A stretch of 64,000 nt of DNA from the IMG/VR virus record IMGVR_UViG_3300013296_000013, positions 1 to 64,000 of that record. One strand, 5' to 3'. The translations under genes were made by a program, and so were the position numbers. Within the stretch, counting starts at the first letter, position 1. Each line of letters opens with the position of its first letter. Shown here piece after piece: positions 1 through 64,000 of this stretch. A model generated the notes under the pieces. That model ran no database searches and was not told the origin of the DNA. It saw only the letters and a program-made list of their open reading frames with translations. The stretch is from a virus (taxonomy: Duplodnaviria > Caudoviricetes).

Positions 1-666
1 CAGCCCATTTGGAGTAGAGACTAGAACGATCTTAGTGGTCTTACCGGATGAAATGGTTGGGAAGACCGAGGTGAAGAACTCATCCCAGTTCTCGATGAAG
101 GCTGCCTCATCGATGAATAGCATGTTGATCGAGTAACCACGAATGTTATCGCTTGATGTCGAGCCTGCAAGAACACGACTCTCGTTCTCGAGCATCATTG
201 AACCCTTGTTCATCGACACGATACCCTGTTGTAACCACTTAGGCAGATACTGGTACGCGTCCGTGATACGCTTCATGATCTCTCGAGCGGTATCACCCTT
301 GTTAGCTAGAAGAGCTACTGTCTTATTCTCATTGAAGAGGATGTACCAAAGTATGAAACCGCAGGTCGTGGTAGACTTACCTGCTTGACGAGCGGTAGCG
401 ATGATGCTCATACGATTGTGCACCATCGACATGATCATGTCTTTTTGGTAGTCGTAGAGCTTAAAGTTCACTAGACCATCATCGACATTGACGATCTTCA
501 TATATGTTTCGATGAAATAGATCGGGTTCATCTGACACTTGATCATCTCTTCGACGCGCTCAGGAGTCCATTCGATGGTCTCTCCAACACGTTTCAATAA
601 AGGGTTACCAAGGTAACCCTTGTCGATCGAGATATCATCTATCCCGAGTAAGTTACGATTGTCCAT
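1..666 (-). CDS. gp17: Terminase large subunit (5' part; runs off the window edge)
   Basis: Manual translation from ATG at 666: MDNRNLLGIDD...YLGNPLLKR...ARQAGKSTT (Walker A)...IRGYSINMLFIDEAAF (Walker B)...VSTPNGL. Overlaps the gp16 stop. Absent from the ORF track because it is truncated. Confidence 0.97.
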   Translation of the reverse strand, partial: MDNRNLLGIDDISIDKGYLGNPLLKRVGETIEWTPERVEEMIKCQMNPIYFIETYMKIVNVDDGLVNFKLYDYQKDMIMSMVHNRMSIIATARQAGKSTTTCGFILWYILFNENKTVALLANKGDTAREIMKRITDAYQYLPKWLQQGIVSMNKGSMMLENESRVLAGSTSSDNIRGYSINMLFIDEAAFIENWDEFFTSVFPTISSGKTTKIVLVSTPNGL

Positions 667-1084
667 TTTCTTTCATCTGAGCCAACAATTTATGCAACTC
701 AGCCGTAGATCCAACAAATACATTATTGTTCACCGTGCCTCCCTTTGGAGTCGCTGCTGGCTTTTCCTTACCGAGATCTTGTCGCTTCTTATGGAGTCCT
801 ACAAGATCATTGTTGAGATCTGATGATGTTTTAAGAAGATTTGCCACAACTTCGAACGCGCGAGGGTGTTGAGACTGCTTAGCTATCTCTAGAAGTTCAC
901 GAACTGCTTCTGAACCTTTTTCAATCAGATCTATAATATTTTCTCTAGCAAAATCGATATCTCGATCAGCTTCTTCTTGAATTTCATCTTCTGAAGCTGG
1001 TTGATAAACTATTACTGGTTTTGGATCATCCAATGATTTATCAACACTCATTCCAAGAGCTCTTTTGATTATGTCATCGCTCAT
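653..1084 (-). CDS. gp16: Terminase small subunit
   Basis: HPRAFEV and NNNVFVGSTAEL motifs typical of T4-like gp16; directly upstream of gp17. Confidence 0.95.
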   Translation of the reverse strand: MSDDIIKRALGMSVDKSLDDPKPVIVYQPASEDEIQEEADRDIDFARENIIDLIEKGSEAVRELLEIAKQSQHPRAFEVVANLLKTSSDLNNDLVGLHKKRQDLGKEKPAATPKGGTVNNNVFVGSTAELHKLLAQMKENGQS

Positions 1085-1893
1085 TCGTCACCCTTTAGAA
1101 TAGTAGTAATATATCCAAAGTCGTCATTAGCATTAATTTGTGTGTAAGGAATAGTATTGTTGATATCTGTCGTTGGCGTTCCATTAGCTGTTAAACCAGG
1201 CTGAATATGCACGATATTAACTAAGTTATTAGCATTATGATCAACACTATAGAAATCAGTGATGACATATTTGATAACTTTTCTACCCTGTCCGATAGGA
1301 CCGGTATATTGAGCTTTCATAGTGAAGTTTAGCGTCCAAACTATTCCTCTTCGATCTTGCATCGACCCCCATGATTGATTATCAACATCAATATTGTTTA
1401 GTGTTATTGGAACATCGAGTTCATAACCCATTTCTGGGATAATTTTTACGGTTACAGTTAATGCAGGAGTAAAATATGGAATTATGTTTTCTAAAACTCT
1501 AAGACCATCTTCTTCTTTGTCAGCATATATGAAGAGTTGAAAATTTAAATTGTATGGAACACCAGCAAATTGACTATTTACTTGGCCGGTTTGATCTACA
1601 AACCGGCGCTGAATAGTTGATTGCCCCATTCTTTCATTATCGAATGATGGAGCACTAACTAAAAATGCCATCGCTGGAGACACTGCTGCTACTTTACGAG
1701 TTAGATCTTGATCAGTATTCACTCTCGACATAAGTTTATCCTGAGAACCATATGTTAAAGGAACCTTGATAGTCTTAACATGATTATTAGAACCATCAGT
1801 ATATGGCACATCTATGCTGATGTCATTAAAGAGAGTTCCAAAAACAGTAACATATTTTCTAGTTAAACCGAAATAATAATTTGATCCAAACAT
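1081..1893 (-). CDS. gp15: Tail sheath stabilizer / tail terminator
   Basis: RKYVTVFGTLFNDI, KVPLTYG, ILENIIPYFTP motifs; gp13-14-15-16-17 synteny. Confidence 0.95.
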   Translation of the reverse strand: MFGSNYYFGLTRKYVTVFGTLFNDISIDVPYTDGSNNHVKTIKVPLTYGSQDKLMSRVNTDQDLTRKVAAVSPAMAFLVSAPSFDNERMGQSTIQRRFVDQTGQVNSQFAGVPYNLNFQLFIYADKEEDGLRVLENIIPYFTPALTVTVKIIPEMGYELDVPITLNNIDVDNQSWGSMQDRRGIVWTLNFTMKAQYTGPIGQGRKVIKYVITDFYSVDHNANNLVNIVHIQPGLTANGTPTTDINNTIPYTQINANDDFGYITTILKGDE

Positions 1894-2537
1894 TAGAAGT
1901 TATTCCCTAGCGAAAATGGATCTTGATCAGTAAAATCTATAATGTTAGGTGTATCGGTCTGGAATTCTGGACTCTGATCATTCCAATTTTCTGGCACAGT
2001 TACGTCGGTTCCATCAAGAGTATTCAGTGTTTGAATAGCGTCTATGTCTGAGATACCAGTTCTAAAAATCTGTCCATTATATTCTAGAAGTTCTAATGTT
2101 AGATCCCACGTGTTAAGTTTTCCTAATTGATAAAATACAGTTTGGTGATCAACAAACTTAATCTCATAGCACTTCTTGTCTAATGGAAGATATACTAGAT
2201 CACCTTCTCTAGGACGATCCATTCCAGTGATGTTTTTAAATACCGATTGTGCTACAGTAAATATTGTTTGATCTCTAATCTCGAATCCAAGATTAACAGA
2301 CATAAATTTACCGTCACCTGCAAAACCTTCGGTAGATTTTAGATAAGTTTCAATAGTATAATACGTTTGAAATATATCAAGATCACTCTCACGAAAGATC
2401 GAATCCAAAGACGCATTAGTCTTTGGGAGAAATATCATGTTGAAACCATATATCTGAATAGCTTCAATAATTAACGACTCAAGGAGACCTTGTTGACCTG
2501 TATGAGTGTAATTATTGAAGTAAGTGTTAATAGCCAT
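1893..2537 (-). CDS. gp14: Neck protein
   Basis: LIIEAIQIYG, RPREGDLVYLP, FYQLGK motifs; synteny. Confidence 0.95.
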   Translation of the reverse strand: MAINTYFNNYTHTGQQGLLESLIIEAIQIYGFNMIFLPKTNASLDSIFRESDLDIFQTYYTIETYLKSTEGFAGDGKFMSVNLGFEIRDQTIFTVAQSVFKNITGMDRPREGDLVYLPLDKKCYEIKFVDHQTVFYQLGKLNTWDLTLELLEYNGQIFRTGISDIDAIQTLNTLDGTDVTVPENWNDQSPEFQTDTPNIIDFTDQDPFSLGNNF

Positions 2538-3281
2538 TTAAGCGATCATATCCGATGCTGGTAGAGAATAACTGTTAATCATCTCATATTCCATTTTATC
2601 GATCTCAGCTTGAGCTTCGTCATAAACTCTTTGACCGTTGAAAGTCATACCACCAGGCATCTGAAGACCGTCAAACTTCTTCATATTGATACCCCATTGG
2701 CGCTTTATAAGAGCTGTAGCATATCTCATCAACCAACGATCAGAATAAGTTTCAGTCCATACATCTGGATCTATAACACCATAAGCTTCAACAACAAAGT
2801 ATTGGCCGACTTCCATCAGCGTCCAATTGATATCGATATAGATTCTATTTTGGTGTCTATTATATCTAATCATCTTTTCACCGACAAGAACTTCTTGCAA
2901 GACGTTAAGATGTTGCATCATCATATAATATGGAACCAGATCATATGATGTTAGAGTGTATAGATCATTCAGTGCGATTTGATATTGCACATTAAACATA
3001 TTGTCTGATGTAGAAGCATAGAAACCCAATGGAAATATACGAACAGCACCTATGATATTATCAGGCACTACGATATATTTGTTGTCTTTATCTACTTGAG
3101 TTATCTGATGCTTATAATATATCTTCTCGGTTCCATCAAAATGATAGTCCCAATAATAACGCAAAGCTTCATCTATACGATCATCAACTTGATCGTCATC
3201 AACGTTTATCTCGATAACAGGAGCTCCAAGAGCTCTGAGACAATACTGTTTAAACGAATCTCTGTCAATAGGCTTAGCCAT
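2538..3281 (-). CDS. gp13: Neck protein
   Basis: YCLRALGAPVIEINVDDDQ and YATALIKRQWG motifs. Confidence 0.96.
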   Translation of the reverse strand: MAKPIDRDSFKQYCLRALGAPVIEINVDDDQVDDRIDEALRYYWDYHFDGTEKIYYKHQITQVDKDNKYIVVPDNIIGAVRIFPLGFYASTSDNMFNVQYQIALNDLYTLTSYDLVPYYMMMQHLNVLQEVLVGEKMIRYNRHQNRIYIDINWTLMEVGQYFVVEAYGVIDPDVWTETYSDRWLMRYATALIKRQWGINMKKFDGLQMPGGMTFNGQRVYDEAQAEIDKMEYEMINSYSLPASDMIA

Positions 3282-3312
3282 TAGTCGATCCTTTTATTTG
3301 ATATTTATCAGC

Positions 3313-6300
3313 TTAAACTGCTCCGATAGCGTGCAGATAGGTATACAACCTGTTATGCATATTTGTTGCATCTGTGTCGGTGAATACTGAACCAAAGTAT
3401 CCAGCCATGATTGGAGCACTAACAAATCCACCACCAGTTTTTCCTACACGAGGTCTACCACCAGCAGAGTATGTACTATTGCCGTTAGTTCCAATATAAA
3501 CACCATCGGCATAACATTTTGTAATATCTGTAGAGTTGCTTCTAGTTCCAGATACGTGACGAACAGCGCTACTTCCTGTTATAGAAAGCTGAGTTGGTGG
3601 CGGTGAATTAAGATTAGAAAGCTGAACTTTGATAGCCGTTAATCCAGCTTGAGGACATATGACACCAGCTGGTTCACCCCATGAACCCGAAAGTCCGCCG
3701 ACAACAATTCCACAATAATAAGCGCCGGTGGTCATACCACCACTTGTAGAGAACTTATTTCCAGCCGATGGGTACGTAAATCCTATTGGAGATCCTTCTA
3801 AGAAACTAGTTGAACCATCACCAGCATAATATCTATCAGTGACATAAGTGTGATTCGTTCCAGTTTCCGTAAATCCTTGAGCTGGATTTAGAGCGTTAAT
3901 GCGAGCGGCCTGAGGATCATGAGCAGCTAGTATAGCTAGATAATCTAGTTTGCTCCATATACCATCAGTCTTAAGTCCAGTGATCAAATTATTAATCAGA
4001 GTTTGACGCGTATAATTCGGTGATACATTCATAGTATTGATATATGATTGTGTATCAGAATCTAGTGCTGAATTAATAGTCACACTCAAATTTGTAACAT
4101 GTGGTGAATTTGTCGCTGTTCCTAATGTTTCTGTTAGTGTTATAGTTGGAGTTCCAGTTGTAGTGAATTTGCCAGAAATATTAGTTCCATTTACTGTAAG
4201 AATGGTGCCGTCACTAGATGATGCTGTAATAGTCGAACCATTCATTGAACCGACGATGTTAGTTAAGAAGTTAGTTCCAGCAGCAGCTTGATTATTCGTT
4301 ATAGCTAGATCTACAAGGGTAGCGTTTGCATTGACATTAACTACTATAGTATTAGTTTTTGGAGATCCTTGAGCACCGGTCAGAGTTTCAGTTATCGTCA
4401 CTGTTACATTTCCACTATTAGAGAATATGCCAGAGATCGTAGAACCAGTGATCGTCAACGATGTTCCATCACTAGTAGAAACACTTAGAGTTGAACCCAC
4501 AGTTCTATTATTAATCGTAGACGTCCACGACTGATTAATGACAGGAGATGAGTTGCTGAGTGTTAATGAGTTCAATATAGCGATCGGGGTTATGGTTATA
4601 TTAATCGTAGACGTCTTAGGACTATTAACGCCAGGAGCACGTGTCTCTACTAGAGAGATCGTAGCAGATCCAGGGTTGATAAACGTACCAGATATCGTGG
4701 TTCCATTTACTGTAAGAATGGTGCCATCACTAGATGTTGCTGTAATAGTTGAGCCAAGAGTTTTACCAGAAATAGTGGCAGACCAAGAATTTGTGGCAAG
4801 AGGCGTGGTATTAGATACACTAAGTGTATTCAACACTAGAGTTCCCGATACACTAATAGGAACAACTACGGTATTAGGAGATCCAATAGCGCCAAGAAGT
4901 GTTTCAGTGATAGTAACATTTACCGTTCCAGGTATAGTAAACGTTGCTGAAATAGTGTTTCCTGATACCGTCATAGGAGTGCCATCATCAGCACTAGCTG
5001 TAATAACGCTATTTGTCGTCTTATTATTAATAATGGCCGACCAAGCAGAACCAACACTAGAGCTAGTACTCGATAGAGATATAGTTCTAAGCGTAGTAGT
5101 CCAATCACTATGTGTTTTAATAGTGGCGGTCCAAGCTGGAGCTGTTATACCATCTGAGGTTTCTCTATGACCCCACGACTGCAAGAATGATGTCGTATTA
5201 GTTGGAGCTGGTGTTTGAGCATCGAATTTAGTAAGATAACCACGGCCCATTACTTGAGCCCATCTCTGATCCCACATATAGCTCCAATCTCCAAAACGAG
5301 AATCGCGCATGATAGAGATGAAGAGACCCCATATACGAGGAAGAGATTTAGTAGATCCAAAACTATCAATAACTGTAGCGTTTGTTATAGGCTGCCATGT
5401 TCCAGTATCGCTAACTGGAACATTAGAATTATCAACTAGTGCTTTATAAGTAGAACCACCGCTCTGAGCGTACGATCCAGCCGTATAAGAGGTAGTGTTT
5501 TTCCAAATATTTTGATCAGGCCATCCAGTGAATATGCCCACCCAAGCCTGTTCATAACACCAAACTTCGCCTTGCTTATTAAGCTCAGGATGATTTGCAG
5601 AATACCAATTTGTTACATTGTCTCGATGGCTACTTACTTGAGTTATATAATTGTTAACAACTATCTCAAGAACTGAAGGATCAAAGAACTTATTTTTACA
5701 GAAGTCTATGGCGTCTTGAGCTACAGGGAAAGTGGTCGTGTCATATAGAGCAGCGCGGTCATTAAGATTCCATGGTCCCGTGTATGTTGTATTTGCTGCT
5801 GTCTTATTATCAAGATTAGTTCCATACTGAGCCATTCCAGCAAAACCACCACCGAGATATGGTGCGTGAGCTGATGCTTCATAGAACTTATAAAAGTCAT
5901 CCCAAACTAACATCTGAGTAAGATTAAGTATAGCAGAACCTTGCTGTATGTTAGTAACACGCTTAGGGCGTGGTTTACCAACCGCCAAGAACGCGTCATC
6001 AAAAGCGTTCCATGTCTCGATAGATTTCGTAGCATGATAACGAGCTTTAGCCATGAGACTATTATTCGTTCCGCATGTGAGAGTCCATTTAGAATTTTGT
6101 GGTGTAGCTACAGCGAAATATGATGTATTTGTTACTGGAATACCACCAGAATTATTCTGTAGTACGACATATAATACGTCTCCAGAAACAACACAATCTC
6201 CAGCCGTGAGATTGATAGATGGAGCACCCTTATAGTTAATTGGAACATCATCTCCAACAAACATATTCTGTTGTGCTTGGAATATGTAAAAACCTAATCC

Positions 6301-7809
6301 AGATATATTAACGTATAGATTTGATCCTTGTGGAACATTGCATGTTGTTCCAGTTCCACCAACTATGCCCCCAACACGACCTACTTGATTAAACATATTG
6401 CTAGTTAAACCAACGCATATTGGATTAGATAGTGGAACAGCATCAGCTGAATATGATATATTAGGATCGTGATATCCACGACGGACACCCTCAACTATCA
6501 TGTCAGTAAACTGACCAAACGCGCTATTCCATGTTTCGTTTGAATATTCTACAAAATTAACATTACTGTTAATTAATGAAGCTAGCTTTTGAGCTTGATC
6601 TACTACACAGCTCAAAGAGTCTCTATGACTGACCTGATACCAAGCACCAACTCCAGCTTCATTTGAAGCTCGGGCGCAGTCTTCAGCATCAAAAACAGTA
6701 GAAGAACCCCAAGCTCTCTTAAAGATCTCGCCAGGATTTCTATAAGCTATAGAAGTTACGGTGTCTCCGCGAACTTTATCATTGTTAATAGATCTAACAT
6801 TAAGATATCGTAAATAGCTGCACGCGTTCGAATATCGAGCAGCTTCTTCAGAGGTTAAAACTTGATTAGCATTAAGAACACCATCATCTGGATATATGTT
6901 AACTAACATTCCCCCAGATGGAACTTTAGACCATAGGAACTGAAGCCAATTACTAGAACCACCAGTAGCTGGTACTGTTATATGCCACAGATTGGGATTG
7001 GTGCTATCTTTTAATACAGTAATATTTCTTAGAATAGAAAACGAATCTAGATCGAAACCAAGATCAAGGACAAATTTATGAGTGCCATCACCATTAATGC
7101 TGCGAGCTGTTTCAAGGTACACAGGCATACTGATCTGAACGCTGCCGAATCCAGTTAAAGATGTAACTGGATATAATCTACCGCTATAATCGGCTTTTAA
7201 TGTTCCATAAGTTACTCCAGTAATAGAATCAGTAGCCGGTAAACCATCTAGAGACAGATTAATCTGGTTTGTACTAGAACTTAAAGGAGCTCCTATATCA
7301 TTTAGAGTCTTGTTTCCTGTTACACCACCAACAGTTCTAGAGATAACAACGGCAACGCGTCTAGCTATGTTATACATACTATCGCCAGACGTGAAGTCGT
7401 TTATTCCTGGCATGTTCATACCAATAGCCATGTTTGGAACAGGATCGGTATCAGTAATTACAGCATTGCTTATTGCTGATGTAGATGTACTGTATGCTAC
7501 AGATGATCCATTACTATTGTTAGCACTTACAGAATAAGTTATAATACTTGTTAAATCATTAGAACTTGGGATATAAAACGGAGAGGTCGCCCCAGCGATA
7601 GGGACACCGTTTTTAAGCCATTGACGCGTTAAACCACCGGTGTAATTACTCCAAGAGCCATCAGTTCCGCGTAAAGCATATCCTACTTTACCAGATCCAG
7701 TTAGAGTTGGAGATGAAATGTTGACCGGAAGATCTAATGGTATTGAGGAATCGCTAAAGATACTTCTATGAGTTTTACCAAACCCAAATCCAAACTTGAA
7801 ACCTGACAT
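3313..7809 (-). CDS. Large multidomain virion protein; putative glycoside hydrolase/depolymerase with carbohydrate-binding and Ig-like repeats
   Basis: N-terminal Ig-like segment, VEYSNETWN and CYEQ glutamate motifs, CBM5/12-like WKNTTSYTAGSYAQSGGSTYKAL, four ~85-aa repeats (SSDGT.LTVNGT.ISG.F...TETL.GA..SP); late promoter upstream. Confidence 0.65.
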   Translation of the reverse strand: MSGFKFGFGFGKTHRSIFSDSSIPLDLPVNISSPTLTGSGKVGYALRGTDGSWSNYTGGLTRQWLKNGVPIAGATSPFYIPSSNDLTSIITYSVSANNSNGSSVAYSTSTSAISNAVITDTDPVPNMAIGMNMPGINDFTSGDSMYNIARRVAVVISRTVGGVTGNKTLNDIGAPLSSSTNQINLSLDGLPATDSITGVTYGTLKADYSGRLYPVTSLTGFGSVQISMPVYLETARSINGDGTHKFVLDLGFDLDSFSILRNITVLKDSTNPNLWHITVPATGGSSNWLQFLWSKVPSGGMLVNIYPDDGVLNANQVLTSEEAARYSNACSYLRYLNVRSINNDKVRGDTVTSIAYRNPGEIFKRAWGSSTVFDAEDCARASNEAGVGAWYQVSHRDSLSCVVDQAQKLASLINSNVNFVEYSNETWNSAFGQFTDMIVEGVRRGYHDPNISYSADAVPLSNPICVGLTSNMFNQVGRVGGIVGGTGTTCNVPQGSNLYVNISGLGFYIFQAQQNMFVGDDVPINYKGAPSINLTAGDCVVSGDVLYVVLQNNSGGIPVTNTSYFAVATPQNSKWTLTCGTNNSLMAKARYHATKSIETWNAFDDAFLAVGKPRPKRVTNIQQGSAILNLTQMLVWDDFYKFYEASAHAPYLGGGFAGMAQYGTNLDNKTAANTTYTGPWNLNDRAALYDTTTFPVAQDAIDFCKNKFFDPSVLEIVVNNYITQVSSHRDNVTNWYSANHPELNKQGEVWCYEQAWVGIFTGWPDQNIWKNTTSYTAGSYAQSGGSTYKALVDNSNVPVSDTGTWQPITNATVIDSFGSTKSLPRIWGLFISIMRDSRFGDWSYMWDQRWAQVMGRGYLTKFDAQTPAPTNTTSFLQSWGHRETSDGITAPAWTATIKTHSDWTTTLRTISLSSTSSSVGSAWSAIINNKTTNSVITASADDGTPMTVSGNTISATFTIPGTVNVTITETLLGAIGSPNTVVVPISVSGTLVLNTLSVSNTTPLATNSWSATISGKTLGSTITATSSDGTILTVNGTTISGTFINPGSATISLVETRAPGVNSPKTSTINITITPIAILNSLTLSNSSPVINQSWTSTINNRTVGSTLSVSTSDGTSLTITGSTISGIFSNSGNVTVTITETLTGAQGSPKTNTIVVNVNANATLVDLAITNNQAAAGTNFLTNIVGSMNGSTITASSSDGTILTVNGTNISGKFTTTGTPTITLTETLGTATNSPHVTNLSVTINSALDSDTQSYINTMNVSPNYTRQTLINNLITGLKTDGIWSKLDYLAILAAHDPQAARINALNPAQGFTETGTNHTYVTDRYYAGDGSTSFLEGSPIGFTYPSAGNKFSTSGGMTTGAYYCGIVVGGLSGSWGEPAGVICPQAGLTAIKVQLSNLNSPPPTQLSITGSSAVRHVSGTRSNSTDITKCYADGVYIGTNGNSTYSAGGRPRVGKTGGGFVSAPIMAGYFGSVFTDTDATNMHNRLYTYLHAIGAV

Positions 7810-7910
7810 ATCTTAGTAAAACCCTAATGGTATCAAACGGCATTATTCCGAGGCACTAAATAATAGAAACCTATCAATAAAATAGTATCGATATTTATCT
7901 AACTTTACCC

Positions 7911-7939
7911 TTGACATTTTATAAGCAATAGTGTATAAG
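7911..7939 (+). promoter_or_regulatory. sigma70-type promoter for the GT-FkbM operon (similar + strand promoters at 28456, 28994, 31045, 48200, 49798, 50102, 56270)
   Basis: TTGACA-17-TATAAG. Confidence 0.8.
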
Positions 7940-7964
7940 AGGGATACCTCTGTAAAGGATTAAT

Positions 7965-10562
7965 ATGAGAGTTTGTATAGTAGATCACTTAGGTACTCCG
8001 TATGATGGATATACGTTAGAGTCAAGTGGCCTAGGCGGCAGCGAATCTGCTGTAATATGCATAGCACGCGAACTGGCTAAGATTGGTTTTACTGTTGATG
8101 TCTTTAATGACTGCAGTGAAAATCATCAGTGTGATAGAGTTCACTATAGGAAACGCAGCGAAGCTATAGATCATACATCAGAGCCATATGATCTGTTTAT
8201 TAGCAGCAGATCTCTAGTTCCATTCACTGAATATAATAATCTTCGTAACAAAGCCAAGAAGAAAGTTCTGTGGCTTCATGACACGTTTGTAGATGCTGAT
8301 GCTCTGTTAGAGAACTATGTTGTCAATGGGTTGATCGATGAGATCTGGACTCTATCTGATTTCCACACTAGCTATATCACCACGTGTAATCATGGTGTGA
8401 AGCGAATGCAAGAAGTGTTAAAGAGAAAAGTCTGGCAGACTAGAAATGGTGTGAATCTCTATAACGATTATGTTGACATCCAGAAGAAAGATAAAAATCT
8501 CTTCGTATTTAATGCTGCGGTCGATAAAGGATTGCCAGTACTTCTTAACAACATCTGGCCGAAAATCGTAAAACAGTATCCTACTTCTAAACTTAAGGTT
8601 ATTGGTGGATACTACAAGATGCATTCGATGGTCGAGGCGCAGAGAACACATTGGCACGGTCTTAAAGAAAAATACGACGGTAAAGACGGAGTTGATTTCA
8701 CTGGAGTTATCACACAAAAAGAAGTGAGTGATATCTTAACCGATGCCTCATACATGATATATCCACAACAGTTTCCTGAGACGTTTGGTATATCACTAGT
8801 AGAAGCTCTGGCTCACGGCGTTACTCCTATCACCGGAAGGTTTGGAGCGGCTGAAGAAACGGCTATCGAAGAAGGTAGTTGGTTGATGGACTACCCAGCG
8901 ACATCTAATGCTCTTTATCAGTTCGATGAGGAAGTTCACCAAAATGCTTTCTGCAACTTAGCGCTTCAAGCACGAACAAATGAATATCTATGGCAGCAAA
9001 AAGCCAATAAAGGTCTCATAGTTAGAGATGTGTGCGAATGGAATAAGGTAGCTCTCCAGTGGAAGCAGCACATATACAAGATACTCGACAGATATCTTCC
9101 ACTCGATGATTATCGTCAGGTCACCGATCTAAATCAACGGTGCAAAGAGATCTTCAATACCAGATTCGGTAACGAAGAAGATCATGTAGTTCAATGTGAG
9201 AGTGAATGGATGATCAACGTCATCGTTCCATTCAAGAACGCCGAGAAGTTCATCGGTGAGTGCATCGATTCTATCATCACTCAAAACTACGACGCCTGGC
9301 GTCTATATCTCGTGGATGATGCATCGGATGATAATACGGTCGAAGTCGTCGAAAACAAGCTCAAAGAATTGAACGACTTTCGTATCAAGTTTATTAAGAA
9401 TGACATTAGTGTCGGAGCACTACAAAATCAAGTATCTGTCTGGGAGGATGAGTGCTGGCCATATCCTGGATCTAAGAATATTATGGTTCTGATAGATGGC
9501 GATGATAGACTAGTTAATGATCCAAATATTTTCAGGAAGATCTGTCGTCTATACGTAAATGGTGCACAGATGACCTATGGTAGTTGCTGGTCAGAAGTTG
9601 ATAATATTCCTCTTATAGCTCAGGACTACCCACCAGATGTCAAAGAAAACGGAACATATCGAGAACACAAGTTTCCGTGGAACATTCCGTATACTCATCT
9701 ACGAACGTTTGAAGGTCGACTACTTCACAATATGGATGATGACGCTCTTCTTGATAGCGATGGTAAGTATTATCGCGCTGGCGGTGATTCAGCCTTACTC
9801 TATGCACTTCTGGAAGCTTCTAACCCCGATCGTATTGTTGCTGTCAAAGATATCTGGTACAGATATAATGACCTACATCCCAATAACGATTTTAAAATAA
9901 ACGCTGAAGAACAAACTCGTAATTCTAATGAGATATTGATGAAGAATATTAAAAAAAAGCGAATTTTAATTGGAATTCCGACCGCTCAAAACATTCATGC
10001 GGCGACTTTTAAATCGATCTACGATCAGATCATTCCAGATGGTTATGAAGTAGACTTTCAGTTCTTCTATGGATACTGCATCGACCAGGTGCGTAATCTG
10101 ATGGCTCATTATACTATCGAGAACGGCTATGACTATATCTTCTTTGTTGATTACGATATGGAGTTCGGGCCAGATACTCTAGAAAATCTTCTTCAGTTCT
10201 ATGATAATGGAACAGATGATGTTGCTATAGTGAGTGGGCTATATAGACAGCGTAGGAATGAAGTAGTTTATGAAGCTTATAGAAGTAATGATCAAGGTGG
10301 AGTAGAACATCTTCTACAAATACCAGCATTCTCGATTGGAATGAAAGTTCCAGCAGTAGGATTTGGGTGTGCACTGGTTAAGCGAGAAGCACTTCTAGCT
10401 GTTGGTTATCCATACTTCACATATCATCATGCTATTAAAATTGAAGACACTGTATCTGAAGACATCGATTTCTGTCAAAAAGTGACAGCTCGTGGTTGGA
10501 ATATCATACTAGAACCAAACGTGAAGTGTAAGCATCACGGTAATATTACATTTGAGGTATAA
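7965..10562 (+). CDS. Tri-domain glycosyltransferase (GT4/GT-B + two GT2/GT-A domains)
   Basis: LGGSESA and FPETFGISLVEALAHG (GT4); VIVPFKNAEKFI...VDDASDD...IDGDD (GT2); IGIPT...FFVDYD...SEDIDFC (second GT-A). Confidence 0.92.
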   Translation: MRVCIVDHLGTPYDGYTLESSGLGGSESAVICIARELAKIGFTVDVFNDCSENHQCDRVHYRKRSEAIDHTSEPYDLFISSRSLVPFTEYNNLRNKAKKKVLWLHDTFVDADALLENYVVNGLIDEIWTLSDFHTSYITTCNHGVKRMQEVLKRKVWQTRNGVNLYNDYVDIQKKDKNLFVFNAAVDKGLPVLLNNIWPKIVKQYPTSKLKVIGGYYKMHSMVEAQRTHWHGLKEKYDGKDGVDFTGVITQKEVSDILTDASYMIYPQQFPETFGISLVEALAHGVTPITGRFGAAEETAIEEGSWLMDYPATSNALYQFDEEVHQNAFCNLALQARTNEYLWQQKANKGLIVRDVCEWNKVALQWKQHIYKILDRYLPLDDYRQVTDLNQRCKEIFNTRFGNEEDHVVQCESEWMINVIVPFKNAEKFIGECIDSIITQNYDAWRLYLVDDASDDNTVEVVENKLKELNDFRIKFIKNDISVGALQNQVSVWEDECWPYPGSKNIMVLIDGDDRLVNDPNIFRKICRLYVNGAQMTYGSCWSEVDNIPLIAQDYPPDVKENGTYREHKFPWNIPYTHLRTFEGRLLHNMDDDALLDSDGKYYRAGGDSALLYALLEASNPDRIVAVKDIWYRYNDLHPNNDFKINAEEQTRNSNEILMKNIKKKRILIGIPTAQNIHAATFKSIYDQIIPDGYEVDFQFFYGYCIDQVRNLMAHYTIENGYDYIFFVDYDMEFGPDTLENLLQFYDNGTDDVAIVSGLYRQRRNEVVYEAYRSNDQGGVEHLLQIPAFSIGMKVPAVGFGCALVKREALLAVGYPYFTYHHAIKIEDTVSEDIDFCQKVTARGWNIILEPNVKCKHHGNITFEV

Positions 10563-11305
10563 TGGAAGAAGAACTATATGACACGAACTATGCTATGTTT
10601 GAGTTCGGTCTGCGTGGTGAGACGCAATTACAAGACAACCTAACTTATTCTAATATTCCTCTTAAAACCGTATTTGATGTTGGAGCAAACATCGGTGAAT
10701 GGAAGAGGATGCTAAGGGATAGACAGCCGGATGCTGAAGTTCATATGTTTGAACCTATGCCGAATACATTTCGTAAACAGTTGATTAATAATGGTATTAT
10801 CGATAATAAAACTATTAACAATCCATTTGGTTTAGGAAAAGAACCTGGATTTATTGATGTTGTCTACGATCCAACAAATGACCGCCTTACCAGCGCTGTA
10901 ACCGAATTACCACGCAAGAGCCCAACTTATCGTCCCATCATGCTTCTAGATGGAGACACATACTGTAAGATCCATCAGATCGATCATATCGATTATCTGA
11001 AGATAGATACAGAGGGATGGGAGATGAACGTATTGCGTGGCTTTAATCATATGTTACAAGAACGTAAGATCGAAGCTATCCAATTCGAATTTGGATTTGC
11101 TAATATTCTGACAAAAGATCTACTATTAGATTATTATCGTTTATTTGACCCTCTAGATTATGTGATAGGTCGCGTTACTCAAGAAGGAGTACGTTTTAAA
11201 CGCTATGACTGGGAAGATGAAGACTGGCGAGGGCCAGATTTCTTAGCTGTTAAGAGAGAACGCGAAGATATTATTAGCGCCACGCAGGTCCATCAATCCA
11301 GCTAA
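10562..11305 (+). CDS. FkbM-family SAM-dependent methyltransferase
   Basis: VFDVGANIGEW, FEP, LKIDTEGWEMNVLRG motifs; start overlaps the GT stop codon. Confidence 0.93.
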   Translation: MEEELYDTNYAMFEFGLRGETQLQDNLTYSNIPLKTVFDVGANIGEWKRMLRDRQPDAEVHMFEPMPNTFRKQLINNGIIDNKTINNPFGLGKEPGFIDVVYDPTNDRLTSAVTELPRKSPTYRPIMLLDGDTYCKIHQIDHIDYLKIDTEGWEMNVLRGFNHMLQERKIEAIQFEFGFANILTKDLLLDYYRLFDPLDYVIGRVTQEGVRFKRYDWEDEDWRGPDFLAVKREREDIISATQVHQSS

Positions 11306-11843
11306 CCAACGACATCCTATCTCCAGATGTGATCGGTGTCACTCGATGATAGAAGAACGAAGGGAAAACTAGAACAGATCCACGCGGTTTAAGCTGCTCT
11401 GTTGTCGGAGTTGGAATATTGAAGAACTCAAAATCTCCACCTTCATATTCACTTGGATCTGTAAGCTGTACAACTATAGAGATCTTTCGTTGATACGGAG
11501 CTATACTATCAAAGAATACATCATGATGCCAATCATATTTTCCACCAACAGCACTATGATATTCAGTAAACTGCATCTGATGGATTTGGCGTTCTATATC
11601 GAATCCAAAATTAGTTCTATTAGATTGATTAACAAACTGTAATAGAAAATTACCAATATCTTGATCTTGTCCGTTAGCATCTAACCAACGAACAGTAGAT
11701 CTTCTAATATCATGAGAAGGAGGCCCATTGGCATTATGACCGATGACGGCCTCCTTCGCGTCTCTTTGCATTCCCTTATGAATAATATAATCGCAATATT
11801 CTGATGAAACAGCTCCAGAATATACTTGCCACAGATCTTTCAT
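11274..11843 (-). CDS. 2OG-Fe(II) oxygenase (prolyl-hydroxylase-like)
   Basis: YDWHHD, RKISIVVQL, YEGGDF, FPSFFYHRVTPITSGDRMSLVSW (HxD...H...RxS). Confidence 0.93.
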   Translation of the reverse strand: MKDLWQVYSGAVSSEYCDYIIHKGMQRDAKEAVIGHNANGPPSHDIRRSTVRWLDANGQDQDIGNFLLQFVNQSNRTNFGFDIERQIHQMQFTEYHSAVGGKYDWHHDVFFDSIAPYQRKISIVVQLTDPSEYEGGDFEFFNIPTPTTEQLKPRGSVLVFPSFFYHRVTPITSGDRMSLVSWIDGPAWR

Positions 11844-11856
11844 TACATACTCTTAA

Positions 11857-14070
11857 TTAAATGTTATCGACTCGGTCTTTCAATTCTTTGATTGCTTCAA
11901 TAATGAGAGGGACCAATTTCGTATAATCGAGGACTAGGATGTCCTGATCTTCTGTATATTTATGAACCACTTCTGGAAGCACATCTTGAACTTCTTGAGC
12001 TGACAGACCAACATGAATTCGATCTGGATCGATTCCAAGTTCTTCGCCTCTCTCATTAGCTTTCCAATAGAAGCCGTGAAGAGTCATAAGCTTATCGAGA
12101 GCGCTAGTGATAGGTCCTTGAACATTCTTCAAGTTCATATCTGAGAACGCAGTAACGTCTCCAGATGCTGTCAGAGAACTACAACTAATAGCTCCAGCTG
12201 ATATAGAAGATCCAGGAGAGAATGATCCGGTAGGTCCTGTAGGTCCTAGTGGCCCTGTTGGACCTTGTGGTCCGGTGGGTCCTAGTGGCCCTGTTGGACC
12301 TTGTGGTCCTGTAGGGCCAAGAGCGCCCTGAGAACCAGTGTATCCGATAATACCTTGAATACCCTGTGGTCCAGTAGGTCCAGTAGGCCCAAGAGCGCCA
12401 GTAGATCCAGTGAAACCGACACCTTGAGAACCTGTGTATCCAGTCTGACCCTGAATACCCTGTGGTCCTGTTGGACCAAGCCCTCCGATAGATCCAGTGA
12501 AGCCAATACCACCTATCGATCCATTATATCCTGTCGGTCCTTGAATACCCTGTGGACCCTGTGGTCCTAATCCGCCTATCGATCCATTAAATCCTGTTGG
12601 GCCTATAGCGCCTTGAGAACCGGTGTAACCAATCGGACCTAGTCCTCCGATAGAACCAACAAAACCTGTAGCTCCGATAGAACCATTGTATCCAGCACCT
12701 GTTGGGCCTATAGCTCCGATAGAACCATTGTATCCAGTTGGACCAATCGGTCCAATCTGCCATGATCCATCTCCACGCAAAAATGTAGTGGTATTAGCCG
12801 ATCCAGTTGCTAATCTAGCTGTACTAAGAACACCACTAACGATAGTATTTGCATCCATCGATCCTGTAATGTTTCCGGTTACTGATAGATTTCCACCAAC
12901 TGAAGTATTACCTGTAGCTGTTAGAATAGTAGTATTAACTGTTGTTGAGTTGACCGTAGTCGCTCCAACTTTAACAGTGGTTACATTAGCTGTAACATTA
13001 GCACCGATCTGTAGAAGATTAGATACGTTAACATTAGCTGCTGCAACATTACCAAATGTTGATGCTCCACCCACTACTAGAGTGTTAGCGATGTTGGAAT
13101 CTAGACTCCAAACTGTCCAACGCTTTGTTGCTGAACCAAGACTGAATGAATTACTATTTGGAATAAAATCGCCAGCAGCTGAACCACTCGTAACAAGATT
13201 TCCAGTTACCTGAAGATCGCCACCAACTTTTAAAAGACCAGCAACATTAGCTGAACCAAAGTTAACCGCATTAGCAGTTAAACTATCTCCAGTTAAATTA
13301 ACGGTATTAGAACCATTAGTTATGGATATCGATGTGTTGTTTGTGGTTACATTACCAACAGATATTTTAGTTGCAACTACATTGGAAGTAGTTACAGAAG
13401 TAGAATTAATAGTAGTATTACCTACGATAATATCACTATTAGAAACGAATCCATTTGAACTTAGAGATCCACTAAACGCTCCTAATCCAGAAGCAGTTAT
13501 GTTGCCACTAACTGATAGATTTGCACTAAGAGTTGAATTTCCAGAAGCAACTATAGTTCCAGTCGTAATTCCTGTAGCAGTTAAAGCCGAATTAACTGTA
13601 GTGTTTCCAACTGTTAATTGAGCTCCAGTTAAAACTACGTTTCCAGCTTTAAAAGACGTGGTATTAGCTGATACGTTAGAACCAACTTGTAGTTGGCCAG
13701 AATTGATCGTAGTATTTCCAACAGTAATCTGTGAAGTGTTAACACTCACATTAGAACCAACAGATATATTAGTGGTGTTAACGTTAACACCACTAGATGC
13801 ATCTTGAAGAATTACTGATGATTGGGTGAATTGAAGGTTACTAAGTCCAGTTCCAATCGTAAGATTAGCACCAACAAAAACAACATTTAAAGTTGTGATC
13901 GCACCAATGGCTACATTACCGCTAACATTTGCTGTTCCAGCGATAGATAAATTTGCATCTGGATTAGATGTGTTAATTCCAACCTTACCTGATCCACGCT
14001 TAGCGTAGATGAGATTAGTGTCGGCTATAATTCCGTTTTTTGCTACGAATTCAGTGTTAGTTGATGCCAT
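11857..14070 (-). CDS. Collagen-like tail fibre with C-terminal intramolecular chaperone (peptidase S74)
   Basis: Asn/Thr/Ser beta-repeat N-half, Gly-X-Y run (GPT/GPQ/GYTGS), C-terminal FSDMNLK...[15 protein letters not shown]...[17 protein letters not shown]. Confidence 0.9.
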
Positions 14071-14099
14071 CGGTTCCCTGTCCCCTGGTGTTTATTTTG

Positions 14100-14723
14100 T
14101 TATGTTGATACTAAGGTTTTAGAAATATTCACCTGCACTGGAGCAACCAATGGAGTCATTAGAAGTCTTACATTACCAGAATTGATATCACTTCTAATTG
14201 TAGCCAACGCGTTGTTCGAATTTATCGTAGCATATTCAGTAGTATAAGTGTTTGTTCCATCTGAAAGAACTAAAACTTCAGTACATTGGTAATTACTTCC
14301 TACTGAATCTGTAACACTAATAACATACTTTGCTGATCGATAAGCTGAAGCTGCAAATGAATCAGCTACCTGATCAGCCGTAGTTGCTGCAAAAACTACT
14401 CTAACTCCATGAGTTAGAACGATAGAATTTGCGCCAAGATTTATACCATTATCTACTCTAACAGTAGTTCCAGTAATAGCAGTATTTGTTACAATAGCTA
14501 AATTACCAGACGCTATAGTATTGCCTCCAGAGATGGAAGAAGCTACTATAGTGTTGGCTCCGAAAGAGCCAATAACAAAGCCCTTACCAGTAGTAGTCGC
14601 ACCATTAGAGCTGTTATTAGCAGTAACGACTTCAGTATTGCATAGGTCGATTATGCCGTTAATCTTTACTATCTGTGAATAGAAAGTATCGGCATTAACA
14701 TCAACGATTGGCAATGACTTCAT
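14100..14723 (-). CDS. Virion structural protein (fibre-associated)
   Basis: DSF...YRSAKYVISV...TEVLV...TEYA motif common in T4-like fibre proteins; lies in the late operon. Confidence 0.65.
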   Translation of the reverse strand: MKSLPIVDVNADTFYSQIVKINGIIDLCNTEVVTANNSSNGATTTGKGFVIGSFGANTIVASSISGGNTIASGNLAIVTNTAITGTTVRVDNGINLGANSIVLTHGVRVVFAATTADQVADSFAASAYRSAKYVISVTDSVGSNYQCTEVLVLSDGTNTYTTEYATINSNNALATIRSDINSGNVRLLMTPLVAPVQVNISKTLVST

Positions 14724-14913
14724 TTAGTATAGTCTCCAATCTTGAGATTCGTTGTTCTAGATAAAGAATACGACTCTGAAGTTCTTGTTTATCTTTTGCG
14801 GCAGCTATCTGAGCTTTATATGCTTGATAACTATTGTTATCAGTATTTAGTACTGCTCCGGTCGCCATATCAATAACGAATCCGGCTGCGTTAGTTTTTT
14901 GAAGATTTGACAT
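14701..14913 (-). CDS. Small conserved coiled-coil protein of T4-like baseplate/fibre operons
   Basis: D..TGAVLNTD...Y..Y followed by a heptad C-terminus; coupled to both neighbours. Confidence 0.7.
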   Translation of the reverse strand: MSNLQKTNAAGFVIDMATGAVLNTDNNSYQAYKAQIAAAKDKQELQSRILYLEQRISRLETILNEVIANR

Positions 14914-17498
14914 TACACGGTCGTCGCTACAGCTTCTATCGATTCAATCTGTGGAACTACTGAAGTGTTAGATAGTAAAACAGTCTTAATCTGTACTACA
15001 TTATATGCATCAAATTTAGCCATCGATGAATTATAATAACGGACAACGTTTTCATTTAGTATATTGCTGAATGCTTGGAACGGCATTCCTATTTCATTAT
15101 TGGCACCAGCTGCTGGACGACCAACTAGATCAATTTTTAAACCAGATCCTACGATACTACTATTAGATACAGCATCAGAAATAGTGATGTTATTTGCTGA
15201 ACTAACGGCAACAACTGTAGACACCATCCAATTCTGTGGAAACAGTGGAGGATAGATCTTAATTACGTCATTAACATTAATATCAGTGTTCCAAGATGTT
15301 CCGATGCCAACTATAGTATTAGAGTTAAGAGTAGTTGTTGCTGAACCAGTGATAGTATTTACGGTCTTAACATTTTTACCACCAAGAGCGTAGATATACT
15401 CTACTAAGTCATTAGTGTTAGTGATAGAGCTATAGGTATTAGCGTTATTACTAGTTAATGTTAATTCGGTCCAGTCTTTATCTTCAAACGCATCACTATC
15501 CGATGTATTATAAAACTTAGCATAGATCTTAACGTTAGTATTGATAGGACGATAAGCCTGAACATACACGATTAGATCTTCAGCAAACTGTCCGGTATTA
15601 AGAGTGATCTTATTACTCAACTGTCGGCATAAAGCTTTACCATAATTCTTGTTTTCGCCTGTAGCATCATTATTGATGATATAGTGATAGTTATAAACGT
15701 CATCACTGGTTACAAGAGGTATAGTATAAGCGTTGTTAGATGTTATGCTTACTTCAAGAATAGATGAAGATTTAACAGAAGTGTTAACAATATTTCCATT
15801 AGCAACTTGAATAACAGCATTAGTTTGCATAACTTCATAAGAACGTGATGCTATAACGTATAAACGCCCATCATTATTTTGAAGATCAGCCATAGTTTGT
15901 GGAGTATAAGCATCAACCGTCTTTACCATAGCAGGTAAAGAAGTTTTTAAGATATGTTCATATCCAGGATTAACGTAATATGGATAGTGCTGGCGAAGAC
16001 TATAAGTTGTATTCTGATTGGTTCCGATCTCACAGTGTGGATAGCATAGGTGAACAGGGATATTAGTCGTTACTGTATTCCCGAAAGTAGATCCAGAACG
16101 TTCACAACGAATCATAGAGCCGATCTCCGGAACTATGTTAGCAGAAGTTCCAGCCGAAGTGGTAATACTTACTGCTGTTTGTGCTGTTAACCCATATCCA
16201 GCATTAATATATGTTAATCCTGTGATAGTACCACTACCGTTAGTTACGACCTTAGCTACAGCATTTGCATAAGATGGAATAAACGCTATGTTATTAGCAT
16301 CAGCAGTATTAGCGTTAGTTACTGGATAAACTGTAACCGTATCATTATTGCTATAGCCAGTTCCCCCAGAATTGATCGTTAACTGGAGAAGATAATTGTT
16401 ACTAAATCTTACCGTAGAGTTGGCATTGGTGTCAGTGATTCTAATGATATCAACTTTATGTCCTACATAAGTGTTCCATGTGTTACCATTCCACCAACGT
16501 CCATCGTACCAGTGGATATCATTATATGTTATACGTCCAGCTGCGGTAACTGAGAACGTTGCTGTATTATTAGTAAAATCAGGAAAACGATCTAAAACAA
16601 TTTCAGTATTTGATACAACTTGGATCACTTCTCGAATATTAACATTCGAGTTAGTGGTACCACCATTTCTTAATACGATATAACTTTTTTGTGGTGTAGA
16701 TGGCGTAGCATTAACAGTACTGCTTACCGAGCTATTCGATGCTATCAGAAGATTAGTAAAGTTAACAGTATTTCCTACTACTTTAACGTGCGTGCACGCA
16801 GCACTTACGTTAATAGATCCATACAGAACTGGTGTCTCTAGAAATACTAGTTCTCCCATAGATGCACTAGAACGGCCTGTCGTTCTATAATGGTATCTAT
16901 CGTATAGAACTAGATCTTGTGGATCCGATGGGAGGACATATGTTTCATATATCGAATCGGCCGAACTATTAGCTGAAAATAAGCCAATATTGACCGTAAA
17001 TTTAATATCTTGATTGCTAAGTGCTGCAGCAACACCAGATGAATTGATAGTGTAATACGAACCAATATTTTTAGCTGTTGAACCACCGGTCTTTTGGTTA
17101 GTTCCAACTATTAGATCGCCTTCTTTACACGTCCAAAGTGTAAAAGCTTCGTTTCCATCGAAAGAAAATGCTAAAGCATAATTCTTTCCGCTGCTTAATA
17201 CCACTGGCCTAGAAAAGGTGAACGTACTTTTTCCAGTTGCATCAGAACTAACAATGATATCGTTATATTCTAGACGAGCGATAGCTAACATTACTGGATT
17301 TGAAGCATCTGGTACAGCATCTCCAATAGTATTTAAGATATAAAGGTTTGCACCAGGATTTGTAATTCCTGATGCATTACCAGTAGCTCTTGGTTTAGTT
17401 TGGAAGAAGACATCAACACTCGTGATAGTAACACTATCAGAATTTTTGACAGCAGTTCTGTCAACATAAAATGTCTGTGCAACTGATACAGTTACCAT
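14913..17498 (-). CDS. Virion structural protein (C-terminal half of VrlC/DUF4815-like protein)
   Basis: VAQTFYV...ITSVDVFFQTKP, QDIKFT, AEDLIVY..AYRP motifs; late promoter upstream. Confidence 0.75.
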   Translation of the reverse strand: MVTVSVAQTFYVDRTAVKNSDSVTITSVDVFFQTKPRATGNASGITNPGANLYILNTIGDAVPDASNPVMLAIARLEYNDIIVSSDATGKSTFTFSRPVVLSSGKNYALAFSFDGNEAFTLWTCKEGDLIVGTNQKTGGSTAKNIGSYYTINSSGVAAALSNQDIKFTVNIGLFSANSSADSIYETYVLPSDPQDLVLYDRYHYRTTGRSSASMGELVFLETPVLYGSINVSAACTHVKVVGNTVNFTNLLIASNSSVSSTVNATPSTPQKSYIVLRNGGTTNSNVNIREVIQVVSNTEIVLDRFPDFTNNTATFSVTAAGRITYNDIHWYDGRWWNGNTWNTYVGHKVDIIRITDTNANSTVRFSNNYLLQLTINSGGTGYSNNDTVTVYPVTNANTADANNIAFIPSYANAVAKVVTNGSGTITGLTYINAGYGLTAQTAVSITTSAGTSANIVPEIGSMIRCERSGSTFGNTVTTNIPVHLCYPHCEIGTNQNTTYSLRQHYPYYVNPGYEHILKTSLPAMVKTVDAYTPQTMADLQNNDGRLYVIASRSYEVMQTNAVIQVANGNIVNTSVKSSSILEVSITSNNAYTIPLVTSDDVYNYHYIINNDATGENKNYGKALCRQLSNKITLNTGQFAEDLIVYVQAYRPINTNVKIYAKFYNTSDSDAFEDKDWTELTLTSNNANTYSSITNTNDLVEYIYALGGKNVKTVNTITGSATTTLNSNTIVGIGTSWNTDINVNDVIKIYPPLFPQNWMVSTVVAVSSANNITISDAVSNSSIVGSGLKIDLVGRPAAGANNEIGMPFQAFSNILNENVVRYYNSSMAKFDAYNVVQIKTVLLSNTSVVPQIESIEAVATTV

Positions 17499-17526
17499 GG
17501 TTCTACCTTATTAGTGTTTTAGGTAT

Positions 17527-20500
17527 TTAGTATATGCTGTAACCGTTAAAAGTGCTCCAATTTCCACCCATATACGCTTTAATAATTTGTCTTGAAGCGG
17601 TTAGATGGATAGTGAAATCTGCGATCGAATGCTTATCTGACGATTCTACATGAACATTTAGATATTCAAATAGACTGCTGTTTGCATAGATGTAATTTTG
17701 AATAAATCTATTGATCGTCGAGATGCCATATGCATCTAAACTAAGAGTGAAGTTAGCTTTACCAGTCGAATCACTCATGATCTTATTAGTTCCAGCAGCC
17801 TGTGAACCACCGAAAACAGCTGAAATATAATATTCGTCATCATCGCGAGCAGCGATAGTCACTGTATGAAGCGTATTTGGCTTTAAGCCAACAAGTGATA
17901 CATTCTGAACAACATTAGTAATATTATAATTGAGAAACTGGGTGTCTAAACCTATGCCTTGAGCACTAAATGTGCCGGGTGTCACATAACACGCAGCACT
18001 ATACTGTGTGGTATCAACCGGTGGTTTTGGTGCAGGTGGTGTAGGTGGAGACGGAGCTGGAGCTGGTGGTTTAACAACAGGTGGAGCTGGTGACGGAGCT
18101 GGAGCTGGCACTGGCGATGGCGCTGGTGAAGGCGCCGGCGCTGGTGACGGTGGAGCAGGCGGAGGCGGCGGTGGAGCTGGATTTGATGCTAGATCTTGAG
18201 TCACCAGTGCCTGCTGACTAGCAAACGATCCAATTAAGAAACCTTTACCATGAGTAACAAGTGTCGACTCGGCGAATGGAAGAACTCGACTGTTTAAGAT
18301 CGATGCTTGATATTCAGGATTAGCAGTATCCGAATTATTGCTATTGGTGAAATCGTCAGCAAAAAAGCCAAACTTGAATCGGTTGATCGTTGGATCAACA
18401 GTAGAAGGAATGACCTTATCTTTAAGATCGTTTTCGACTAAGGTTAAAGCTACTGTTGCCTCAAGATTAGATAGACGTCGGTCTAGTTGGCCGATGTCTG
18501 TCATAGTATAAGCTCTAGGCTGAGATATATCAATATCAGCTGGAGTTGTTTCACTAGAAACAGTTTTATCAACAATACGGCGAACTAGATTTAGCTCAGA
18601 AGACATCTTCTTATCAAGAATAGATCTCGTATTATTAGAGAAGTGCTCTGGAAGACATGGATATGATGGGATGTCTAGTTTACTTAGAACAATGCTGTTG
18701 TTCGGAATCTTTGGATCTGGATAAGGCATCGTTTCTGATGGCGTACCACGAACAACACTGATCTTATTATCGGTGTTGACTACAACGATATCTTTACGTC
18801 CTAAGAAATAAGAACGATCAAAAGTAACTCCAGACTGTGGAAGAGGAAATTTCTTATTATTTCCACTGAAAGTTATACCTTCAGCTGGATTGACTGTAGC
18901 AGATGCCACACTTGTAGACAGTGTGGCGGTATTAGCGACTACCGGTCTAAAATCGATGTAATTAGCAAGATCAAAATATTTACCACTAGAAGTATTGAGT
19001 TCAGGGATCTCAAAACTATTAACTTTGCTACCTAGAGCGCTAAGAGTTAAACTATCATCTGCAAAGCGTTGAACATTATTACTCGATACGTATGAGTTGA
19101 TAGTGTATATTCCAGAACCAGATGTGAATGCATCGAATTCAACTAGAAGCCATGTTCCAGCTGGAACATTAATGTTAGCATCAGGACGCTTAATTAGATA
19201 GCTCAAACCAACATAATCTGGTGTTTGATTATTATCGATGAAGAACTGTTCTGTAACATCAGTAGATGACACATTAACAGTCGAGCTATTAGCAAGAAAC
19301 ACGTTCTTTAATCTGAACACGTCAGGAACACCTAAACACCAAGGCCCGTTTAGTAGAGCTGGATTGTTGTTTAGATCTAGTTTGACAAATAAGTTACGAT
19401 TAGCAACTTTAGTTACTGGAGACGCATCTACAACTCTAACATCATAACCTATTGATAGATTAACAGAAGTTGAGTTCTGAAGAAGTCCAATGTTTATATT
19501 GAGACTCTTTCCTCCTGACGTCAGAACTGCAGAACCACCGAGTTTATCGATGTTGATAGGTGTATTTTTTGGAAACACTTTAGTGAAATTAGCACTAGAT
19601 AATGTGAATCCAAGAGTACTATCTAAATTCAACTGGGATGAAGTCTTGCCTGTGACTCTACGTATCACATAGTTTGTAGCGTCAGAGAACACGGCGACAA
19701 AATCACCGATATCATATTTGTTAATAGTTGAAGTAATAGATAGAGTTATATTATTAGATCCAGTTACGGCTGCAGCAGTTCCGTTAGCTGAAGCATTAAC
19801 CTGAAGAAGAACATTATTGCTGGTTGGAACAACAACTAAACTATCGAGTTCATTCGAAGTGAGTGTTGATGATTCGTAAGCAAAATATTCAGATGGATCA
19901 GTTAGCAGAACACTAGAAGCGCCTCCGGTAGATAATGTAGGAGTTTCATCAACCATACGATATGTGTAGTTAATGTTATCTAGATTATTAGTAGCATCAG
20001 ATCCTGTATCTAGAAGCAATGACGTTCCAGATTTGATATCTTGTAGCTTAGAAATGCTAGTATTGGTTGTAGCATCAAAAGTTAAAACTACATCACAAAT
20101 TCCGTCATTAGAGCTATCAAAATATAGTGAACGAACTTGGCTAAAATTCATTCCATTATTCATTTGAATGTTAAACAGATACACGCGATATGTTGCTGAT
20201 GGAGTTCCAACAACACCATTATCGTATACCACATTACGAACTTGAGCTGTTCCGATTTGAGTTCCAATCGGTGCTATAGTTCCAGCCGAAATAAGAGCCG
20301 TGTTTGACATGTATCCGCGAGGAGTATCATACAACTGCACAACACCTCCGATATCAAAATCGAAATTTCCAGTGAATTCCTGAACTACTACGTAATTACC
20401 ATAGTCAATAGTTGTATTAAGACCAGTAGCGGTACGACTGTCTACACCCTTATCAACGTTTACAACGTAATTAGACGTAGTCTGAATACGATATCCATTA

Positions 20501-22014
20501 ATATAGCCAGTTCCTGGATCGGTGACTACTGCTAGTTTGCTACCTTCTAGAGCCTGATTAGATGTTGATCTAGTTGTGACTAGAAATTTGTCTAAGACGA
20601 AATTTCCAGCTTCTTCATAAGTGCGTCCAGCAATAGTATCCATAAGAGTACTATATTGTGTCTGTTTATTTTCCTTGAACGGATTTCCATCCGAAAAATC
20701 TACGATCGAGAAAAACTCATTATTAGATGCGGCATTATTTGCCGTTACTACTACTAATTCTGGAATTAGCTGAAGTCTATCAGCTCCAGGCGCAAATTCA
20801 TTTTTAGTTCCAGTTGCGTTATCTAGAAGACTATCATCAGTGTTCGAGTCGATCATTATTTCAGAGGTGTCAAAACCAACAGAAATAGCGTCTGGCGTGT
20901 TGCTATACTTATCGACTATAACGATCTGAGGATCTACGTGTAGAAAATATCCCTTCTGATATATAACACCCTCAGTAACGCCGAAAGCATAACCAGCTCC
21001 AACCGAACTTTCATCGTCATTGATTACAACCTGAGCGATGTAATTTTGAGCAGTTAGAGAAAGATCGCTGTAATTGCGAGGACCGGTTTCATTAACAGCA
21101 CCAGCAGATTTTACTGTAGTGTATGGTGAAACGTAATAACCCTGTCCGTTATTTACGATATCGATCTTATTGATCTTGCCAGTAGAAGCAGATGTAGTTA
21201 GAGTAGCTTGCGCGCCCGATCCTATAGTTTCAATAACAGTCGCTGAAGCGCTTGTCACACTTCCTACGATATTAGAACCAGTATCAAACTGCCATATAGT
21301 TGCAGATATTTCAGTATTGGTTAGATCACTCTGACGCGGACGCAGATGAAGAACTATATTATTTTTAACAGTTTCAATACTATCAATAATAGCAATGTGA
21401 GTATTACCGCCAGACTGGGTGATAGTTTCACCAACAGAGAAAGCGTTAGTTGAAGATACATTGACAGCTATAGCTGAACAGAGAACCACTGAATCGTTAT
21501 TAGCGAATCCAGTTGATCCATTGTTAACAGTTAATTTGTTGATAGAATCTAGATAGTCATAGATCTTTAGAGTTGATGATGGTGCAAATGATGTTTGTTG
21601 TCCATCATCGCCAGAATTAATATAGCGTAGGTATATAGTTTTAAGGTCTGGATCGGTTGATTCATAACCATCAGCTGAATTGATGATCATAGCTGTTAGA
21701 TTAGATGATGGATCTGTTACAAAGGATCCAACATATTCAGCTGGAGCTGCAGGAAGACCATCTAATTGGCTATCATTGATCTTTACATAATTGTAATTCG
21801 AATGATATACAAAGTTAACACCATCAATAATAGTTCCACGCTTATAGATGTTATTACCAAACTTTTCAATTTGGTTTTGTAACATCGCTTGAAGTTGGTT
21901 CATCTCACGAACCTGTACAGCCACAGTTGGCTTAAAAGCTATTCTGTGATAGTTCTTCGTCTCATTGTAATCGTCGAAATAAGGAGAGACGTTGAAGTCT
22001 TTATTTACAGGCAT
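17527..22014 (-). CDS. VrlC/DUF4815-like virion protein with Pro-rich linker
   Basis: NVSPYFDDY...FKP..AVQVREMNQLQ, APGADRL, YTMTDIGQLDRRL, RFKFGFFADDF. Confidence 0.85.
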   Translation of the reverse strand: MPVNKDFNVSPYFDDYNETKNYHRIAFKPTVAVQVREMNQLQAMLQNQIEKFGNNIYKRGTIIDGVNFVYHSNYNYVKINDSQLDGLPAAPAEYVGSFVTDPSSNLTAMIINSADGYESTDPDLKTIYLRYINSGDDGQQTSFAPSSTLKIYDYLDSINKLTVNNGSTGFANNDSVVLCSAIAVNVSSTNAFSVGETITQSGGNTHIAIIDSIETVKNNIVLHLRPRQSDLTNTEISATIWQFDTGSNIVGSVTSASATVIETIGSGAQATLTTSASTGKINKIDIVNNGQGYYVSPYTTVKSAGAVNETGPRNYSDLSLTAQNYIAQVVINDDESSVGAGYAFGVTEGVIYQKGYFLHVDPQIVIVDKYSNTPDAISVGFDTSEIMIDSNTDDSLLDNATGTKNEFAPGADRLQLIPELVVVTANNAASNNEFFSIVDFSDGNPFKENKQTQYSTLMDTIAGRTYEEAGNFVLDKFLVTTRSTSNQALEGSKLAVVTDPGTGYINGYRIQTTSNYVVNVDKGVDSRTATGLNTTIDYGNYVVVQEFTGNFDFDIGGVVQLYDTPRGYMSNTALISAGTIAPIGTQIGTAQVRNVVYDNGVVGTPSATYRVYLFNIQMNNGMNFSQVRSLYFDSSNDGICDVVLTFDATTNTSISKLQDIKSGTSLLLDTGSDATNNLDNINYTYRMVDETPTLSTGGASSVLLTDPSEYFAYESSTLTSNELDSLVVVPTSNNVLLQVNASANGTAAAVTGSNNITLSITSTINKYDIGDFVAVFSDATNYVIRRVTGKTSSQLNLDSTLGFTLSSANFTKVFPKNTPINIDKLGGSAVLTSGGKSLNINIGLLQNSTSVNLSIGYDVRVVDASPVTKVANRNLFVKLDLNNNPALLNGPWCLGVPDVFRLKNVFLANSSTVNVSSTDVTEQFFIDNNQTPDYVGLSYLIKRPDANINVPAGTWLLVEFDAFTSGSGIYTINSYVSSNNVQRFADDSLTLSALGSKVNSFEIPELNTSSGKYFDLANYIDFRPVVANTATLSTSVASATVNPAEGITFSGNNKKFPLPQSGVTFDRSYFLGRKDIVVVNTDNKISVVRGTPSETMPYPDPKIPNNSIVLSKLDIPSYPCLPEHFSNNTRSILDKKMSSELNLVRRIVDKTVSSETTPADIDISQPRAYTMTDIGQLDRRLSNLEATVALTLVENDLKDKVIPSTVDPTINRFKFGFFADDFTNSNNSDTANPEYQASILNSRVLPFAESTLVTHGKGFLIGSFASQQALVTQDLASNPAPPPPPPAPPSPAPAPSPAPSPVPAPAPSPAPPVVKPPAPAPSPPTPPAPKPPVDTTQYSAACYVTPGTFSAQGIGLDTQFLNYNITNVVQNVSLVGLKPNTLHTVTIAARDDDEYYISAVFGGSQAAGTNKIMSDSTGKANFTLSLDAYGISTINRFIQNYIYANSSLFEYLNVHVESSDKHSIADFTIHLTASRQIIKAYMGGNWSTFNGYSIY

Positions 22015-22023
22015 CGTTGTCCC

Positions 22024-24075
22024 TTAGAAACTTAGGATTATTTTAAATGTCTCGCTTTGTTCATCAGCGCGCGTAATAGGAGAAAGATTCTCGACATAAA
22101 ATATTTCGCCTGATCCGAAAACTAGATCTGGTAAGTATTTATTCGTAAGTGTAGCAATTGCGCCACTGTCTTGGCCTACAATTTCATCGGTCATACCAGG
22201 ATCATCAACCGAAGTGTTAAAAATTCCAAGTTGGTGTGTTACAAGAATTCTCTTCTGTCCTGTATCTGGATCATCGGCAATCGAGTGAAACCTAGCACTA
22301 GACACATCATTAGCCGTTTGTGTTACAGCTTCATCCTGTATGAAATTACCCTGAGTCATCGTTCCGATATAACTTACAGCTTGAAGATACGTTAAAAATC
22401 CTTTATTCTTACTACTAACTTTAATCGTGTTGATATGTCCTACGGTTCCAGTTTCAACACCGATGAACATATCACCAACAGAAAAATCACTATCACAGTT
22501 AGTTAGAACTACAGTATTTGCGCTAAACCCATCAACCAACCCAGAAGATGTTGCTCTTGCTAGATAAACGTTCGCAGCATATTCACTAACTGTATCAAAA
22601 CTGGCATTAGCATTGATATAGATCGATGTATTACTTACCGATAGAACATTAGACATCTGATATGTGTTTGAATATGAAAAGAACAACTGATCACCAGGTG
22701 AAACAACAGTTGACGGATTAGCTCCATTAACAACCAATTGATTAGTTAACTGATTATTAGAATTTCTAGTAGTCGATATAGAGCCAATCAGTTGTATTGG
22801 ATCGATCTTATAAACCATTTCATTAATAGTGAACTGTTGGTTTAAATCATTGCTAGTAAACGTTACGGAATTAAACTTCGGATTCTTGATTATACCAAGT
22901 TGCGAGTAATCATTATCAACTGGAATAGTATTAGCTTCAGTACCAGAAAACTTCATCCCAACGCAGACATAATGACCAGCTAACTCCTGAGTCGGATTGG
23001 CTCCATGACCGTTAGATGGAGAATATATTGGATAAACACTAGCTTCTTCGGTAACACCAACAGATGCTGAATACATAACGGTCGCTGAAGCTGTATGATA
23101 TCCAACACCGCGATCTAGCATCTCAATATGATCTACAGTGTTTCCAGCTGGATTAATAACTGCTCTAGCATGAGCATTGACAGTCTGATTACCATCGCCT
23201 TTAATTAAGACAGAAGGATATATTTCGAATGTAGATGTATTCTCAGGAAGATCCGCTGGATCAAACGCATTAATAAGGCTAACATAATTTACAGTGCTGT
23301 TTGACACATATGTATTAACCTGACGGTATTGTCCGGCTCCGGGCCCTGATGATATGTAAAGCCAACAAGCATCATAGAAGCCATTAGTAGTTTTAGCTCC
23401 TTCTACTGATAATCCATATTTCACAGGATTACCATTGAGACGGATGTCTCCTACTCCAAAACTACCAGTCAAATAATTTGAATAACCCTTTCCAGAATCA
23501 GCAACAGAAATAACATCAATAGAACCATCTATAGCTTTTGATTTAACTCCATCATCGATGAATACTGGAAAATAATCTGATGTAGCGAATTGAGCTGCTA
23601 CAGGCTCATCGGCAGAATACATATATTTCCAACGATATTTGTCTGTCGGAAAGAAAAAGTCATCGTTGTCAACACTTACGTAGTTGCGAGATGGGGCAAC
23701 TATGGATGGAGAACCACCCGCATTATCTAAACATTTAAAGACATCATATTGACTGCCCTCGTGAACAACAACATAGAAATTTTTACTCAAAAGATCTGGA
23801 TCGTTGTGATCGTACTTAGCATATACAGTATTAGAAGCGTAATCATGGCGCTTGATCATCAACTGCAAGTTAGATGCATTGATACGTTTCCCGAAAATCA
23901 TAGCATAATATGCTTCGAGAACGGTATTACGTGAGTTGTCATATGGTTGAGCGACCGTATTTGGATTTAAATGATTTCCAGCATAAAAATAGAACTGTCC
24001 ATTGCTAATAGAATCAATATAACGCAGTGCTCCATCTACACGATATTCGTTAGTATTAAGTGACTTCGATTCCAT
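22024..24075 (-). CDS. gp8: Baseplate wedge subunit (gp8-like)
   Basis: FYVV...VFKCLDN...DKYRWKYMY, GHGANP..EL, C-terminal SGEIFYVEN..PITR...QSETFKIILSF. Confidence 0.85.
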   Translation of the reverse strand: MESKSLNTNEYRVDGALRYIDSISNGQFYFYAGNHLNPNTVAQPYDNSRNTVLEAYYAMIFGKRINASNLQLMIKRHDYASNTVYAKYDHNDPDLLSKNFYVVVHEGSQYDVFKCLDNAGGSPSIVAPSRNYVSVDNDDFFFPTDKYRWKYMYSADEPVAAQFATSDYFPVFIDDGVKSKAIDGSIDVISVADSGKGYSNYLTGSFGVGDIRLNGNPVKYGLSVEGAKTTNGFYDACWLYISSGPGAGQYRQVNTYVSNSTVNYVSLINAFDPADLPENTSTFEIYPSVLIKGDGNQTVNAHARAVINPAGNTVDHIEMLDRGVGYHTASATVMYSASVGVTEEASVYPIYSPSNGHGANPTQELAGHYVCVGMKFSGTEANTIPVDNDYSQLGIIKNPKFNSVTFTSNDLNQQFTINEMVYKIDPIQLIGSISTTRNSNNQLTNQLVVNGANPSTVVSPGDQLFFSYSNTYQMSNVLSVSNTSIYINANASFDTVSEYAANVYLARATSSGLVDGFSANTVVLTNCDSDFSVGDMFIGVETGTVGHINTIKVSSKNKGFLTYLQAVSYIGTMTQGNFIQDEAVTQTANDVSSARFHSIADDPDTGQKRILVTHQLGIFNTSVDDPGMTDEIVGQDSGAIATLTNKYLPDLVFGSGEIFYVENLSPITRADEQSETFKIILSF

Positions 24076-24084
24076 TGATTATCC

Positions 24085-26601
24085 TTAGACGGTTCCATAC
24101 TCTATATCAGTCGACATATGAGATGTTTCCGATGATATTACTGTGCTCATTAAGATAGATGAGAAACTCTTTGTGCCTGAGACATGAAGAATGTTTCTTA
24201 ACATATCAGTATAACGATCTAATGTTATTGGAGATTTAATCTCATAAGAGAAATCCTGATAATAATCTCCATCGTAGAGATATTTATCGTCACTTAAGAA
24301 GCTAGCGGTCGATTTAGAAAAACCAGAAGCCTTTCCATGCGTAGATACTGTTGATAGTGCAGACCCAGCTCTAGTTCCATCTTCTGATATAAACGTAATG
24401 TTTTCATTATTTCGATAATTAAAACCTGAATCGTAAACTTTAAGAAGAGATGCTGCAGATGATGATGAGATAACGTTAGATGTAACTATAGCATTATGGC
24501 CCATAACACCATCTATGTCGTAAGTTACTTCATTAATATAAGCATTAAAACCAGACGTCTGACCTAATACTAGATATGGCGTAGTATTTCCAACAGCCCA
24601 ACGATCTTCAAAACTATAACGACGAACATGAAGCTCTGAAGTATTAGCAAACTTAACTAAGCCTATGGCTCCGTTCTGAGCTTGAGTCACTATCTCACCT
24701 ATAGCAAAGACACCAGTAGCACTATTAATTCTTAGCACAAAATCCATCTTATGCATAGCAGAAAGAAGAGGATCTACAACATCAACAAATGGAGCATATG
24801 AATAATTGATACCAGGATTCGCCTGAGTTAAACGAGCAATAGTTCCAACCGTTTTGTTTATAAAAGTTAAAGCTGCTCCAATAGTCATATTTGTAGCATT
24901 AGCATTATTAAGAGTTGCACCATATGAAATAGCATTCAACTGATTAGCTGGAGTCACATCGATATGATCATGAAGATAGTTATTCGATAATGACACTATC
25001 TCTGGATTAAGAAGATCAGTATCAAAACTAACAGATGCCCCTGTTCCGAATGGAACATTGATTACAGTAGCACTAAACATCGAATTATTAGACGTATCAG
25101 TGATAATATTCCCTGGTTTGCTATTAAATGATCCGGTTACATTAATAAGACCCAAATCGAATATGCACGAATTGATCGAAACATTATCACCTCTGTTTTC
25201 TCCTATCAACTTGAAATTAGTTAAGAATAAACCTTCGATATTATCAACCAATATAGAAAACGTATTTGAAGTTATCGTATTAGATTGAATGATCTGTGCA
25301 CGAGCAAATACAGCATTATTGCTCGATATTTGATAAACATATTCACTGATTCCGAACGGATTAGTTCCACTGCAGATCAGGTTGAAGGTATTGCTATAAC
25401 CATTAAGAGATCCACTAGCACTCTGATCAACCCAACCAGCTGAATATACGTCGAAACTAGAAACATTTCCTGACTTATAATAAGTGTACGGGCCTGGAGC
25501 ATATGGAGATGTGTTTCCAGATATAGTAGATAATAAGAAATAGTTTGTAGTGTTAGTTAATCCATATTCTGCAGAGATAATATTACTTACACCTCTAACA
25601 CTACCATTAGCTTCAAAATTAAAGACCTTATCTCCAACTCCAAAACTAGCTGTATTATTATGCCATTGAACGTTTGCCATAGGCTGAACTATAGTGGTAA
25701 TACGATCATAAAGAGTCGTATTATCGCTGGTCTGTAAATGAATATTTGATAACTGTAGAACTGTATTAGATACATTGATGTGACTATCAGAAGTATAACC
25801 CCATCCACCATCTATTAACGCAAAACTAGCGATTCCAGTAATAGTTTGTAGATCTTGAACAATAGCTTTACCCTGAGAGCCAGTTTGTGATTTAAGATCG
25901 ACTATCTCGCCTTTACTAAAACCATCTCCACCCTCGATAACCTCAAGAGACGACAAAGATCCAGTCATTACTGGAAAATCTGTCATATCGATATCAGATG
26001 ATCCAAAAAGAGCGATTATTTCTCCGGTCTGAAACTGACCATTTACAGCCGAGATGTATAATACTTCGATGTAAGTGTTATTAACCTTACGACGTACTAA
26101 ACTCTCAACGAATGCTGTAGCTCCAGAATAAACACCTTTAACTTGTCGTCCTACTAACAATCTATTAACAGGTCTAGACGTCACTTCGATGTATTGCGGA
26201 ATATTCCACTCAGAATCAGACAGTCTGAAGACATCATTTCCTGGATAATATACTTCAGCTGGCGCTGAAAAGATAAGATCAAAAAATAGTTTAATTCCGT
26301 TATCAGAGCCTTTAGCACGATAAACGTCAATAGAATTCTTAACAAGTTGCTTGGTGTTTGTAGCGGTGTTAAGCTGAATATTTTTGAGATATTTTTCTTT
26401 AAAGTATACAACAAAATCATCGATAGTCGTATCAATGTCATGATTATCTTGATAATTTCTCGCTAGATAAACTGGAGAAGTTGTATCTGTTTCTAGCCAA
26501 ACATAATACTGTTTGATGAATTCAACAAGAAAAGGTCCATCTTCACGATAGATCTCTGGAAATTGTTGTTGTATAAAAGTCGAGATCTGAGTTTCATTCA
26601 T
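24085..26601 (-). CDS. gp7: Baseplate wedge initiator (gp7-like)
   Basis: QQFPEIYREDGPFLVEFIKQYY, YRAKGS, DGDYYQDFSYEIKS...HVSGTK; sits between gp6 and gp8. Confidence 0.82.
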   Translation of the reverse strand: MNETQISTFIQQQFPEIYREDGPFLVEFIKQYYVWLETDTTSPVYLARNYQDNHDIDTTIDDFVVYFKEKYLKNIQLNTATNTKQLVKNSIDVYRAKGSDNGIKLFFDLIFSAPAEVYYPGNDVFRLSDSEWNIPQYIEVTSRPVNRLLVGRQVKGVYSGATAFVESLVRRKVNNTYIEVLYISAVNGQFQTGEIIALFGSSDIDMTDFPVMTGSLSSLEVIEGGDGFSKGEIVDLKSQTGSQGKAIVQDLQTITGIASFALIDGGWGYTSDSHINVSNTVLQLSNIHLQTSDNTTLYDRITTIVQPMANVQWHNNTASFGVGDKVFNFEANGSVRGVSNIISAEYGLTNTTNYFLLSTISGNTSPYAPGPYTYYKSGNVSSFDVYSAGWVDQSASGSLNGYSNTFNLICSGTNPFGISEYVYQISSNNAVFARAQIIQSNTITSNTFSILVDNIEGLFLTNFKLIGENRGDNVSINSCIFDLGLINVTGSFNSKPGNIITDTSNNSMFSATVINVPFGTGASVSFDTDLLNPEIVSLSNNYLHDHIDVTPANQLNAISYGATLNNANATNMTIGAALTFINKTVGTIARLTQANPGINYSYAPFVDVVDPLLSAMHKMDFVLRINSATGVFAIGEIVTQAQNGAIGLVKFANTSELHVRRYSFEDRWAVGNTTPYLVLGQTSGFNAYINEVTYDIDGVMGHNAIVTSNVISSSSAASLLKVYDSGFNYRNNENITFISEDGTRAGSALSTVSTHGKASGFSKSTASFLSDDKYLYDGDYYQDFSYEIKSPITLDRYTDMLRNILHVSGTKSFSSILMSTVISSETSHMSTDIEYGTV

Positions 26602-28409
26602 TATTCTCTGACCGTTTCTACTTTAATAGTGACTTCGTCTAGTTCAATCCTAAAGATATCGTTCTTAGCTGAAGTGATATCTCTAGAGGCTGGAGATGCG
26701 TACATACGAATGCTAGCACCATCATACTTATCAACATTTAGATTAGTTATCTGTATAGTTCCAGTGTTGTAATCAACGGTGCCGATATTTTTAACTAACG
26801 TATAATCGGCTCCAGATGGAGTCATCAATCTTAAAACTCCATTTCCATCGTCTTCAATTATAACCGTTTGGCTGTTAAAAGTGAATGGAGATGAATAAAC
26901 AGTTCTAAGCTCATCAGTAGCATGAGTTGCTGCTAAAACTGGAATGTCGTTTCTAAATGGAACTCCGTATTTTATATCGAAATTCTGAGATACTCCAAGA
27001 TTTGGATTTATCTTTTTGTAGATATGAACATTCGTCTCATTAGCAACTATTGAATTATGAGCATCGTCGATAGCTCGAGCAAATCTAGAGCCATACATCG
27101 TAGAATTAAAATCATTTAGATTTGTAGTATTAAAATTTTCAATAGCAGCACTAACTAGAAGACTGATCTCTTCTGGTTTCAGAGTAGTGGTGTTTAAATT
27201 ATACTTAACGGTAGAATCTACATGAGCATATATGAAAGTTGGTTCAATAAAGACAGGGCGCATCGGGCCGACCATCTTTGGCTTAATAAAGCTAAGATAT
27301 TCTTGCTGTTTAGATGATGGAATTCCATCAACCCCAGAAATCGATAGAGCGATAAACACTTTTCCATACTGTGGTGGATCTACGTTCTCTCCACCATAGA
27401 CGGAGATAGCCTCTATCTCCGGATAGTTGCTCTTGAATAGATCTTCATAATCACTATCAGTTACAGCTCGTTCTTGAGTTTGATAATGTCTTGGCGCATT
27501 ATACTTAATGGAGTCGATAGATTCTGCTACATCGCCACCGTGAGCTGCCGTAATAGTCGTAACACTTATTCTACCAGAGCTATCTGAAGTTAGATCAGTA
27601 TCGGATACAAAAACAGTAGCTCCGTTTGGAATAGAACCAGAAGATACACGATATTGAACAGTGATGAATGATCCATCAGCTGGACGACGTCCTAAGATAT
27701 CGTCTCCAAATATTAGCTCATATTGATCGTTTCCTGTAGATTGAAGGAAATAATTCGTTGAGTTTTTATCTAATCCAAGAAGAGAATCTGATAATGTGTA
27801 GCTTAATAAAGTTGATCCACTATCTTCAACCACATTAACCACGGTTGAAGTAGTGTCTATCATCTGGTTAGACAGAATGAACCTCTGAGATTCGTCTGAA
27901 TAATCCATCGTAAATGTATCAGTAACATAAAAACCCTCATAGATTTGAAACTGATCAGTTTCTATCTTATAAGTGCTCGTATTAGCATCTAGTTGACCAA
28001 AATAAACTTGTGCGGCATTTGTTGTGAAACTAAATGTCTGAAAATTATATGTTGCTGTAAAAGAAGTACCTTTAGGTATGGTGATTAGGTTATTATTGTT
28101 CTGTTCTACATTGAGTTTGATTGTCGCAGAGGCAGATCTAGCAGAACGTGGCCTATAATTGAGCTCTTTGGCGTGTGACACAACAGAACTTCTAAGTTGT
28201 GCACTATCTAGAAAGCTTTCTGATGCTAACATGTTCATGTAAGTCGCATTAAGCGAAGTATTGTAGGCGAGAAGATCTAAAAGGACGGACATATTGGATC
28301 CGTCGAAATCATAATCCTTAAAAACTGCTTGTGACTTAAGATGGCTCTTCAGATTCGCTTTGATGCTATCGAAATCGAGAGTAGCCAAAGTGATGGTGTT
28401 GTTAGCCAT
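26601..28409 (-). CDS. gp6: Baseplate wedge subunit
   Basis: LDFDSIKANLK...FKDYDFDGS...LLDLLAYNT, ESFLDSAQLRSSVVSHAKELNY, QERAVT. Start moved to ATG 28409 (AGGA upstream). Confidence 0.96.
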   Translation of the reverse strand: MANNTITLATLDFDSIKANLKSHLKSQAVFKDYDFDGSNMSVLLDLLAYNTSLNATYMNMLASESFLDSAQLRSSVVSHAKELNYRPRSARSASATIKLNVEQNNNNLITIPKGTSFTATYNFQTFSFTTNAAQVYFGQLDANTSTYKIETDQFQIYEGFYVTDTFTMDYSDESQRFILSNQMIDTTSTVVNVVEDSGSTLLSYTLSDSLLGLDKNSTNYFLQSTGNDQYELIFGDDILGRRPADGSFITVQYRVSSGSIPNGATVFVSDTDLTSDSSGRISVTTITAAHGGDVAESIDSIKYNAPRHYQTQERAVTDSDYEDLFKSNYPEIEAISVYGGENVDPPQYGKVFIALSISGVDGIPSSKQQEYLSFIKPKMVGPMRPVFIEPTFIYAHVDSTVKYNLNTTTLKPEEISLLVSAAIENFNTTNLNDFNSTMYGSRFARAIDDAHNSIVANETNVHIYKKINPNLGVSQNFDIKYGVPFRNDIPVLAATHATDELRTVYSSPFTFNSQTVIIEDDGNGVLRLMTPSGADYTLVKNIGTVDYNTGTIQITNLNVDKYDGASIRMYASPASRDITSAKNDIFRIELDEVTIKVETVRE

Positions 28410-28437
28410 GGCATCCTGCAAAATAAAGTTGTCCTAG

Positions 28438-28444
28438 TATTTAG
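28438..28444 (-). promoter_or_regulatory. T4-type (gp55) late promoter; others at 3302-08(-), 7892-98(-), 17524-30(-), 56260-67(-), 62579-85(-), 63033-39(+), variant TATAAGTA 62560-67(+)
   Basis: (C/A)TAAATA immediately upstream of structural operons (gp6, gp13, gp48, gp2, fibre genes). Confidence 0.8.
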
Positions 28445-28490
28445 TAACTTTGCTATTGACAATTTTCCAGCAACATGATATAAGAGTTCT

Positions 28491-28928
28491 ATGGAAAAGC
28501 AGCAGAATTACATACTTGATGAGTTGGCCGCTATAAGCGAAGATATGAGTCTGTATGATGATACAGAGCTAGGAAAGCTGAAGGCGCGTCTAGTTAATGA
28601 AGGTGCTAAACTGATTAATGTTACTCTTGCTCCAGGTTGCACCGCGACTAATGAAGAGATCGCGGCAGAAATCAACCGAGTAGATGAAGAGTTGAAAGAT
28701 CCTGTTAACAATCTGATCGCTCTTCTTAGCGGTAGAGAGTTCTTGCTGCGAGATGCTGCAATGCAGCGAAATAAGATAATATCTGACACTCCGTTCTTTG
28801 AACCTATTCCTCTGACATACGAACAGAAGGATAAAAGGGAATTTGCTGAACTTTTGGGTGAGGCTATATCTATGATTAAGAAGCTTCGCGATGAGAATAT
28901 CGAGCTGCGCGATCTCGCTAACTCATAA
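28491..28928 (+). CDS. Hypothetical protein, possibly leaderless
   Basis: 145-aa ORF starting 6 nt after a TTGACA-17-TATAAG promoter. Confidence 0.75.
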   Translation: MEKQQNYILDELAAISEDMSLYDDTELGKLKARLVNEGAKLINVTLAPGCTATNEEIAAEINRVDEELKDPVNNLIALLSGREFLLRDAAMQRNKIISDTPFFEPIPLTYEQKDKREFAELLGEAISMIKKLRDENIELRDLANS

Positions 28929-29028
28929 TATCGTAAGTTCATATAACTCAAGAAATGAAGTTGTTAACACAGATCATAAAATAAATAAACCGGTTGACAA
29001 TTCCAGCTCTACATGTTAGAAAGTAGTT

Positions 29029-29271
29029 ATGCCTCAGCAACTCCAACCCCTCGGTGTATCGTCTTTAAGTGCAGTACAACAGGTCCTAGTGGACAAAGAA
29101 AAGAGAGTTTCGCTCGGTAACCTTCTCCAAGTTAGTTATGGAGAGACTATATGCGACGATATCTTTGATTCGCTCATGAGCACATTAGATTCGATTGGAT
29201 CTATAAGAGTTCATCCTGAACTAACATCAACTTCGTCGAAACTAGATAGGCTTCTCACGAACAATTTGTAA
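29029..29271 (+). CDS. Hypothetical protein, possibly leaderless
   Basis: 80-aa ORF starting 6 nt after TTGACA-17-TAGAAA. Confidence 0.6.
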   Translation: MPQQLQPLGVSSLSAVQQVLVDKEKRVSLGNLLQVSYGETICDDIFDSLMSTLDSIGSIRVHPELTSTSSKLDRLLTNNL

Positions 29272-29285
29272 TAGTGGATTTTGTT

Positions 29286-29543
29286 ATGAATAAACTGACT
29301 TTTGAAGATGTACAAGCACGAGTCACTATTGCTGTTCTGGAAATCCTAGAGGAGAGCCTCGGCCAACAGATCGATATAGATGATGAACTCGAAGATCTGA
29401 ACCTCGATTCTCTGGATCTCGTGGAGATGACCATGGAGATCGAGCAGCACTTCAATCTCGATGAATTTAGCGACGAAGAACTCGATAATTGCATCACGGT
29501 CAAAGACCTAGCCATGCTTGTGTCGGACAAAGTTCATTTCTAA
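29286..29543 (+). CDS. acpP: Acyl carrier protein
   Basis: DLNLDSLDLVEMTMEIEQHF...ITVKDL; phosphopantetheine-site DSL motif; acidic, ~85 aa. Confidence 0.88.
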   Translation: MNKLTFEDVQARVTIAVLEILEESLGQQIDIDDELEDLNLDSLDLVEMTMEIEQHFNLDEFSDEELDNCITVKDLAMLVSDKVHF

Positions 29544-29988
29544 GATCATCTATAAGAAGGGAGACCTTCTTCTGTCTAGTGAGCGTCATATCGCTCACGG
29601 GTGTAATGCGCAAGGAGTGATGCGCAGCGGCATAGCTAAATCTATTCGTGATAGATATCCTCAAGCTTTTGAAGATTATTACGCCGAATACGTGTCTAAT
29701 GGCAATAAGCTCTATCTAGGCGAAGTAGTCATCACGAAGTATCCAGAGAGGTGGATCTTCAACTGTATCACCCAAGAGTTCTACGGTAGAGACACGTCTG
29801 TTGTTTATGTTAGCTACGAAGCTATTCATGACATGATAATCGCTCTTAATCTTATCTGCACGTGTAAAGGAATCGACAGGATAGCTTTCCCTAAGATCGG
29901 AGCTGGCCTAGCTAATGGCGATTGGTCTAAGATCGAAGCTATATTCGAAAAGCATGCAGATTTTGAAGTCGTTGTTTATGAGCTCTAA
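29518..29988 (+). CDS. Macrodomain (ADP-ribose hydrolase, T4 tk.4-like)
   Basis: KGDLL...IAHGCNAQGVMRSGIAK...FPKIGAGLANGDW. Start codon uncertain. Confidence 0.92.
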   Translation: MCRTKFISKIIYKKGDLLLSSERHIAHGCNAQGVMRSGIAKSIRDRYPQAFEDYYAEYVSNGNKLYLGEVVITKYPERWIFNCITQEFYGRDTSVVYVSYEAIHDMIIALNLICTCKGIDRIAFPKIGAGLANGDWSKIEAIFEKHADFEVVVYEL

Positions 29989-30064
29989 TCTACCAACATA
30001 TCTTTACATAATTGGAAGCTTGTTCTTTCTAGCTGGAAGTGTAATCTCGCTGTTGATCAGATGA
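29978..30064 (+). CDS. 28-aa membrane micropeptide
   Basis: MSSNLPTYLYIIGSLFFLAGSVISLLIR; fills the gap and overlaps the next gene via ATGA. Confidence 0.65.
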   Translation: MSSNLPTYLYIIGSLFFLAGSVISLLIR

Positions 30065-30351
30065 ATAAGAAACCAGATCTAATTAAGCTGTTCGATCTAG
30101 AAGGAATGGTCGAACCTAGGAGAATCTATGATGAGACTACTGACGACATTAGTCGAAAGACTCCTTATGTCATCTGTGGAGAGATCCATCTGCTCCTTGA
30201 CATGCTTAATATCACGTTCTTTCAGTGTGATCTAGAAACATCACTTAAAGTTCTTCAAGCGATAACTCTGCGTACGGCTTTTCTGCAGGAACGAGTTATC
30301 GATGTTAAGAACATCATCGATCTACGGAGAAAGAACAAGAGTGATGATTAA
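30061..30351 (+). CDS. Hypothetical protein
   Basis: 96-aa ORF packed in the operon. Confidence 0.65.
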   Translation: MNKKPDLIKLFDLEGMVEPRRIYDETTDDISRKTPYVICGEIHLLLDMLNITFFQCDLETSLKVLQAITLRTAFLQERVIDVKNIIDLRRKNKSDD

Positions 30352-30799
30352 GGGCTTCTTTGGTGAGTATCGATGGCTATCGAATTTCTGGTATTCAAAA
30401 TTCAATGTGCACGGGCTCGAATATGAAACTGTCGAACACTACTACCAATCGCAAAAATCGATACATCCCGATGAACGGGAAGAGATCCGTCTTTGTGGTT
30501 GTCCTAGCAAAGCAAAGTTTCTGGGTCGCAAAGTAGTCGATATAGATCCGACTTTCATGAAGAATCGGATCTTTATCATGCGAATGGGAATCGAGTGTAA
30601 GTTCGACCAAAATTATGAACTGCGTGATCGACTTATATCGACAGGATATCAACACCTTGAAGAAGCCAACACATGGGGCGATACTTTTTGGGGAACGGTT
30701 GATGGACAAGGAACCAATCATCTCGGTAGGCTCCTGATGGAGGCCCGTGCCGGACTTATCTTGGAACAGCAATTTTATGGCAATCAAAATTATTCATAA
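30344..30799 (+). CDS. NADAR-family protein
   Basis: F.GEYRWLSNF, TVEHYYQSQK, KFDQN.EL...L.STG...EEANTWGDTFWG...GTNHLGRLLM. Confidence 0.95.
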   Translation: MIKGFFGEYRWLSNFWYSKFNVHGLEYETVEHYYQSQKSIHPDEREEIRLCGCPSKAKFLGRKVVDIDPTFMKNRIFIMRMGIECKFDQNYELRDRLISTGYQHLEEANTWGDTFWGTVDGQGTNHLGRLLMEARAGLILEQQFYGNQNYS

Positions 30800-31034
30800 G
30801 GGCGTCCCGCCGGCTTCGATCAAGTACGAGTGTACGTGTTCTAACTGCAGCACCGTTCTTGAGTTTCAAAAGAGCGATGCTCGTGTAGTCGATGATCGCA
30901 CCGAGACCGCTTACATCGTCAACTGTCCTGTATGCTTCAAGGACATCTATAACGCTTCTTTGAAGCGCGCGAGCAACTTTCGCAGTGCTACTGCGAACCA
31001 TCCAGACTTCGGGCCTACCTGGCTAGATCGATAA
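30777..31034 (+). CDS. Small zinc-ribbon protein
   Basis: CSNC and CPVC pairs. Confidence 0.7.
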   Translation: MAIKIIHKGVPPASIKYECTCSNCSTVLEFQKSDARVVDDRTETAYIVNCPVCFKDIYNASLKRASNFRSATANHPDFGPTWLDR

Positions 31035-31102
31035 TAAAAGTGGGTTGACATTTATTCCCACTTATAGTATAGTTTACTTATCTTAAGAGGATCTCCTACA
31101 TC

Positions 31103-31591
31103 ATGAAAGCTTCATTGAAGCAAAAGTGGCTTGAAGCCCTTCGCTCTGGAAACTACGAGCAGGCAATAGGTCTGCTTTGTCAATACGAAATGAGAGAAGG
31201 CCAAGTTGTTCCTCGGGGATATTGTTGTCTCGGCGTTTTGTGTGATGTCATGGATCCTACTAAGTGGAAACTCGACGGGGTTCGGCTTTCATCTGTGATC
31301 TATAACTTCTATTCTCCAGAAAATGCTTCGGACAACTGGATGCAAAACAATGCTACATCTATTCCAGTCGACATCTGTGATGACCTCGGCCTGAATGGTA
31401 TCAAGCGCATCGAGTGTTTCGACGAAGAGGGCTTCTTCTCTCACGAACAGGAGATGACTATCGCTAATGCTCTAATGAACTTCAATGATGAGCGTGGCTG
31501 GGATTTCAACGATATCGCTGACTGGATCGAAGCTAACGTTCCAGAGGAAGATGATAGCATCGAAGAAACGATGCATCAGGAAGATTGTTAA
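31103..31591 (+). CDS. Hypothetical protein, 'ALRSG/CCLGVLC' family paralog 1
   Basis: WLEALRSGNY...CCLGVLC...FND...FNDIADWIEANVP; own promoter at 31045. Confidence 0.85.
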   Translation: MKASLKQKWLEALRSGNYEQAIGLLCQYEMREGQVVPRGYCCLGVLCDVMDPTKWKLDGVRLSSVIYNFYSPENASDNWMQNNATSIPVDICDDLGLNGIKRIECFDEEGFFSHEQEMTIANALMNFNDERGWDFNDIADWIEANVPEEDDSIEETMHQEDC

Positions 31592-31601
31592 GGAGACAGA
31601 C

Positions 31602-31658
31602 ATGCTGATCGCAGGTATTATTATCGGCGTACTCGGTTATCACCTCTTCAGGAAGTGA
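31602..31658 (+). CDS. 18-aa membrane micropeptide
   Basis: MLIAGIIIGVLGYHLFRK with AAGGAG RBS 6 nt upstream. Confidence 0.6.
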   Translation: MLIAGIIIGVLGYHLFRK

Positions 31659-31662
31659 TGCC

Positions 31663-31986
31663 ATGAGCTTGGTTCAGATCGTCGACATCTACTCTAAAAG
31701 AGTCCAAGATGGACGCACATGTAGAGACATCTTTCGGCATCTTGTCGGAGAGGTTAACGAGCTGAACCAGGAAATCATCTGGGAAGTCGAAGGTCTTCCG
31801 CCCGGAGATGACGGGGTTGTCGGCGAGTGTATCGATGTGATAGCTTGCTGCATCGATATCATCCTTCAAAAGAACAAGAACGTGCCGTTAGAAGTGCTCG
31901 AGCCTATCCTCGAAGAACTCATGGCGCAGAAGTGCCAGAAGTGGGTCTATAAGACACTCACGGGCGCGTACGACCTAGGAAGATAA
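31663..31986 (+). CDS. MazG-like nucleotide pyrophosphohydrolase
   Basis: HLVGEVNEL...VGECIDVI (ExxE...ExxD). Confidence 0.8.
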   Translation: MSLVQIVDIYSKRVQDGRTCRDIFRHLVGEVNELNQEIIWEVEGLPPGDDGVVGECIDVIACCIDIILQKNKNVPLEVLEPILEELMAQKCQKWVYKTLTGAYDLGR

Positions 31987-32385
31987 ATGCCAGTTGACTG
32001 GAAGAAGCCGCTCGAATGGAGCGATGGCACGCCTATCATACAAGTTGTAGAACTCAGCGGTTCATGGATGGACTATCACGTCTATCCTGGACGTCCTGGC
32101 ACTGGCTGGGAGTACAGCGGTGCGTATGCTAACGGCACTACTGGTGCTGATCTATTTGTTCGCAATGCAAAGGTGAAAGAAGAAGTGGCTTACAACGAAT
32201 CTCGCTTCCGCCATATGGAAGACCAAGACCTCGCCGACGAACTCAAGGAAGCCGAAGCTCAACTCGAGGCTATCAGTGAAGAGCTGATGAACCGTGAGTA
32301 CGAGATCGATGGCGGCCGTTATGATGTTCCGAACGCGCAGAGCATCACCAAGACCATCGAGCTCGAGATCAACTGCCGCAGGTAG
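31987..32385 (+). CDS. Hypothetical protein
   Basis: 132-aa ORF abutting the MazG-like gene. Confidence 0.7.
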   Translation: MPVDWKKPLEWSDGTPIIQVVELSGSWMDYHVYPGRPGTGWEYSGAYANGTTGADLFVRNAKVKEEVAYNESRFRHMEDQDLADELKEAEAQLEAISEELMNREYEIDGGRYDVPNAQSITKTIELEINCRR

Positions 32386-32604
32386 TCTCTCCCATTCGGG
32401 AATTTTTCGAGGGTCCATTTTTGTGTCATCTACTACATGTACTTCCGAAGAAAGAGCAAGACAGATGTCTTGTTGGCGAGAGCTAACTTTGAAATGTCTT
32501 GGTAGTAGTTGTATGGCCTGGCAGAAGCTTCAGGTATACAACCATGAAAAGCGCGTTGTGGAAGACGATCCGGTGTGGGGTTTCTGTAAGGCTTTGAAAT
32601 AGAT

Positions 32605-32854
32605 ATGATCTTCGTAAAACTACTGATCATCTCAATAGGTGTGATGAGTGGCGGATTTATCGCCCACTGTGTCTATCGAATCCATAAAGATACGGATATA
32701 ATCGAATGATATTCTATTTTGCAGGCATAGCGGTACTGTTCTTCGTGCTTACGCACACGCGACAGAGCACGTGATGTTTATTCTTTATTTACCGCTATTA
32801 GCGTTCATCATATTGATAGCTTGTGATGTGATCTTGGGAGACGATGATGATTGA
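32605..32854 (+). CDS. Three coupled membrane micropeptides (32605-32709, 32706-32774, 32774-32854)
   Basis: MIFVKLLIISIGVMSGGFIAHCVYRIHKDTDIIE; MIFYFAGIAVLFFVLTHTRQST; MFILYLPLLAFIILIACDVILGDDDD. Joined by ATGA and TGATG overlaps. Confidence 0.6.
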
Positions 32855-33172
32855 GAGTACTCTCACAAGAGCTGAAAGAGACGACTGGGTAGGCGCTCTT
32901 CGTAGTGGTGAGTATCCTCAGTTTCACGGTGGTTGGGCACCGGCTTCAGAAAATCTGCGATCGCAGAAACTGGTTTCTGTTGTCTGAACGTTTTAGCTCA
33001 TCGCCTCACTGGTCATGCTGTGTATGATATTATGGTTGATAATATAGCTGATATCGTTCTTAGTAAGTTTCCGAATGGATCTCCATTAGCTAGATATAAT
33101 GATATCAACAAGCTGAGTTTCAAAGAGATCTCAGACATCATCATGAAAGAAGTGAGTGTTATCGATGGATAA
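32847..33172 (+). pseudogene. Frameshifted 'ALRSG/CCL' family paralog 2
   Basis: One frame reads MIESTLTRAERDDWVGALRSGEYPQ... and stops at 32987; the -1 frame carries GFCCLNVL...YND...SFKEISDII. Confidence 0.75.
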
Positions 33173-33539
33173 AGAACTACTAACTAAGTGGCTCGCTGCT
33201 CTTCGTAGCGGTAACTATAAGCAGACCAAATACGCTCTACGCGAGATAGATAAGTGTGACGACACTAGTCACTGCTGTCTTGGTGTCCTCTGCGAGATCG
33301 TCGACCCAAGTAGGTTCGACGAAAGTGGCTGGTATAAGTTTCCAGACGGTTCTATTCATGAATCAGTTCTTAGCTCTACGTTCGCCCGTGATCTCGGCCT
33401 GGATGTTAAAGTCGATAAGATCGACGGAACACAAGCTACGATCGCCGAAGTGCTCATGGAGATGAACGATGATCAGAACATGACTTTCGCTGATATCGCT
33501 GATTTTATCGAGAAAGAACTGGGAGTTATCGATGCTTAA
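33165..33539 (+). CDS. 'ALRSG/CCLGVLC' family paralog 3
   Basis: WLAALRSGNYKQ...CCLGVLC...MNDDQNMTFADIADFIE. Confidence 0.85.
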   Translation: MDKELLTKWLAALRSGNYKQTKYALREIDKCDDTSHCCLGVLCEIVDPSRFDESGWYKFPDGSIHESVLSSTFARDLGLDVKVDKIDGTQATIAEVLMEMNDDQNMTFADIADFIEKELGVIDA

Positions 33540-34104
33540 GAGTCTTCGTGATGAATGGTTAGCCGCTCTGCGTAGTGGCAAGTACGCTAAAACTACTGGT
33601 CAACTGCGCACTACCAAGCATAGCGGCGAGCAGAGTTTCTGCTGCCTGGGCGTCCTGTGTAACGTGATGGATCCGAATCGCTATATCGCTGATAACGATC
33701 AATATCACTTCGCGAACGGTGATATTTCGGTTGCCGGTATCGTTCCTCCTGTAGCCGACGAGCTTCGACTGTCAGATCGTCGTGAGTACAGCTTCTATGA
33801 TAACACTCCGGTTTCGGCGAGCATCGATGCTATTCTTGTCCATATGAACGACGGCGAGAGCAAGAGCTTCGCTGAGATCGCCGACTGGATCGAGGCTAAC
33901 GTGCCGGTCGAGGAAGATCCCAACACGGATAAGCCTTCTCCGGTCATCGATCTCGAATATCTCGAGAGCATCCTCGACTCCTTCAAGAACGACCCTGCCG
34001 ATACTCCCTATCAGCTCGGTTACCTGATGGCTATCGTCGAGCTGTATAAGAACATCGGCGGTGATCTGTTCGCGAGGTACGGCAATGACTCTCTCCAAGG
34101 TTGA
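33532..34104 (+). CDS. 'ALRSG/CCLGVLC' family paralog 4 with C-terminal extension
   Basis: WLAALRSGKY...CCLGVLC...MNDGESKSFAEIADWIEANVP plus an extra ~60 aa. Confidence 0.85.
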   Translation: MLKSLRDEWLAALRSGKYAKTTGQLRTTKHSGEQSFCCLGVLCNVMDPNRYIADNDQYHFANGDISVAGIVPPVADELRLSDRREYSFYDNTPVSASIDAILVHMNDGESKSFAEIADWIEANVPVEEDPNTDKPSPVIDLEYLESILDSFKNDPADTPYQLGYLMAIVELYKNIGGDLFARYGNDSLQG

Positions 34105-34285
34105 GAAGAAGTTCGATAAGCTTATCGAACGCTTCGCTTATAAACTCGAGAACTCAGTAACGCCAGTTCCAGGCCTGATCATCGGCCTGAGTGGCACCGA
34201 TTCGATCGTGTCCTACATGGCCGCCATATGTGCTGTGCGAGTATCCGAACTCGAAGACCGCATTCCTATTCTTGGTGTCCACTAG
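34085..34285 (+). pseudogene. Truncated PP-loop ATP pyrophosphatase (NAD synthetase NadE-like N-terminus)
   Basis: GLIIGLSGTDSIV...ILGVH then stop; 66 aa versus ~250-280 aa for NadE. Confidence 0.55.
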
Positions 34286-34304
34286 ATTTTCCGAAGGAAG
34301 TTAG

Positions 34305-34535
34305 TTGATCACTGCTATCGTCATCATGTTGATCTGTTTCGGTCTCTTAGTCGTACTGTCGGAGGAATGATATGATCTGGGCTTTTGTTTTAGTACTAGT
34401 GATCGTTCTTATCGTTAACGTCGAGGACCGATAATGATCGTACTCATCTTCATCATCATCCTGCTCTTCCTACTACCGATCGAGTACTGGCTAGTAGTTC
34501 TGCTGTTCTATCTTCTACTGTCACACGCTGTATGA
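34305..34535 (+). CDS. Three coupled membrane micropeptides (34305-34370, 34372-34434, 34434-34535)
   Basis: MITAIVIMLICFGLLVVLSEE; MIWAFVLVLVIVLIVNVEDR; MIVLIFIIILLFLLPIEYWLVVLLFYLLLSHAV. Each has an SD (AAGGA/GGAGG/GAGGA) and a coupled junction. Confidence 0.65.
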
Positions 34536-35409
34536 TCAAGTATAACGCTATCTTCTATGAGTACGTATGTAATACTCTAATAGATTGGGAGAAGGACATC
34601 GTTAATTATCGTAATAATCCTACCGCGTACATCAAGATGTATCAGGATATCAAACTTCTGCGCGAGCTGAAAGAAGAGCTGAACTCGGCTCGTCCTGTAT
34701 ACGAATATCCGGACTTCTGATATGCTGTTTGTCTGTGTAAACGCTGGTCACTACCTGATTATCCTCAACGATACTGTCGTAGCTGAGATCGATCGCGTCT
34801 ACGCTAACGACAAGTACTACAAGTGGCCGAAGCAGATCTACCGAGTGAAGTGGCGGTCTGTTCTTCGTACTCTATACGAGGACAAAGACTTCGACACTCT
34901 CGCAGACATCCACAAAGAGTATCACTTTCGTAACTACAAGGGATACAACAAGGTGCTAGCACGATGATCAAGATTCGAACCGACAAGCATCAGCGTCACT
35001 ACGCTGTAATAGACACCGACAAGATCAGTCATATCAGCTACCACAACTCGAAGCTGCACAACGTTCACTTCGATAACGGTAGTCATATTCAGATCAGTGG
35101 ATACGACATCGACGAGCTGACCGAGATCTTAGACCTATACGTCGAAGACAACACCGGCGACAAGCTCGATCCATGAGCTATAAGCACAAAGTCGAGCTAG
35201 CGACTTTTCTAGATCCTGATAAGATCAGACGATATGCCGACGTCCAACACATCTGCGACGATGGTTACGTGATCGTTGTTTCGGACAATAAGTTCATGAG
35301 TATCCACATGAGCAAACTTACTCCATACGATCCTACTCTAATAGAGTATCGTAACATCGGTCAAGCTGACTGGCATCGATATGAAGAGTTAGGTATTCAG
35401 CTTGACTGA
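34532..35409 (+). CDS. Four coupled small hypothetical proteins (34532-34720, 34722-34967, 34964-35176, 35173-35409)
   Basis: Tightly packed ORFs with ATGA overlaps. Confidence 0.7.
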
Positions 35410-35575
35410 AGAAAAGATGCTTCGCGATATCGCTTTTAATCTAGCGATGTGCGATATGGAATCTGGTAAAGACATCGACTACGCTCATCTAGATGATGCG
35501 AAAGAAATGGCTGACAAATGTGTCTAGAAATCGAGGGTCCTAGGAGATTTGAACGCCGTAGACCCATATTGAAAG

Positions 35576-35815
35576 ATGTTATCGATGGCAAAGCGTCTTG
35601 AGCAAGACGGAAAGTTCTTCCGTTTTCGTCGCGGAAAACTAGTGGAGATCCCGATGGAGTGGGTCGGTAATACTACTCACGCTCAGACTATCCGTAAACG
35701 ACCAAGCAAACTCACGCACAAGCGCAGACTCGCGGAGAAGTCTTCGAACAAGGTAAAACTAAGCAAAAGCAACTGCGGGAAAATTTTGAACGAGGCAATA
35801 GGGCCACTTCTGTAA
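35576..35815 (+). CDS. Small basic hypothetical protein
   Basis: FFRFRRGKLVEIP.EWVG.TT..QTIRKR; Lys/Arg-rich. Confidence 0.6.
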   Translation: MLSMAKRLEQDGKFFRFRRGKLVEIPMEWVGNTTHAQTIRKRPSKLTHKRRLAEKSSNKVKLSKSNCGKILNEAIGPLL

Positions 35816-36010
35816 CGCACTGTTTCACTACTGCGTTATACTGAAAACTTCTGCTTTACGCATTGAGTCGCGCGTTGAATAGTTCTGAAAAATTCTGACT
35901 CGAACGAAGGGATCAATGGACCCTCATGGATACCAACAAAAGGGGAACCCAAGGGACCCTATCGAAAGGCACATGGCCCTTGTTCTGAGTCCCTTGTAAT
36001 GCCTCGCAAT

Positions 36011-36040
36011 AGGGAGGCCACCCTCTCGAGCGACCTCCCT
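36011..36040. terminator. Hairpin at the convergence of the + and - accessory blocks
   Basis: AGGGAGG...CCTCCCT stem just after the stop of 36048-36455; weak U-tract. Confidence 0.55.
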
Positions 36041-36047
36041 CAGTGCC

Positions 36048-36455
36048 TCACTTCGCCTTGCGACCGGGCTTCTTCGGGCCTTCGATGGCGAGGACCGGAG
36101 CCGGTTCGACCACCTCGAACTCCCCGTCGACCGATTCGAGTTGCTTCATTTCCATCTCGGCAAGGGCCTGCGCCTCGTAGGCCGCGACGGCATCGTCGCC
36201 CAGGAGAATGAAACGGTGGGCCGAATCGTGGCGAATATCGTCCTGGCGAACACCGTCCTTCATCACCTCGCCGATCGTACGACCACCCTCGAAGTAACCC
36301 TCGAACCGAGTGAACGACTGGGTGTTCTTACCCTTGGGGTTGTAGTCGATGTTGAGGAAGAGAGGCGTCGCGGCCTTGATCTCGTTCTTGGTGGGTTCCC
36401 GACCGTTGTTGGCCGAGGTGAAGGTCTCGATGAAAGCGTTCATCCACTTTGCCAT
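36048..36455 (-). CDS. Hypothetical early protein, 'NPK...GDDAV' family paralog A
   Basis: NPKGKNTQSFTRFEGY...GVRQDDIRHD...FILLGDDAV; GC-rich codons; own promoter and TTGGAG RBS. Confidence 0.85.
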   Translation of the reverse strand: MAKWMNAFIETFTSANNGREPTKNEIKAATPLFLNIDYNPKGKNTQSFTRFEGYFEGGRTIGEVMKDGVRQDDIRHDSAHRFILLGDDAVAAYEAQALAEMEMKQLESVDGEFEVVEPAPVLAIEGPKKPGRKAK

Positions 36456-36627
36456 TTCGTATCTCCAATCGCATCATCCGGGAACCCCTTGTTCCCCTTT
36501 GATGTTACCATTCTATCAAACACCTTGCACCTTGTAAACAAGTATTTTCAATCGAACCAAAAATAATTTGCATTGAAAATGGGTTGACATTTCGAACGGA
36601 TCGTGTTAGGCGCGCGGCCCAGTGATA

Positions 36628-36873
36628 TCATATGGTGAAGGTGCCGTCGCCATGGTCGACCTCGCCACCATGCAGCATCTCGGCCTCGTCGGACCTCTCG
36701 ACGTCGAAGCCACGACAGAACGACTCCGTAGCGTCTCTCATGCGATCTGTGATGCCGAAACGACGCAGCCCGTAATCGACGCTGAGGCCGGCAAGATACG
36801 CCTGCCGGCCTGCATCGAACGGTGTGATATCTGGCTGCGGACCGATCGCCGGTTCCTTGCGTGCGACTCTCAT
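36628..36873 (-). CDS. Hypothetical protein
   Basis: MRVARKEP... with GGAG RBS. Confidence 0.6.
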   Translation of the reverse strand: MRVARKEPAIGPQPDITPFDAGRQAYLAGLSVDYGLRRFGITDRMRDATESFCRGFDVERSDEAEMLHGGEVDHGDGTFTI

Positions 36874-36937
36874 CGTGCTACTCCATTGTGTTCTGCTATA
36901 GCGAGCGCTAGCCACTCGGCCGTCTTCTGACTCACGA

Positions 36938-37084
36938 TCAGCCGATGTACTCGATCTCGGCCGCATCGACCTTCACGGTCTCGCCATTGTCCAGCCGCAC
37001 GATAGCCAGAGGATCGCCGCCCAGTGCACCCTCGATATCCAGGAGCTCGCCGGTGTTGTTGTCCGATTTGATCTTGATACGCAT
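36938..37084 (-). CDS. 48-aa small beta-rich protein (not in ORF track)
   Basis: MRIKIKSDNNTGELLDIEGALGGDPLAIVRLDNGETVKVDAAEIEYIG; AAGGA RBS; TTTACA-17-TATACT promoter at 37140-37112. Confidence 0.75.
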   Translation of the reverse strand: MRIKIKSDNNTGELLDIEGALGGDPLAIVRLDNGETVKVDAAEIEYIG

Positions 37085-37355
37085 GGTGTTGTTCCTTTCC
37101 ACTATGATAACAGTATATCACAGCAGATGGCGGTTGTAAACTAACAAATTTAAGCGAGATCGCGAACGCACGAAGATGATCGAACGCACGGACGGTGTCG
37201 ATGTTGCCCAATAAGCGCACATGGATAAGAACGTGCGCTTGGACTGGCGTTTTTCTGACAGGGATTTATCTATGCATTGCGCGCACGATCATATACAGCG
37301 CTCTGTTATAGATGGTTGACGTTTCTAAGACGCCGATCTAGGATGGGTGTAGCTA

Positions 37356-37402
37356 TTACAGTACGAAGTACTCTTACAGTACGAAGTACTCTTACAGTAC
37401 GA
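37356..37402 (+). repeat. 18-bp tandem repeat x2.6 (TTACAGTACGAAGTACTC)
   Basis: Units at 37356-73, 37374-91 and partial 37392-402; each full unit contains an AGTAC-GAA-GTACT hairpin. Confidence 0.95.
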
Positions 37403-38056
37403 CGTCCTTCTGTTCTAGGATGTAAGTGATCTCGTCGGCTACGAACTCGCCTACGTGCATCGAGTCTTCGTCTATCTGTTCGTCGCAGTCTTCGGCTACA
37501 GCATTCCACGCTTTGTTTCTGTCGCTGAATATGCCGAGGCAAGTAACCTCGCCTGGATAGCCGCCCGAACAGTCGTGCTTCATCATAACGAACATCAGAA
37601 CAGCTCCTTCGATTCGATCTGTACGTAGAAGTGATTTTGGTGAGTGATCGAGCCGTAGCGACTGTGGCTCTTCTGATAGACGTTACCGTCGTACGAGTAG
37701 AACTCGGTAGCGATCTCGTTTGCCGTAGCCGATCGTTCGCGTACGTGTTGGCCGAGTGGGTTCTCCAGCACGATGGCGTGGGTGTGACTCTCCTCGTCGA
37801 TCATCTGGCTGATCGCGTCCTCGACACTGATGTCGAGTTGATCTAGAGTGAAGCCGGCCGGTTCGATGACCAGTTCGCCGATCTCGTCGAGGTACGGTTC
37901 GATCTGGTCGCGCATGAGGTCGGCGAGCGTCGACACGTTCTTCGCCTCGATGATGTCGAGTACCTGCCTCGACTCGTCATTGGCCTCGCTCTCGAACAGG
38001 ACGACACGGATCGCTTTGGGCGAGTGGCGATATGCGTTCATCGAGTAGCTTGTCAT
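37392..38056 (-). CDS. Two acidic early hypothetical proteins (37595-38056, 37392-37595)
   Basis: Coupled ORFs downstream of TTGACA-17-TATAAT (38113-38085). Confidence 0.75.
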
Positions 38057-38122
38057 CGTTGGTTTCCCTTACCTTGTTAAACCCATTATAAGGGAGTTTG
38101 TTCGAAATGTCAACCGACTATC

Positions 38123-38577
38123 TCAGCTCCACATCACGTCGGGGCGGTTCGCTCGATCTCGAGCAGCATGGCCGGGATCGTTCGACGACAGGCCGATGTA
38201 GTGACCGTCGACGTTGTGAGTCAGCGGGACGAACTGGCTGAAGAGACGTGCGTAGTAGTGTACGCGCTTCCTCCAGCGACGGACGCGAGCTCGCTTCTGC
38301 TTCTTCATGACAGTGCTCCTTATGCGGGGCGATAACGGCCGACGAGCTCGTTCGCGTTCTTCGCGGCGACCTGCACTTCGTAGCGCTTGCCGTCGACTTC
38401 GATCTTGAACGTGAACGTCGCGCTAGACGATTCGAGAACCTTGACGCCGTACGTCTTCTCGAAGGAGGCGACGTAATCGTTCCAGTCCTCGTACTGCTTC
38501 TCGTCCTGCCAGCGCTCGTACAGGTAGAAGAAGTGATTGCTGTTGATGATCGTGGTGAGAACTGCAGGAACGGACAT
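38123..38577 (-). CDS. Two early hypothetical proteins (38320-38577, 38123-38308)
   Basis: Starts MSVPAV... and MKKQKR... with AAGGA/AAGGAG RBS; promoter 38634-38606. Confidence 0.7.
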
Positions 38578-38635
38578 CGTTTGTATCCTTGCTGTTGATA
38601 CACCCATTATAAGGGTGTTTGTACGAAATGTCAAC

Positions 38636-39152
38636 TCACGTTTCGTACACGAGGAAGTAGTTATCGCCCTTCTTGAAGCCGTTGATGCGATCGAACTGAT
38701 CGACCCAAATCTCGTCGCCGACCACGATCTCCTGATCGGCGGCGTTGCTGACGGCAGCGTACGACTCCTGTTCGGAGTGCAGCGCGGTCCACTTGAACCG
38801 GTCGTTCCAGCTGTCGAACTGCGTCTTCGGCACTGAATATAGCGATGCACAGTGCTATACGTGGTCATAAAGCGTCAAAGCCTCTTCTGCTCGAGATTGT
38901 TATAGCGACGGAAACCGGTCTCTGCGCGAACGAGAATGTACTCCCATTCGCCCTTACCAGCGAGACCATTCATCCAGCGATGAGCGTTCTGTTCTGCGTC
39001 GTCAATGTCGCGCCCTTCGATGGTCTTGGATTTGTATCCGAACATGCTGCCGGCGACGGTGTAGAACAGGATGAAGCGCTCCATCAGTGCATATCCTCGA
39101 ACGCGCAGATGATAGCTGCGACAGCGGCTGGAATAACGAAGAACAAATACAT
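38636..39152 (-). CDS. Early operon: 22-aa membrane micropeptide (39084-39152), 69-aa ORF (38875-39084), 65-aa ORF (38636-38833)
   Basis: MYLFFVIPAAVAAIICAFEDMH coupled by TGATG to MERFIL...; promoter 39209-39181. Confidence 0.65.
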
Positions 39153-39217
39153 CGTCCGTTTCCTTCCATTTGATATAGTGATACTAACACCATATGGAGA
39201 AAACGTCAACGGCTATA

Positions 39218-39445
39218 TTATGACTCTTGCGCCTTTCGTGCATGAGCGGTGACCCATCCGCTCATATAGTGCATCATCTTCTGCGTGTCGTCGTCACTCC
39301 CATTGTGCATAACGTGACGAATGCACTGAGCAGCAAGTTCGTATTGGATGTCGTTCGGAATAGCGAGCCGACCGATCTCCTGGTTCTTGTCGTCATTGAG
39401 GTATATCGACGGCCCGGTGATTCCGTAGTGGACCTGCAGTTTCAT
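39218..39445 (-). CDS. Early hypothetical protein
   Basis: Own promoter (39501-39473) and GGAG RBS. Confidence 0.7.
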   Translation of the reverse strand: MKLQVHYGITGPSIYLNDDKNQEIGRLAIPNDIQYELAAQCIRHVMHNGSDDDTQKMMHYMSGWVTAHARKAQES

Positions 39446-39504
39446 GACTTGATAACTCCGATTGATATAGTCAGTATACTACATCTCGGTATTGATGTAA
39501 ACTG

Positions 39505-40638
39505 TTAATTGTTATTGTTTGGGAGATAGAAGTTGTTATATAGAACGCGTTCAGTATCACTCAGGTTAGTATGAATCGCCGAATAGTTCTCGATAGTAAT
39601 ATGATAACCATCGCCGCTGTCTTGGATGAAAGCGCCGCCACTGGCGTACGAATATCCGCGCGCATCGTCGCCATAAACTGTCGCAAAGTCTTCATCACTC
39701 GAATCGATCTCTTGACGTGATGCGACGAACTGTTCGAACGTAAGAACTCCTGGTTTCAGCGCTGGCTGAGGGGTGATCTCATCGACGCGAAGAGCGAACA
39801 TACGACCGAGATATTCGATCGTGATCGGAGCATTGAAATCCGAGAACGAGATGTGATCGATCACACTTCTAGGCTTTTTCATCTCAAGCCGAATAAGATC
39901 CATCACCCATTCGTATAGAGGGCAGTCTTGCATCATTTCACCTCAGCTATCATACACCACACGATAAAGATGATCGCCATGATGACCAAGAAGGGAATGC
40001 AAAAGATAAGGAACTGCATCGCTTCAGGCTGATGGCGACTCATCACGTGTACGTACCACGACTTGATGAGTCTTGGAGCGATGATGATCGCTCCACAGAA
40101 CCCAACGACTATAGCGACACGATATATAATTCGCCGAGGCGAATTGTGTTTGTTTCGGATGATCATATCAACCGATCCGAATAATATGGAGATCTCCGAT
40201 GTCGATCATCTCGACATCTACGAACTGTTCGATAATCTGCTGCTTGCGCCGGAGAGATCGATCCGTATTATGAATTCGCCCAGCTAGATCGCTGAACATC
40301 ATCTCGAGGAATTCCATCGATTGAATAGCTTCCTCAGTAGTCGAATGAGAGTGAACCATCATGCGCTCAAATAGCGTGACTACCATCTGAATGCTGCATC
40401 CGTCGCACATCGTCTTAGCGTCGCTTATCGAGATGCCGTTCTGTTTGGCGACCTCGGCGTACATCGTCTCGAGCATCGCATCGGCGATCCGAGCTTTCTC
40501 AGGCGACCGGTCGCCGAACCGAGCACCAGTAGCAGTGAGAATATGCATCTCGTCTTCACCGGGAGTGTGTTGGTTTGATATGCGTTGTGGGATGGTGGGT
40601 TCGCGATGTTCACTGCCGATGAAACGATGGTCATCCAT
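39505..40638 (-). CDS. Early operon: 40168-40638, 39933-40166 (two TM segments), 39505-39936
   Basis: Coupled ORFs after TTTACT-17-TATAGT (40690-40662) and a GGAGG RBS. Confidence 0.7.
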
Positions 40639-40710
40639 GTACTACCTCCATTTGTAGGTATACTATAACCCATGATGGGAATAAAGTAAACCTCTATTTT
40701 AGAGCTTACT

Positions 40711-41345
40711 TTATTGAACCGTCTTCGGTATCGGTGCGAGCTTTCTGCAGTGTTCGAACATGCGTGTTGCCACGAGCGGCGTGATGCCAGCATCAGTCTC
40801 GTCGGTCGTGATCGCAAAAAGCGCCGGGAGTGGTCCGATGGTGAAGATACCAATCATCTGCTCGTTGTCGAACGTTTGCAGTTCGTATCCGTCGTTATGC
40901 TTGAAGAACTGCTTGACCAACGGGAACATGTCGTCCAGCGAGTTCGGCCTGATCTCGCCGGTCCAGATGTCATTGCCGGTGCTGACGTTATAGAAGTGGA
41001 TGAACATCGGGCCAAGCGTAGTCGGCATGTTCGGATTCAGCTTGCTCATAACATCTCCAATCCATTTGAATAGTTTATTCTATCCACACCAAATGATTAG
41101 GATTCGGCGCTATAGAAATGGTTAAGCTTCTGAAAGACCATGACGATGTCGAACTCGTCGACCCACACCAGATCGTTCAGAACGAGATTAACAGGTTTGT
41201 CATCGTCGCCGGCGAGTTCGAACTCCATCGAACGCTTGATAATTCGGCTATCGAGCCCCTTGCGAGCGATCCGACCGAAGGCTTCAGCTTTCGTGAAGTC
41301 ACGAAAGCTCTTAGCTGTTCTCAGGCCTGTAAGAGTCGCTACCAT
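40711..41345 (-). CDS. Two early hypothetical proteins (41097-41345, 40711-41049)
   Basis: Clear RBSs; promoter 41403-41375. Confidence 0.7.
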
Positions 41346-41410
41346 CGAGTGTTCCCCTTTCCATTGATAGGATTATATTAACACGTCTAATAAGCATTGT
41401 AAACATTCGT

Positions 41411-41674
41411 TTACAGGTCAACATCCTTCCATGGTGTCCCATTAGCATCGATCGCTAATTCATGGAGATTGAGTTGTTCTCCAATCCATTGGACCATGTC
41501 GAGATGCTTGCACGGCCGTTTGTACGAGAGACAATTACAGCTCTTGCGCCCGGAGGTAAGCACCGTGTAGGTGACCTCGGGCGTCATCGAATAATAGTCC
41601 CATTTCGACACCTCGAACCAGTCGTACCGTATACGACGAAACGTATAGTAAGGCGCTGGAACAACGAGTTCCAC
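41411..41674 (-). CDS. SWIM-type zinc-finger protein
   Basis: YTV...SCNCLSYKRPCKHL (CxC...CxH). Confidence 0.75.
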   Translation of the reverse strand: MELVVPAPYYTFRRIRYDWFEVSKWDYYSMTPEVTYTVLTSGRKSCNCLSYKRPCKHLDMVQWIGEQLNLHELAIDANGTPWKDVDL

Positions 41675-44600
41675 CTATCTCGCTTTCGTCTTCTCGATAA
41701 TTGGATCGAGCATATTCGTCCATATATTAGCCATCATACCGGTCGATGGATGTGGCATGTTATTTTCTCGAGTATGCTTGAGAATAGCATGCACGATACC
41801 AGCTTCGGAAGCGGTCAGTTCAGTTGGCTGATGGAGTGGTTCGCGAAGTCTGATCGGCTCTTTGTTCTCGACCCAGAATTCATAGTCTCCTACGATGATG
41901 TGGCTACCATCCACGATCGCTAAAATCGTATCAGGGTCGATAGTTACGTCGGTGTCGAACAGCTCATCAAGATTGCCAAGACCGTGAATAAGCGATTCTT
42001 TGTTCGCGAATGGAATGACCATGTCGTCATTATCATCGTTGACCGGATCGCGAACCCAGAGAAGATAAACCATTGACAATCTCCTGTTGATGGTGTTAGT
42101 ATAACACGATCAGGTTAAAACGTCAACGGTCATCCACTCGGCGCAGATAATAGTAGTCGGTGCTTGGTCGATGATACTCGCCATGCTGACCGAGCCGCGC
42201 AACCATCTCCTTGATCGTGTCAGGTCTCATGTCGAACGATTCGATGTGTTTGATCGCCTCGTTCTTGGAGTCGAAGTGGATGATCGTCGGCAGCGACATA
42301 TCGGTGGTGATATGAATGAACACCCAGCGCTCGTTAGCGTCAAGTGGACCATCGGACTGAAGCGTACCGTCTTCATTATCGAACACTGCGACGCGACTGG
42401 ACATATAGACTCCCATGTAGTTCCAGCGATCGTAGACGACCACGATACCGGCATCACGCTGGTGGATTGATGGAGATGAACGAGCTACACCATCTTCACG
42501 GGAGAAGAACGCTACGATCGCTGCTTGACATTCTTCGGATGCATCGACCGCATTATTCTTAAAACCCTCATCGAGCCACAGTTGGTCTTCGAAATCGATC
42601 ATATGTTCTCCACAACCTTACATATCGTACATCAGGCCTGCATCATGTCAACGATCTGACCGGTGCTTCGATTGATGCAGCGAACTCTTCCCGTCGCGGA
42701 CAGCTTTACAGCGCGCTCCATCGACTGTTGACGGCCGACATCGGTGTTCTGACACTGAAATCGCGTCCCCCACCAGCCGCCCGAGCTCTGAACTTGAACA
42801 TCGAGCATCTCGCGCTTTCCATTCGGTTGATTAACAGAGCCGAGAAATGTGTTCCATCTCGGGAATCGCGACTTCATATCGCCCAAGCACCAAACGGTGA
42901 CCACGATAAGAAAGAGCATCAGTTTGAATGGAAAGAGAACGTACCGCATTTGCTTACTTCCTATTGATATAGTCAGTATACCACATTCAGTAGAAGATGT
43001 ATACTAACAAACCAATCACTAGGAGCAAGAGCGTTGGACTTACGTGAGATACGGCATCTCTTTCACGCTCCAGATATAGCCACCGACTGTCTGGGAGCCG
43101 CTGGTCTTGAGCATGAGTTCGTCGAGCTGAAAACCGAGTGTGTCGGCGACCTCGATGAGCTTCTTGATGACCTGGTCTGGGTCGAGGCCTCCGCCATGAA
43201 TGCTGCATTGATCGGTCCCGATGTCCTCGACTGCCGCGTAATAGATCGTCAACATATGGTAAGCCTACAGTTCGAGTATGTCCGTCATCTTGAATATCGC
43301 GCGGTCGACAGAGAACCGCTGGTAGATGAAGTGGAAGCCGTTCTTCCGGATCACGCCGACACCGCCGACGACCTTCGGATCCAGTTCGACCGTATCGATC
43401 AGCACGTCCTTGTTGTCGTACAGTTCGACATTGACGGTCTGGGTGTTCGTATCAGCCATTAGTCTTCTCCCTATAGGCCTTCACCTCGGCCTGGACCTCT
43501 TCGACGGTGGCGCCGGACTCCTGGATGTCAGCATCGTAGTCGAGCATGTCGACCGCGATCTCTTCGTCGCTCCAATCGAGAAAGTTCACTTCGTTCTCGA
43601 GAGCGTTACGGAATGCTTCCTCGACTAGTTCCTTGAGCGCCATGTTTCCCTTCATTTGATAGAGGTATCTTAATCCAGTGACCGGAAAATGTCAACGGCT
43701 ATTTTGGGCGCCAGCGCTCGAACTCCTCAAGGGCTTCCTCGCGGGTGAACGGCATTCCGGATCGCGGGTTGTTCGGACCGAGGTCTGGATTGCGATCGCG
43801 TTCCCAATGGCAGTCATCGTTCTGCCAGCACATGACTTTCCATCTGTCATGACCGTCTTTATGGACGACCATCTCGATGTGGTTGCCAGACATATCATCG
43901 AACTCGTACTGATCGGTGTACGTAGGCATTATGCGAACTTTATCTCGAGGGAGACCATATCATTCACCGGATCGAGACCGTCCGCCCACATCTTATTGAT
44001 GCATTCGGTGACAGCCTCACCCATAGCTTCGGACGGAAGATCGGTCGACATGACAGCGCTATGAAAGTACTTGTGTGCTTTCTGCCCGTGTATAGACGGC
44101 ATGATCGAAATGAGCGCGTTTGGTTGCTTGGCCATGCTCGGTCCTTCAGTTAAGCAGGAGATAGGTGATGATGACTTCATTCGGATCATCGCTATCGCGC
44201 TTGCATCCGATCAAGCAGACATCATTCGGTTTGAAGCCCATGCGCTCGAGTTCGGTCTCAGCTTCAGCGGCGGTCAGCTTGAGATCGCCAATCAGAGTGG
44301 ACGGCCCGATCTGACCAGACATATCGAACCGAAATTCGAGCTTCTTCAGGTTGATCTTCGGCTTGAACGACATGGTGTATCCTCCATTTGATAGGATGAT
44401 CTTATCACCATACAACAGAAACGTCAACCCTAAAATAAGGATTGACGTTTCATTCTGTTGGTAATAGAAGCTGTTGGTAGACGAGGTCTTCTAGCTCGTG
44501 GAGTCCTTCATCTCCATGTCGATATTCCATCTCGCCACCTATCGATGCGCAATAGAATGTCGGACCCATCTCTTCGATGTAACCAGAGAGTATTCCGTGT

Positions 44601-44716
44601 TCGTTAAAATAGATCAATCCCTTTGGAGTGACTTCTCCATCAGAGACTCCCAACATATCAGGAAGTTTGTCCGTGAACTGTCTCGTGCCACGCCAATCAT
44701 GGATGTTAAACGCCAC
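41675..44716 (-). CDS. Series of small early hypothetical proteins (41675-42079, 42123-42602, 42632-42949, 43040-43255, 43265-43459, 43452-43643, 43699-43929, 43929-44135, 44146-44373, 44450-44716)
   Basis: Co-oriented short ORFs with RBSs, interspersed with sigma70 promoters; no recognisable domains. Confidence 0.65.
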
Positions 44717-44777
44717 TCAACATACTCCCAGTTTTGGCCAGGATACTTCCCAACGATAGCACCCGGCTAAAGGTTGG

Positions 44778-44858
44778 TGTCGGTGACGATAAGTTTTGGA
44801 GGCTATCTCCACACGGTTCCGACCAGCGAAGAGAAAGGTTGACTTATCGCCACCGACA
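44778..44858 (-). ncRNA. Intergenic structured RNA element (17-bp stem)
   Basis: TGTCGGTGACGATAAGT (44778-94) / ACTTATCGCCACCGACA (44842-58); the single mismatch is a G-U pair only on the minus strand. Confidence 0.55.
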
Positions 44859-44867
44859 TAGGATCGA

Positions 44868-45422
44868 TCAGAGCGATCGATGTACGCTATTATTCGAATT
44901 ATGAAAACGTTCGATCACCGACTCGTGGTTCTTCGACGGATCGAGAGATTTATTCTTGAACTTACTCTTACCAGTCGACATTGGGATACGTTGGACTCTG
45001 TGGTGTTTCCCGTCGATCTCTACCATCTTGATAGGACGACTGTCTCGCGCGCTCATCTGCTACCATCTCCAAGTGGAATTACACTCTAAACCAAAAGCTA
45101 AGCCGTGTAAAGGGCTATTTTTTTGGATGAATTAAATTTTAGTTAACGACGGATAACATTATGCGAGTGGCTGTCTATATGAAAAGACGCTTTGAGGATT
45201 GGCTACAGTATAGACCGTGGAATTAATCGTCACGGTCTTAGCAACTCGATTAGTTGGCTCTTCGGAGATGTTCTCGAGCTTATTCAGCTGATCAAAGAAC
45301 ATATAGCCGTCGTTATCTTCAGGTTGGAAGTCTTGAATGAAGATTGATTCGTTGTTTGTTGTGTACGTCATCGTCCATACTAAACCGTCAGACATGCGCA
45401 TCACTGCTTTTTGTGAGTTCAT
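44868..45422 (-). CDS. Two hypothetical proteins (45159-45422, 44868-45056)
   Basis: ORF track; 44868-45056 has its own promoter (45111-45083) and RBS. Confidence 0.55.
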
Positions 45423-45437
45423 AGCTATTCATTATTT

Positions 45438-45625
45438 TGAGGAGGATGACGGGCCGTCGGCTGTGCGGGAAGAGATGTTAACCCCACCATGGGGATCTCT
45501 TCGAGCCGACGGCCCGTGACCGCCCCCTGGAAAAAGGGGAGAGAGGGCGGTGTTCGAAGGACAACGAGGGGCTAGATTGCGACCGCGATTGGAGATAGTA
45601 GAGGCAATCCAATGCTATCCTTCGA
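45438..45625 (-). ncRNA. Candidate three-hairpin small regulatory RNA with anti-Shine-Dalgarno loops
   Basis: Promoter TTGACA-17-TATAAG (45658-45630); stems 45554-61/45618-25, 45575-80/45604-09, 45519-25/45545-51, 45449-62/45504-17; G-U extensions only on the minus strand; no credible ORF. Confidence 0.72.
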
Positions 45626-45666
45626 GTACCTTATATAATAGACACTAGAAAATGTCAACTAATTTT

Positions 45667-45885
45667 TTAAGCTGTTGTTAATTCACGCAACGTAAAATTA
45701 TCTTGATGGATGACGTTGAGCTTAACGAGACGTAGATTTCCACCGTGCCAGTCACGAGTGAACACATCGTAGAGCATCTTAGCGTCTTCATCGGATCGCG
45801 CTCTAAATGGCTCAGCGATACGACTCTCCCAACCAGTGGGATGAACGTATTCTTGGATGTCGTATTTCAAACAACCCTTAGCCAT
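45667..45885 (-). CDS. Early hypothetical protein
   Basis: GGAGG RBS; promoter 45941-45913. Confidence 0.7.
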   Translation of the reverse strand: MAKGCLKYDIQEYVHPTGWESRIAEPFRARSDEDAKMLYDVFTRDWHGGNLRLVKLNVIHQDNFTLRELTTA

Positions 45886-45939
45886 TTAATGTTTACCTCC
45901 ATTCGTATGTTTGTTATAACACGTCAATGATGGAAGGTA

Positions 45940-45981
45940 AACAAATAAAAACGGCCGAGGATGATGAGTCCCCGGCCGTTT
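45940..45981 (-). terminator. Intrinsic terminator after the PEP-CTERM gene
   Basis: AAACGGCCG...CGGCCGTTT stem followed by a T-rich tract on the minus strand. Confidence 0.85.
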
Positions 45982-45998
45982 CTGTGATCTGTTCGCTG

Positions 45999-46523
45999 TT
46001 AGGAGAACGAGACCTGCTGTCGCCGGCTGCGCATCGAATAACCGATGCCAACGAACCCGATCATCATGAGAGACCAGGCCGCCGGTTCCGGAACCGCCGG
46101 AGTCGAATTGATCGTACCGGCATAGGCTGCCGTCACGTACGAGTGGCCGCTGATGAACAGGCTGTAGTTTCCCGCCGCAAAATGCACCGGGTTTCCGATC
46201 GAATCGATCAAAGACCAGACATCGGTCCAGCCGTTGAGGTGAGATTCGGTCGTGGTGTGCGTGAACGGAACGCCGCCGAGCGTGATGGATGAGAAGTCGA
46301 TATCACCCAGATGATTATTGCCCAGCAAGCTGATATTGATCACCGAGCTCGTGACTTCGGAATCAGAAAGAGCCACCGAATAGACATCGGTAAAATTACC
46401 ATTGCCGTGACCATTTCCAAAATATCCGACACCACCACCGGTGAGATCGATGTCTACGGCTGATGCCGGCGCAGCCATCATGGCTGCAGCGGCAAGAACA
46501 GCCATCGCAGTAATATTACGCAT
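45999..46523 (-). CDS. PEP-CTERM (PEPxxWA-type, FxDxF-like) exosortase-sorted surface protein
   Basis: Signal peptide MRNITAMAVLAAAAMMAAPASA; FTDVY motif; C-terminal VPEPAAWSLMMIGFVGIGYSMRSRR; GGAGG RBS. Confidence 0.93.
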   Translation of the reverse strand: MRNITAMAVLAAAAMMAAPASAVDIDLTGGGVGYFGNGHGNGNFTDVYSVALSDSEVTSSVINISLLGNNHLGDIDFSSITLGGVPFTHTTTESHLNGWTDVWSLIDSIGNPVHFAAGNYSLFISGHSYVTAAYAGTINSTPAVPEPAAWSLMMIGFVGIGYSMRSRRQQVSFS

Positions 46524-46646
46524 TAACGCCTCCATACCTTCCAATGGGTTGTACGCTACACTACAAATACAGGATGTTACTCAACCTGTATTATGAATAC
46601 AGTAACCCACTTGATCTAAAATGTCAACGGCAATTTTCAAACTACA

Positions 46647-47066
46647 TTATCTCAATCGTGTGAGTTGAAGATAACCGTATTTTCCTTCGGGATAATATCT
46701 CGTAAACACTTGATATTTTCCCTCAACGTTTGCTTTGTAGATCTTCCGACGGTGAGACTCGGCCTCGCTCTTGGTGCACCATATCAGATTGACATGAGCG
46801 AGCGGCTGGTCTCCAATGTAAGAGAGAATATCTTCCCCCTTCTGGAGCGTTATCTTGTGAAGGGTTTCTATGCCACTCTGAGGAGCCAGTTGGCCTTGGA
46901 CATGGTTACCCACCATACCGGTGAACCATGGCTCTCTGGTCTTCCGAGATGGACGGTTTTCTCGTTCAGCTTTCAGCTGTTGTAGGGGAGTCGGTTTTAG
47001 AACTCGCTTCCGAATCGGCCGAGAATCTTTACCAAACCGAACTCGCAATACGTTGGATCGTCCCAT
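46647..47066 (-). CDS. Basic early hypothetical protein
   Basis: TGGAG RBS; promoter 47122-47094. Confidence 0.7.
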   Translation of the reverse strand: MGRSNVLRVRFGKDSRPIRKRVLKPTPLQQLKAERENRPSRKTREPWFTGMVGNHVQGQLAPQSGIETLHKITLQKGEDILSYIGDQPLAHVNLIWCTKSEAESHRRKIYKANVEGKYQVFTRYYPEGKYGYLQLTRLR

Positions 47067-47108
47067 GTACTATCTCCAGATGTAGACATGTTCATATTAA
47101 TCCAGTGA

Positions 47109-47144
47109 CTAGAAAATGTCAAATACACCCTTGACATTTTCTAG
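47109..47144. repeat. Perfect 14-bp inverted repeat formed by back-to-back -35 boxes
   Basis: CTAGAAAATGTCAA-8 nt-TTGACATTTTCTAG. Confidence 0.92.
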
Positions 47145-47169
47145 GAAATGGTGTAGAATGCTTATGGGC

Positions 47170-47364
47170 TCAGTGATGTAAGAGCTTATTAAGCACTCTT
47201 TTATAGCCTGGCTGATAGACCGATTCTTTCTCGATGTAGAGGATCCATGGCATGCTGTTTGCGCTTACTCGTATGCTTAGTATGTTCCCATCACGCTCTA
47301 CACACGCTCCGGCGGCTTCCAGTCCAGCTATGGCTGTATCAGCATCGATACGATTCATAGCCAT
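47170..47364 (-). CDS. Hypothetical protein
   Basis: Start MAMNRID after a GGAG RBS; the longer ORF call runs through a terminator. Confidence 0.65.
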   Translation of the reverse strand: MAMNRIDADTAIAGLEAAGACVERDGNILSIRVSANSMPWILYIEKESVYQPGYKRVLNKLLHH

Positions 47365-47384
47365 CTTCTTCTCCATCAAAAGAA

Positions 47385-47423
47385 CAAACAAAATGGGGGA
47401 GACCGGTTTCCCAGCCTCCCCCA
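47385..47423 (-). terminator. Intrinsic terminator after 47447-48037
   Basis: TGGGGGAG...CTCCCCCA stem followed by TTTTGTTT on the minus strand. Confidence 0.85.
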
Positions 47424-47446
47424 CTTCGCCCCCAATGAACCGCGTA

Positions 47447-48022
47447 TTAGGCAGTCGCCGCCTCGGGCTTCGCAGCAGGTTCCTCGGGCTTGGCCGGCTC
47501 GATCCAGAGACCGGCCTGCTTCAGCACGTAGGGCAGCATCTTGTCCTTGGTGCCGATCGCCGGCTTTGCCTTCAGCTTCGCGTCGAGCAACTGCTCGAGG
47601 AAGGCGCGCCGCTGATCGTCGTTCTCGAGCGCCTGATAATTGACCGCGTCGTCGCCGACCAGGATGTGCATGCGGTCCATATCCCAGCTGACGTCCTTGC
47701 CGCGCACGCCGCGGTCATAGGCATCATTCAGTGTGGTGATCTGGCGGTGCGCGCCCTCGTCCTTCGACGGGTTGTAATAGTGCTCGAAGTGCTTGGGAGC
47801 GATCGAGCCGCGCTTCGGGTTCTTGACCGAAAGAACGAAGAGCGGCCGGATGACCGGCCCTTCAGCAGCGGGAGCAGCATCCGAGGTAGCAACGCCTTCG
47901 GGCATCAGCTTGTCGGCCGCGGCCGAACCGGAAACCGTGCTTGCGGCCTGGGTTTCGGCGGCCTTGCGGGCGCGCGAACCGGAACGGCTGGCACTCGGGA
48001 TATTTGCAACGGAAGCAGGCAT
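47447..48022 (-). CDS. Hypothetical early protein, 'NPK...GDDAV' family paralog B
   Basis: NPKRGSIAPKHFEHYY...GVRGKDVSWD..RMHILVGDDAV; start MPASV after a TTGGAG RBS; promoter 48114-48086. Confidence 0.8.
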   Translation of the reverse strand: MPASVANIPSASRSGSRARKAAETQAASTVSGSAAADKLMPEGVATSDAAPAAEGPVIRPLFVLSVKNPKRGSIAPKHFEHYYNPSKDEGAHRQITTLNDAYDRGVRGKDVSWDMDRMHILVGDDAVNYQALENDDQRRAFLEQLLDAKLKAKPAIGTKDKMLPYVLKQAGLWIEPAKPEEPAAKPEAATA

Positions 48023-48264
48023 GATAAAAATCTCCAACGATATGTTTCACCAAATCGGAGAGGATCCATCCTTCCCGATGAACCCTATGTAATACAGGTA
48101 TGCACCCTTGTAAATACCTTTTTCACCATTTTAATACGATAAAAATTATCCGTCATATCACGCCCTATAATATACACGCGTGCGGGAGATAAAATGTAGT
48201 TTACTTCGAATATTTTTTGTATTATAAGGTCTCACTGAGTGGGCAACTTTTGATTGGAGACAAA

Positions 48265-49146
48265 ATGTCAGCAAACCTGCATGAGATGAACCTCTCGAAG
48301 CGGGCCGTGACGCCCAGTTCTATCACCGCGATGAACGTTCTCCAATACAACTCGGCTAATATGCCTGATTTCGATCCAAAGATGAACGATGAGATGATCT
48401 ATAATCATCTCAGGAAGACGTTCGAGCGCGTTGAGGACTATACCAGAAAAGCGTTTGATGGTCGTCTACGATCTCTCATCATACCAGGACCAGCGGGTGT
48501 TGGTAAGACCACACCGTTGGAAAATATGAAGGAAGAGGAAGACCCTGATAACCTTCGGTCTAGTATCATGTCAGGTTATGTTCGTGCTCCTTACCTCTAT
48601 CGCAACCTATACAAGTATCGTAATAGAGGATCTCTATTAGCGTTGGATGATGCTGATAGTGTCTGGAAGGACATGCAGTCGCTGAACCTTCTGAAGAAGG
48701 CGACCGATACTACTCGAGAGCGCTGGATCACGTATGGTTCGGACTACAAGATGGAGGACGAAGAGACCGGTGAGCAACTCCCCAAGCGCTTTTTGTTTGA
48801 GGGTGGGGTGATGTTCATGACAAATATGAACTTCGAAGCAGCCAAGCGCAATTCATCTCTTCAACCCCACATCACAGCGATGGAATCGAGGTCATTTGTA
48901 TTTGATCTCGGCATCAAGACCAAGCGTCACCTTCTTCTCTGCATATATTACTATGCTAATGAGAAGGGTTTGTTTGACCGATTTGGTCTGTCGAGAGAAG
49001 AATATAAGCCTATCCTCGATTTCATTACCAAGAACATACACCGACTTCGGGAGATCAGTCTTCGCACGGCTGTAAAGTGCGCACAACTGATGGAGCTCGA
49101 AGGTGACAACTGGCAGGATGCTGCTGAATTGATGTTATTCCAATGA
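48265..49146 (+). CDS. AAA+/P-loop ATPase
   Basis: GPAGVGKTT (Walker A), LLALDDAD (Walker B), MTN, ESRS; ATG 48265 after TTGGAG; promoter 48200-48228. Confidence 0.88.
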   Translation: MSANLHEMNLSKRAVTPSSITAMNVLQYNSANMPDFDPKMNDEMIYNHLRKTFERVEDYTRKAFDGRLRSLIIPGPAGVGKTTPLENMKEEEDPDNLRSSIMSGYVRAPYLYRNLYKYRNRGSLLALDDADSVWKDMQSLNLLKKATDTTRERWITYGSDYKMEDEETGEQLPKRFLFEGGVMFMTNMNFEAAKRNSSLQPHITAMESRSFVFDLGIKTKRHLLLCIYYYANEKGLFDRFGLSREEYKPILDFITKNIHRLREISLRTAVKCAQLMELEGDNWQDAAELMLFQ

Positions 49147-49235
49147 GTAATAAACCATCTGACCGAGATATCGCTGAAGCTATCGCGATCATCATATTGA
49201 TAATGGTGATCGTTGGGTTCGCCTGTTGGAGATGA
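49143..49235 (+). CDS. 30-aa membrane micropeptide
   Basis: MSNKPSDRDIAEAIAIIILIMVIVGFACWR; ATGA overlaps at both ends. Confidence 0.6.
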   Translation: MSNKPSDRDIAEAIAIIILIMVIVGFACWR

Positions 49236-50024
49236 TCATGCGTGAAAAGATATTGTATGGCGTGTGCATATTCTTATTGCTTATCGCCGCTACTGCCGCT
49301 ATAACTGCTCTCTATGAGAACTATCAAACATATTCGGATATTCGTGCTATGCGTATGAATAACCAGATGATCGCTGATAATATCAGAAAGACCAGCGGCG
49401 CCTGGCTCGATAAGACGTGTCGTGAGTATGACACCAAGGTACTTCATAAACATTGAGGAATTCGTCCGATGGGTTTGTTGACTTATCTCAAGAAGCGCGC
49501 TGCTGAACGACAACAGCGCGACTACGACAAGGCCAAGAATCGTTCTAATCTGATGGCTCGTGCCGACCATATTATGAACAAAAATGGTTGGGAAATCGAG
49601 TTCTTACCTGTCGACATCATCGGTGATCTATATGTCTTCGAAGTCTACCTCGGTGGTCAGTACATGGGTAATGCCGAACTCCACATGCCGAATTAAACCG
49701 TTTAAATCTGAGACCTTCTGAGAGGGATTTCTCCGGAACAATGTATCCTTCCATATAACTCGATTAGCCTCTCTGCATGGCCTAGAATAACAACCAGTTG
49801 ACATTTCTGGCCATATAGGGTATCCTATAATAAGAATGGATAATCATCTAAATACGATCGCTCTGAAACTCGTTGGAGTCGGAGGGCTGATCGTATTTGG
49901 TCTGCTTCTGCTTCTCATCGGTCTCTTCATCAAGATCTTCATAGTCGTTTGTCTGTTATCACTAAACATATGGCTCATAGTGCAGATAATTCGAGTCCAC
50001 AAACGTAAAGCAATAACTAAATGA
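49232..50024 (+). CDS. Small hypothetical proteins (49232-49456 TM, 49469-49696, 49836-50024 TM)
   Basis: ORF track; hydrophobic segments. Confidence 0.6.
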
Positions 50025-50160
50025 ATGAACGACTTCTAACACGTGACGAGTTCAGGCGAGGTGTTCACACTCGAGCGGCAGAGTCGTCTGCTAATTTTGC
50101 CTTGACATTTCCTGAACAGTAGTTTATAAGTGGCTCTTAGGTTCAACTTAAGAGTTATAA

Positions 50161-50448
50161 ATGATAGGTCACGCGTTTGACGGTACATACGGTCTTCAGG
50201 GTAAGACGTCTACCGGCACTACAGTAGCTTTCGCAGTCGGTCATCTGACCATCACCGAAGGCGCTACTCCGATCGAAGCTTGCTACGTCAAGATCACCGA
50301 TCCAGCCGGTAACGTCACTCTGGAGTCAGCTCTGAAGACTGAAACATTCGGTCTTCTCATGACACTCATTCACGAAGTATTTGTGGACGCAGTTCCACAG
50401 CCAGGCGAATCGCTGCCAAAATCAAAGATCATTCTACCAGGGAAGTAA
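50161..50448 (+). CDS. Hypothetical protein
   Basis: Follows TTGACA-17-TATAAG (50102-50130). Confidence 0.7.
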   Translation: MIGHAFDGTYGLQGKTSTGTTVAFAVGHLTITEGATPIEACYVKITDPAGNVTLESALKTETFGLLMTLIHEVFVDAVPQPGESLPKSKIILPGK

Positions 50449-50452
50449 TACG

Positions 50453-51298
50453 ATGCGCTCCGATATGAAGAAACTCCTGTGCGAAGAACCGCGCCGAGGT
50501 GGCGGTAACGCGCGCAAGGGACGCGACTATCGGAGCTATGACGACATGCCTTTCCGCGAGGGTATGTCGATGCGTAGTCGTCGCTTGAAGGGTGCCGGCA
50601 AAGAGTTCGGTGAACACCTTCAGCCGCTTAAGCGCTACATCGAGAAGCAGGTTGGTCGTCCTTGGGACAAGGTCTACTCTGAGATCAAAGAGTCGATGGG
50701 TTCTGGACAGACCCCAGTCGAGTCGCACATCTTCGAGCACCTCGAGGGTTACATCGCGATTAAGGTCGTCAAGTGCGATATCAGCGAGTCCAACACCGGC
50801 ATGGTTCATCACTACGTCCTCGGATCGTGTGGCTATGACTATCGTCGTAAGGTATATCCTGGCGATCTCTTCGTCGATCCCGCGAGCGGCATCATCAAGC
50901 GCGCTAAGTCACTCAAACCACAGCCTAAGAAGCTTCCGCCTCTTAAGGACTGGCGCGATATCAGTGACAAGCTCTTTGTAAACAAGATCGATGGAATCTG
51001 GTACGGCTGGGACAAGTACGCGGTCACCACCACACACCGATGGATGTGGAATTCTTCTACGCCTAAGGAAGATCGTAACGGTGCAAATCACAGCAACGTC
51101 GACTACGGTCACTGGATTAAGTTCTTCGTTATCAATGGCAATGATCACCTGAGCGTGCCTCAGCATAACGGCCCTGGTCCCAATTCGGATTACATCCGTC
51201 GTTGGCCGTACACCAGGATCTATAAGACGGCTTACATGAATAAGCGTCAGCTGAACGCTACTGAGCTTCGAAAGTATAATCTGAAAAATGATAGATAA
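50453..51298 (+). CDS. Conserved basic hypothetical protein
   Basis: MRSDMKKLLCEEPR...EHLQPLKRYIEKQVGRPWDKVYSEI...LFVDP.SGII...KRQL; resembles a widespread bacterial hypothetical family. Confidence 0.8.
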   Translation: MRSDMKKLLCEEPRRGGGNARKGRDYRSYDDMPFREGMSMRSRRLKGAGKEFGEHLQPLKRYIEKQVGRPWDKVYSEIKESMGSGQTPVESHIFEHLEGYIAIKVVKCDISESNTGMVHHYVLGSCGYDYRRKVYPGDLFVDPASGIIKRAKSLKPQPKKLPPLKDWRDISDKLFVNKIDGIWYGWDKYAVTTTHRWMWNSSTPKEDRNGANHSNVDYGHWIKFFVINGNDHLSVPQHNGPGPNSDYIRRWPYTRIYKTAYMNKRQLNATELRKYNLKNDR

Positions 51299-52028
51299 AC
51301 TGAAGATCATAGCTGGTGCTTCTATATTAGCGCACATTATTGCTTGCTTGTCGATGAATTTGTTCTATCGCATAGACATCCATAACACTCAGTGGGACTA
51401 CTTTGCGTGTTTGATGGGAGCGATCATCGCTTACGCATATTTCGAGAAGAGGGGATGGACTAATGACGATGAAGAGAGTTTATCTGAAATCAGCTCCCTC
51501 GAATCACGATCAAATGAAACCGAACCTCTGGATACACATCTGGGAAGCTAAGCGATTTCATCGATCGCGCATTCCACAGAGGATGTGGTCATTCAGTTAT
51601 TCATGGACTGGTCGATGGCACAGGACTCGCAAGATCGACATTCCAGCAATGAAGAATAAACCAATAGGTGGATATGGAAGACGACCTAATCGATGATCTA
51701 ATCTTAGCGTTTCTACTACAAGAAAATGATCACATCGAGACGCGCCAAGATCTGGAGACATCTAAGCAGAGCGTAGCTTGGTTTACGAATGGCCTAAGTG
51801 AAATTCAACGAGAAGCTAACAAGCCTATTGGTGATATTAGGTGGACTAGAATGTTAGTTCGTTCGATGGGTGAGACAGCCGACAATACTATAAAGCGCGA
51901 CGCTGATAGTACAGCTCCAATCATCATTCGAAAGGAGAAGTGATATGAACTTTCTTCGTCAATATCCAGAATTTTATCCGATCTATTTCTGCGTTCTAGG
52001 ATTAGCATTGGTATGGTTATTGTTCTAA
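51288..52028 (+). CDS. Small hypothetical proteins (51288-51551 TM, 51463-51696, 51674-51943, 27-aa TM peptide 51945-52028)
   Basis: Overlapping packed ORFs; MNFLRQYPEFYPIYFCVLGLALVWLLF has an AAGGAG RBS. Confidence 0.55.
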
Positions 52029-52384
52029 TACTGCTTCTGTTTACGAAGCACTTCATATTCGACTTTGTATACCAACCACCATACCAGTGGCAGAACAAAG
52101 GCACCTATGGACACTGGGGCGGGCTTGTCCATGCTCTGCAACATGGTATTGCCACATGGCTAATCCTGGCCATTTATATTCCGTGGTACTCAGCCGCCCT
52201 TCTCTGTGCCCTAGAGATGGCATTCCATTACCACATAGATTACTTCAAGATGAATATCAATAGAATCTATGGATGGAAGTGCAATACGCACAATGAGTTC
52301 TGGATACTGACTGGGGCTGATCAGTATCTGCATGCTCTTACGTATATCTGGATCGTTTGGGAGGTGACTCGTGTACACGTTTGA
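52013..52384 (+). CDS. DUF3307-like membrane protein
   Basis: KHFIFDFVYQ...K...H...H...HYHIDYFK...FW...GADQYLH. Confidence 0.8.
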   Translation: MVIVLILLLFTKHFIFDFVYQPPYQWQNKGTYGHWGGLVHALQHGIATWLILAIYIPWYSAALLCALEMAFHYHIDYFKMNINRIYGWKCNTHNEFWILTGADQYLHALTYIWIVWEVTRVHV

Positions 52385-53033
52385 CAGCAAGTATAAGGTC
52401 GGTGCTTCGTTTAGCGAGGGATATCATGAGAACCACGTGAAGAACGAACCAATGTTCTTCAATTCGTCTATCGAATTCGCGATCACACGAGGAGGACGAA
52501 TCACTAGAGATTTCCTCACGACTTTCTTAAACGACAATCCATATTACGATGAAGACCGTTATGTCTTCGACAGTCGGGTGCATATGCTGATGCCCGGTTG
52601 GTTTCCGTGCATCCCGGGTTTCCATCACGATGACGTTCCTCGACAGACTAGCAATGGCCAGCCAGATTACGACAGCCCTTCTTATCGTGCTAACCATTGT
52701 CTTGGGTTGGTCAATGGCGATATTTGTCCTACTCAGTTTGCTACTGGTCGTGCCGATTTTTCACGCGTTCCGGACGATGTGATCGTCTATAAACAATGGC
52801 ATCTAGAAGTAGAAGAGAAGATTAAGAATGGCGAACTTGAAAGATCTAGCGCGCCGAGTAATAAGCTCGTCTACTTCAATGATCGGACATGGCATCAAGG
52901 TGTACGCACCAGAGCTGGCGGTTGGCGTTGGTTTGGTCGTGTCAGTTGGGATACTGACCGCGTTAAAAGGATCTCTAACGAGATCAGACAGCAGGTCCAA
53001 GTCTACCTTGAGTTCCCACTCGAAGGATGGTGA
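52371..53033 (+). CDS. Putative 2OG-Fe(II) dioxygenase-fold protein
   Basis: PGFHHDDVP...TWHQG...WRWFGR (HxD...H...R). Confidence 0.6.
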   Translation: MYTFDSKYKVGASFSEGYHENHVKNEPMFFNSSIEFAITRGGRITRDFLTTFLNDNPYYDEDRYVFDSRVHMLMPGWFPCIPGFHHDDVPRQTSNGQPDYDSPSYRANHCLGLVNGDICPTQFATGRADFSRVPDDVIVYKQWHLEVEEKIKNGELERSSAPSNKLVYFNDRTWHQGVRTRAGGWRWFGRVSWDTDRVKRISNEIRQQVQVYLEFPLEGW

Positions 53034-53035
53034 TA

Positions 53036-53602
53036 TTACTGAATCGGATATCCCGAAGTAATATCGATATTATTCAGCTGATCTAGGTTAGTAGCAGAAT
53101 AGATCTGATTTCTAATGACTGATGCTGAGTATTGGCACTGCAATACGTATTTCGCAACTGTTGATCCTAATTGTATCGCATCATTGGCATTTAGATCTGC
53201 GATACTATTATCTTCCATCGTAAACTTAACATCAAACTGATCATTATTCATTAATGACGCTATAGCTGATGTTGTTATGATATTGATATTATTACGATCA
53301 GATAGAGAAGTTTGAACGCGACCGAATGGTGTCATACAACCTATAGATTTACGCTGTTCACGATAATCTTTGGCTCGAGCCCAGAGTTTATCTCTTTCAT
53401 CGTCGATATTGATATGATATGAAAAACTAGTTCCACCGTGCCATATCATACCGATGTCACAAAACATATCGTCTGGAATGATGACAGCTGATCCAACATG
53501 TGGATCGTTTGGTAGGTCGATTGGGTTATTATTTTCATCTACGTCTATTAGTCGTATTGAAATTACGGTTTGCCCATCACTGTCTATTAACGCTTGTCTC
53601 AT
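53036..53602 (-). CDS. DUF4376-like tail fibre assembly protein
   Basis: FGRVQTS..DR.NI...FTMEDNS...L.A...QLG...IDITSGYP; downstream of a fibre gene. Confidence 0.75.
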   Translation of the reverse strand: MRQALIDSDGQTVISIRLIDVDENNNPIDLPNDPHVGSAVIIPDDMFCDIGMIWHGGTSFSYHINIDDERDKLWARAKDYREQRKSIGCMTPFGRVQTSLSDRNNINIITTSAIASLMNNDQFDVKFTMEDNSIADLNANDAIQLGSTVAKYVLQCQYSASVIRNQIYSATNLDQLNNIDITSGYPIQ

Positions 53603-53611
53603 TTTAATTCC

Positions 53612-55924
53612 TTAGAAAAATTCGGTGATGAACGCATAGCCGGCTCCGCCTGTACCGCCGCTTCCTGCTACAGCTGTTCCGAATACTACAGGGCCACCAC
53701 CGCCGCCACCGCCACCGCATATCTGGCCGTTTCCGCCGTTTCCGCCGTTAGTAGTACCGTTGATGGTTCCTCGGCCACCTCCACCTCCACATCCTAGTAA
53801 GTTAGTGGGAGTTCCTGATATCGTTCCGCCGTTAGCTCCTAGAGTACCGGCGCCAGCTCCACCGGCTATCGAATTAGATCCACCACCAGCTGCTCCTGAT
53901 GAGGCTGTTGGAGTTGTAGACATTCCGCCACCGGAACCGCCTCCAGCACCGCCAAACAAACCGCTATAACCACCGCCTCCAGCACCGCCAGAGATACATC
54001 CGCCTCCAGCACCGCCCATAGTTCCAGCGGATGATGCACCACCATTCGTTCCAGCTGTACCACCGCCTAATCCAGCGACGCTGTTTGATGTTCCTCCGTT
54101 TCCTCCAGCACCACTGTATCCAGCAGAAGCACCGCCAGTAGCGTTGTTAGCTCCAACACCTCCTCCGCCGCCTCCGCCGCCGCCGTATGCTACTAGATAT
54201 GTGCCAAACGACGTAGATCCACCAGTTGCTCCAACAGCACCATTTGCCGCTGTGGCACTTCCAGTTCCGCCAGATCCTCCAGCACCAATAGTGACTGTTA
54301 CTGGAAATGATAATGACGCTACGTCAAAGAACATAAGAGCTTTAGCACCACCGCCACCGCCACCGCCACCGGTTCCAGCCGTTCCAGATGCTACGGTAGC
54401 TCCAGCTCCTCCGCCGCCACCAGCTCCGACTATAGAAACACGTATAACTTTAGCGCCTGTCGTTGGTGTATAACTTTGGGTTGATGTAATGGTAACATCA
54501 TTAGTTGATCCACCACTTCCACCACCAGCCGATCCAGTGTAACCAGTAGCACCGATAGATCCAGTAAAACCAGCACCCTGCGATCCGGTGTAGCCGATGC
54601 CTCCAATAGATCCAACGTATCCAAGAGCGCCAATAGATCCAGTAAATCCAGCTCCCTGCGATCCCGTGTACCCTAGATCACCGATAGAGCCTACGAATCC
54701 TGTAGAACCAATCGATCCAGTGAAGCCTGCACCCTGTGATCCGGTATAACCCAGCGAACCTATTGATCCATTATATCCAGTAGCGCCCTGAGATCCTGTG
54801 TAGCCTAGAGCTCCGATAGAACCGTTATATCCAGTCGCTCCGATAGAACCAGTGAAGCCCGCACCCTGTGATCCGGTATAACCTAGAGCACCGATAGAAC
54901 CAGAGAAACCAATATTACCGATACTACCGGTGAAACCGGTGGTTCCAATAGATCCGTTATAACCAGTGATGCCTTGTGAACCAGTATAACCTATTGAACC
55001 GATGGATCCAGTAAATCCGATAGAACCAGTGTATCCGATACTACCTGTGTAGCCTAGAGCACCTATCGACCCGCTGAAACCGGCACCCTGTGATCCTGTA
55101 TAACCTACACTTCCAGTATATCCTAACGATCCGATAGAACCGGCATATCCTAGAGCACCTATCGATCCGGTGAAGCCAGTCGAACCATTAAAGCCCGTAG
55201 TTCCGTATGATCCAGTAAATCCGATACTACCAATAGAGCCGGTAAAGCCAGTAGCGCCGATAGAACCAGTATATCCGATACTACCTGTGTAGCCTAGAGC
55301 TCCGATAGAACCAGTGAAGCCCGCACCCTGTGATCCAGTGTAGCCGATAGAGCCATTAAAGCCTGTCGAACCTATCGATCCGGTGAAACCAATAGATCCG
55401 GTGAAACCAATAGATCCGATAGATCCATTAAATCCTGTAGCGCCGATAGATCCATTAAATCCTGTAGAGCCGATAGATCCAACGTAACCAATACTTCCAC
55501 TGTAACCAAGAGATCCAGTGAAGCCGATTAATCCGATCGAACCATTAAATCCCGCTCCAGTCGATCCTGTAAATCCGATAGAACCAGTGTATCCGATAGA
55601 ACCAGTTGATCCCTGTGATCCAGTATAACCTAGCGAACCGATCGAACCGTTGAAACCGACAGGACCAACAGGACCTATCGATCCACTATAGCCAATAGAA
55701 CCAAACGAACCATTATATCCTGTGGCGCCCTGTGATCCAGTATATCCGATACTACCTGTGTAGCCTAGAGCTCCGATAGAACCGTTATATCCAGTCGCTC
55801 CGATAGAACCAGAAAAACCGCGTAAAGCAGAAGCTACCACCGTAGAATATGTTGTAGATGCTGGAACAATCACTCTCTCATTTAAAGGAGTGATTGAAAT
55901 GTTAAACGTATTAGAAGATGTCAT
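53612..55924 (-). CDS. Collagen-like fibre with glycine-rich C-terminal domain
   Basis: About 430 aa of continuous Gly-X-Y (G[YF][TN]GS[IQ]) followed by VGAGGGGG...TSFG..LVAYGGGGG. Confidence 0.9.
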   Translation of the reverse strand: MTSSNTFNISITPLNERVIVPASTTYSTVVASALRGFSGSIGATGYNGSIGALGYTGSIGYTGSQGATGYNGSFGSIGYSGSIGPVGPVGFNGSIGSLGYTGSQGSTGSIGYTGSIGFTGSTGAGFNGSIGLIGFTGSLGYSGSIGYVGSIGSTGFNGSIGATGFNGSIGSIGFTGSIGFTGSIGSTGFNGSIGYTGSQGAGFTGSIGALGYTGSIGYTGSIGATGFTGSIGSIGFTGSYGTTGFNGSTGFTGSIGALGYAGSIGSLGYTGSVGYTGSQGAGFSGSIGALGYTGSIGYTGSIGFTGSIGSIGYTGSQGITGYNGSIGTTGFTGSIGNIGFSGSIGALGYTGSQGAGFTGSIGATGYNGSIGALGYTGSQGATGYNGSIGSLGYTGSQGAGFTGSIGSTGFVGSIGDLGYTGSQGAGFTGSIGALGYVGSIGGIGYTGSQGAGFTGSIGATGYTGSAGGGSGGSTNDVTITSTQSYTPTTGAKVIRVSIVGAGGGGGAGATVASGTAGTGGGGGGGGAKALMFFDVASLSFPVTVTIGAGGSGGTGSATAANGAVGATGGSTSFGTYLVAYGGGGGGGGGVGANNATGGASAGYSGAGGNGGTSNSVAGLGGGTAGTNGGASSAGTMGGAGGGCISGGAGGGGYSGLFGGAGGGSGGGMSTTPTASSGAAGGGSNSIAGGAGAGTLGANGGTISGTPTNLLGCGGGGGRGTINGTTNGGNGGNGQICGGGGGGGGPVVFGTAVAGSGGTGGAGYAFITEFF

Positions 55925-56234
55925 CTTCGACCTTTACATCGACTAGAGTGGTGAGAGTTAATGATCCATCGTTTTTAGATGCTCTGATTATTAGAACATA
56001 TCCTGTTCCATCTGTTCTAAGCATCGCGGTATTTTGAGAAGATATCTCAAATTGAGCACCATTAGCAGTTAATGATGTTGTTAGATCGAAAGGAGATGGC
56101 CCTCTATCAGTTTGATAACGCAGTGATGCTTGTGCATACCAAGTTCCATCTGATACATCTATCGTTGTTCCATCGTCTATAAAAGACACCAGGAAACCTA
56201 TGTCTTGTCCACGTATAAATTTTATTACAGACAT
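55911..56234 (-). CDS. Hypothetical late protein (possible fibre adaptor)
   Basis: TATAAATA promoter upstream; overlaps the fibre start. Confidence 0.65.
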   Translation of the reverse strand: MSVIKFIRGQDIGFLVSFIDDGTTIDVSDGTWYAQASLRYQTDRGPSPFDLTTSLTANGAQFEISSQNTAMLRTDGTGYVLIIRASKNDGSLTLTTLVDVKVEDDIF

Positions 56235-56304
56235 AATCGTTCCCTAGTTATGTTTACAATATTTATAAGTTGACATTTTAGTCATATTTTGATAGGATAC
56301 ATAT

Positions 56305-57459
56305 ATGCTATACGAAACTATCTATAAGCGCACTTCAAGTGGTAAGGTTCAAGTTTGGACCGCCGAAGTTGAAGGCGATAAGTACCGTACCATCTCTGGC
56401 CAAGAGGACGGAAAGAAAGTACCGTCCGAATGGACTATCGCTAAACCAAAGAACACTGGCAAAGCTAATGCTACGACCGGAGAGCAGCAAGCCGTCGCCG
56501 AAGTCGAAGCGATGTATGCTAAGAAACTAGCTCGAGAATATCGTAAGACCAAAGATAATATCGACGAAAAATACTACACCAAACCTATGCTAGCTGACGG
56601 TTGGAAAGATCCAAAGAAGCGTCCAGCTATTGGTGTAGAGATAATAGTACAACCCAAACTAGACGGCATGCGTTGTCTCACGTCTGAAGAGCGTGGACCG
56701 CGAAGCCGTGATGGCAAGCTCATTCCAGGCGCTCCTCATATCACTGATCATCTTCGTGAAAGCGGTATCTGGGAGATCGAAGGGCTAGAACTGGATGGCG
56801 AACTCTACAATCATGAGTATCGTGAGAAGTTCGAAGAGCTTATCTCCGCACTGAAGAAAGAACCAGAGACCGAAGAACAATATGCTCGTGCTCGTAGTGT
56901 CGTTCAGTATCATCTCTACGATATCGCATCATCTAAGAAAGACTATGCTGTCTACGATTCTAATGGAGCTCTGATTGATGGTCGTCTCTATGATCTAAAA
57001 GAGATTCATCACAAATATCTGAGTGGATATGGTGATATGTTCCAGGTCACATATTCTGACTTCATTAAGATGAATGAAGAAGGTGTTGGAAATCTAACCG
57101 AAGAGTATTTGAACGACAAGTACGAAGGTGCTATGGTTAGAGTTGCTGCTTCTAAGTACGAGAACAAGCGCTCTAAGAGTCTTCTTAAGGTTAAGCCGAT
57201 GGAAGACGGAGAGTTCAAGATCCTCGATATCGAGGAAGGTAAGGGTAACTGGACTGGATACGCTAAGGTCGTATACATCGAGATGCCAAACGGTCAGCGC
57301 TGTAAATCAGGTGTCAAAGGTAATCAAGCGTACTGTAAAGAGCTTCTCGAAAAGAAAGACGAAGCTATCGGTAAGCTTGGTACCGTAACTTACTTGCGTT
57401 TCACTAACGATGGTATGCTGTATCTACCTGTTTTTAAAGGTGTACGCTGGGACGCGTGA
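56305..57459 (+). CDS. gp30: ATP-dependent DNA ligase
   Basis: KPMLA, QPKLDGMRC, LDGELY, YEGAMVR, KRSKSLLKVK. Confidence 0.96.
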   Translation: MLYETIYKRTSSGKVQVWTAEVEGDKYRTISGQEDGKKVPSEWTIAKPKNTGKANATTGEQQAVAEVEAMYAKKLAREYRKTKDNIDEKYYTKPMLADGWKDPKKRPAIGVEIIVQPKLDGMRCLTSEERGPRSRDGKLIPGAPHITDHLRESGIWEIEGLELDGELYNHEYREKFEELISALKKEPETEEQYARARSVVQYHLYDIASSKKDYAVYDSNGALIDGRLYDLKEIHHKYLSGYGDMFQVTYSDFIKMNEEGVGNLTEEYLNDKYEGAMVRVAASKYENKRSKSLLKVKPMEDGEFKILDIEEGKGNWTGYAKVVYIEMPNGQRCKSGVKGNQAYCKELLEKKDEAIGKLGTVTYLRFTNDGMLYLPVFKGVRWDA

Positions 57460-57466
57460 TATCGAT

Positions 57467-57892
57467 TTACGTGTGATTAGACTGAATCTCACAGTTCCAG
57501 TTATTACTAGAACCGCCTGAAGAACCAGTGACGGTAAAAAGTACATCTAAGTCGATACTTTTACCAGCGCCTACTCGAAACTGAACTGCTGTTCCAGACC
57601 CACCGTTTGATATATTGGTTCCATAATTTATGCTATTAGCTGGAAAACCACTCCATGTCCAAGTAGCACTTTGAGAACAGTTTAGAGTTATATACGTGTT
57701 CCCTGTTCCAATAGCTAGCTGATCACCAGTGGGACTAAATGTTATATTAGATTTGCCATAAAAATTACTAAAAGACAAAGGTCCTGTAGACGGTGTTCCA
57801 CCCTTTCCTCGTAGCGGTGTCATATCGGTCGCTGTTCCGAATTCAGCAGCTATCTGACTTAACTTAATAGTGCCTGATGATTGAAGTGTCAT
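57467..57892 (-). CDS. Putative fibre-tip/adhesin-like virion protein
   Basis: MTLQSSG.I.LSQI..EFG...GPLSFSNFYGKS N-terminal motif seen in phage fibre-tip proteins. Confidence 0.55.
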   Translation of the reverse strand: MTLQSSGTIKLSQIAAEFGTATDMTPLRGKGGTPSTGPLSFSNFYGKSNITFSPTGDQLAIGTGNTYITLNCSQSATWTWSGFPANSINYGTNISNGGSGTAVQFRVGAGKSIDLDVLFTVTGSSGGSSNNWNCEIQSNHT

Positions 57893-58311
57893 TATCGTAT
57901 TCTCTTAAGAACAGTTGAAAAGTTTAAAAGGTCAGACGGAGCATTTTTTAAAGCAAACGTGATAGTTATGTCGTAATGATTATTGTCTTCATTTGGAACA
58001 ACCTGAGACATGATAAGAATAACTCTCGGTTCGTGCTGTGTGACAGTAGTCTTTATAGCTTCTTTGATAAGATCGATAGTGACGTCATCCATCGGCTCAA
58101 ATAATAGATGTCGAATCCGAGACCCAATATCAGATTGAAATGGGCGCTCTCCTAGATTCGTTAAGATTAAATTCTTCATGGCACGAATAACAGATCGCTC
58201 ATTGACTACACGCGCCAGTTCACCGCTGATCGGATTACGATCAAAATTAATCAAGAAATCTGAATAATATTCTTGTTGTTTAGTTCGTGGTGTAATACGA
58301 TCTGCGCGCAT
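57892..58311 (-). CDS. gp25: Baseplate wedge subunit
   Basis: YSDF...NLILTNLGERPFQSDIGS....LLFE...HEPRV. Confidence 0.95.
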   Translation of the reverse strand: MRADRITPRTKQQEYYSDFLINFDRNPISGELARVVNERSVIRAMKNLILTNLGERPFQSDIGSRIRHLLFEPMDDVTIDLIKEAIKTTVTQHEPRVILIMSQVVPNEDNNHYDITITFALKNAPSDLLNFSTVLKRIR

Positions 58312-58320
58312 TTAAATTCC

Positions 58321-58983
58321 TTACGCTGGTGGACCAGACGTGTCTGGTCCAGATTTAACAGCGGTATGAGTGTGATTATCAAGACTCTTTCCATTAGCAA
58401 TAACATCACCCGAAGTTGTGATCTTTCCTGTCACATCGATGTCACAGCTAACTGTTAATTTTGATGCGTCGATAGTCATATCACCAGACGCAACTATAGA
58501 TGCATCACCGTCGATATCTATCTCTACATCACCGCCTGTCGTAATATTTAAGTTTCCATCGATCTTAGCTGACATAGTTCCGTTAACCAAGGTTAACGAA
58601 TCTCCTTCAGTCATGATAACACTGTCGCCTAGAGTGGCTATGGTGCTATCACCTTTAACAACTGTAGATAGATCACCTTGGACTTCAGCATATAGATCGC
58701 CCTGAACTACTAATTTAAGATTACCTCCGACCAAGATGTCTCCATTCTTGTCTATCGTCAGAGTTAATCCACCCTTAGTATATTTGTATTCGTCAGATAC
58801 AACTAATTCTACTTTACGCCCATCTGAACTTACTTCGAAAAATGTTCCAGATTTATGAGCTTGTCGTAGTCGTTCAGAGCCTGGTGTATCATCTATATGA
58901 AATTCATGTCCTGAACGACTAATACTAACTTGATTGAATGGATATTTTGCAGCAAATGTAGAATTTGGAAAACGTTCAGTCAT
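58321..58983 (-). CDS. gp5: Central spike, C-terminal beta-helix part
   Basis: YPFNQV..SRSGH...DDTPGSER....HKSGT, VxG octad repeats, terminal LDNHTH. Confidence 0.85.
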   Translation of the reverse strand: MTERFPNSTFAAKYPFNQVSISRSGHEFHIDDTPGSERLRQAHKSGTFFEVSSDGRKVELVVSDEYKYTKGGLTLTIDKNGDILVGGNLKLVVQGDLYAEVQGDLSTVVKGDSTIATLGDSVIMTEGDSLTLVNGTMSAKIDGNLNITTGGDVEIDIDGDASIVASGDMTIDASKLTVSCDIDVTGKITTSGDVIANGKSLDNHTHTAVKSGPDTSGPPA

Positions 58984-58985
58984 AA

Positions 58986-59711
58986 TTAAGCTTTCAATGA
59001 TTTAAGAGCGTCTTCTACGGCGCTCATTGTTGTGTTCATTTGAAATTTGCTTCCGTTTATTCTATTTATTGCTTGCGCTATACTCGTTATATTCTCTTTT
59101 GACAGCTTTTGAGCTATCGAAGATACGTTTTGATTAGCGGTTGTATACGTTGTTCCACCATCAGCTGTTTTACTCCCATTAATGATCGCGTTCAATTCGC
59201 TGATGTTAGCGTTCTTTAAAAGATCTCGTAATTCTTTAACTGTTTTAAGAGCGTTCTTCAATTTGTTAAATGGAGAGATCTTTTTTGTTGGATCTAATGG
59301 CCCGATAGAATCTAGATTACGATACTGGAGTTTTTCGGTTGTTTCTCCTATTAAGTTCTTAGAAAGAACAGAATTAAGATCATCTCCTTTAGTTTGTGGA
59401 GAGAAATCGCCGTTTCCTCCATCTTCAGCCGTAGATCTACCAAGAGTTCCATCGATCACAGGAATGACCTCGAATGGATCAACCCATTCGCCTCTAACTA
59501 TAGATCCGACTACCAATCCAGTAGTCGCGCCAGATACTCCACCACTCATTCCATGCGTGACAGGAAATACACATCTCGCCCACGGCAAGTCAGAATCTGG
59601 AATACGAGCATGATCATCATGATCTCCGAACACACGAATCTGAGCTCGTCCAGCTTTTTCTGGATCGTTTACGTTTACTACTTTAGCTATAAAGCGTTTA
59701 ATATTTGTCAT
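58986..59711 (-). CDS. gp5: Central spike, N-terminal OB-fold part
   Basis: VVNVNDPEKAGRAQIRVFGDH...DLPWA...GSIVRG. Confidence 0.85.
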   Translation of the reverse strand: MTNIKRFIAKVVNVNDPEKAGRAQIRVFGDHDDHARIPDSDLPWARCVFPVTHGMSGGVSGATTGLVVGSIVRGEWVDPFEVIPVIDGTLGRSTAEDGGNGDFSPQTKGDDLNSVLSKNLIGETTEKLQYRNLDSIGPLDPTKKISPFNKLKNALKTVKELRDLLKNANISELNAIINGSKTADGGTTYTTANQNVSSIAQKLSKENITSIAQAINRINGSKFQMNTTMSAVEDALKSLKA

Positions 59712-60931
59712 ACGTTCTGTTTATATCCACCCTTAAGTGCTTCGATAGAACACGTATAGCGTGGTGAACTTCCTTCTGGCATTATGATATGGCGAATAAA
59801 TGCTACTAGATATTTACCACTCAGCTGTGGGTGGAGAGATGGAGCACTATCAGTTGATGTAGTATCTAATAGATCTACTTTAATCATCTGTCCCGCAGAG
59901 AGGCCAGAATCCCCTAAAACATGTAAATGGAGGAAACCCTGGCCCATTAGGGAAATGGTATTCTGGCGGGTTCCTAGGCCATCAGAAATAAACGTATCTG
60001 GATTACCAGAGTCTTTCATGACCCAACTATTAGATCCAGCATTACTACCCCATCTTTTTATCGTCTGATCGTTATCAGGATTATTCATTACCCCATCAGC
60101 TGCTTTTAATATCGCTGGAGCAAATTTAGTGATAGCCGATTTATAGCTTAGTGTTTTAAAATCGAATGATTTGATCTCATGTGCAAGCCCACCATTATGT
60201 AAACGCTTAGTTAGATCGAACTGTTGATCTTGTTTGTAGTCTATAATATTTCTAAAGTTTGATTGAGTCATGTCGGTATGCATAGTTGGATTATTAGTGA
60301 ACGTTCGATCACTAATATCACCACTAAACAAACTCTCGATCGTTTTATAGTGTATACCATCAATATTCTCAAAGAATACAAACATCGAAGACTTATCATC
60401 TACAGATATCGACTGCTTACGCATACGCTTTATAGCCTCTAAAGGAGGTTTACTAGCTATAATAATCTTTTGAACACCCTTTGTTTTTTGGATGTCTAAT
60501 TTTTTATCCGTCTGAAGATAAGTCTTACACACGTCTTCGACCATATTAGATATGTTTGTGTTGTAAGATTTAGTAATTTGGCACGACTTAGCGGTAAGTA
60601 CTTCAGGAGTAACACACTGAAGAGTGTAATTTTTAGATCTCATATTGCTAGAAGGAATAGATTCTTTAACAGATGCTACAACTAACTCAAAAGTTCTAGT
60701 GTCTTTAGATGGAGATGAGATCTCGATAGTTATGCGCTCACCACCTAAGATCGGAAGGTTAGATAATAGATTACGAGTATCATCTATCGTGATCTCAGCT
60801 ATGATACCTGGAGTTAAGATTGATTCGAATATGCTCATCATACGAATCAGTTCTACAACGTTCACTATTCCTTGATGAACGAAGAGACTAGCAGTTTTTA
60901 TAGTGATATCGCCTGGTAATTGCTGTTTCAT
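59708..60931 (-). CDS. Baseplate hub protein (gp27-like)
   Basis: IFESILTP, LPILGGERI, FVFFEN, GDSGLSAGQ, LSGKYLV..IRH; sits between gp53 and gp5. Confidence 0.75.
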   Translation of the reverse strand: MKQQLPGDITIKTASLFVHQGIVNVVELIRMMSIFESILTPGIIAEITIDDTRNLLSNLPILGGERITIEISSPSKDTRTFELVVASVKESIPSSNMRSKNYTLQCVTPEVLTAKSCQITKSYNTNISNMVEDVCKTYLQTDKKLDIQKTKGVQKIIIASKPPLEAIKRMRKQSISVDDKSSMFVFFENIDGIHYKTIESLFSGDISDRTFTNNPTMHTDMTQSNFRNIIDYKQDQQFDLTKRLHNGGLAHEIKSFDFKTLSYKSAITKFAPAILKAADGVMNNPDNDQTIKRWGSNAGSNSWVMKDSGNPDTFISDGLGTRQNTISLMGQGFLHLHVLGDSGLSAGQMIKVDLLDTTSTDSAPSLHPQLSGKYLVAFIRHIIMPEGSSPRYTCSIEALKGGYKQNV

Positions 60932-61557
60932 TATGATGTTAATAGTTTCTTTAGATTATCTGCCGCAGTCTGAGCTAAACGACTATCTAATAGACGTATA
61001 TGTGATTTATCAGCATTAGCTTCAAGTTCAACGTCATATGCCGAAACTGATTCCCAATAAGATAACTCTTCGTCTACAGGCTGATTAGTAGATTTAATAT
61101 CGATTTGTTTACGAATATATGATGCTGGTGCGTTAAATTGATCCATTTGTGGATCCCAATATTTCTTTTCGTAAGATGGAAGATCATCATACTGATTTTT
61201 AGATAAGATTCGATCATCACCAGACCAATTGACTCGATAGAACACAATATGGTTCTGAGCATTAGTTATAGAACCATAGTCATCATTAATCTTTTGTTCT
61301 AATACTACGTCACTTAACGGCCACTGATAATATGGGTCGATGATGTTATTACTCAGATATACTAGCCAAACAAAATCTGCATCACCATAGTATTTTTCAG
61401 CTACTAACCATGCTGCCATACCATCTTTAACAGCATACGGATAGAACGCATACTTATCGTTAACTACACTGTTAAGAATAGCAGCACGATTAGTGATGTC
61501 TATCACCAGGTTGTTATTGTATCTGATAATAGGAAACTGAGAGAAATACGGATTCAT
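60931..61557 (-). CDS. gp53: Baseplate wedge subunit (LysM-like)
   Basis: YFSQFP.I.Y...VAEKYYGD....WLV..SNNIIDPYYQWPLS. Confidence 0.93.
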   Translation of the reverse strand: MNPYFSQFPIIRYNNNLVIDITNRAAILNSVVNDKYAFYPYAVKDGMAAWLVAEKYYGDADFVWLVYLSNNIIDPYYQWPLSDVVLEQKINDDYGSITNAQNHIVFYRVNWSGDDRILSKNQYDDLPSYEKKYWDPQMDQFNAPASYIRKQIDIKSTNQPVDEELSYWESVSAYDVELEANADKSHIRLLDSRLAQTAADNLKKLLTS

Positions 61558-62549
61558 TATACTGATCCTAGATTACGACCAGGCGGTCCATCGACATTAT
61601 CAAAATCTCCATTTCCTGCTTCGATTAACCCGGTTCCGCCATTACGCCATAGTTCTAATTCGATAAAATCAAGAGCAAATATGATCTCAACTGGATTGCT
61701 ATCACTATGAAATGAGGGACGATCAGGAGCCCAATCGATATGAACACCCGTGACAGCGCACGGCTTGAAGGTGTAAGTTGCATCACGTAGAGATTGTGGG
61801 TTTAGCTTTATCCAACAGATATCTGGTATCTCATAGAAACCACCAACAGCGGCATTCAGTAATCCTGGTGCCGCTGTTTTTTTGAACGTATCTGTTATCT
61901 TTTTTATCGTAGTCGCTTCGTCGGCATTCCTTGGAGCTAGACGCCACTGAAAGCTATGAGTCTTGAAATTCGGTCCTTTAAAAAAGACTGTTTGAAATGG
62001 ATTATCGGCTACACCTAAAAATTGCTTTACGGCATTTAGACCTCCACCCGTAATTCCGTTTCCAACTTCAATAAGCTGTTTAATTCCAGACCCAAGTACT
62101 GATTCTCCTGTCTTTTGAATTAAACCACCAGCTGAATTAATAGCTGAATTAAACGAGTTAACAGAACCGGTCTTTAATCCATCCGATAGATTTTGAAGTT
62201 GAGGTCCGATATTATCTGCGGCCATCCAACCGTCATCTGGATACCAGTTATAAGTGCTGCTGTCTCTAAGATTAGATGGTAACGGAAGAGCGATATAATC
62301 TTTAATTCCTTCGCTCGACAGTCCTTGATAGATGCTTGGCCTATGATATGATTCAAATCCAAATGATATATAATATTTGGGAAGATCGGCTGGATATTTT
62401 AAGATCGTAGTTTTATCGGTCTCATCTATCTTTACTGTTGGATCTGACGCTGAGATACGAGTACGCGTCGTATCTGGTTGACGCGTGTCAGGAGTAACTC
62501 CAGGAGCTAAGAAGTTAGTAACCGAGTCTACAAAGTTCATGAGACCCAT
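61557..62549 (-). CDS. gp48: Baseplate tail-tube cap
   Basis: LKYP, IALPLPSNL, NPFQTVFFKGPNFKTHSFQWRLAPRN..EA, LDFIELE. Confidence 0.9.
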   Translation of the reverse strand: MGLMNFVDSVTNFLAPGVTPDTRQPDTTRTRISASDPTVKIDETDKTTILKYPADLPKYYISFGFESYHRPSIYQGLSSEGIKDYIALPLPSNLRDSSTYNWYPDDGWMAADNIGPQLQNLSDGLKTGSVNSFNSAINSAGGLIQKTGESVLGSGIKQLIEVGNGITGGGLNAVKQFLGVADNPFQTVFFKGPNFKTHSFQWRLAPRNADEATTIKKITDTFKKTAAPGLLNAAVGGFYEIPDICWIKLNPQSLRDATYTFKPCAVTGVHIDWAPDRPSFHSDSNPVEIIFALDFIELELWRNGGTGLIEAGNGDFDNVDGPPGRNLGSV

Positions 62550-62595
62550 AGCGTTCCCCTATAAGTATTTGTTCTTATTATTTAGGTGACGATCG

Positions 62596-63036
62596 GTGGC
62601 ATATAAAGGGCAATTCAAACCAAAGAATCCTCAAAAATATCGTGGTGATTCTAAAAATATCATATATCGCTCAAGATGGGAGGAACGATTTATGAGATTT
62701 TGCGATAATAACTCAGCTGTTTTAGAATGGTCTAGTGAAGAGTTCTTTATACCTTATCGATGCAGAACTGATAACCGTATTCATCGTTATTTTCCAGACT
62801 TTAAGATCAGGGTAAAAGATGATAAAGGAAACGTTGTAACTAAAGTTATCGAGATTAAACCACGAAAAGAATGTTTTGCTCCAGTTAAACCGGCTCGTAT
62901 GATTAAAAGATATCTTACAGAGGCTTTAACATACGCTAAAAATAAGAGTAAATGGGAACACGCCGAAGAATGGTGTTCCAATCGTGGTTACGAGTTCGTG
63001 ATCATGACTGAAAAAGAGCTTGGAATAAAGTTCTAA
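62596..63036 (+). CDS. gp4: Head completion nuclease
   Basis: YKGQFKPKNPQKYRGD..NIIYRSRWE...HRYFPDF...IEIKP...N.SKW..A. Confidence 0.95.
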   Translation: MAYKGQFKPKNPQKYRGDSKNIIYRSRWEERFMRFCDNNSAVLEWSSEEFFIPYRCRTDNRIHRYFPDFKIRVKDDKGNVVTKVIEIKPRKECFAPVKPARMIKRYLTEALTYAKNKSKWEHAEEWCSNRGYEFVIMTEKELGIKF

Positions 63037-63043
63037 ATAGACT

Positions 63044-63673
63044 ATGGCAAATAGAATAACTGCGTCGATAGACTTTATATTTCAAAAGATCGCTAAAGGT
63101 TTACCACCAGATCTGGAGGGAGCTCAACAGCGTAGACAGGCGCGCACTTGGTTTCGTAAAGCTGCATCTGAAGTAACTTCTATCGATGCAGTTAGAGCTA
63201 TGAATCGAGCTGATCGTGAACGTAAATATAGTCGTATAAATCAAAATAACATCGGGCAGATGGTCATGTTTTGGTACGACGCTAAACTTAAAAATGAATT
63301 ACCCTATTGGGATCGTTTACCGTTAGTATTTCCGATCGAGATGTATAAAGATGGATTTCTCGGAATCAATTTACATTATCTCCCACCACGATATAGAGCT
63401 ATTCTTATGGATGCACTATATACGACTCTTAGTAATAAAAAATACGATTCTACTACTAGATTACGCATCTCCTATCAGATTTTAAAAAATGCTAGTAAGT
63501 TTAAACCATTCGTACCGTGCGTAAAGAGATATCTCTCTAATCACGTTCAGTCTTCATTTGTGGCGATTCAACCAGAAGAATGGGATATGTGTCTCATGCT
63601 GCCAACTGAACGATTCCAAAAGAAGAGAAAGCAGACCGTTTGGAATGAATCTATCAAGAAGATCAAAGGATAA
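63044..63673 (+). CDS. gp2: DNA end protector protein
   Basis: YDAKLK..LPYWDRLPL...GINLHYLPP..R...CVKRYL..HV. Confidence 0.95.
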   Translation: MANRITASIDFIFQKIAKGLPPDLEGAQQRRQARTWFRKAASEVTSIDAVRAMNRADRERKYSRINQNNIGQMVMFWYDAKLKNELPYWDRLPLVFPIEMYKDGFLGINLHYLPPRYRAILMDALYTTLSNKKYDSTTRLRISYQILKNASKFKPFVPCVKRYLSNHVQSSFVAIQPEEWDMCLMLPTERFQKKRKQTVWNESIKKIKG

Positions 63674-63676
63674 TGA

Positions 63677-64000
63677 ATGCCTAATTTCAACATCAATGAG
63701 TTCAAATCGATCATTGAAAAAAACGGCGAGCTTCTTCATCCAAATAAATTCATGGTTCGATTTCCTACGCCTAACGGTCTAGCTAACTCTACAACATCTA
63801 GCGTTACTTCTGATGGACGACTCTCAGTGGGAATCACTGGGGATGACAAGACTATGTCTTATTACTGTAAGTCAGCGGTAGTTCCTGGTATTGGTATCGA
63901 TTCAAACACGATATCAAAATATGGATATGGTCCACTAGAACGTTTCGCTAAAGGAACTCTCGTTAACGACGTTATCTTCAATTTTTATGTCGATGCTAAT
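63677..64000 (+). CDS. Baseplate tail-tube initiator (gp54/gp19-like), partial
   Basis: Manual translation MPNFNINEFKSIIEKNGELLHPNKFMVRF...YCKSAVVPGIGI...YGYGP...DVIFNFYVD; follows gp2. Confidence 0.75.
   Translation, partial: MPNFNINEFKSIIEKNGELLHPNKFMVRFPTPNGLANSTTSSVTSDGRLSVGITGDDKTMSYYCKSAVVPGIGIDSNTISKYGYGPLERFAKGTLVNDVIFNFYVDAN

Follow-up and report, generated by a model that had tools for sequence, protein, structure and literature searches.

Does an uncultured T4-like phage encode a small structured RNA whose exposed loop pairs with the ribosome-binding sites of the phage's own genes? The question was raised by a sequence-only reading of a 64-kb stretch of phage DNA (hereafter the window), which described a promoter followed by a non-coding three-hairpin element at 45438-45658 with a loop complementary to several distant leaders. 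We asked in turn whether these features are present in the sequence, whether they are conserved in related phages, whether loop and leaders have changed together, and which genes the loop would address. The observation itself was confirmed, whereas the interpretation placed on it was only partly supported.

Genomic setting

The window is the first 64 kb of a 93-kb virus record, about half of a 182-kb genome (L003). The baseplate, tail and replication genes are T4-like, and the locus lies in a block of short genes with many sigma70-type promoters. An intact PEPxxWA/FxDxF PEP-CTERM gene at 45999-46523 (minus strand), kept at 74% identity in the related phage B described below, has its only plasmid relatives in Sphingomonadales. 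This points to that order as the probable host by inference, while a search for the host in GTDB returned nothing.

Promoter and structure of the RNA element

The element and the gene behind it are composed of the following features:
45630-45658 (minus): sigma70-type promoter, TTGACA-17-TATAAG
45554-45625 (minus): hairpin 1, two stacked helices with four G-U pairs and a C-rich bulge at 45566-45571
45581-45603 (minus): loop 1, a lineage-specific putative anti-RBS seed
45519-45551 (minus): hairpin 2, with a loop at 45529-45541 that holds the conserved core CCCC-U3-5-CC
45449-45517 (minus): hairpin 3, with C/U-rich internal loops
45423-45448 (minus): C-rich tail and A-rich leader lacking a Shine-Dalgarno (SD) sequence, with no U-tract terminator
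45159-45422 (minus): 87-aa gene without an SD, directly behind the RNA; all-beta model, no fold match

The predicted fold has an energy of -87.9 kcal/mol (z -7.75, with 0 of 200 shuffles reaching it). The hexamer TATAAG lacks the last T of the sigma70 -10 box, and the promoter was consequently missed by a consensus scan. The same hexamer is, however, found at the promoter of the T4 NrdC.10-like ATPase in three phages, and the promoter of the RNA is kept in relatives. The four G-U pairs of stem 1 are present on the minus strand, but neither this G-U asymmetry nor folding energy settles the strand: the plus strand also folds well (z -4.97), and in four of seven homologs the opposite strand folds lower. 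The strand assignment therefore rests on the conserved promoter.

Nor is a discrete RNA of about 190 nt shown, since no intrinsic terminator was found. The 87-aa gene begins 26 nt after hairpin 3, and the RNA is the 5' part of a predicted transcript for this gene. Rfam searches at the gathering score and at E-values up to 10 gave no credible family. A tRNA- or tmRNA-like reading of the 3' end was rejected, as ARAGORN called no gene in the window and the CCA-like end seen in phages B and C is absent here.

Conservation in related phages

Searches by blastn against cultured phages and two pattern scans of IMG/VR found no copies, since the stems diverge, and syntenic copies were instead located through neighboring proteins. 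With the window phage designated A, copies B (L005:7150-7365, minus strand; ATPase 59% identical) and C (L011:372-590) have the same promoter and three domains, including a hairpin 1 counterpart with different stem letters and the same tail and SD-less leader without a terminator. Copy D (L012:9186-9262; proteins about 40-50% identical) keeps the promoter but is shorter, with two hairpins and no hairpin 3. The fold z-scores of B, C and D are -7.77, -6.10 and -5.91, respectively. In the four phages hairpin 2 has stems of 10-14 bp that differ in sequence yet remain paired around the same loop core. More distant two-hairpin elements with anti-SD loops sit near the 87-aa ortholog in E (L013), F (L016) and H (L015), though their homology rests on position and shape only, and the E and F loops resemble the plain 16S tail. 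A fifth close relative (SRR26290402) has the same gap before the gene. A hairpin in record G001 was rejected because it lies in a coding region. Taken together, a conserved structured RNA is very likely.

The 87-aa gene is adjacent to or within three genes of the RNA in all seven copies. Its protein family has 13 relatives at E<=1e-10, and the protein gives a confident all-beta model (pLDDT 92) with no fold match in PDB or BFVD. A BrnT/RelE-like fold suggested by weak Atlas rows found no support in PDB or viral structure searches (best Z 2.8), which neither shows nor excludes a known fold. The cultured Alishewanella phage Slicko01 (L032) has the 87-aa homolog but no anti-SD hairpin upstream. 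It carries three promoters (L032:8105-8125, 8340-8360 and 8775-8795), each followed by a boxA-like CTCTTTAACAA element that resembles rRNA antitermination signals, and a structured non-coding stretch at about 8800-9040. In phage E, a 415-aa protein with a release-factor (RF-1/GGQ-type) domain is encoded just upstream of the RNA region (L013:8698-9945, plus strand), with similar-sized genes at the same place in L015 and L016, and the called 179-aa gene at L013:10001-10540 looks like a false fusion that reads through the RNA hairpins into the 87-aa ortholog.

Complementarity between loop 1 and phage leaders

Every leader match listed in the sequence-only reading is present in the sequence; the tags, and a conserved 5' UTR block of the 36455 gene, are as follows:
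36460-36472 (minus): target tag, 13/13, leader of gene 36048-36455; the ortholog leader co-varies in L009
36482-36505 (minus): 24-nt 5' UTR block of the 36455 gene, identical in phages A, B and D, holding the complement of the loop-2 core
47068-47078 (minus): target tag, 11/11, leader of gene 46647-47066
45060-45072 (minus): target tag, 13 bp with one G-U, leader of gene 44868-45056
48252-48260 (plus): target tag, 9/9, leader of the T4 NrdC.10-like ATPase 48265-49146 (31% identical to NrdC.10)
41053-41062 (minus): candidate target tag, 10/10, gene 40711-41049; the syntenic leader in phage B keeps the A-type tag, so it does not co-vary
48030-48037 (minus): candidate target tag, 8/8, gene 47447-48022
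40640-40650 (minus): weaker candidate, 11 bp with one G-U, gene 40168-40638

The 36455 and 48022 genes are paralogs (33% identical) of an unnamed phage family, and apart from NrdC.10 the targets have no family. The chance expectation given for a 13-nt match, about 0.02 in 64 kb, is arithmetically right for uniform bases. Under a stricter null, in which the anti-SD core of the loop was held fixed and the flanks were shuffled, p was 0.0004-0.014 for A and 0.0002-0.003 for D, but 0.02-0.25 for B. In phage A, three of the four genome-wide matches of 10 nt or more are in leaders, which make up 1.2% of positions. Loop 1 is predicted to cost about 2.7 kcal/mol to open.

The 8-nt match of loop 2 is present at 36493-500 and 41353-60. 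The 24-nt block that holds the first of these (also at about 17698 in L009 and about 37527-37550 in G002, of phage D) precedes a protein that is only 46-64% identical among the three phages, and it forms a small hairpin with a purine loop. Complementarity to this purine run may explain why loop 2 is conserved, but two invariant sequences cannot show pairing.

Co-variation of loop and leaders

Conservation of the loop-target pairing in relatives had been set beforehand as a test of the proposal, and the proposal passed it. Loop 1 differs between phages, and the leaders of the same genes differ with it. The ATPase leader reads GAUUGGAGA in A, GAUGGAGA in B and UAGCAUGGAAGG in D, each the complement of its own loop. 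Over four ortholog families (the ATPase, 47066, 45056 and 36455 genes) in A, B and D, the phage's own loop gives the longest perfect run in 10 of 12 leaders and ties in 2, and by duplex energy it is best in 10 of 12. This comparison covers three phages, that is, two loop changes.

When all called leaders with perfect runs of at least 8 nt were counted (at least 9 nt after the slash), phage A leaders gave 10/6 to loop A, 1/0 to loop B and 2/0 to loop D, and phage D leaders gave 11/5 to loop D and 0/0 to loop A. At 8 nt or more, phage D leaders gave 1 to loop B, and phage B leaders gave 4 to loop B and 2 to loop A. The diagonal of the six-phage table is the highest of 720 pairings, although E and F are not independent and the gene calls for A and D are from our own simple caller. 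Phage B alone is weak, and with opening costs included loop D scores as well on B leaders. Two leaders carry the other phage's tag type, and no excess of G-U over A-C was found at match edges (p 0.33). In phage D the strongest loop-1 duplex (-27 kcal/mol) is with the leader of a structural gene (G002:7065-7868, ortholog of window 1081-1893) whose phage A leader has no tag. Further strong intergenic hairpins occur in phage D at G002 46004-46393 and 51414-51653, one with a C/U-rich loop.

Scope of the predicted regulon

Tags of 8 nt or more are found in 7 of 35 early-region leaders and in 3 of 102 others (p 0.003). Among 148 annotated leaders of a Sphingomonas megaplasmid, used as a proxy and not the true host, 2 reach 8 nt and none 9 (7/35 against 2/148, p 0.00015). 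Loop 1 thus appears tuned to a chosen set of the phage's own genes, most of them first behind a promoter (clear in B, borderline in A and D), and not to all early genes nor obviously to the host. The proposed general shut-off of early genes and silencing of host mRNAs with GGAGA leaders are therefore not supported.

Proposed mechanism and alternatives

The reading we favor, with moderate confidence, is that the element is a trans-acting anti-RBS riboregulator of the phage's own genes. The promoter, the structure with its exposed C/U-rich seeds, and the co-varying tags at SD spacing on separate transcripts and both strands are established here from sequence, folding and comparison with relatives. 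That host sigma70 polymerase transcribes the element from its early-type promoter early in infection, that a stable RNA accumulates, and that loop 1 physically pairs over 8-13 nt with the SD region of the ATPase, 47066, 45056 and 36455/48022 mRNAs are inferences, of which functional loop-leader pairing is itself likely. Repression and its timing are likewise inferred: by analogy with anti-SD sRNAs such as AbcR (PMC8844928), covering the SD would most likely block 30S loading, so that these proteins would be made in a short burst and then damped as the RNA builds up, making it an RNA counterpart of T4 RegB. Loop 2 probably adds a second contact on the invariant 5' UTR of the 36455 gene, and the RNA would be either cut from, or act as part of, the transcript of the SD-less 87-aa gene, which the loops would spare; both are also inferred.

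Co-variation supports pairing but does not show its sign, and it remains possible, though unlikely, that the outcome is not plain repression: the RNA might guide a nuclease or a partner protein such as the linked 87-aa protein, protect the tags from a host or phage SD-cutting factor, or help to load ribosomes on tagged messages. The persistent proximity of the 87-aa gene and the likeness of the E and F loops to the 16S tail are consistent with this view, whereas the duplex covers the SD itself, which in tested anti-SD sRNAs blocks initiation (PMC8844928), and the 87-aa family also occurs without such an RNA upstream in Slicko01. A more speculative and improbable extension is that the RNA is the addressing part of a phage ribonucleoprotein, possibly with the co-transcribed 87-aa protein, that reads lineage-private RBS tags to cut, protect or preferentially translate a chosen set of phage mRNAs, with the tags diverging between phages as a self versus non-self code in mixed infections.

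Three other explanations appear less likely still. A mainly host-directed anti-SD RNA or Hfq/sRNA sponge, with the phage matches a by-product of SD-like composition, would account for the several C/U-rich loops and the conserved loop 2, and 27 of the 148 Sphingomonas leaders contain GGAGA while 29 match loop 2 over 6 nt; however, the loop-1 flanks track each phage's own leaders, and 8-nt matches are rarer in the proxy. A cis-acting leader (stabilizer, attenuator or translational switch) of the 87-aa gene operon is suggested by the missing terminator, by the RNA running into that gene, by the tagged 45056 gene downstream on the same strand, and by phage D, where loop 1 can pair in cis with the RBS of the next gene. 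Yet co-varying tags on the opposite-strand ATPase, the upstream 47066 gene and the 36455 gene 9 kb away cannot be explained in cis, and in D and H the next gene is a different one. A DNA operator, or a leftover of duplicated promoter-leader cassettes present inverted inside the hairpin, is the least likely: the early region does have repeated promoter-leader cassettes and the match edges show no G-U bias, but the complement sits inside a hairpin loop in every copy, tags in leaders occur only in the sense orientation (10 vs 0 and 11 vs 0) and at SD spacing, tagged leaders share no longer upstream cassette, and tags switched in the same orthologs across lineages.

Comparison with known systems

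In the 2025 review of phage sRNAs (PMC12197685) and in our literature searches, which reached few subscription journals and did not extend to the candidate list of PMC10690425, we found no description of a T4-like phage RNA with several own-RBS targets and co-evolving tags. Early-gene damping in T4-like phages is known through the proteins RegB and RegA, and an RNA that does this through a co-evolving private RBS tag would add a regulatory layer to lytic phages. It also names its predicted regulon from sequence alone, including the widespread but uncharacterized NrdC.10 ATPase, and the natural loop/tag pairs of three phages provide ready-made compensatory controls, usable in reporters without culturing the phage.

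As in the cuckoo sRNA family of alphaproteobacteria (RSs0680/CcsR, alpha-r14/NfeR1; PMC4615179), with which the sequence-only reading had compared it, the element has adjacent hairpins (2-4 in that family) with variable stems and anti-SD loops. Cuckoo loops all carry one fixed 9-nt motif, however, whereas here the loops lack this motif and differ from each other, loop 1 changes by lineage with its targets, and the RNA is phage-encoded with no Rfam hit. The other comparison made in that reading was with AbcR1/AbcR2 (alpha-r15; PMC8844928), which share two distinct anti-SD seeds in single-stranded regions, many targets, and pairing at the RBS. These are Hfq-bound host sRNAs for ABC transporter mRNAs, while the present RNA has no sequence match to them and no U-tail terminator, and its predicted targets are phage genes. 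Membership of either family is therefore not supported.

The c4 antisense RNA of phages P1/P7 (PMC12197685) is also a phage RNA that pairs through loop sequences with RBS regions of the phage's own mRNA, with specificity given by sequence differences between phages. It controls one antirepressor operon in temperate phages, whereas the element described here lies in a T4-like phage, would address several scattered genes on both strands, and has no Rfam C4 match. The T4 RegB endoribonuclease and RegA repressor (PMC3014915) act in post-transcriptional damping of early phage mRNAs at GGAG SD sequences; searches of three partial genomes for RegB and RegA, run without a positive control, returned neither. 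Those factors are proteins, whereas the element described here is a predicted base-pairing RNA with an extended, lineage-specific tag and a smaller target set.
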